Source of the DNA: Gemmataceae bacterium
GTDB taxonomy: Bacteria; Planctomycetota; Planctomycetia; Gemmatales; Gemmataceae
DNA: 29,087 bases
Assembly (NCBI GenBank): GCA_050248575.1
Contig: JBFWSD010000001.1
Coordinates: 1-29,087 of the forward strand
Direction: 5' to 3'
Shown here: positions 1 to 29,087 of the stretch, one piece after another
Numbering within the stretch: the stretch's first letter is position 1
Layout: each line of letters opens with the position of its first letter
Notes under the pieces: generated by a model
What the model was told of the DNA's origin: nothing
The model's database searches: none
Seen by the model: only the letters and a program-made list of their open reading frames with translations
Translations under genes and position numbers: made by a program

Positions 1-3
1 CAC

Positions 4-208
4 GGACAGACAAGCCTGACACGTACTTTTCCCCGTCCCGGCGCAGGATTAAAGGAAATTAGCCCGCTGCGCAATGAACGGGAGGTGTCGAATGTTGCTG
101 TCAACCATGGTTGACAGATCATTCGACCCCTCCGGTCAAGCGCAGCGGGCCAATTTCCCATAATGTTGCGCCGGGCCGGGGAAAAGTACGTGTCAGGTTT
201 GTCTGTTC
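4..208. repeat. Long imperfect inverted repeat (~100-bp arms) centred on a perfect 20-bp palindrome
   Basis: Paired by hand: positions 4-72 pair with 208-140 (61 of 69 Watson-Crick, 3 G-T, 5 mismatches). The inner arms 75-94 and 138-120 pair with small bulges. The core CTGTCAACCATGGTTGACAG (98-117) is self-complementary. Confidence 0.95.
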
Positions 209-290
209 TTGCGGCACACCGTGGTGAGGATAATTTTCCCAAAAATGGTGTGAGATTCCGCCCGCATCGGTTCAGTAGTATCAGAGAGCC

Positions 291-842
291 ATGCACGAGC
301 GCGAGCTGATACTGCGGGCCCGAAGCGGGGACCGGGAGGCGTTCGGTGAACTGGTTCGCCAGCACCAGGCCCGGCTGCGCAGCTTCCTTGCCTGCACCAT
401 CGACAACGCCCACGACGTGTACGATCTCGCCCAGGACGCCTTCCTCGACGCCTTCCGCAACCTGGACTCGTTCGATGTGGACAAGGAGTTCTACCCGTGG
501 CTGCGCGGCATTGCCCGCAATCGCATGCTGAACTTCTTTCGCACCCGCAAACGTCGGCGCAGTGAGCCGCAAGCACTGGTAGACGAGGCGCTGGCCGAAG
601 TGGCTGCCCGGTGCGAGACCGAGCCGGGCGGCGACCGCCTTGAAGCCCTGGCAAGTTGCCTGGAGGGACTCGAGGAGAGTCAGCGCAGCCTCATCAGCCT
701 TCGCTACGGCGAGGGGGTGGCGGTCAAGGAACTGGCGAGCCGCTTCGAGCGCAACGCGACGGCGGTCTCGATGCAACTGCTCAGGCTGCGGGCTGCCCTC
801 ATGGAATGTGTGGATCGAAAACTGCGAGTGGCCGGATCATGA
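291..842 (+). CDS. ECF-type RNA polymerase sigma factor (planctomycete/verrucomicrobial style)
   Basis: 183 aa. Sigma2 motifs (AFGELVRQHQARLRSFL, DVYDLAQDAFLDAFR, FYPWLRGIARN) and a sigma4 HTH (LISLRYGEGVAVKELA...AVSMQLLRLRAAL). Confidence 0.9.
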   Translation: MHERELILRARSGDREAFGELVRQHQARLRSFLACTIDNAHDVYDLAQDAFLDAFRNLDSFDVDKEFYPWLRGIARNRMLNFFRTRKRRRSEPQALVDEALAEVAARCETEPGGDRLEALASCLEGLEESQRSLISLRYGEGVAVKELASRFERNATAVSMQLLRLRAALMECVDRKLRVAGS

Positions 843-2632
843 CCGAACAGGAACGAAGCCGCTGGCTCGATGCTTACCGCGACGGCGACCTGCGCCCCGA
901 CGAAGCGCGGCAGCTCGCCGACTTGCTCCGACAAGGCGGTCCCGAAGCCGAGGCTTTCCTGGCCGACTTGCAAGCGGCCGGCCTGATCGCACAGGCCCTG
1001 GCAAATACCGATGCCGAGGCTTTTGCCCGCGGTTTTGCGGAACGGCTGCAAGCGGAAACGAGCAGCGAACGTTTCGTGGTCGACTTCCAGGAACGTGCCG
1101 CCCTGCCGCCGCGCGGCCGCCGCTTGCGTGCCCGGCTGGGCTGGGCGGCCGGGCTGGCCGCTTCGGTCGTGCTGGCCGCGGTGCTTGTCTTCTCGCTGTC
1201 GGAACGCCCGGTCCAGGCGCACGGCACGGCCCGCATCGAAGAGGTCGAAGGCGAGGTCTTCCTGCTCCTGCAGAACCTGAAGGTGGCTGCCCACAACGGG
1301 CAAGAAATGCTCTCCGGGCAAGGCATCCAGGTGGCCGGCGAACGAGGCCGCGCCGTGGTGGTCTTCCCCGACGAGAGCCGTCTCGAGGTCGGTGCGGGCA
1401 CGGCCTACGCCGAGTACAACGGCGCACCGGCGCGGAAGGTCATCCTCGATGACGAGAGCTTCGTGATCGCGGACGTCGAACAGCCCATGCTGCTGGTGAC
1501 GCCCCATGCCGAAGTGAGCGCGAAGCAGACTCGCGTCAGCCTGGCCAACGGCGTCGACGGGACGCATGTGGAAGTCCGCGCCGGCGCGGGCGTCGAGCTC
1601 AAGCGATTGAGCGACGGCAAGCTGGTCGATCTGCGCCGCGGATTCTCGGCGGTCGCGTCCCCCTTGCCCGCCTTGCTAGCGCCGCGGCCCCTGGCCCCGC
1701 GCTACCAGGCGCCGCGGGCCACCTTGCGGGGCCACACCAAGTATGTGACCTGTGTCGCCTTTTCGCCGGACGGCAAGACCGTCGCTTCCGGAGCGTTCGA
1801 CAACAACATCTGCCTGTGGGATGTCGCCAGCGGCAAGTTGAAGGCCACCCTCGAAGGGCACACGGCCCCGGTTCGCTCCGTCTGCTTCCATCCTGGCAGC
1901 AACCTGCTGGCCTCGGGCTCTGACGATCGCACGGTGAGGCTGTGGAACCTGGCCGCCAGCAAGACCGAGCAGTTGATCGATGATTCGCAGGATGGCCCCA
2001 ACGCCTGGGCGCCGGTGACCTGCCTGGCCTTTACTCGCGACGGGCGGTTCCTGGTCACCGGCGGGCTGGACAAGACCGTGCGGATTCGCGAGCTGGCCGG
2101 GGACCGCGAACGCATCATCTTCAAGGGGCGCAAGGGAACGGGCCGCATCGGCCGCATCTGGTCGATGGCCCTCTCCCCCGACGAGACGGTGATCGCCGCG
2201 GGCTGCGAGAGCGAGCCGATCAAGGTCTTCGACCTGGTCACGAATCAGGCCCGGCCCTTCCTGCAACATGCCCGCCGCGTGCTGGGGCTGGCCTACTCGG
2301 CCGACGGCAGCCTGATCGCCTCCGCGGGGGACGATCAAACCGTGAAGCTGTGGGACGCGGCCACCGGCAAAGAACTGGCCACCCTGTTCGGCCACCACGG
2401 CAAAGTGGAAGGGCTGGCCTTTGCCCCCACGGGCAGCCTGCTTGCCAGCGCCGACACCGAAGGGATCCTCAAACTGTGGGACGCCAAGACGCGCGAAGAG
2501 ATCGCCGCCTTCGCGGGCCACCACCGCAACATCAACGCCATCGCTTTCTCGCCCGACGGCAAGACCATCGTCTCCGTCGGCGACGACCAGACCGTGAGAT
2601 TGTGGGATGTGCCTGCGACCAGTGGCCCGTGA
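839..2632 (+). CDS. Membrane-anchored anti-sigma factor with FecR-like domain and C-terminal 7-repeat WD40 propeller
   Basis: ATG at 839 overlaps the sigma stop (ATGA). N-terminal anti-sigma-like helix (WLDAYRDGDL), one TM (WAAGLAASVVLAAVLVFSLS), a FecR-like segment (ARIEEVEGEV...VVFPDESRLEVGAGT) and seven GH...WD-type repeats. 597 aa. Confidence 0.8.
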   Translation: MTEQERSRWLDAYRDGDLRPDEARQLADLLRQGGPEAEAFLADLQAAGLIAQALANTDAEAFARGFAERLQAETSSERFVVDFQERAALPPRGRRLRARLGWAAGLAASVVLAAVLVFSLSERPVQAHGTARIEEVEGEVFLLLQNLKVAAHNGQEMLSGQGIQVAGERGRAVVVFPDESRLEVGAGTAYAEYNGAPARKVILDDESFVIADVEQPMLLVTPHAEVSAKQTRVSLANGVDGTHVEVRAGAGVELKRLSDGKLVDLRRGFSAVASPLPALLAPRPLAPRYQAPRATLRGHTKYVTCVAFSPDGKTVASGAFDNNICLWDVASGKLKATLEGHTAPVRSVCFHPGSNLLASGSDDRTVRLWNLAASKTEQLIDDSQDGPNAWAPVTCLAFTRDGRFLVTGGLDKTVRIRELAGDRERIIFKGRKGTGRIGRIWSMALSPDETVIAAGCESEPIKVFDLVTNQARPFLQHARRVLGLAYSADGSLIASAGDDQTVKLWDAATGKELATLFGHHGKVEGLAFAPTGSLLASADTEGILKLWDAKTREEIAAFAGHHRNINAIAFSPDGKTIVSVGDDQTVRLWDVPATSGP

Positions 2633-2759
2633 GCAAGCTAGGCCAGAGAAGATACATTCGCTGCCAGTGATCACGCCACTAACCTTGAATGAACCTGCCT
2701 CTGCCTCCTGATTGCTACTTACGACTGACAACCGACAACGGACTCTATTGAGGTGTGCC

Positions 2760-4043
2760 ATGTTGACGATCGCATCGGGCAAGACGTACCGGCATTGCGA
2801 CGGGATCTCGCGTCGCGGCTTCCTGCGCGTGGGCGCGCTGGGGCTCGGCGGGCTGACGCTGGCGGACGTGTTCCGGCTGCGGGCAGCCGCCAACCAGCCG
2901 GCGCGTCCGAACAAGTCGGTCATCATCATCTATCTGAATGGCGGCGCCAGCCAGTCGGACATGTTCGACGTGAAACCGGCCGCCCCGGCCGAGTTCCGCG
3001 GCGAGTTCAAGGCGATCGATACCAGTGTGCCCGGCATCAAGGTCAGCGAGCATCTGCCCATGCAGGCCAGGATCGCGCATCGCTACGCGATCCTCAACGG
3101 CATGCAGACGATCACCTCCGGGCACAGCCTGTACGAGGCGTCGTGCGGCTTTGCGGGCGGCGTGATGCCGAAGCGGCCCGCGATCACGTCGGTGGTAAGC
3201 CGCTTCTGCAAGGCGGCCGAAGGGCTGCCCGCTTCGGTGAGCATGTCGTTCGATGCCGGCCCGGCCTACCTCGGGCCAGCCCACGCGGCCTTCACGCCCA
3301 ATGGCGGCCTCATGAACGACCTGCGTGCCTCGAAGGGCATCCCCGACGACCAGGTCGACCTGCTCAAGGGGCTCGACCGCCTGCGGGCCGATGTCGACGC
3401 CAGCCGCGAGCTCCGCGCCACCGACACCTTCACCGACAAGGCGCTCGAGATGCTCACCTCGACCAAGATCCGCGACGCCTTCGATCTCAACAAGGAGTCG
3501 GACAAGGTCAAGGAGAAGTACGGCAAGCACCAGTATGGCGGCGTGACGTTGCTGCAAGCCTTGCGGCTGGCCGAAGCGGGCGTCTCGTGCATCACCGCCT
3601 ACGGCCCGGGCAACAACCTGTGGGACACGCACAAGGACAACTTCAAGACGCTCAAGGAAAAGATCCTGCCCCACTACGACCAGTCGATCCATGCGTTGAT
3701 CAGCGACCTGTACGACCGCGGCCTCGACAAGGACGTGCTGGTGGCCGTGTACGGCGAGTTCGGGCGGACGCCGCGCGTGAACAAGAACGCGGGCCGCGAT
3801 CATTACCCGCAATCCGGCTTCGTGCAGCTGGCCGGCGGCGGACTGAAGATGGGGCAGCTGATCGGCAACACGGGCAGCCGCGGCGACTTCGATATCAGCC
3901 GCTCGAAGCCTTACACGATCCAGAACCTGTTCGCCACCTTCTACCAGTTGCTGGGCGTGGACGCGGAGATCAAGGTGCCCGACAACTTCGGCCGGCCCCA
4001 GTACATCCTGGAACAGCGTGAAAAGGTGGAAGAACTGTTCTGA
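2760..4043 (+). CDS. DUF1501 domain protein with twin-arginine leader
   Basis: GAGGT RBS before ATG 2760. CDGISRRGFLRVGALG leader, IYLNGGASQSDMFD, WDTH, GEFGRTPRVN and GRDHYP motifs typical of DUF1501. 427 aa. Confidence 0.88.
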   Translation: MLTIASGKTYRHCDGISRRGFLRVGALGLGGLTLADVFRLRAAANQPARPNKSVIIIYLNGGASQSDMFDVKPAAPAEFRGEFKAIDTSVPGIKVSEHLPMQARIAHRYAILNGMQTITSGHSLYEASCGFAGGVMPKRPAITSVVSRFCKAAEGLPASVSMSFDAGPAYLGPAHAAFTPNGGLMNDLRASKGIPDDQVDLLKGLDRLRADVDASRELRATDTFTDKALEMLTSTKIRDAFDLNKESDKVKEKYGKHQYGGVTLLQALRLAEAGVSCITAYGPGNNLWDTHKDNFKTLKEKILPHYDQSIHALISDLYDRGLDKDVLVAVYGEFGRTPRVNKNAGRDHYPQSGFVQLAGGGLKMGQLIGNTGSRGDFDISRSKPYTIQNLFATFYQLLGVDAEIKVPDNFGRPQYILEQREKVEELF

Positions 4044-4054
4044 GAGGCTATCCG

Positions 4055-4187
4055 GAATCCCAAGAAGTCCGGCTTCTTGGATTCTTTCTGACTCGCCGCA
4101 GAGCGGCGAAGTGGTGCGTTCCCACGCAGAGCGTGGGAACGAGGGCCGCGCAAGCCGAGGGCCGTTAGCCCGACGCGCAAGCGAGGG
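4055..4187. repeat. Cluster of REP-like palindromes in the intergenic spacer
   Basis: CCAAGAAG-TCCGG-CTTCTTGG (4060-4080), TCGCCGC-AGA-GCGGCGA (4093-4109), CGTTCCCACGC-AGA-GCGTGGGAACG (4117-4141), and GCGCAAGC(C)GAGGG twice (around 4148-4161 and 4175-4187). Confidence 0.8.
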
Positions 4188-4206
4188 ATTCGAAAGTGGG
4201 GGAATC

Positions 4207-6726
4207 ATGAAACGGCTTACCTGCATTCTCTTCGTCTTCGCCCTGGCAACCCCTGCCCGGGCCGAGGCTCCCGAGCGCATTTCGGTCCAGCCCGACAAGG
4301 TGCTCCTCGACGGCATCGATGACGGCAGCCAGCTCGTCGTCACCGGGCACTTTGCCGGCGACAAACAGCAAGACCTGACGGCGCGAGCCACTTTTCGGGG
4401 GGCCGATGCCAGGGTCGCCACGGTCGATGAGCGCGGCCTGGTCACGCCGGTCAGCGACGGCCAGACGCAGATCATCATCGAGGCCGCGGGCAAGTCGTTC
4501 CCGCTGTCGGTCAAGGTGTCGGGCACCAAGGGGGACCGGCCCGTCAACTTCGTCAATGAAGTGATCCCGGTCCTGACCAAGCTGGGCTGCAACACGGGAG
4601 GCTGTCACGGCAAGGCCGACGGGCAGAACGGCTTCAAGCTGTCGCTGCTCGGCTTCGATCCCAAGCTCGACTACAACGCCCTGGTGCGTGAAGGGCGGGG
4701 CCGCCGCGTCATGCCCTCCGCTCCTGCACTCAGCCTGCTGCTGGTCAAGCCCGTAGGGGCGATCGGCCACGGCGGCGGCAAGCTGCTCCAGCCCGACTCG
4801 GCCGAGTATCGCCTCTTGCTGCGCTGGATCGCGGGCGGCACCCCGTATGGCAAGCCCGACGATCCACGCATTGTCCGGCTGTCGGTCTTCCCGGAAAAGC
4901 GGACCCTCGAGTTGAAGGGCAGCCAGCAACTCGCGGTGACGGCCCACTTCAGCGATGGCTCGGCCCGCGACGTCACGCCCCGCGCCGAGTTCCGCACCAA
5001 CGATGAAGAGATGATCGTGGTGGATGAGCGCGGGCAGGTGCAAGCCCTCGAACGCACCGGCGCCGGCTCGATCATGATCCGCTACCAGGGGCTGGTCACC
5101 CTGTTCCGGGCGACCATGCCGCAGGAGTTGCCCGCGGACAAGCTGGTCTTGCCCGCGGCGCGGAACTTCATCGATGAGCATGTCTTCAAGCGGCTGCGCG
5201 AGCTGGGAGTGCCCGCTTCGGAACTGTGCAGCGACGGCGAGTTCCTCCGCCGCGCCTCGCTCGATATCACGGGCACACTGCCCACGGCGGAAGAGGCGGC
5301 CCGGTTCATTGCCGACCCCGATCCGAAGAAGCGCGACAAGCTCATCGACACGCTGCTGAGCAAGCCGGAATACGCGGCCTACTTCACGCTCAAGTGGGGC
5401 GACATCCTCCGCCTCAAGGGTGGCGGCCGCGACAACAAGCCGCGCGGCGGCAAGGATGCCCATCTCGATACCCCCGCCGATCGCGCCGATGCCTTCCAGG
5501 CCTGGATCCGCCAGAGCCTGGCCGACAACATGCCCTACGATCAGTTCGTGCGGGCCGTGATCACCACCGACGGCCACACTTCGGGCAAGGAAGCCAGGCC
5601 GCAGATCTTGTGGTATCTCGAGCTGAAGACCCCCGAGCAACTCGTGGATGACACGGCCCAGGCGTTTCTGGGCACGCGCATCCAGTGTGCCCGCTGCCAT
5701 CATCATCCGTTCGAGAAATGGAGCCAGGAAGACTACTGGGGCCTGGCCGGCTTCTATGGCCGGGTGCAATGGCTGGCGCCGAACAAGGAGGGCAAGTTCG
5801 GCCCGACACGGGAATCGCCCCGCCTTGGACAGATGGTCAGCTATAACGCCGAAGGCAAGCTCACCGATCCGCAGGGCCGCGTCTTCGACAAGCCTTGTGT
5901 GCTGGACGGGCCGCCCCTCGATATCGCCGCCAAGGACGATCCCCGCCATCAGCTCGTTGACTGGATGGCCCGGCCCGACAATCCGTACTTTGCCCGCACG
6001 CTGGTCAACCGCTACTGGGGGCACTTCTTTGCCCGCGGCATCGTCGAGCCGCTCGACGACCTGCGCGTGACCAATCCGCCCACGAACCCTGAGTTGCTCG
6101 ACGCCCTGGCCCGCGATTTCGTCGCGCACAAGTTCGATCTGAAGCACGTGATCCGGACGATCTGCACGAGTGCCACGTATCAGCTCAGCTGCCAGTCGAA
6201 CGAACACAACCGCCAGGATGTGAGGAACCACGCCTGGTTCGTGCCGCGGCGGATGTCGGCCGAGGTGCTGCTCGATGCGATCGACAAGGTGACGGACAGC
6301 CCGACCGAGTTCACGGCCATGGGGGGCAAGAAGTTCCCGGCTGGCACGCGGGCCATCGATCTGCCCGACGTGTTCGTGTCGTCCTACTTCCTGTCGGTAT
6401 TTGGCAAGCCGAAGCGCGACTCGGCCTGCGAATGCGAGCGCGAGACGAGCACGACCCTTGCCCAGCGCGCCCACCTGTTGAACTCGGCGCAGATCCGGCA
6501 GAAGCTGTCAGCCCGGGCCGCCAAGCTGAAGGCGGACGAGCGGCCCGACCTGGACAAGATCAAGGAGGTCTACCTGGGCTTCTTTGCCCGCGAGCCGAAC
6601 GCGGCAGAAGTGGCCCTGGTGCAGAAGTACCTGGCCAACAAGAAAGATGCCCGCGATCCCAGCGAGGGCTGGGGCGATGTCCTCTGGGCCCTGCTGAACA
6701 GCAAGGAATTCTCGTTCAACCATTAG
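4207..6726 (+). CDS. Secreted DUF1549/DUF1553 protein with Ig-like domains
   Basis: Signal peptide MKRLTCILFVFALATPARA. Two Ig-like repeats (QLVVTGHF / QLAVTAHF), GCNTGGCHG, NFIDEHV...FLRRASLDITG (DUF1549), IQCARCHHHPFEKW, and NPYFARTLVNRYW...PTNPELLDALA (DUF1553). 839 aa. Confidence 0.88.
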   Translation: MKRLTCILFVFALATPARAEAPERISVQPDKVLLDGIDDGSQLVVTGHFAGDKQQDLTARATFRGADARVATVDERGLVTPVSDGQTQIIIEAAGKSFPLSVKVSGTKGDRPVNFVNEVIPVLTKLGCNTGGCHGKADGQNGFKLSLLGFDPKLDYNALVREGRGRRVMPSAPALSLLLVKPVGAIGHGGGKLLQPDSAEYRLLLRWIAGGTPYGKPDDPRIVRLSVFPEKRTLELKGSQQLAVTAHFSDGSARDVTPRAEFRTNDEEMIVVDERGQVQALERTGAGSIMIRYQGLVTLFRATMPQELPADKLVLPAARNFIDEHVFKRLRELGVPASELCSDGEFLRRASLDITGTLPTAEEAARFIADPDPKKRDKLIDTLLSKPEYAAYFTLKWGDILRLKGGGRDNKPRGGKDAHLDTPADRADAFQAWIRQSLADNMPYDQFVRAVITTDGHTSGKEARPQILWYLELKTPEQLVDDTAQAFLGTRIQCARCHHHPFEKWSQEDYWGLAGFYGRVQWLAPNKEGKFGPTRESPRLGQMVSYNAEGKLTDPQGRVFDKPCVLDGPPLDIAAKDDPRHQLVDWMARPDNPYFARTLVNRYWGHFFARGIVEPLDDLRVTNPPTNPELLDALARDFVAHKFDLKHVIRTICTSATYQLSCQSNEHNRQDVRNHAWFVPRRMSAEVLLDAIDKVTDSPTEFTAMGGKKFPAGTRAIDLPDVFVSSYFLSVFGKPKRDSACECERETSTTLAQRAHLLNSAQIRQKLSARAAKLKADERPDLDKIKEVYLGFFAREPNAAEVALVQKYLANKKDARDPSEGWGDVLWALLNSKEFSFNH

Positions 6727-6786
6727 TCACAGACGCCCGCGGGCGAATATGGGCACCGATGTGTAGCTGAGAACGGAGATTCGAGA

Positions 6787-8202
6787 ATGAAAACCGCGAC
6801 GCTATCCGGCTGCTTCCTGCTCGCACTGGGTTGCTTGCTGAATGCGAGCCAGGCGGTGTCGGCCGAGGACGTTTCCTATGCCGAGGTGCAGGCGATCCTG
6901 AAGGCACGCTGCCTGGTGTGCCATTCGGGCAATGTGAAGAAAGGCGACCTTGACCTGGGCTCCTACGACGGGCTGATGAAAGGGGGCCGCCGCGGACCGG
7001 CCCTCGTCGCCGGCAAGTCAGCCGACAGCTTGCTCTTCAAGTTGATCAGCAAGGTCGACAAGCCGAGCATGCCGCCGCGCAAGGAAGACCCCTTGAACGA
7101 AGCGCAGGTGGCGATCATTCAGAAGTGGATCGACCAGGGGGCCAGGCCGTCTTCGACCCCCCAGACGGCCGACCGCACCGGCGTTCGCGTGCCGGCGGCA
7201 ACGGTCCAGTTCGTGCGTGCCCTCGCGCTGGGTACCGACTTCATTGCGGTTGCCCGCGCCAACCAGGTCGTGCTGCACGACCTCAAGACCGGCACGCCGC
7301 GCCGCCCCCTGGTCGATCCACGCCTGCAAGACAAGGAAGGCAAGGCAGTGGCTGCCGCCCACCTGGGCGTGGTCGAGAGTTTGGCCCTCGATCCCACGGG
7401 CAAGCTGCTTGCCAGTGGCAGTTTTCGCGAGGCCGTCGTGTGGGATCCGGCGGGCGGCGCCATCAAGCACCGGCTGACGGGCTTTGCCGATCGCGTGGTG
7501 GCCCTGGCTTTTTCACGCGACGGCAAGCTCCTGGCCGTCGGTGGCGGCACGCCCACGGTGGCGGGCACGATCGACCTCTTCGACACGGCCAGCGGCTCGA
7601 AGGTATCCAGCATCCCGCAAGCTCACACCGATACGGTGCTGGGCCTGTGCTTCAGCCCGGACGGCAAGAACATCGCCAGCGCCGGCGCGGACCTGGCCGT
7701 GCGCATCCATGAGGTCGCAACGGGCAAGTTCCTCAAGAAGCTCGAAGGCCACAGCCATCATGTGCTCGACGTGAGCTGGAGCGGCGACGGCAAGTTCCTG
7801 GCCAGCGCCGGCATCGACAAGCAAATCCGCTTCTGGGACGTGGCGACGGGGGAAGAACTGAAGCGGATCAATCGCGGTGGCGGGCAACTCACGATCATGT
7901 CGGTCAAACACGACGAGCCCCCTTGCCGCGTGCGTTTCATCGGCGACGGCCGGCAACTGGTCAGCGCCGGGGCTCAGCAGCCCGTGCGGATTCTGTTACT
8001 CGAAGAGATCACCAAGGCCAGCAACTACTACACACCTTACTTTCAGCCCAAGCAACTCCGCAGCTTCGGCGGCACGGACGATTATCTCTACGCGGTGGAC
8101 GTGAGTGCCGACGGCAACCTGGTGGCCGCCGGCGGCGAGAACGGCGTCGTGTATCTCTACGATGCACAGAAGGGGACGCTGATCTACAGAATAGCAGATT
8201 GA
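6787..8202 (+). CDS. Planctomycete cytochrome c domain plus WD40-repeat protein
   Basis: Signal peptide, then CLVCHSG heme motif, GDLDLGSYDGLMKGG...SMPP (PSCyt1-like), followed by WD40 repeats (AHTDTVLGLCFSPDG, GHSHHVLDVSWSGDG). 471 aa. Confidence 0.85.
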   Translation: MKTATLSGCFLLALGCLLNASQAVSAEDVSYAEVQAILKARCLVCHSGNVKKGDLDLGSYDGLMKGGRRGPALVAGKSADSLLFKLISKVDKPSMPPRKEDPLNEAQVAIIQKWIDQGARPSSTPQTADRTGVRVPAATVQFVRALALGTDFIAVARANQVVLHDLKTGTPRRPLVDPRLQDKEGKAVAAAHLGVVESLALDPTGKLLASGSFREAVVWDPAGGAIKHRLTGFADRVVALAFSRDGKLLAVGGGTPTVAGTIDLFDTASGSKVSSIPQAHTDTVLGLCFSPDGKNIASAGADLAVRIHEVATGKFLKKLEGHSHHVLDVSWSGDGKFLASAGIDKQIRFWDVATGEELKRINRGGGQLTIMSVKHDEPPCRVRFIGDGRQLVSAGAQQPVRILLLEEITKASNYYTPYFQPKQLRSFGGTDDYLYAVDVSADGNLVAAGGENGVVYLYDAQKGTLIYRIAD

Positions 8203-8203
8203 T

Positions 8204-8240
8204 GATTGCCGATTGCAGATCAAGTCTGCAATCGGCAATC
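8204..8240. repeat. Perfect 16-bp inverted repeat built from heptamers; possible terminator or processing hairpin
   Basis: GATTGCCGATTGCAGA-TCAAG-TCTGCAATCGGCAATC directly after the stop codon. No U-tract follows. Confidence 0.8.
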
Positions 8241-8267
8241 GGAAATGTGCAATCCATGAATCCCCTC

Positions 8268-8296
8268 TTGACAGGTCCTGATGCCACAACTACGTT
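8268..8296 (+). promoter_or_regulatory. Sigma70-type promoter for the rpsJ operon
   Basis: TTGACA (8268-8273), 17-nt spacer, TACGTT (8291-8296), about 55 nt upstream of rpsJ. Confidence 0.7.
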
Positions 8297-8349
8297 ATCA
8301 TCTTTCTACTTTTTCGCAGGATTTGCGTGTGTGAACGCGAGGAGGGTTG

Positions 8350-8685
8350 GTGGCAGGGCTGAGCGAGCGAATCAGGATTCGAATGGAAGCCTACGATCAC
8401 GAGATCCTGGACCGGACGGCGCATGAGATCGTCGACACGGCCCAGCGCACGGGAGCGATCGTGCACGGCCCGATTCCGTTGCCAACGCGTATCGAGCGTT
8501 ACACGGTGTTGCGGAGCCCGCATATCGATCGCAAATCGCGCGAGCAATTCGAGATTCGTACGCACAAGAGGCTGGTGGACATCTTGCAGCCGACCGGCAA
8601 GACGATCGAGGCCCTCAACAAAGGGCTGAGCTTGCCTCCCGGTGTGGACATCAAGATCCGGGTGCTGTCTGCCGCGGGAAATTGA
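8350..8685 (+). CDS. rpsJ: 30S ribosomal protein S10
   Basis: [16 protein letters not shown]...GPIPLPT...[27 protein letters not shown] start after AGGAGG. Confidence 0.97.
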
Positions 8686-8891
8686 GCTTGAGACCCTCAA
8701 GTGAGCCCTTCCTCCTCACGCCGCTCTCCATAAGATAATGAGCCGACACGTGCCCGCCCCATCGGGCTACGTGCCGCTCGCGATTACCGCAAAACTGACG
8801 CATAACCGCACGGATGCCAGGGATACGCCCGGCGGGGCCTAGCCAAGCCGGGACGGATGTCTGATTGATTCTCGGTTCGGGAGTAACTGAC

Positions 8892-9566
8892 GTGGCCGCT
8901 GAAGAAAAAACGCCAGAACAAGGGCCGGTCAAGGTCGACGTGTTCAACGGGCAGGGCGAGACGGTCGGCACCGTCGAGATCGACCCCGCCGACTTCGGGG
9001 GCAAGATCAACAAGCAGCTTCTTCATGATGTGGTGCTGATGCACCTGGCCAACCAGCGGGCCGGCACCCATTCGACGCTTCGCCGCGGTGAAGTGGCGGG
9101 CTCCACCAAGAAGCTGTTCCGGCAGAAGGGGACGGGGCGCGCTCGAGCCGGTACCCGCCGCACCAACAAACGGCGCGGCGGCGGCACCGCCAAGGGCCCC
9201 AAGCCGCGCGATTATGAATACCATCTGCCCAAGAAGGCCGTCCGGGCCGCCACCCGCATGGCTCTCTTGAGCAAGGTGCTCGACAAGGAGTTGGTGGTCA
9301 TCGACGAGCTCGCCCTGGCAGAGATCAAGACCAAGAAGATGGCTGGCGTTCTCAAGGTTCTCAAGCTCGACAACACCACCTGCCTGATCGGCACCGCCGG
9401 GCAGGACGACAAGGTCTACAAGTCGGCCCGCAACCTGAAGGGCGTCGAGGTGTCGCCGGCCGCCCAGCTGAATGCGTACACGGTGTTGCAACACAAGAGG
9501 CTGCTGCTCACCAAGGCCGCCCTCGAAGAACTTCGCCAGAACAAGAAAGCCAAGGCGAAAGCCTGA
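8892..9566 (+). CDS. rplD: 50S ribosomal protein L4
   Basis: [32 protein letters not shown]...[17 protein letters not shown] start inferred after GGGAG. Confidence 0.96.
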
Positions 9567-9586
9567 TTCCGCGAAGGAAGACTGTC

Positions 9587-9916
9587 ATGGCCAAGCCCAA
9601 TGAAACCAAGGTTCGCCGCAAGGACCGCGGGCCGAAGCTCGACCCGCATCAGGTCCTGCTCCAGCCCCTCGTTACCGAGAAGGGCACGCACCAGTTCACG
9701 CGGCACAACGCCTATCCGTTCCAGGTCAACCTGTGGGCGACCAAGGAGCAGATTCGCGATGCCGTGGAAGACATGTTCGGCGTGCGGGTCTTGAAGGTTC
9801 GTACGCAGAACCGCCTCGGCAAGACGCGCCGCTATCGCTTCCGCCTGGGCAAGCTGCCCAACTGGAAGAAGGCGATCGTCACCTTGCACGAGGAAGATCG
9901 CATTGAGTTCTTCTGA
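9587..9916 (+). CDS. rplW: 50S ribosomal protein L23
   Basis: PLVTEKG...YPFQVNLWATKEQIRDAVEDMFGVRVLKVRT...WKKAIVTL. Confidence 0.96.
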   Translation: MAKPNETKVRRKDRGPKLDPHQVLLQPLVTEKGTHQFTRHNAYPFQVNLWATKEQIRDAVEDMFGVRVLKVRTQNRLGKTRRYRFRLGKLPNWKKAIVTLHEEDRIEFF

Positions 9917-9962
9917 GAGCTGGCCCGCCAGGGCCGGGTCCCAGCCGATGGGAAGGTGAAGC

Positions 9963-10817
9963 ATGGGTATTCGACACTACAAGCCGACCACTCCCGGGCG
10001 TCGCCAGGGCAGCGTCAGCGATTTTGCCGAGCTGACCGACCGCAAGAAGAAGCCCGAAAAGGGGCTGGTCAAGCCGCTCAAGAAGAAGGGCGGCCGCAAC
10101 AACCAGGGCGTCACCTGCACGCGCTTCCGGGGCGGCGGCCACAAGCGCATGTATCGCCTCATCGACTTCAAGCGCAACAAGGATGGTTCGTGGGCCGAGG
10201 TCGAGGCCATCGAGTACGATCCGAATCGTTCCACGCGTATTGCCCTCCTCAAGTACGAGGACGGCGAGAAGCGTTACGTGCTGGCCCCCGAAGGTTTGAA
10301 GGCCGGCGACAAGATCATCTCGGGCGAAGAGGTCGAGCCGCGCGTGGGCAACTGCATGCCGCTGCGCCGCATCCCGCTCGGCATGTCGATCCACAACGTG
10401 GAGATGCAGCCGGGCAAGGGGGGCCAGCTTTGCCGCTCGGCCGGCACCAGCGTGACGCTCACGGCCCGCGAAGGCCAGTGGGCCCAGATCACGCTCCCCT
10501 CGGGCGAAGTGCGGCGTATCAACTCGGAATGCCGCGCTACCATCGGCGCGCTGGGCAATGCCGACCACATGAACATCAAGATCGGCAAGGCGGGCCGCGT
10601 GCGCTGGAAGGGGCGACGGCCCCACAATCGCGGCGTGGCGATGAATCCGGTCAGCCATCCGATGGGGGGCGGCGAGGGCCGCACCTCGGGCGGCCGCCAT
10701 CCGTGCAGCCCGACCGGCGTGCTGGCCAAGGGCGGCAAGACGCGCAAGAAGCGGAAACCGTCGAACTCGGCGATCATTCGGCGGCGTCGGCCAGGCCCGC
10801 GTTACACGGCCCGCTGA
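9963..10817 (+). CDS. rplB: 50S ribosomal protein L2
   Basis: GGRNNQG...[16 protein letters not shown]...EYDPNRS...[17 protein letters not shown]. Confidence 0.98.
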
Positions 10818-10899
10818 GGCAAAAACCTTGTGGTGAGCTGGCCGAAGGCCGCTCCGGCGTTTATAGTAACTATTTCCGAAATTTCGGGAGTGGTGGAGC

Positions 10900-11190
10900 A
10901 TGAGTCGTTCGTTGAAGAAGGGCCCGCACGTCGACCTGAGGCTGCTCGCCAAGGTCGAGAAGCAGGAACGATCGCCGCAGCGCGAGCCGATCAAGACCTG
11001 GTCGCGCGATTGCACGATCGTGCCCGACTTCATCGGCCACACCTTCCTGGTGCACAACGGCAAGTCGTTCATTAAGCTGTTCGTGACCGAGGACATGGTG
11101 GGGCATAAGCTGGGCGAGTTCGCCCCGACGCGGATCTTCAAGGGGCACTCGGGCGGCAAGAAGGCTGCCGCCGGCCCGCCTGGCAAGTAG
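10900..11190 (+). CDS. rpsS: 30S ribosomal protein S19
   Basis: [12 protein letters not shown]...IKTWSR...VHNGK...[13 protein letters not shown]. Confidence 0.98.
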
Positions 11191-11199
11191 GAAACACAA

Positions 11200-11271
11200 C
11201 CCGGGGTGGAGCAGTGGTAGCTCGCCAGGCTCATAACCTGGAGGTCGCAGGTTCAAATCCTGCCCCCGGAA
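11200..11271 (+). tRNA. tRNA-Met(CAT), initiator (fMet) type; CCA not encoded
   Basis: Cloverleaf: acceptor CCCGGGG/CCCCGGA with a C1:A72 mismatch, D arm GAGC-AGTGGTA-GCTC, anticodon arm CCAGG-CTCATAA-CCTGG, T arm GCAGG-TTCAAAT-CCTGC, discriminator A11271. Confidence 0.95.
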
Positions 11272-11322
11272 CTGAATGACGCAACGCCGGGTCGGGCCCG
11301 GCTTCATGTGGAGAATGACAGG

Positions 11323-11679
11323 ATGGCTGTCCAGTACAAGGCCAAGCATCGGTTTGCCGACATGTCGGCGCGGAAAATCCGTCCGGTCGCGGCCATGATC
11401 CGAGGCCGTCGCGCCGACGAGGCGCTCGAGCTGTTGCGCTACTTGCCCAACAAGAGTGCCAGGCTGCTCGAGCAGGTCTTGAAGAGCGCGCTGGGCAATG
11501 CCGAAGACAGGGGCGCCCGGCACATCGACGATCTGGTCGTCGTCGAGTCGCGCGTCGACGGCGGGCCGATGCTCAAGCGCATCATGCCGCGGGCGCGCGG
11601 CACTGCCTACCTGATCCAGCGCCGCCTGTCGCACATCCACATCACCGTGGCCGACCCCCACGCCGAGGAAGAGGGATGA
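11323..11679 (+). CDS. rplV: 50S ribosomal protein L22
   Basis: MSARKIRPVAAMIRG...KVLKSA-like motif QVLKSALGNAE...GPMLKRIMPRARG...HIHITV. ATG 11323 after GGAG. Confidence 0.96.
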   Translation: MAVQYKAKHRFADMSARKIRPVAAMIRGRRADEALELLRYLPNKSARLLEQVLKSALGNAEDRGARHIDDLVVVESRVDGGPMLKRIMPRARGTAYLIQRRLSHIHITVADPHAEEEG

Positions 11680-11774
11680 GACGTCGGCCCGCACTGCCTT
11701 GACGCCATGCGGGCAGCACCCGGGACTGCGAAACCGTTCGTTGTCCCCGAGCGACTATTTGAGTTGAGGAATCC

Positions 11775-12473
11775 ATGGGGCAGAAAGTCAGACCTACCGG
11801 CTTCCGCGTCGGCGTGATGTTCGACTGGTTCAGCCAGTGGTACGCGACCAAGCACGACTTCGCCGAACTGCTGGTGGAAGACACCAAGATCCGCCACTAC
11901 ATCAAGAAGCGTTACGCCCGTTCGGGCATCTCGCGCATCCGCATTGATCGCACGCGTGAGAAGGTCGTCGTCTACATCTACTCGAACCGCGTCGGCATGA
12001 TCATCGGCAAGAAGGGGCAGGAAGTCGACAAGCTGACCAAGGATCTGGAAGACCTGACCCATCGCCACATCGAAGTGAAGACGATGGAAGTGGCCCGCCC
12101 GGAAGTCGACCCGCAGCTGGTCGCCGAGGACATCGCCGAGCAGCTCGAGAAGCGGGCCAGCTTCCGCCGCACCATGAAGCGGACCATCGATCAGACGATG
12201 GAAGCGGGGGCCAAGGGTGTGAAGATACAGATGTCGGGGCGGCTCGGCGGCGCTGAAATGGCCCGGCAGGAAACCGCCATGGCGGGCAGCATTCCACTGT
12301 CCACCTTGCGCGCCAAAGTGGAATACGGCTTTGCCGAGGCGGCCACCGCCCAGGGGCACATCGGCATCAAGGTCTGGATCAATAACGGGGATTACCTCGA
12401 GGAGAGCAGCGATGCCGCTCATGCCCAAACGAGTAAAGTACCGAAAAAGCCAGCGCGGCAAAATAAAAGGTAA
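11775..12473 (+). CDS. rpsC: 30S ribosomal protein S3
   Basis: MGQKVRPTGFRVG...GMIIGKKGQEV...SGRLGGAEMARQE...PLSTLRAKVEY...GHIGIKVWI. Confidence 0.97.
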   Translation: MGQKVRPTGFRVGVMFDWFSQWYATKHDFAELLVEDTKIRHYIKKRYARSGISRIRIDRTREKVVVYIYSNRVGMIIGKKGQEVDKLTKDLEDLTHRHIEVKTMEVARPEVDPQLVAEDIAEQLEKRASFRRTMKRTIDQTMEAGAKGVKIQMSGRLGGAEMARQETAMAGSIPLSTLRAKVEYGFAEAATAQGHIGIKVWINNGDYLEESSDAAHAQTSKVPKKPARQNKR

Positions 12474-12831
12474 TGCCTCGCGCGGCAACAAGGTATCGCT
12501 CGGTGAGTTCGGCTTGCAGGCCCTCGAAGGGGGCTGGCTCAGCGCCGAATGCATCGAGGCGGGCCGTATCACCGCCACCCACTCCGTGCGCGGCGAGGGC
12601 CGGCTCTACATCCGCGTTTTCCCGCACAAGTCGGTGACCAGCATTCCCCTCGAAACCCGCATGGGCAAGGGGAAGGGGGAGCCGGAATACTGGGCCGCGG
12701 TGGTGCGGCCCGGCATGATCCTGTTCGAGATCGCCGGTCTGCCCGAGGCGGCGGCCCGCGATTGCCTGGCCCGCGTGGCCTACAAGATGCCGTTCAAGTG
12801 CCGCTTTGTCGGCCGGCGCCCGAACGTGTAA
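12412..12831 (+). CDS. rplP: 50S ribosomal protein L16
   Basis: MPLMPKRVKYRKSQRG...RVFPHKSVT...RMGKGKGEPEYW. AGGAG RBS at 12400-12404. Confidence 0.97.
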   Translation: MPLMPKRVKYRKSQRGKIKGNASRGNKVSLGEFGLQALEGGWLSAECIEAGRITATHSVRGEGRLYIRVFPHKSVTSIPLETRMGKGKGEPEYWAAVVRPGMILFEIAGLPEAAARDCLARVAYKMPFKCRFVGRRPNV

Positions 12832-12847
12832 CCGGGCGGAGGAGCAC

Positions 12848-13051
12848 ATGAAGTCTTCAGAATATCGCGGCATGGGTGACGAGCAGCTCGCCCTGGCCCT
12901 CAAGGAACTGGAGAAGAACCTGTTCCACCTGCGCTTCCAGTCCGCCACCGAGCGGCTGGAAACGCCGAGCGAGATCCGCAAGGCCCGGCGCGAGATCGCC
13001 CGCATCAAGACCATCCAGCGCGAGAAAGTGCTCGCGGCCCAGAAAAAGTAG
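12848..13051 (+). CDS. rpmC: 50S ribosomal protein L29
   Basis: ELEKNLFHLRFQSATERLETPSEIRKARREIARIKTI; expected position after rplP. Confidence 0.95.
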   Translation: MKSSEYRGMGDEQLALALKELEKNLFHLRFQSATERLETPSEIRKARREIARIKTIQREKVLAAQKK

Positions 13052-13098
13052 CATCGGTTCGTCACCAGGAATGAGACATTAGGCATTAGGGAATAGTG

Positions 13099-13407
13099 AT
13101 GTCCGCTCACGAACGAGGCAAGCGACGGGTTGCGGTTGGCGTGGTAACCAGCGACAAGATGGACAAGACCCGCCGGGTCGAGATTCATCGGCTCGTCAAG
13201 CATCCGGTCTATGGCAAGTACATTCGCCGGCGGACCATCTGCTACACCCACGATGAAAAGAACGAGTCCCGTGCGGGCGACACGGTCGAGATCATGGAAA
13301 CCAGGCCGATGTCCAAGATGAAGACGTGGCGGCTGGTGCGCGTGGTCACCAAGGCCCCCGAGGCGGCGGCAACCGCCGACGAGCAAGGCGAACGGGCCCA
13401 GGCTTGA
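13099..13407 (+). CDS. rpsQ: 30S ribosomal protein S17
   Basis: [11 protein letters not shown]...[10 protein letters not shown]...HDEKNE...[20 protein letters not shown]. Confidence 0.97.
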
Positions 13408-13420
13408 GGCCCGAGCATAC

Positions 13421-13439
13421 CGAGAAGCCGGGCTTCTCG
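13421..13439. repeat. REP-like palindrome, GAGAAGC-N-GCTTCTC family
   Basis: CGAGAAGCC-G-GGCTTCTCG; related copies at 4060-4080 and 17036-17052. Confidence 0.7.
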
Positions 13440-13453
13440 AGGGAGTAGCTGCG

Positions 13454-13822
13454 ATGATTCAGGAATACACGTATCTCGACGTTGCCGACAACACCGGCGC
13501 CAAGGAATGCATGTGCATCAAGGTGCTGGGGGGCAGCCGGCGCCGCTATGCCGGGCTGGGCGACATCATCGTCGCCAGCGTCAAGAAGGCCATCCCCGGC
13601 GCCGACGTCAAGCCGGGCGAGGTGGTCAAGGGGGTGGTGGTGCGCGTCAAGCGGGCGGCCCGCCGCGACGACGGCAGCTACGTCCGTTTCGATCGCAACG
13701 CCCTGGTGCTGATCGATGCCGACAACAACCCGCGCGGCACGCGCATCTTCGGGGCCGTGGCCCGCGAGCTGCGTGAACGCAACTTCATGAAGATCGTCAG
13801 CCTGGCCGCCGAGGTGGTGTGA
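13454..13822 (+). CDS. rplN: 50S ribosomal protein L14
   Basis: [18 protein letters not shown]...[11 protein letters not shown]...[13 protein letters not shown]...IVSLAAEVV. Confidence 0.98.
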
Positions 13823-13829
13823 GGAAACC

Positions 13830-14186
13830 ATGGACATCCGCAAAGACGACATCGTCGAGATCATCACCGGGGACGACGCGGGCGGCCGCACCGGCCGCGT
13901 GCTGCGCGTGCTGGCCAGCGAAGGCAAGCTCGTCGTCGAGGGCGTCAACCAGGTGCACAAGCACCTGAAGCCAAGCCGGCAGAACCCGCAAGGGGGCCGC
14001 TTGCTCAAGGAAATGCCCATCGACATCTCCAACGTGATGCTCTACTGCACCACGTGCAAGCGCGGCACGCGCGGCGGCCGCCGCTACACCGCCGAGGGTG
14101 TCAAGGAACGCTATTGCAAGAAGTGCAAGAACGCCTACCCGGGCAAGCCGCTCGGCAAGGCCCGCAAGGCATACGCCAAGAAGTAG
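13830..14186 (+). CDS. rplX: 50S ribosomal protein L24 (CxxC...CxxC variant)
   Basis: [14 protein letters not shown]...[11 protein letters not shown]...[10 protein letters not shown]. Confidence 0.96.
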
Positions 14187-14263
14187 ACGAGAAAGACGCC
14201 CGTGCGCGTCCGATGGTGACAATGCGACAATGATGCGACCGGCGTGTCGACGAGGTGAGGACA

Positions 14264-14806
14264 ATGGCCCGTTTGCAGGAACGTTACCAGAAAGAGATCG
14301 TCGGTCGGCTGGCCGAGAAGCTGAGTCGCAAAAACGTGCTCAGCTTGCCGCGCTTGCAGAAGATCGTCGTCAACATGGGTGTGGGCAAGGCGCTGCAAGA
14401 GAAGAACCGCATGGACCAGGCGGTCGAACACCTGTCGCAGATCACCGGACAGAAGCCGGTGATCCGCAAGGCGACCAAGTCGGTGGCCGGCTTCCGCCTG
14501 CGTGAAGGGCAGGCCGTGGGCTGCATGGTGACCTTGCGGGGCCGCCGCATGTACGAGTTCCTCGACCGCTTGATCAGCATCGCCCTGCCTCGTATTCGCG
14601 ACTTTCGCGGTGTGAATCCGAAGAGCTTCGACGGCCAGGGCAATTACAGCCTCGGCCTCAGCGAACAGATGGTCTTCCCGGAAATCGACCCGGACAAGGT
14701 GACCTTCACGCAGGGCATGGACATCACCTTCGTGACCAGCACCAAGAACGACGACGAGGCCCGCGAGCTGCTGCGGCAGTTCGGCATGCCCTTCCGTGAG
14801 AGCTGA
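14264..14806 (+). CDS. rplE: 50S ribosomal protein L5
   Basis: [13 protein letters not shown]...ITGQKP...FRLREG...VTLRG...LPRIRDFRG...DGQGNYSLG. Confidence 0.98.
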
Positions 14807-14874
14807 GATCAGGGGATGGGCTTTGGACATTGATTGGTCATCAGGAATTACTCATTAGTCATTTGGGGACAGAC

Positions 14875-15111
14875 ATGTCCGTCAAGGCAAAGAGAGTGAA
14901 ATTTCAGCGCCAGCTCGACAAGATCGAGAAGGCCAAGCGAGAGCCGGAGAAGGTCAAGCTGACGCCGCGCGAACGGATTCGCATCCGGCTGCGTTGCCGG
15001 CTGTGCGGCCGCCCGCGGGCCGTCTACCGCAAGTTCGGCATCTGCCGCATCTGCTTCCGCAACATGGCCAGCGACGGGCTCATCCCCGGCGTGAAGAAGG
15101 CGAGCTGGTAA
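14875..15111 (+). CDS. rpsN: 30S ribosomal protein S14, zinc-binding (type Z) form
   Basis: [23 protein letters not shown]...IPGVKKASW. 78 aa. Confidence 0.96.
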
Positions 15112-15124
15112 GGAGCCAAGTGCG

Positions 15125-15571
15125 ATGTTGACTGATCCGATCGCTGACATGCTGACGCGCATCCGCAATGCCAACCGGATCGAGCGGCCCGCCGTCGACA
15201 TGCCCGTGACCAAGCTGAAGATCAAGGTGGCCCAGGTCCTGAAGGACGAGGGCTTCGTGATCGATTTCGAGGTGGGCAGGATGGCGACCGGCGACAATGG
15301 CGTCACCGCCTTCCAGGCCGATCCGGCAGCGCGGGGCAAAGACGCACTCCTGCGCGTGTATCTGAAGTACGGTCCGGAAGGGGAGCGGGTCATTCGCCGC
15401 ATCGAGCGGCTGAGTCGGCCCGGCTGCCGACTTTACAAGAGCTATCAAGATTTGCGGCCGGTGCTCGATGGACTGGGCATCTCCATTATCAGCACCAGCC
15501 GTGGTGTCATGAGCGACCGCCAGGCCCGCAAGCAGCGGGTGGGCGGCGAGGTCCTGTGCAACGTCTGGTAA
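15125..15571 (+). CDS. rpsH: 30S ribosomal protein S8
   Basis: TDPIADMLTRIRNA...LKY...SRPGCRLY...GLGISIISTSRGVM...GGEVLC. Confidence 0.97.
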   Translation: MLTDPIADMLTRIRNANRIERPAVDMPVTKLKIKVAQVLKDEGFVIDFEVGRMATGDNGVTAFQADPAARGKDALLRVYLKYGPEGERVIRRIERLSRPGCRLYKSYQDLRPVLDGLGISIISTSRGVMSDRQARKQRVGGEVLCNVW

Positions 15572-15579
15572 GGTGGGCC

Positions 15580-16128
15580 ATGTCGCGAATCGGCAAACAA
15601 CCTGTGGCAATCCCGTCGGGTGTGAAAGTCAACCTGGCCGATGGCAACACCATCAAGGTCGAGGGACCGAAGGGCAAGCTCGAGCTGAGCTGGCACCGCA
15701 ATATGTCGGTCAAGGTCGAGGACAACAAGGTGCTGATCACGCGCCCCAACGACGAGCGGTTGAACCGCGCCCTGCACGGGCTGACGCGCAGCCTGATCAA
15801 CAACATGGTTCAGGGGGTTACCAAGGGCTTCGAGAAACGCCTCAAGATCGAAGGCATCGGTTACCAGGCGCGCATGGACAAGAAGTCGGTGGTGTTGACG
15901 GTTGGTTATTCGAACGCCATCAGCTTGACGCCGCCCGACGGCGTGACCGTGGAGCTGCCCGACCCGACGACGATCGTGGTGCGCGGCGCGGACAAGCAAA
16001 AAGTAGGGCAGTTTGCGGCCGAGGTGCGGGCCTCGCGCAAGCCCGAGCCCTACAAGGGCAAGGGCATCCGCTACGAGAACGAGCAGATCATCCGCAAGGA
16101 AGGCAAGTCCTTCGCGAGCGGCGGTTGA
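15580..16128 (+). CDS. rplF: 50S ribosomal protein L6
   Basis: MSRIGKQPV...VEGPKGKL...HGLTRSLINNMVQGV...RKPEPYKGKGIRY. Confidence 0.98.
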   Translation: MSRIGKQPVAIPSGVKVNLADGNTIKVEGPKGKLELSWHRNMSVKVEDNKVLITRPNDERLNRALHGLTRSLINNMVQGVTKGFEKRLKIEGIGYQARMDKKSVVLTVGYSNAISLTPPDGVTVELPDPTTIVVRGADKQKVGQFAAEVRASRKPEPYKGKGIRYENEQIIRKEGKSFASGG

Positions 16129-16143
16129 TGAAGCGAGCGAATC

Positions 16144-16509
16144 ATGGACCAGCAAAAAACCAAGAAACATCGGCAGTTGCGGCGGCGGCGGCATGTGCGC
16201 CGCAAGATGCTGGGGACGACCGAGCGGCCCAGGTTGAGCGTGTTTCGCAGCTCGAAACACATCTACGCTCAGCTCATCGACGACGTGGCCGGCCAGACCC
16301 TGGCCTCTGCCAGCAGCCGCGTCAAGAAAGGCACGGAGGGGGCCTACGGTGGCAACACCAAGGCGGCCGCCGACGTGGGCAAGCAGCTGGCCGAACTGGC
16401 CAAGAGCAAGGGGATCGACAAGGCGGCCTTCGATCGCGGACATTACCGGTATCATGGGCGCGTCAAGGCGCTGGCCGACGCTGCCCGCGCCGGAGGCTTG
16501 CAATTCTAG
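16144..16509 (+). CDS. rplR: 50S ribosomal protein L18
   Basis: [20 protein letters not shown]...[26 protein letters not shown]. Confidence 0.98.
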
Positions 16510-16518
16510 GAGTGACTG

Positions 16519-17028
16519 ATGGGGCGTGAGCGTGATCGAGATCGAGAATCGCGGCCCGACGAGCTGGAAGAGCGCGTGGTGAAGATTCGCCGTTGCGCTG
16601 CCGTGGTCAAGGGCGGGCGGCGTTTTAGCTTCAATGCCCTCGTCGTCGTCGGCGACCGGCATGGCCGCGTATCGTGGGGCTATGGCAAGGCCAACGAAGT
16701 GCCCCCGGCCGTCGAGAAGGCGACCAAGGACGCCCAGGAGTCGATGCGTCGGCTCAAGAAGGTCCAGCTGGCGGGCGGCTCGATCCCGCATCGCGTGGTG
16801 GGCCGCTTCGGCGCCAGCCGTGTAGTGCTTGTGCCGGCCGGCCCGGGCACGGGCGTGAAGGCGGGCCCGGGCGTGCGCGACGTGCTCGAAGCTTGCGGCA
16901 TCCGCGACATTCTCACCAAGGTGCATGGCAGCACCAACCCGCTCAACCTCGTCAAGGCCACCATCCAGGGGCTGCTCGAGCTGCGCACGCGCGAAGACGT
17001 GGCGCGGCTGCGCGGAGTCACCTTGTAA
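16519..17028 (+). CDS. rpsE: 30S ribosomal protein S5
   Basis: [18 protein letters not shown]...[13 protein letters not shown]...PAGPGTG...[12 protein letters not shown]. Confidence 0.98.
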
Positions 17029-17035
17029 CGCAGCG

Positions 17036-17052
17036 GAGAAGCCGAGCTTCTC
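17036..17052. repeat. REP-like palindrome, GAGAAGC-N-GCTTCTC family
   Basis: GAGAAGC-CGA-GCTTCTC in the rpsE-rplO spacer. Confidence 0.65.
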
Positions 17053-17064
17053 GTGGAGTGAGCA

Positions 17065-17568
17065 ATGGATCTCAGTACTGTCCATCAAGGCGTCCACAAG
17101 CGCAAGAAAAAGAAGCGCGTGGGCCGCGGCCTCGGTTCCGGACACGGCAAGACGGCCTCGCGCGGCCACAAGGGGCAGTACGCCTCCGCCGGCGCCAAGA
17201 TGTTCCACGCCTCGTTTGAAGGCGGCCAGATGCCCCTGTTCCGCCGCATCCCCAAGCGCGGTTTCTCCAACGCCACCTGGGCCAAGGAGTTCTTGGTCGT
17301 CAACGTGGGTGATCTCGACCGCGCCTTCAAGGATGGCGATACCGTCGATCACGAAGCCCTCAAGAAGGCCGGGCTGGCCAACGGCCCGGGCGACGGCGTT
17401 CGTGTCCTTGGCGAAGGGGAACTTTCCAAGAAGCTGAGCGTCAAGGCCCATCACTTTTCGAAGTCGGCGGCCGAGAAGATCACCGCCAAGGGGGGAACCA
17501 CCGAGGTCATCCCGCCCCCCAAGAAGCCCGAACGCAAGAAGCCGAAGAAACAACCGGAAAAGAAATAG
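17065..17568 (+). CDS. rplO: 50S ribosomal protein L15
   Basis: KRVGRGLGSGHGKTASRGHKGQ...FEGGQMPLFRRIPKRGF...VKAHHFSKSAAEKI. Confidence 0.98.
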   Translation: MDLSTVHQGVHKRKKKKRVGRGLGSGHGKTASRGHKGQYASAGAKMFHASFEGGQMPLFRRIPKRGFSNATWAKEFLVVNVGDLDRAFKDGDTVDHEALKKAGLANGPGDGVRVLGEGELSKKLSVKAHHFSKSAAEKITAKGGTTEVIPPPKKPERKKPKKQPEKK

Positions 17569-17661
17569 CGGCGGTGCGCGACCGCGTTGGGGATGACACG
17601 GTGTGCGGAAACTGGTAAGGATAGCCAGTAACACCAGCAAGCAGGGCTGCCAGCGCGGATC

Positions 17662-17684
17662 GGCAGGTAGGAAACCTGCCCCAC
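17662..17684 (-). repeat. REP-like element (GTGG-GGCAGGT...ACCTGCC)
   Basis: Plus strand GGCAGGT-AGGAA-ACCTGCC-CCAC. On the minus strand a GTGG tetranucleotide precedes a 7-bp stem, as in GTAG-type REPs. Confidence 0.6.
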
Positions 17685-17699
17685 GGCACGGAGCTGACG

Positions 17700-19067
<1,368 letters not shown>

Positions 19068-19216
19068 GCGGGCAGCCCGAAAATCGCATCATTCCATCAC
19101 CGTGAATAATCGAGTCCAGGGGGCGCCCCTTGGGCCGCGACCCTTATAATAGAGAGGTCGGGGCCGCTCGGGCTGCCTCGCCTACGCGGGTATCACACAG
19201 ACTCCATGGCGCTCCC

Positions 19217-19864
19217 ATGCGACTGATTCTTCTCGGCCCACCCGGAGGGGGCAAGGGGACCCAGGCCAAGCTGCTTGCCGAGCGGCTCAAGCTGCTCCAC
19301 ATCAGCACCGGCGATATCCTGCGCGAAGCCATCAAGACGGGCACCCCCGCCGGTCAGCAGGCCAGCTCCTACGTGAATGACGGCAAGCTCGTCCCCGACG
19401 ACCTCGTCAATCGCGTCGTCGCCGAGCTGTTCGATCGCGAGGACCATCCGGAACGCTTCGTCATGGACGGCTACCCGCGCACGGTGGTGCAGGCGGTGGC
19501 CTTCGACAAGGTGCTGGTCCGCGACGAGTTGCCCCTCGATGCGGTCTTGCAATTCCGGGTCGCGGACGAGAAAATCGTGCAGCGTCTGGCGGGCCGCTGG
19601 AGCTGCCCGAAATGCGGCGCCACGTATCACTCGCGCACCAAGCCGCCGAACGTGTTCGGCAAGTGCAACGTGTGCGGTACGGAACTGGTGCAGCGCGAAG
19701 ACGATCACGAGGATACGATCCGCCGCCGCCTGAAGATCTATCACGAGAACGTGGCCGGGCTCATCGACTACTATCGCAAGGTCGGCCTGCTCAAGGAGAT
19801 CGCGGGCGAAGGGGACATCGAGACCATCTACGCCCGCGTGCTGCAAGTGCTGCCCGGCAAATGA
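19217..19864 (+). CDS. adk: Adenylate kinase with zinc-binding lid
   Basis: LILLGPPGGGKGTQA, HISTGDILR, MDGYPRT, lid CPKC-x16-CNVC, REDD. ATG 19217 chosen over the upstream extension. Confidence 0.96.
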   Translation: MRLILLGPPGGGKGTQAKLLAERLKLLHISTGDILREAIKTGTPAGQQASSYVNDGKLVPDDLVNRVVAELFDREDHPERFVMDGYPRTVVQAVAFDKVLVRDELPLDAVLQFRVADEKIVQRLAGRWSCPKCGATYHSRTKPPNVFGKCNVCGTELVQREDDHEDTIRRRLKIYHENVAGLIDYYRKVGLLKEIAGEGDIETIYARVLQVLPGK

Positions 19865-19949
19865 GCCCGCCCGATGAACCAGCCCGGCCAGGCAGCGTAG
19901 AAACCCGGAACAGCCAGTCGGCGCTACGAAACAGCGAGGGCGAAACAGC

Positions 19950-20855
19950 GTGCTCAGGTCATTGTTTCAAAAGGCACCGGAGCTGAAGTCGGCGCGAGAG
20001 GTCGCCTTGATGCGCGAGGCGGGCAAGGTCGTGGTGGAAGCGCTGCGCATTTGCCGCGCCATGGCCAAGCCGGGCACGCGCACCATCGACATCGACCGGG
20101 CTGTCGAAGAACACTACGCCCGCCACAACGCCTTGCCCCTCTTCAAGGGCTATCCCGGTCAGCATTGCCCGTTTCCCGCCGTCACCTGCCTGTCGATCAA
20201 CGAACAAGTGGTGCATGGCATTCCCGGCGCGCGTGAGCTGCGCGAGGGGGACCTCTTCAAGGTCGACACGGCCTGCAAGCTGAATGGCTGGTGCGCCGAT
20301 TCCGCCATGACCCTGATGATTGGCGAGGTGAGCCCGGAGAAACGCCGGCTGGTGAAGGTGGCCTACGAGGTGCTGGAGATTGCCCGCACGGAGCTGGGCC
20401 GCTGCAAGCGCTGGCACGAAGTCGCCTCACGCATGCAGCGGCATGCGGAGCAGAACGGCTTCACCATGGTGGAACAATACGTGGGGCACGGCATCGGCCG
20501 GGTCATGCACGAGAACCCGCAGGTGGCCAACTACGTGCCGCGCAACGCGCGCGAGGCCCGCAAGCAAGACTTCCGCCTCGAGCCCGGGCTGGTGCTGGCC
20601 ATCGAACCCATGCTCAACATGGGCCGCCACGATGTGAAGGTGCTGTCCGATCACTGGACCGTGGTGACGGCCAACGGGCTGCCCAGTGCCCACGTGGAAC
20701 ACACCTTCGCGCTCACTCCCGAAGGCGTGCTGGTCCTCACCGCGCCCGATATGCAGCCCGCCTCGCTCGATCCCTACGACCCCAGCAATCTGCCCGCCGC
20801 GGCCAGGGCCGTCGAGTCGAACGCGAACGGCGAGCAGTCGTCTCCGACTTCTTGA
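19950..20855 (+). CDS. map: Type I methionine aminopeptidase
   Basis: CLSINEQVVHGIP, DTAC...WCADSA, GHGIG...HENP, AIEPM, SAHVEHT. Confidence 0.95.
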   Translation: MLRSLFQKAPELKSAREVALMREAGKVVVEALRICRAMAKPGTRTIDIDRAVEEHYARHNALPLFKGYPGQHCPFPAVTCLSINEQVVHGIPGARELREGDLFKVDTACKLNGWCADSAMTLMIGEVSPEKRRLVKVAYEVLEIARTELGRCKRWHEVASRMQRHAEQNGFTMVEQYVGHGIGRVMHENPQVANYVPRNAREARKQDFRLEPGLVLAIEPMLNMGRHDVKVLSDHWTVVTANGLPSAHVEHTFALTPEGVLVLTAPDMQPASLDPYDPSNLPAAARAVESNANGEQSSPTS

Positions 20856-20867
20856 GCCGCGGCCAGC

Positions 20868-21545
20868 TCAAGTCCCCGCGCCGGGCAATACGCTCCGCAG
20901 CCACTGCCGCAGGTCCGCGACCAGCGACGGGCTGATCTCGTGGCCAATCCCGTAGCTCTTGTAAGCAGGCGTGTAGCCTTCCGTTTCCAGGAATGCGACC
21001 AGGTTCTTGCTCCATTCAAAGGGGACCAGCGGATCGTGGCGGCCGTGCGCCACGAAGACGGGCTGCGTGCGTTCTTCGGGCAGCGTCGCGCGCACAGCAT
21101 CGACCTGGCGCAATGAGCCGCTCAAGACCACCAGACCGGCAAACAGGTCGGGGCGGGGCAGCCCGTAGCGCAGGGTCATCGCGCCCCCTTGCGAGAAGCC
21201 AGCGAGCAAGGCCTGGCCGGGCGGCACTTCGAATCGATCCAGCACCTCGTTGACGAAGGGCTCGAGTTGATCCAGGGCATGACGGACTGCCCCCGGGCTC
21301 TCCTTGCCGCCGCGTTCGTACCAGGCTCGCATGGTCGGGTCGTCAGCCAGCGCCAGCGGAGCGTCGGGCAGCACGTAGACGTAGCCCGTGCGATCGATCA
21401 GTGGGGCCAGCCCGGCCAGGTCTTCCTTGTTGGCCCCGAAGCCATGCAGGAAGAAGATCAATGGGAAACGAGCCCCTTCTTCGAAGTGGTCGGGGGCCAC
21501 GGTCAAGTAGTCCAGGGTCGAGCTGCGCGCGTGCGTGGTCTTCAT
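20868..21545 (-). CDS. Alpha/beta hydrolase (phospholipase/carboxylesterase family)
   Basis: FFLHGFG, GFSQGG nucleophile elbow, HGRHDPLV (Asp) and GHEI (His), giving a complete catalytic triad. Confidence 0.88.
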   Translation of the reverse strand: MKTTHARSSTLDYLTVAPDHFEEGARFPLIFFLHGFGANKEDLAGLAPLIDRTGYVYVLPDAPLALADDPTMRAWYERGGKESPGAVRHALDQLEPFVNEVLDRFEVPPGQALLAGFSQGGAMTLRYGLPRPDLFAGLVVLSGSLRQVDAVRATLPEERTQPVFVAHGRHDPLVPFEWSKNLVAFLETEGYTPAYKSYGIGHEISPSLVADLRQWLRSVLPGAGT

Positions 21546-21551
21546 GTTTGC

Positions 21552-23249
21552 TCAGGATGCGGTTTTCTTGCCCTCGCGGATCTGGCTCTGTCGCCGCAGC
21601 CAGCGCAGGAGCAGGCCCTGAAAGGTCATGTTGGCGGTGGCAAACAGTCCCAGCAACATCGGGGCGGCATATGGGATGAATACCGTCAACACGCCGAGGA
21701 AGAGGCAAGTTGCACCGATGACGTAATGGATGCCGCTTTCCGCAGCGAGCCCGAAGTTGGCCATGGCCACCAGTACCATCCAGCAGGGAAAGATGAGCAG
21801 CAACTGCCCGGGCTGATCGGCCGGCGTGGCATACCAGATGATCAGCCAGAGCAGCAGTCCGGCAAGCGTGTGGCTGACCCAGACAGTGACGATCTGGCGG
21901 CGTTCGCGGCTGGGCACGAGGCGCATGTTGGCCCGGTTGCCCAGCAACATGACGAGTTGCACAAGGGCCATGGTCACCGCCGTGGTGTTGGCGACCACCA
22001 GCGGGAAGCTCGGTTCGCCCCAGGTGAGCAGGTACACGACGAGCGTGGTCAGGATCGGCAAGGGCGCCAGCGACAGTACCACCGTGCTCCACAGGGCAAA
22101 CTTCTCGCTGTAGCTAGTGTACTCGACGGCCCGGGCCACCTGGCTCATCAGCGAAAAATCGCGGGCCTGGATCGGTTCGCCGTCGAGAAACGCTTGCAGG
22201 TCGCTGGCGAGCAGGGCCGCCGACACGTACCGATCCCCCGGCAGCTTCTGCAGGCACTTCAGGCAGATTCGTTCCAGGTCGCGCGGGATCATCGGCTGCA
22301 ACAGGCTGGGCGGGACGACGTCGTGCGTGCACACTTGCTCCAGCGTGTCGAGCAAGCTGCTGCCAACGTACGGCGGCCGCCCGGTCAACATCTCGTAGAG
22401 CATGGCCCCCAGGGCGTGGATGTCGACCGCCGGGCCGATTTCCGCGGTGCGGCCCGCGGCCTGTTCGGGTGCCATGTAGCTTGGCGTGCCCAGCACTTCG
22501 CCGGATTGCGTGTGGCGAATCGTCGCATCCATGCGCCGGGCCAGTCCGAAATCGGTGATCTTGAGCACGGTGTGCGCCTGGTGGCGTGCCGCCGAACCGA
22601 ATTGCTCTTTGAGACTGAGCGGCTCGGCCCGCTGCAAGAGCACGTTGGCCGGTTTCAGGTCGCGATGGATGATGCCCTGTTCGTGAGCGTGTTCCACGGC
22701 ACGCGCCAGCGTGAGGCACAGTTCGGCCGCCTGCCGCGGCGGCAACGGGCGGCCATTCAGGAAGTCGTGCAGCGTGCCGCCGTTGACCAGTTCGAGTGCC
22801 AGGTAGGAGTGGCCCGCTTGCTCGCCGATCTCGTAAATGCGCACGATGTTGTCGTGCTGCAGGCGGGCCACCGCTTCGGCCTCGGTACGGAAACGGGCCC
22901 GCTCGTCCGGCGACAGATGCGGGCCGGCCAGGATCATCTTGAGCGCGACAAGGCGCTCGAGATTGCGCTGCCGCGCTTTGTAGACGACTCCCATGCCGCC
23001 GTGGCCAAGCACTTCGAGGATCTCGTAGTTTTCGAGCTGCGGCACCGGCGGCAGCGAGCCCGGGCTGGCAACCAGCGTGGAAGGCTCGAGGATCTCTTCG
23101 ATGCGCCGCCGCCGCGCGATACGCCGGCGCAGCTCGGCTTGCGCTTCCGCATCATCCGGGCAGAGCGCTTCCGGGGAAGGTTCCGTGCCCAGGCGGCGCT
23201 GCTCATCCCACTGCGCGAGGAGTTCCAGGAGACGTTCGTTCTCGACCAT
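21552..23249 (-). CDS. Hanks-type Ser/Thr protein kinase with C-terminal multi-TM domain
   Basis: LGHGGMGVVYKA, VALKMI, HRDLKPANVLL, DFGLA, GTPSYMAPEQ. About six hydrophobic segments in the last ~170 aa. Confidence 0.93.
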   Translation of the reverse strand: MVENERLLELLAQWDEQRRLGTEPSPEALCPDDAEAQAELRRRIARRRRIEEILEPSTLVASPGSLPPVPQLENYEILEVLGHGGMGVVYKARQRNLERLVALKMILAGPHLSPDERARFRTEAEAVARLQHDNIVRIYEIGEQAGHSYLALELVNGGTLHDFLNGRPLPPRQAAELCLTLARAVEHAHEQGIIHRDLKPANVLLQRAEPLSLKEQFGSAARHQAHTVLKITDFGLARRMDATIRHTQSGEVLGTPSYMAPEQAAGRTAEIGPAVDIHALGAMLYEMLTGRPPYVGSSLLDTLEQVCTHDVVPPSLLQPMIPRDLERICLKCLQKLPGDRYVSAALLASDLQAFLDGEPIQARDFSLMSQVARAVEYTSYSEKFALWSTVVLSLAPLPILTTLVVYLLTWGEPSFPLVVANTTAVTMALVQLVMLLGNRANMRLVPSRERRQIVTVWVSHTLAGLLLWLIIWYATPADQPGQLLLIFPCWMVLVAMANFGLAAESGIHYVIGATCLFLGVLTVFIPYAAPMLLGLFATANMTFQGLLLRWLRRQSQIREGKKTAS

Positions 23250-23851
23250 CAGAGCAGCCCTTCCAGGTCATCCAGTCGAGCGGTCAATTTCTCGGTAGCG
23301 CTGATCCAGAGATAGCTGACCTTGCGCGGATGCAGCTCGAGCAGGCGGGCAATCTCCGCCTGCGGGATCTCGAGATAGTAATGGAGATCGAAGACGGCCC
23401 GCTCGGATTCTTCCAGGGTATCGACATTCTGATGAAACTCGGTCCAGAGTGCCAGCCGGGCCGGGTTATAGGTGAGCTGGGCAGGTTCGGGCAGCCCGTT
23501 GCTCGATGGATTGCCCAGGCCGAGAACCTCGCGCTGACCGAGCCGGCGTTGCCGCTCCGCCATGTCGAGCAGTACCTGGCGGATCTTGTGGGCGGCCAGC
23601 CGGAAGAAGTCGGCGACCGTGGGGGGATCGGTCTTCTCCAGTGCCTGGGCCAGCCGCAACCAGGTTTCATGAACCACGCTGTCGAGCTCGTGCTGGGCGC
23701 GGACCGCGGGGAAAGACGAGTTCAGCATGCGCGCCGCCAGCCGGCGCAGCCGGTCGCACGCGCGTTCGAGCAAGGCGCGCCGCGCCACCTGATCGCCCTG
23801 CAACATGCGGTCGATCAGCCCTTGCAAGATCACGCTGGCATCGTCGCTCAT
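23249..23851 (-). CDS. ECF-type sigma factor of the kinase-associated class
   Basis: LIDRMLQGDQVARRALL...RLRRLAARML...DSVVHETWLRL...FFRLAAHKIRQVLLDMA; sigma4 ERAVFDLHYYLEIPQAEIARLL. GGAGG RBS; stop overlaps the kinase start (TGATG). Confidence 0.85.
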   Translation of the reverse strand: MSDDASVILQGLIDRMLQGDQVARRALLERACDRLRRLAARMLNSSFPAVRAQHELDSVVHETWLRLAQALEKTDPPTVADFFRLAAHKIRQVLLDMAERQRRLGQREVLGLGNPSSNGLPEPAQLTYNPARLALWTEFHQNVDTLEESERAVFDLHYYLEIPQAEIARLLELHPRKVSYLWISATEKLTARLDDLEGLL

Positions 23852-24017
23852 GGCGCCTCCACCAGACATCTTAAGAGACGCGAAGAGCTCAGGTTAGACC
23901 TTGCTTGTCCGTTGTGCCCATCGGTTCATTCTCGGTTGTTACCCGCATGGTCGCTGGCGTCCGAAGTTTTTGCTTTTTTCTGTGTCTGAACCGGGGGATC
24001 GGCCTGCTTGGCAAGAT

Positions 24018-24036
24018 GGCGGGCAAGAGACCCGCC
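24018..24036. repeat. Short REP-like hairpin
   Basis: GGCGGG-CAAGAGA-CCCGCC upstream of the HlyD gene. Confidence 0.4.
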
Positions 24037-24064
24037 CACGATCTGTCGGAAAGGAAGGTGGCAA

Positions 24065-25207
24065 GTGACGCTGAGGAAACGAGTAACGTTGATAACCGGG
24101 CTGGTCCTCGCAATCGGGGCTGGCCTGGGGTTTTTCTGGGTCCACGAACACCACGGGCAGCCCCTTCGCCTGCCGGGCACGGTGGAAACACAAGATGTGA
24201 GACTGAGCTCCCGAGTTGGCGGTCGCGTTGCCAACATCGCCGTTCGCGAAGGGGAAATGGTCGAGGCAGGCCAACCGCTCGTCGCGCTCGCAGTCCCAGA
24301 GCTGCAGGCGCAGCGCGAACAGGTCTCGTCGAGGCTGGCCGCCGCCCTTGCCCAGCTGGACAAGGCACGCAATGGTGCCCGGAGCGAGGAGAAAGCCGCG
24401 TCGGCCTCGGCTGTTCAGGCGCTGGAGGCACGCTGCCGCCGCTTGAAGGCGGGCAGCCGTTCACAGGTCATCGAGCAAGCACGCAGCGAGGTGGCGGTGG
24501 TCGATGCCGACCTGGCGCGAGCCAAGCAGGATTTCGAACGCGAACGTGCCCTGTTCGCACGGACGGCCACCTCGCGTGCCCAGTACGAAGCTGCCGAAGC
24601 CAATCTGCATCGCCTGCAAGGGCAGCGTGAAGCGGCGGCCGCCCGTCTCGATCTGGCCCTGGCCGGAAGCCGGCCCGAAGAGATTGCCGAGGTCGAGGCC
24701 GAGCTGGCCCGCGCCCGTGCTCTGCATGAGCTCTTGCTGGCCGGCACGCGTTCCGAGGAACTGGCCGAGCTCGAGGCCCGTGTGGCCGAGCTGCGGGGCA
24801 AGCTCCGCGAGCTCGATGCCAACCTGGCCGAACTGACGGTGCATGCTCCGGAGACGGTTCTCGTTGAGGTGCTGGCCGTGCGGCCCGGTGACGTGGTGGC
24901 CCCCAATCAGCCCGTGGCCCGGGTGCTGCGGGCCGACGATCTGTGGATCAAGGCGTATATCTCGGAGGTTGACCTGGGCAAGATTCGCCTCGGGCAGCCC
25001 GTGAACGTGACGATTGACTCCTATCCCGGCCGTAAGTTCGACGGCGAGATATCCTGGATCGCCTCGGTCAGTGAGTTCACACCCCGCAACGTGCAGAGCG
25101 TTGACGAGCGACGGAATCAGGTCTTCGCCATCAAGGTCCGCGTGGCGGACACGCAGGGCATCTTCAAGTCGGGCATGGCTGCCGACGTGTTCATTCTGCC
25201 CCAGTGA
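24065..25207 (+). CDS. HlyD-family membrane fusion protein (YbhG-like)
   Basis: N-terminal TM, LSSRVGGRVANIAVREGEMVEAGQPL lipoyl-like half, long coiled coil, VRPGDVV, EFTPRNVQ...QVFAIKV. GTG start inferred. Confidence 0.88.
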   Translation: MTLRKRVTLITGLVLAIGAGLGFFWVHEHHGQPLRLPGTVETQDVRLSSRVGGRVANIAVREGEMVEAGQPLVALAVPELQAQREQVSSRLAAALAQLDKARNGARSEEKAASASAVQALEARCRRLKAGSRSQVIEQARSEVAVVDADLARAKQDFERERALFARTATSRAQYEAAEANLHRLQGQREAAAARLDLALAGSRPEEIAEVEAELARARALHELLLAGTRSEELAELEARVAELRGKLRELDANLAELTVHAPETVLVEVLAVRPGDVVAPNQPVARVLRADDLWIKAYISEVDLGKIRLGQPVNVTIDSYPGRKFDGEISWIASVSEFTPRNVQSVDERRNQVFAIKVRVADTQGIFKSGMAADVFILPQ

Positions 25208-25250
25208 CCCGATGGAGTGTTCGCCCTGCTGAACAGGAAAGGTCCGTCCA

Positions 25251-26234
25251 ATGTCTACCATCACTCTTCGCCGCCAGCCCCGAACGATGAGCGCGATGAT
25301 GCCCGCCAGCGACAAGGTCATCGACATCCGCGACGTCACCATTCGCTTCGGCGACTTCACGGCGGTCGATCGCGTCTCCTTCAGTGTGAAGCAAGGGGAG
25401 ATCTTTGGCCTGCTCGGGCCAAACGGCTCGGGCAAGACCACGCTGATCCGGGCGTTGTGTGGCCTGTTGCCCCTGACCGAAGGCTCGGCCCACGTGCTGG
25501 GCCGCGACGTCGCGACCGACGCCGAACAGATCCGTGCCTCCATTGGTTACATGTCGCAGAAGTTCTCGCTCTACAGCGACCTGACTGCCCAGGAAAACAT
25601 CGATTTCTACTCCGGTATCTATGGCCTGACGGCCGCGGAGAAGAAGGATCGCCAGCGCGAGTTGATCGAGATGACCGGGCTGCGGCCCTACCTCGAACGC
25701 CGGGCTGCCAAGCTCTCGGGTGGCTGGAAGCAGCGGCTGGCCATGGTATGTGCCCTCTTGCACCGGCCCAGGCTGGTCTTCCTCGACGAGCCGACGGCCG
25801 GCGTCGATCCGGTGGCCCGCCGCGAGCTGTGGGACCTGCTCTTCCGCCTTGCCGGCGAGAAGATCACCCTCTTCGTCACCACGCATTACATGGACGAGGC
25901 CGACCGTTGCGGCCGGGTCGGCTACCTCTACCTGTCGCGCTTGCTAGTGCTGGGCACACCCAACGAGCTGAAGCACATGCCTTCGGTGACGCCGCCCGGT
26001 ACGCGCCGCGTGGAAGTCCTTGCCACCGACCTGGCCGGGCTGCTCGTCCAGCTCAACCGGCACCCGCACGTACGTGAGGCCACCATCCTGGGCGAAGGCA
26101 TCCACGCCCTGCTCGATGCCGACTTCGACGACGGCGAACTGCGTTCGGCGGGCGCGATACTGAGGCCGGCGGCTCCCAACCTCGAAGACGTCTTTGTCAC
26201 GCTGGCCCGCACGGCCGCGGAGGAACGCTCATGA
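25251..26234 (+). CDS. ABC transporter ATP-binding protein
   Basis: Walker [10 protein letters not shown], signature LSGGWKQR, Walker [16 protein letters not shown]. Confidence 0.94.
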
Positions 26235-27337
26235 ACCTGCAACGCTTCGTCTCGGTGGCCCGCAAGGAATTGCTGCACATCTTGCGCGATCCGCAGACTC
26301 TCTTCCTCACGCTTTTCTTTCCCGTGCTGGAGATGTTCCTGCTCGGCTACGCGCTCGACCTGAACGTGCGCGACATCAAGACCATCATCGTCGATCGCGC
26401 GGGCACGCAGGAAAGCCGTGCCCTGGTCAAGCGCTTCGAGAACTCGGATGACTTTCGCGTCGTCGCCTACGGTTTCAGCGATGACGACGTCAAGGCCGCC
26501 ATGGTCAAGGGCACCGTCCGCGTCGGCATCATCATTCCGGAAGACTATTCGCGGCGGCTGGAAGCGGGCGACAGCGCTCAGGTGCTGGTCGCCGTCGATG
26601 GCACGCTGTCGACGATCGCCTCGGAAGCCATCAACGTGGGCAACGCCGTGGCCCTGCGCGAATCGCTGGAGCGGGCGCTCGGTGACAGGCCGTTGCCCGT
26701 CGAGGTGCGGCCTCGCGTCCTCTTCAATCCCGATACGCGCACGCCCAACTTCTTCATTCCCGGCCTGCTGGTGGTGATGTGCCAGATGATGGCCACCATG
26801 CTGGCAGCTTCGGCCATCGTCCGCGAGAAAGAGAACGGCACCCTGGAACAGCTCTACATGACCCCCGTGGGCCGCGGCGAGTTCATCCTGGGCAAGATGC
26901 TGCCCTACCTCGTGCTCACGATCCTGGAACTCTGCTTCCTCACCGTGCTGATGCGGATCTTCTTCCAGGTGCCGATCGCGGGCTACTTCCTGACCCTGGT
27001 GCTGCTGGCGTTGCCCTTCATGCTGACAATGCTCGGTTGCGGGCTGCTCATCTCCACCCGCGCCGACACCCGCGAGGCCGCCAGCCAGATGGTCATGGGC
27101 ACCCTGCTCCCCTCCATCTTCCTGTCGGGCTACGTGTTCAGCATGGATTCGATGCCGACGGTGTTCTGGTTGATTGGCCATTGCCTGCCGACCACCTGGC
27201 TGGTGGATGCCTCGCGCGGCGTGATCCTGCGTGGAGCCGGCTGGAATGAGTTGTGGCTGCACGCCGTGGTGCTCTGGGCGATGGCCCTGGCCATGCTGCT
27301 CGTGGTCATCGTCAAGGTCCGCAAACGACTGGCGTGA
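26231..27337 (+). CDS. ABC-2 type exporter permease (YbhS/YbhR-like)
   Basis: [11 protein letters not shown], extracytoplasmic domain, [26 protein letters not shown], several TMs. ATGA overlap with the ATPase gene. Confidence 0.92.
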
Positions 27338-27344
27338 TCACGGG

Positions 27345-27725
27345 CTACAACAATCGGCCCACGATCAGCCCGAGCATGAGAAAGAGGATGCCGACGACGA
27401 TCTGGCCGAACAGGTTGCCGCCCGCCATCAGCCATTCGCGGCTTTCCGCCAGCGCGTTGGTCTCGAAGATGAATGTGGAAAAGGTGGTGAAGGCGCCCAT
27501 GAACCCCGTCAGGATGATCTGTCGGGTCTCGCTGCTGATGAGCAGCCGGTCCTCGGCGAGGGGCCAGACCAGGCCAAAGAGAAAGCAGCCCAGCGCGTTG
27601 ACGGTGAAAGTCCCCCACGGAAAGAGGACGTTGGCCAGCAGTCGTTTCTGCACCAGTTCCCCCACGCCCCAGCGACACAGGCTGCCCATTGCTCCCGCCA
27701 TGGCGATCAACAGGAACTTCTGCAT
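27345..27725 (-). CDS. crcB: Fluoride efflux channel CrcB/Fluc
   Basis: [41 protein letters not shown]. 126 aa; AAGGAG RBS. Confidence 0.95.
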
Positions 27726-27878
27726 GGGTGTCTCCTTCGGCAAGATAGGTGCGCCAGGCGAGGCGCAGAGGCGTCCGCTCGGCGGATGGCTTCCTTCTCA
27801 CTGGCCTCCATCGTTATAATGAGCCAAGTGGCTGCCCGGCGAGCGGGCTGCCCTCTTCCCGCTTGAGGAGAACGGAAC

Positions 27879-28094
27879 ATGCCCCTTTACGAGTATTCTT
27901 GCAAGCAGTGCGAGCATACGTTCGAGACGCTGGTGATGAACGGCGAGCAAGTCGAATGCCCGGAATGCGCCAGCGCGGAGCTGGAAAAGCTGCTGAGCCT
28001 GCCGGGCCGGCCCAAGGTGCAGGGCTCCGAGCTGCCGATGCAGTGCAATCCGAAATTGCCCCCCTGCAATCCGAACTGCTGCCGACTGCAATGA
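27879..28094 (+). CDS. FmdB-family zinc-ribbon protein
   Basis: MPLYEYSCKQCEHTFE...CPECAS.ELEKLLS pattern. GAGGAG RBS. Confidence 0.85.
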   Translation: MPLYEYSCKQCEHTFETLVMNGEQVECPECASAELEKLLSLPGRPKVQGSELPMQCNPKLPPCNPNCCRLQ

Positions 28095-28121
28095 GGATGG
28101 GTCTAACTTGATCCATTCAAC

Positions 28122-28145
28122 GCCCACCCACCGCCGTGGGTGGGC
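28122..28145. repeat. 10-bp hairpin; REP-like element or terminator after the FmdB-like gene
   Basis: GCCCACCCAC-CGCC-GTGGGTGGGC followed by TTGTT. Confidence 0.6.
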
Positions 28146-28314
28146 TTGTTCTCGATTGATTGCGATGGACCACGGCCGCGGACGAATCACACATAGACAA
28201 TCCCCGTGCCTACCAGGAATGCCCTCGTGCCCGGTCCACACGCCAGGTAAAGTCACCTCATAACTTCGCTCCCCACCATCAACCGGAATCCCACCTTTTC
28301 CGGAGGACTCGGCC

Positions 28315-29087
28315 ATGTTGACCATCCGCGGCTCCAAACAGGCCCGCACTTGCGATGGCGTATCTCGTCGTCAGTTCCTGCAAGCTGGCGCCCTCGGCCT
28401 CGGCGGGCTGTCGCTCGGGCAGCTCTTGAACTTGCAGGCTCGTGCCGGCGCGCCTTCGCGGCAAAAAGCAGTCATCATGGTCTACCTCTATGGCGGCATG
28501 CCGCACCTCGACATGTACGACATGAAACCCGACGCGCCCAAGGAAGTGCGCGGCGAGTTCAACCCGATGCCGACCAACGTGCCCGGGCTGCAGATCTGCG
28601 AGCTGCTCCCCTTGCAGGCCAAGATCGCCGACAAGCTGGCCATCGTCCGCAACTGGGAGGGCCGCGGCGGTCACAATCCGCGCGAACTGCTCACCGGCGT
28701 CCCCGAAGGCAGAGGCGACCGGCCCGCTTTCGGTAACATCGTCAGTCGGCTCAAGGGGGCCGTCAATAACGGCGTGCCCACCAACGTGGCCTCCGGCATC
28801 AAGCTGCCCACGGGCTACCTCGGCAACGCCCACGCTCCCTTTGAGCCGAGCGGCGACCTGATGAAGAACCTCAAGCTGGAAGTGCCCCTCGAACAACTGG
28901 ACGACCGCAAGCAGCTCTTGCAGTCGTTCGATTCGAAGCGTCGCGATATTGACAACTCGGGCAGCCTCGCCGGACAAGACGCCCTCACCGCGCGAGCCTT
29001 CGAGAAGAACTCGTCCAGCAAGGTGCGCGACGCTTTCGATGTGAAGCAAGAGCCCGAGTCGGTGCTGGCCAAGTACGGCAAGAACAC
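28315..29087 (+). CDS. DUF1501 domain protein, 3' truncated by the window edge
   Basis: Not in the supplied ORF track because it has no stop codon. GGAGG RBS, ATG 28315, MLTIRGSKQARTCDGVSRRQFLQAGALG...VYLYGGMPHLDMYDMKPDAP.EVRGEF; open to the window end. Confidence 0.88.
   Translation, partial: MLTIRGSKQARTCDGVSRRQFLQAGALGLGGLSLGQLLNLQARAGAPSRQKAVIMVYLYGGMPHLDMYDMKPDAPKEVRGEFNPMPTNVPGLQICELLPLQAKIADKLAIVRNWEGRGGHNPRELLTGVPEGRGDRPAFGNIVSRLKGAVNNGVPTNVASGIKLPTGYLGNAHAPFEPSGDLMKNLKLEVPLEQLDDRKQLLQSFDSKRRDIDNSGSLAGQDALTARAFEKNSSSKVRDAFDVKQEPESVLAKYGKN

Follow-up and report, generated by a model that had tools for sequence, protein, structure and literature searches.

The window analysed here, a stretch of 29,087 nucleotides (C1:1-29087), starts at the first base of contig C1 in a MAG of 1327 contigs, 7.65 Mb and 80% completeness, a genome whose gene content, with DUF1501 and DUF1549/1553 genes and many ECF sigmas, is in keeping with a planctomycete. 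Its ECF sigma gene, which is accompanied by an anti-sigma gene, begins with ATG at position 291 and is preceded by a fold-back at 5-207. Aligned globally (the reverse complement of 1-107 against 108-214), the two inverted copies, 5-107 and 108-207, show 91 matches, 13 mismatches and three one-base indels, the extra bases all lying in the left arm; a repeat search of the window gives inverted arms at 1-72 and 140-211 with 88% complementarity. The copies meet in a perfect 20-bp palindrome whose center lies between 107 and 108 and which carries TTGACA on both strands (111-116 on the plus strand, and as TGTCAA at 99-104), while the right arm ends 83 nt before the sigma start. This geometry bears out the description given in a sequence-only reading of the locus: arms of ~100 nt around a palindrome without a loop, three single-base bulges confined to the left arm, TTGACA back to back in the core, and an end about 80 nt ahead of the sigma gene. 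The elements referred to below are the following; T2 denotes one type of a dispersed repeat, and 'B part' its 3' portion.

1..4, no strand assigned: four terminal bases CACG, the reverse complement of the CGTG found after GTCTGTC in most young copies of the family
5..107, minus strand: left arm, T2 3' 'B part' (TGGTTGACAG...GTCTGTC), 90.6% identical to the young T2 consensus
5..72, minus strand: family 3' core, left-arm copy, GCGCAGCGGGC..TTTCC..TAAT..TGCGCCGGG..AAAGTACGTGTCAGG.TTGTCTGTC
98-117, no strand assigned: perfect 20-bp palindrome CTGTCAACCATGGTTGACAG, product of the head-to-head join
108..207, plus strand: right arm, 3' 'B part' of a second T2 unit with terminus GTCTGTT, 91.2% identical to the consensus
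140..207, plus strand: family 3' core, right-arm copy, conserved as in the left arm

The fold-back as a candidate regulatory element

A hairpin in this position is a tempting candidate for a selected element serving the ECF cassette, whether as a dsRNA or RNase III-cleaved leader, a cruciform, a REPIN-like mobile doublet or a divergent promoter pair. Folded as RNA, the stretch gives a hairpin of very high predicted stability (MFE -161.1 kcal/mol, against -70.4 +/- 4.4 for shuffled sequences; z = -20.8), it lies directly upstream of the sigma gene, and its center offers TTGACA hexamers on both strands. A function of any of these kinds is nevertheless very improbable. The fold-back occurs a single time in the genome, and having no second copy it has nothing that could show covariation; the mismatches between its arms do not favor pairing, eight of the 13 pairing on neither strand, three forming G-U on the plus strand and two on the minus strand. 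Rfam, searched with window positions 1-1000, returns mir-3047 as its sole match, at 30.4 bits against a threshold of 53; this match of an animal miRNA hairpin, at 80-136, is spurious and covers the tip of the palindrome. The TTGACA hexamers come from the variable linker that T2 units carry and do not represent a conserved promoter. No sigma-70 promoter (-35 plus -10, at 16-18 nt spacing) and no terminator is found on either strand of 1-400, in a scan built on the sigma-70 consensus only, with planctomycete or ECF promoters outside its scope. Nor are family copies associated with ECF sigma genes elsewhere in the genome, as only two of the 68 genes that lie downstream of, and co-oriented with, such copies are ECF sigma paralogues.

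By these sequence comparisons, a structured RNA, a sigma-70 promoter pair and a link to the ECF cassette appear without support, and the long dsRNA leader and inverted promoter duplication of the sequence-only reading fall away with them. Its proposal of a cruciform or recombination site divides: the junction survives as a recombination product, the cruciform as a selected element is very improbable. The fold-back itself is probably a neutral scar, with nothing selected for.

The T1/T2 repeat family

The arms of the fold-back are repeated throughout the genome. A whole-genome search with window positions 1-290 gives 111 matches; blastn with the right arm gives 159, which form a nested set with a common end base (...GTACGTGTCAGGTTTGTCTG); and 215 copies are detected in the assembly with an HMM built on the 72-nt core. 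The copy-number search that had been proposed for the element thus places its arm in a dispersed family and leaves the 205-nt fold-back unique, the repeated item being the ~100-nt arm, which is the tail of longer units. Homology among copies extends upstream of the arm-like part, and the unit layout can be read from divergent copies. An HMM of the unit has 260 matches on 175 contigs, amounting to 0.77% of the assembly; 165 of these are full-length (196-395 nt) and comprise 78 T1, 78 T2 and nine that are of neither type.

Units are roughly 200-400 nt long, start with CTTGC(A/G)CA and have a sharp 3' end at TGTCTGTC. They consist, in this order, of a 5' domain of ~115 nt, bounded by a short inverted repeat of 9-12 bp (CTTGCACAC...GTGTGCAAG in T1, TTTGCGCAA...GTGCGCAAAC in T2), a linker variable in both length and sequence, and a shared 3' core that ends in TGTCTGTC. 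The T2 linker consists of a ~26-nt motif in two degenerate tandem copies (CGCATCTGGTTGTGACACCGAGCGAC / ATTGGTTGACAGATCATTCGAC), as seen for example at C486:2330-2400 and at 108-135 of the window; the breakpoint of the inversion proposed below falls where these two copies adjoin. Copies of a young subfamily, whose T2 units measure ~265 nt, are roughly 80-90% identical to each other and often occur as a T2+T1 tandem of about 700 nt.

Both window arms match the young T2 consensus from exactly TGGTTGACAG onward; the closest matches of the left arm lie on C501, C936 and C49 (91-92%), those of the right arm on C145 and C500 (94-95%). The window fold-back is two T2 tail pieces joined head to head and not a stand-alone RNA or promoter element. 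The MITE-like element or transposon-end relic of the sequence-only reading is upheld to the extent that the arms, as 3' pieces of repeats, are a relic of repeat ends; a stand-alone MITE it is not, since its 205-nt unit occurs once.

Conserved secondary structure is scarce in the family. RNAalifold, applied to 64 T1 and 52 T2 5' domains, retains just an invariant long-range stem of 5-7 bp; this terminal stem shows matched changes between T1 and T2 but is invariant within each type, and amounts to a 'short inverted repeat' and nothing further. Within the 3' core, mutual information is negligible, and for no pair of columns is pairing more than 0.13 above expectation; compensatory changes around ACGTGTC were a first impression that disappeared after counting. 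A composite element on C566 has no Rfam match at E<=1.

The family is almost entirely intergenic and confined to this lineage. Intergenic positions hold 211 of the 215 core copies in a genome that is 86% coding according to a codon-usage gene caller (p about 1e-175). Repeat blocks lie at a median of 54 nt from stop codons, with 42% closer than 40 nt, and at a median of 163 nt from start codons, with 6% closer than 40 nt; lying near stops and away from starts is the pattern expected of tolerated insertions. The neighboring genes are diverse. The core motif ACGTGTC-N5-TGTCWGTC occurs 149 times in this genome, its reversed-pattern control not once, and it is found in two of 200 genomes of the same order, once in each, which is chance level. 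By blastn the family has no match in 30 relatives; of two core patterns run over 185,579 species genomes, one has no match and the other a single chance match; the core pattern has one chance match in public metagenome contigs; and within this genome the unit motifs are, outside units, no commoner than base composition predicts. A literature search for such a family in Planctomycetes returned nothing specific. T1/T2 is an uncatalogued, lineage-specific intergenic repeat family, and by its distribution it looks like selfish, non-autonomous mobile DNA.

Between co-directional genes, old units are oriented antisense in 40 cases and sense in 13 (p = 2.7e-4), whereas young units, with eight antisense and 16 sense, show no such bias. 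The 3:1 antisense bias of the old copies suggests that sense copies were purged, and hints in this way at some strand-specific activity of the unit. GC skew, as a test of replication-linked orientation, is confounded by coding-strand composition.

The family has been rearranged repeatedly. Mosaic or inverted junctions, in which family fragments meet in opposite orientation, lie inside contigs at C19:6925-7172, C14:6500-6560 and C231:1-310; in one mosaic, an inverted 67-nt core abuts a 5'-truncated T1 unit.

A reciprocal junction and the proposed inversion

A genome-wide scan for close inverted repeats finds several long imperfect palindromes inside contigs, most of which belong to other repeat families. 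These are about 90-320 nt long, have arm identities of 70-90% and 5-34 loci each, lie mostly inside contigs and are unrelated to T1/T2. One palindrome on contig C685, however, belongs to T2.

C685:2868-3191, no strand assigned: A^A' palindrome, arms 2868-3027 and 3032-3191, 84% complementary, with 4 nt between them
C34:2734-2968, C263:6337-6607, C413:29-299 and C349:1-249: one other palindrome family
C1242:862-1073, C219:7212-7434, C512:4006-4240, C205:1509-1635 and C76:3427-3563: further palindromes

The C685 palindrome consists of two T2 5' parts ('A parts') joined tail to tail, and lies in the interior of its 4.6-kb contig between unique flanks, its neighbors being an ActP-type permease gene and, across the palindrome, a DUF1549/1553 gene. 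Its arms end in GAGCGACAT and GAGCGACGT, which is the exact start point of the window arms. Where an intact T2 reads GAGCGACAT^TGGTTGACAG, C685 reads GAGCGACAT^ACGTCGCTC and the window reads CTGTCAACCA^TGGTTGACAG; the window breakpoint, between 107 and 108, corresponds to GAGCGACAT^TGGTTGACAG of the intact unit. A^A' and B'^B thus share one break point, down to the phosphodiester, and neither has lost or gained a base; C685 carries the second junction, with complementary halves and the same break position, that a reciprocal inversion pair calls for.

The fold-back can accordingly be read as the join of the 3' pieces, ~100 nt each, of two T2 copies, and most likely as the scar of an inversion; we put the probability of this reading at roughly 0.6. 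Two directly oriented T2 copies would each have been broken at ..GAGCGACAT^TGGTTGACAG.. and their ends rejoined in the wrong pairing, so that the intervening DNA was inverted. Such an exchange with reversed polarity would give the product L-A1^A2'-(inverted segment)-B1'^B2-R and would leave two half-element palindromes, B'^B at the start of the window and A^A' at C685:2868-3191. That both junctions stem from one event, and that this event was an inversion, is what we infer from their reciprocity. Separate events at a site that is fragile or targeted could also produce such reciprocity, since the breakpoint sits where the conserved A part gives way to the variable linker with its two ~26-nt tandem repeats; the sequence that follows GAGCGAC differs among T2 variants.

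The divergence of the arms is compatible with two parental copies. The A-part arms of C685 are 78.9% identical and the B-part arms of the window 84.5%, both within the range for random pairs of the family (for random B parts the median is 90.6% and the 5th percentile 71.7%), and each arm of the two junctions has closer relatives elsewhere, those of the window arms at 92-95%. Those intact copies (on C1137, C501 and C936) that come closest to the right arm of C685 also come closest to the left window arm; this mate signal (rho 0.36, p 0.027) appears in one of four tests and fails correction for four, so that it offers a weak hint that these two arms may once have formed one unit. A synteny comparison was aimed at the presumed ancestral order, with ActP next to the sigma cassette; in the relatives, which are too distant, similarity to the anti-sigma gene is limited to WD40 repeats, none of which occurs near ActP.

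A duplication in place competes with the inversion for the same observations. Here a single T2 would have broken at CAT^TGG, or replication would have switched template there, and its 3' part would have been copied back, after which the arms diverged to about 85%; for C685 the same process would have started from the 5' part or in a different copy. A hairpin or fold-back event leaves point symmetry at a single phosphodiester, which is what both junctions show, and with both arms about 91% identical to the consensus, the product 0.906 x 0.912 comes close to the observed 84.5%, so that divergence from one consensus-like ancestor is numerically possible; given the star-like history of the family, two arms that started out identical and drifted apart would resemble arms taken from two copies. 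We consider this course of events unlikely. It must coincide in date with the burst of the family, and it passes through a perfect spacerless palindrome of ~200 bp, of a kind that is poorly tolerated in bacteria (SbcCD). Furthermore, a circular chromosome does not stay viable after a single break capped on both sides, but does after two copies exchange ends, and the weak mate signal ties arms across the two junctions.

Both junctions are known from the assembly alone, and the window junction sits at the very end of a contig in a fragmented MAG, so that an assembly or library artefact, in which the contig end was continued with the wrong repeat copy, in inverted orientation, and the fold-back is absent from the cell, has to be weighed. 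The end of C1 is explained by the repeat: bases 1-35 of the window have exact copies at no fewer than seven other loci, which means that the assembly broke inside a repeat, and 22 of the 260 unit matches in the family touch contig ends. The contig ends at the fold-back because the conserved repeat core blocks assembly. The sequence-only reading had allowed that the element might extend past the window edge; the left arm, however, attains the sharp 3' boundary of the family (GACAGAC at 5-11), with only the four bases CACG beyond it, and the fold-back is thus complete.

Exact sharing of sequence among many loci speaks for an artefact, as does the junction 24-mer, which has no match in the public metagenome contigs that were scanned. 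Even so, an artefact is unlikely. A walk through a de Bruijn graph can change strand only at a palindromic (k-1)-mer that the reads already contain, and the intact T2 sequence GACATTGGTTGAC is non-palindromic; the exact reciprocal of the junction is found inside a different contig, flanked by unique genes; and among all contig ends, the window junction is the only one of its kind that involves the family. The differences between the arms, at 13 positions and in three indels, show in addition that the fold-back is not the read-through of one duplex, as the sequence-only reading had argued from their divergence. A hairpin or replicated telomere, which needs a perfect inverted repeat, was rejected on account of the same differences.

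Quite unlikely is the reading that CAT^TGG in T2, where the conserved 5' part meets the 3' module, is a site of enzymatic cutting and rejoining, that T1/T2 represents a new class of mobile or recombining element with asymmetric ends, and that the 3' core ACGTGTC-N5-TGTCWGTC is the recognition site of a protein or an outward-reading promoter. A loss-free exchange at one phosphodiester in two copies would then be no accident.

For the locus, reading the fold-back as a scar in a repeat removes a tempting regulatory RNA or promoter candidate from in front of the ECF sigma cassette, and accounts for the end of the contig. For the genome, the analysis brings to light a lineage-confined family of about 260 pieces, which makes up 0.77% of the assembly, adds to the fragmentation of the MAG and would have caused one or more rearrangements of the chromosome. 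An uncatalogued repeat family is a result of an ordinary kind; it comes with one unexplained mechanistic detail: half-element palindromes formed without loss from direct repeats lie beyond ordinary homologous recombination, and if they prove true in a finished genome, they would be a clean natural case of end-joining or site-specific inversion in a planctomycete.

Relation to known repeat systems

T1/T2 shares several traits with MITEs such as the Correia elements (CREE) of Neisseria: both are short, non-coding, intergenic and of high copy number, lie near stop codons and away from starts, and form subfamilies of differing age. Unlike MITEs, T units have no terminal inverted repeats that span the unit, the 5' CTTGCACAC standing against the 3' TGTCTGTC and the ends CTTGC(A/G)CA... 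and ...TGTCTGTC not being complementary; the flanks of 78 T1 and 78 T2 units, compared by eye, show no recurring direct repeat that would mark a target-site duplication; and the fold-back is a one-off, not a family unit. An autonomous parent, in the form of a gene bracketed by a 5' domain and a 3' core, was not found, the only split pair of these enclosing a 460-nt gap with no gene inside; as the assembly is 80% complete, this is not proof of absence.

IS200/IS605-derived elements (PATEs) and omega-RNA scaffolds share with T1/T2 a sole trait, the sharp 3' boundary followed by variable DNA; they were rejected as models, as the genome has no match to TnpB (PF07282), which is found in control genomes, and the units have no fold supported by covariation. 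The genome encodes four Y1_Tnp-like ORFs. One, an IS200/RAYT-like ORF at 2014-2478 within C251:1929-2585, lies between inverted arrays of a 22-29-nt repeat (GTTAGCCCGACGCGCC...), a classic RAYT-plus-REP layout with a CGTC-type repeat that is different from T1/T2. Another, at C191:1-285 and cut by the contig end, lies ~100 nt downstream of a co-oriented T2 at 386-671; this adjacency may be a coincidence or a lead to the mobilizing enzyme.

The REP/BIME/REPIN system with its RAYT is, like T1/T2, extragenic, often situated directly after gene ends and sometimes arranged in inverted doublets. REPs, according to PMC3733652, are palindromes of 20-40 nt headed by GTAG or CGTC; the units of T1/T2 exceed this length about tenfold and are not palindromic. 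REPs and REPINs were rejected for the family, since neither its core nor its 5' domain has a conserved hairpin and the C251 Y1 gene is flanked by a different repeat.

Inversions between other repeats, such as IS copies or rRNA operons, likewise have two repeat copies at their ends and hybrid junctions. When homologous recombination causes an inversion, it acts on inverted repeats and restores them whole; here, by contrast, the junctions are the half-element palindromes A^A' and B'^B, which means that direct repeats were joined with reversed polarity at one phosphodiester, by an illegitimate or site-specific exchange.

The closest parallel is the BOX element of pneumococci (boxA-boxB-boxC), a modular interspersed intergenic repeat with no known transposase. 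Like T1/T2, BOX is present in more than 100 copies, is strictly intergenic, combines its modules in varied combinations and numbers, and has neither an encoded protein nor an identified mobilizing enzyme; the corresponding modules of T1/T2 are the T1 or T2 5' domain, the variable linker and the shared 3' core, fragments of which form mosaics. T1/T2 differs from BOX in having no sequence similarity to it, longer units (about 200-400 nt), no conserved hairpin across the unit and a sharp, highly conserved 3' end, and in being found in only one genome among 200 of the order searched. By this analogy, T1/T2 would work most like modular repeats of the BOX kind, with traits of lifestyle that it has in common with MITEs and REPs.

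Follow-up and report, generated by a model that had tools for sequence, protein, structure and literature searches.

The canonical S10 operon of bacteria consists of rpsJ, rplC, rplD, rplW, rplB, rpsS, rplV, rpsC, rplP, rpmC, and rpsQ, and in Escherichia coli it is subject to autoregulation by L4 at the S10 leader. The string rpsJ-rplC-rplD is one of the most conserved in bacteria, and L3, the product of rplC, enters the assembly of the large ribosomal subunit at an early stage. A break in this string is known from the cyanobacteria and plastids, where rpsJ is detached from rplC-rplD and the genes behind them and lies joined to the str operon. S10 leaders of the E. coli type are described as narrowly distributed (PMC3616713). 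Brandis (2021; PMC8046335) reported single-gene 'deletions' from ribosomal protein operons that keep the operon cluster intact and by which the gene is 'effectively translocated', and argued that the gene is duplicated and the original copy then lost. The genomes of that work are from Gammaproteobacteria and Bacilli, and rplC is not mentioned in its main text.

Here, we analysed a stretch of 29,087 nt (the window) from contig C1 of a Gemmataceae genome, in which 10 of the 11 canonical S10 operon genes are contiguous, on one strand and in the standard order. As in the canonical operon, a predicted promoter precedes rpsJ and the spc genes follow directly. Unlike in the canonical operon, slot 2 is without rplC, which is a lone gene at another locus, rpsS and rplV have a tRNA-Met gene between them, and no known leader RNA was detected in an Rfam search. 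The features of the window that matter here are the following.

8268-8306, + strand: predicted sigma-70-type promoter of the S10 cluster (TTGACA, 17 nt, TACGTT, 6 nt, TTTC; pattern match)
8350-8685, + strand: rpsJ (uS10; Pfam S10 PF00338, E 2.9e-35; NCBIfam rpsJ_bact TIGR01049, 138.8 bits against a cut-off of 72.75)
8686-8891, + strand: rpsJ-rplD spacer (206 nt, non-coding, unique in the genome, not conserved; the slot of rplC in most bacteria)
8892-9566, + strand: rplD (uL4; Pfam L4 PF00573, E 3.7e-60; TIGR03953, 217.4 bits against a cut-off of 130.1)
9587-9916, + strand: rplW (ORF map; L23 by Pfam)
9963-10817, + strand: rplB (ORF map)
10900-11190, + strand: rpsS (ORF map)
11200-11272, + strand: tRNA-Met (CAT; Rfam tRNA, 69.1 bits; ARAGORN)
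11308-13407, + strand: rplV, rpsC, rplP, rpmC, and rpsQ (the remaining S10 operon genes, in standard order)

The rpsJ start is the GTG at 8350, which has AGGAGG 4 nt before it and a position common to the relatives (the alternative is an in-frame TTG at 8347), and the rpsJ stop codon lies at 8683-8685. For rplD, translation probably begins with the GTG at 8892, which has GGGAG 8 nt 5' of it and is aligned with the starts in the relatives. tblastn mapping placed rplW, rplB, and rpsS in the identical order in 20 relatives, and rpsQ is followed, again in the standard order, by rplN, rplX, rplE, rpsN, rpsH, rplF, rplR, rpsE, rplO, secY, adk, and map. Given that all the remaining cluster genes are in their standard order, rplC is the sole S10 operon gene that is missing. 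The tRNA-Met gene begins 9 nt after rpsS and ends 35 nt before rplV; 17 of the fetched Gemmatales regions extend over this position, and 10 of them, from both families, have a tRNA-Met gene there. The gene is context only and stands apart from the rplC story. The break falls at the rpsJ/rplC junction, as in the cyanobacteria and plastids, but there rpsJ leaves and rplC heads the operon, whereas here rplC alone leaves and rpsJ joins rplD.

An earlier note on this DNA had pointed out that only 206 nt separate rpsJ and rplD and that no L3 can be recognised in them, and the ORF map, Pfam, and tblastn all bear this out. The spacer, at 206 nt or at 179 nt if the in-frame TTG at 8865 were the rplD start, is far too short for a uL3 of ~230 aa. 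Pfam assigned no family to the two small ORFs that overlap it, and permissive tblastn with the genome's own L3 as query found no L3 remnant in or near it, the sole match at the spacer (E = 100, minus strand) being noise. The possibility that the spacer holds a conserved RNA or regulatory element was considered and rejected: neither a consensus promoter nor a terminator was found in it, Rfam gave no credible match in the spacer or anywhere over 8200-9000, the fold z-score was only -1.99, and in alignments and blastn comparisons the spacer resembled neither those of 20 relatives nor any other part of the genome. The spacers of these relatives (n = 20) range from ~60 to 590 nt, cannot be aligned, and are unconserved even in the closest relatives. 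As the spacer shows no consensus promoter or terminator, no Rfam match, and no conservation, rplD is most simply read as co-transcribed with rpsJ. In several relatives (loci L097, L098, L099, and L100), the first ~60 nt after the rpsJ stop codon contain a GC-rich hairpin with a T-rich run behind it, for example CCCAGGCC…GGCCTGGGTTTTCTG, which is not in the window; in these loci the element may be an attenuator or a terminator between rpsJ and rplD.

A whole-genome search with L3 profiles located the only rplC of the genome on contig C82, behind a predicted promoter.

G000:C82:3480-3516: predicted sigma-70-type promoter of rplC (TGGACG, 16 nt, CATAAT, 5 nt, TTTC; ends 50 nt before the ATG)
G000:C82:3567-4274: rplC (uL3, 235 aa)

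The encoded protein scored 238.2 bits with TIGR03625, the bacterial uL3 equivalog (cut-off 142.9), in two stretches separated by an insertion after about residue 63, and 42.6 bits with Pfam PF00297 (cut-off 22). It is the single uL3 match and has no internal stops, in a genome that is 80% complete, so that a second copy is possible. The neighbours on the 5' side encode a HEAT-repeat protein and an unknown protein of 232 aa, and those on the 3' side, on the opposite strand, an esterase and a WGR-LRR protein. The search for uL3 elsewhere in the genome thus yielded a full-length copy with non-ribosomal flanks. Since rplC is encoded elsewhere, L3 is outside any control that acts on the S10 transcript. 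No rplC neighbours were shared across the Gemmatales genera, except that three loci have one downstream gene in common; because the flanks differ between genera, the original landing site cannot be reconstructed.

The earlier note had left two readings open, a clean relocation of rplC, which would need separate coordination of its expression, and a mis-assembly. If the assembly were at fault, an rplC segment would have been collapsed or deleted in contig C1 and the rplC of C82 would be the missing piece, a suspicion that is encouraged by the state of the genome, a fragmented metagenome-assembled genome (MAG) of 1327 contigs and 80% completeness. However, the C82 gene is embedded in unrelated genes, which extend over 3.5 kb upstream and over 7.5 kb downstream and include neither S10 nor L4. 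All of the 20 fetched S10 regions from the order, closed chromosomes included, have the same direct rpsJ-rplD junction and read S10-L4-L23-L2 without L3, continuing with S19-L22-S3 wherever the stretch reaches. In five relatives with both genes on a single contig, they lie 0.6-7.6 Mb apart: rplC and rpsJ are at 6.71 and 8.88 Mb in G202, at 2.09 and 2.70 Mb in G212, at 1.55 and 2.64 Mb in G232, at 0.25 and 7.86 Mb in G240, and at 6.18 and 4.64 Mb in G003. Contradicted by the identical junction in 20/20 regions and by the split in every scored genome of the order (see below), a mis-assembly is extremely improbable, and the relocation stands, with a single intact copy behind a conserved predicted promoter of its own.

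The split was then found to be the norm for the order, so it is real and not special to this genome. In a first sample of relatives (30 genomes from the two families and 24 genera of the order), rpsJ and rplD were neighbours in all 29 genomes that yielded both, their Pfam matches lying 170-681 nt apart, and each of the 28 genomes with an rplC match has this gene on a different contig or no less than 220 kb away. Altogether, both genes were located in 45 other genomes of the order, among them complete chromosomes, and rplC lies apart from rpsJ in 45/45; seven of those assemblies hold both genes on one contig, 0.22-7.6 Mb apart. In a sample of the class, 20/20 genomes of the order itself were split, whereas in the other orders rpsJ and rplC lie no more than ~1.1 kb from each other in 69 of 70 genomes; the remaining one has each of the two genes at the end of a contig and is unscorable. 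Among the named L3 loci, the nearest belong to MAGs labelled Gemmataceae or Gemmatales (some MAG labels being plainly wrong) and all have a lone rplC, whereas the loci named Pirellulales, Planctomycetaceae, Isosphaeraceae, and Brocadiaceae mostly read S10-L3-L4-L23. Given that the split is present in all Gemmatales scored and in none of the scorable genomes of the other orders, it is a shared derived character of Gemmatales within Planctomycetia. One MAG labelled Thermoguttaceae (L045:4792-6684) has a gap of ~900 nt between rpsJ and rplC and no L4 in the ~6 kb downstream of rplC.

This distribution also bears on the idea of a recent rearrangement private to the genome or its genus, for instance one mediated by the dispersed repeats that are abundant in this genome. 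Gene order in the Gemmataceae is indeed highly scrambled, but the split is common to both families and to the 45/45 other genomes with both genes located, and the spacer contains no repeat from elsewhere in the genome; such an event is therefore hardly credible. In practical terms, a missing rplC slot in a Gemmatales MAG should not be taken as a problem of assembly or completeness, and the rpsJ-rplD junction can serve as a simple gene-order marker that distinguishes Gemmatales from the rest of the class. We found no published description of an S10 operon without rplC in Gemmatales in the literature.

An identical gene map would be produced if a foreign rplC had arrived by horizontal gene transfer (HGT) and the native operon copy had then been deleted, and HGT is one source of the second copy considered by Brandis (2021; PMC8046335). 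In an L3 tree of 102 sequences, however, the lone copies of Gemmatales form two clades, one per family (SH-aLRT 99 and 95), both nested inside Planctomycetia. A tree of seven cluster proteins that excludes L3 recovers Gemmatales (support 100) as the sister group of Isosphaerales (support 98), whose gene order is canonical. The L3 tree agrees broadly with this tree, which argues that long-distance HGT is absent. The identity between the L3 of Gemmatales and that of Pirellulales/Planctomycetales, 50-60%, is also in line with the values for L4 (50-55%) and L23 (~60%) at the same loci. As the lone copies fall inside Planctomycetia, it was the native gene that moved, by vertical descent of L3 and with no distant foreign replacement; displacement by a foreign gene is unlikely, although a transfer from a very close relative is indistinguishable from an internal duplication.

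We therefore favour, with a probability of about 0.9, an ancestral relocation of rplC in Gemmatales that left the operon otherwise intact and the lone rplC with its own predicted promoter. In the history that we propose, the native rplC would have left the S10 operon in the common ancestor of Gemmatales (class Planctomycetia), the likeliest route being that a second copy arose by intrachromosomal duplication, or came from a close relative, and that the original was then lost. The operon would otherwise have remained intact (rpsJ-rplD-rplW-rplB-...), and this genome would have inherited that state. Duplication and loss is most likely by analogy with the known kind of event: as in the translocations of Brandis (2021; PMC8046335), one essential ribosomal protein gene is gone, the operon is otherwise preserved, an intact gene is present at another locus, the gene tree gives no sign of long-distance HGT, and duplication followed by loss is proposed. 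Unlike those cases, the event in Gemmatales is old and concerns a whole order, and it has recurred in further lineages of Planctomycetota. The expected intermediate with two copies of rplC was not found, each sampled genome of the order with a match having exactly one, and an old event need not leave such intermediates. Since the event is ancient, order-wide, and of a known kind, the split is ordinary for this genome; it is real, ancestral, and usual for the clade, and of mild interest for the clade and the phylum.

At present, rpsJ and rplD would probably be co-transcribed from the promoter at 8268-8306 across the fast-evolving 206-nt spacer, and rplC would be a single-gene unit on C82 transcribed from its own predicted promoter. 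The layout upstream of rpsJ (TTGAC[A/G]-N16-18-TAnnnT-N3-9-TT[T/C][C/G]) is present in 18 of 21 Gemmatales regions, compared with 0.3 in shuffled sequences; a stricter promoter scan (at least 9/12 consensus matches) did not return 8268-8306. The leader predicted upstream of rpsJ is only ~40 nt. Upstream of rplC, the layout of the C82 promoter occurs in 13 of 22 non-redundant Gemmatales loci (mean of 0.2 in shuffled sequences), and most of the other rplC loci have a -10-like box followed by TTCC. In this genome a common layout, namely a -35 box, 16-18 nt, a -10 box, ~5 nt, and TTTC, precedes rpsJ, rplC, rpmF, and rpsL. Strict promoter patterns gave 14 matches in the 7.6-Mb genome and 4 in the reversed-sequence control; the matches include rpsJ, rplC, rpmF, rpsL, and prs, and contigs C646 and C813 are among the sites. 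To judge from these patterns, rplC has its own conserved predicted promoter, which resembles those of other translation genes, and the shared layout is a plausible predicted route to coordinated expression of rplC. The fact that a whole order has a separate, single-gene rplC implies that equal-dose co-expression from one transcript is unnecessary for L3.

The loss of rplC from its slot is not limited to Gemmatales. We scored the adjacency of rpsJ and rplC in 150 genomes of the phylum Planctomycetota; the two genes were adjacent in 120 and separated in 28, and 2 genomes were unscorable. The 28 separated genomes represent 15 family-level groups outside Planctomycetia, and every sampled member of these groups is split. 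Ten of these split lineages were fetched, and in 9/10 rpsJ is directly followed by rplD and rplC is alone elsewhere; in the tenth, G082 (L116, G082:C1:1332108-1338392), rpsJ itself is alone, and neither L4 nor any further gene of the cluster lies less than 3 kb from it. Mapped onto the seven-protein tree, the trait calls for four changes, or for no fewer than three when only the well-supported branches are counted. Given at least three independent events on the tree, rplC has been removed from its slot repeatedly in one phylum. These recurrent excisions make the lineages comparable for how the balance of ribosomal proteins survives without operon linkage, the candidates to compare being a shared promoter layout and a dedicated leader.

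A candidate leader of the second kind was observed in other Gemmataceae, and its occurrence in about half of those sampled is the most interesting lead of this work. Of 45 Gemmataceae upstream regions, some of which are near-duplicates, 23 have the hexamer TGATGC 60-102 nt ahead of the rplC start codon, and two more have it at other distances; control hexamers occurred 0-2 times. The element is composed of a P1 helix (CCGACU/GGUCGG), a bulged GA, a UGC/GCA helix, and an inner hairpin whose sequence varies but whose pairing is preserved; a second hairpin abuts the ribosome-binding site. In three sequences an A-U pair of the P1 helix is exchanged for G-C. This structure was obtained both by folding single sequences and by RNAalifold with 13 sequences. 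Examples are the following.

L134:951-1040, - strand: rplC leader
L135:387-498, + strand: rplC leader
L143:387-498, + strand: rplC leader
L145:329-420, + strand: rplC leader
L149:957-1040, - strand: rplC leader
L018:3343-3432, + strand: rplC leader
L024:467-555, + strand: rplC leader
L004:1086-1155, + strand: rplC leader, variant form
L007:1079-1152, + strand: rplC leader, variant form
L014:4316-4385, + strand: rplC leader, variant form

The leader matched no Rfam family, and it was not found in the genome studied here, although the relocation is present. A loose IUPAC pattern of the leader gave hundreds of chance matches in the GC-rich genomes of the family and was uninformative. The idea that the leader mimics 23S rRNA was rejected, as the 23S rRNAs of this genome and of G202 contain neither UGAUGC nor UGAUGC...GCAGG. 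A different conserved motif (…GGAAGC…GGGUAA…hairpin…UUCCCGC…GGCGAC…) was observed in the rpsJ-rplC spacer of those named Pirellulales whose gene order is canonical, in the last ~100 nt before rplC (~5900-6000, with rplC starting at 6001), at the following loci.

L029, ~5900-6000: Pirellulales motif
L034, ~5900-6000: Pirellulales motif
L036, ~5900-6000: Pirellulales motif
L028, ~5900-6000: Pirellulales motif
L031, ~5900-6000: Pirellulales motif
L043, ~5900-6000: Pirellulales motif
L053, ~5900-6000: Pirellulales motif

This motif may be a leader RNA ahead of rplC within the operon, and the Gemmataceae and Pirellulales elements may both be control RNAs, either specific to L3 or acting at operon entry. 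A more far-reaching reading is that rplC is unusually prone to leave the S10 operon and may then gain dedicated control, the Gemmataceae leader being an undescribed L3-responsive autoregulatory RNA. We regard this as doubtful; if it were true, the leader would replace the operon-level feedback that L3 has lost.

Two further variations were observed in the ribosomal cluster of the window. The gap between rpsE and rplO is just 36 nt (17029-17064), so that rpmD (L30) is not in its usual slot; the absence of rpmD from this slot is a common variant. The cluster is also truncated at both ends (6787-8202 and 19950-21545 of the window): a cytochrome c-WD40 protein is encoded before rpsJ instead of tuf or fusA, and an opposite-strand esterase gene follows map in place of infA-rpmJ-rpsM-rpsK-rpsD-rpoA-rplQ. 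The spc and alpha operons are joined in all the Gammaproteobacteria and Bacilli genomes studied by Brandis (2021; PMC8046335).
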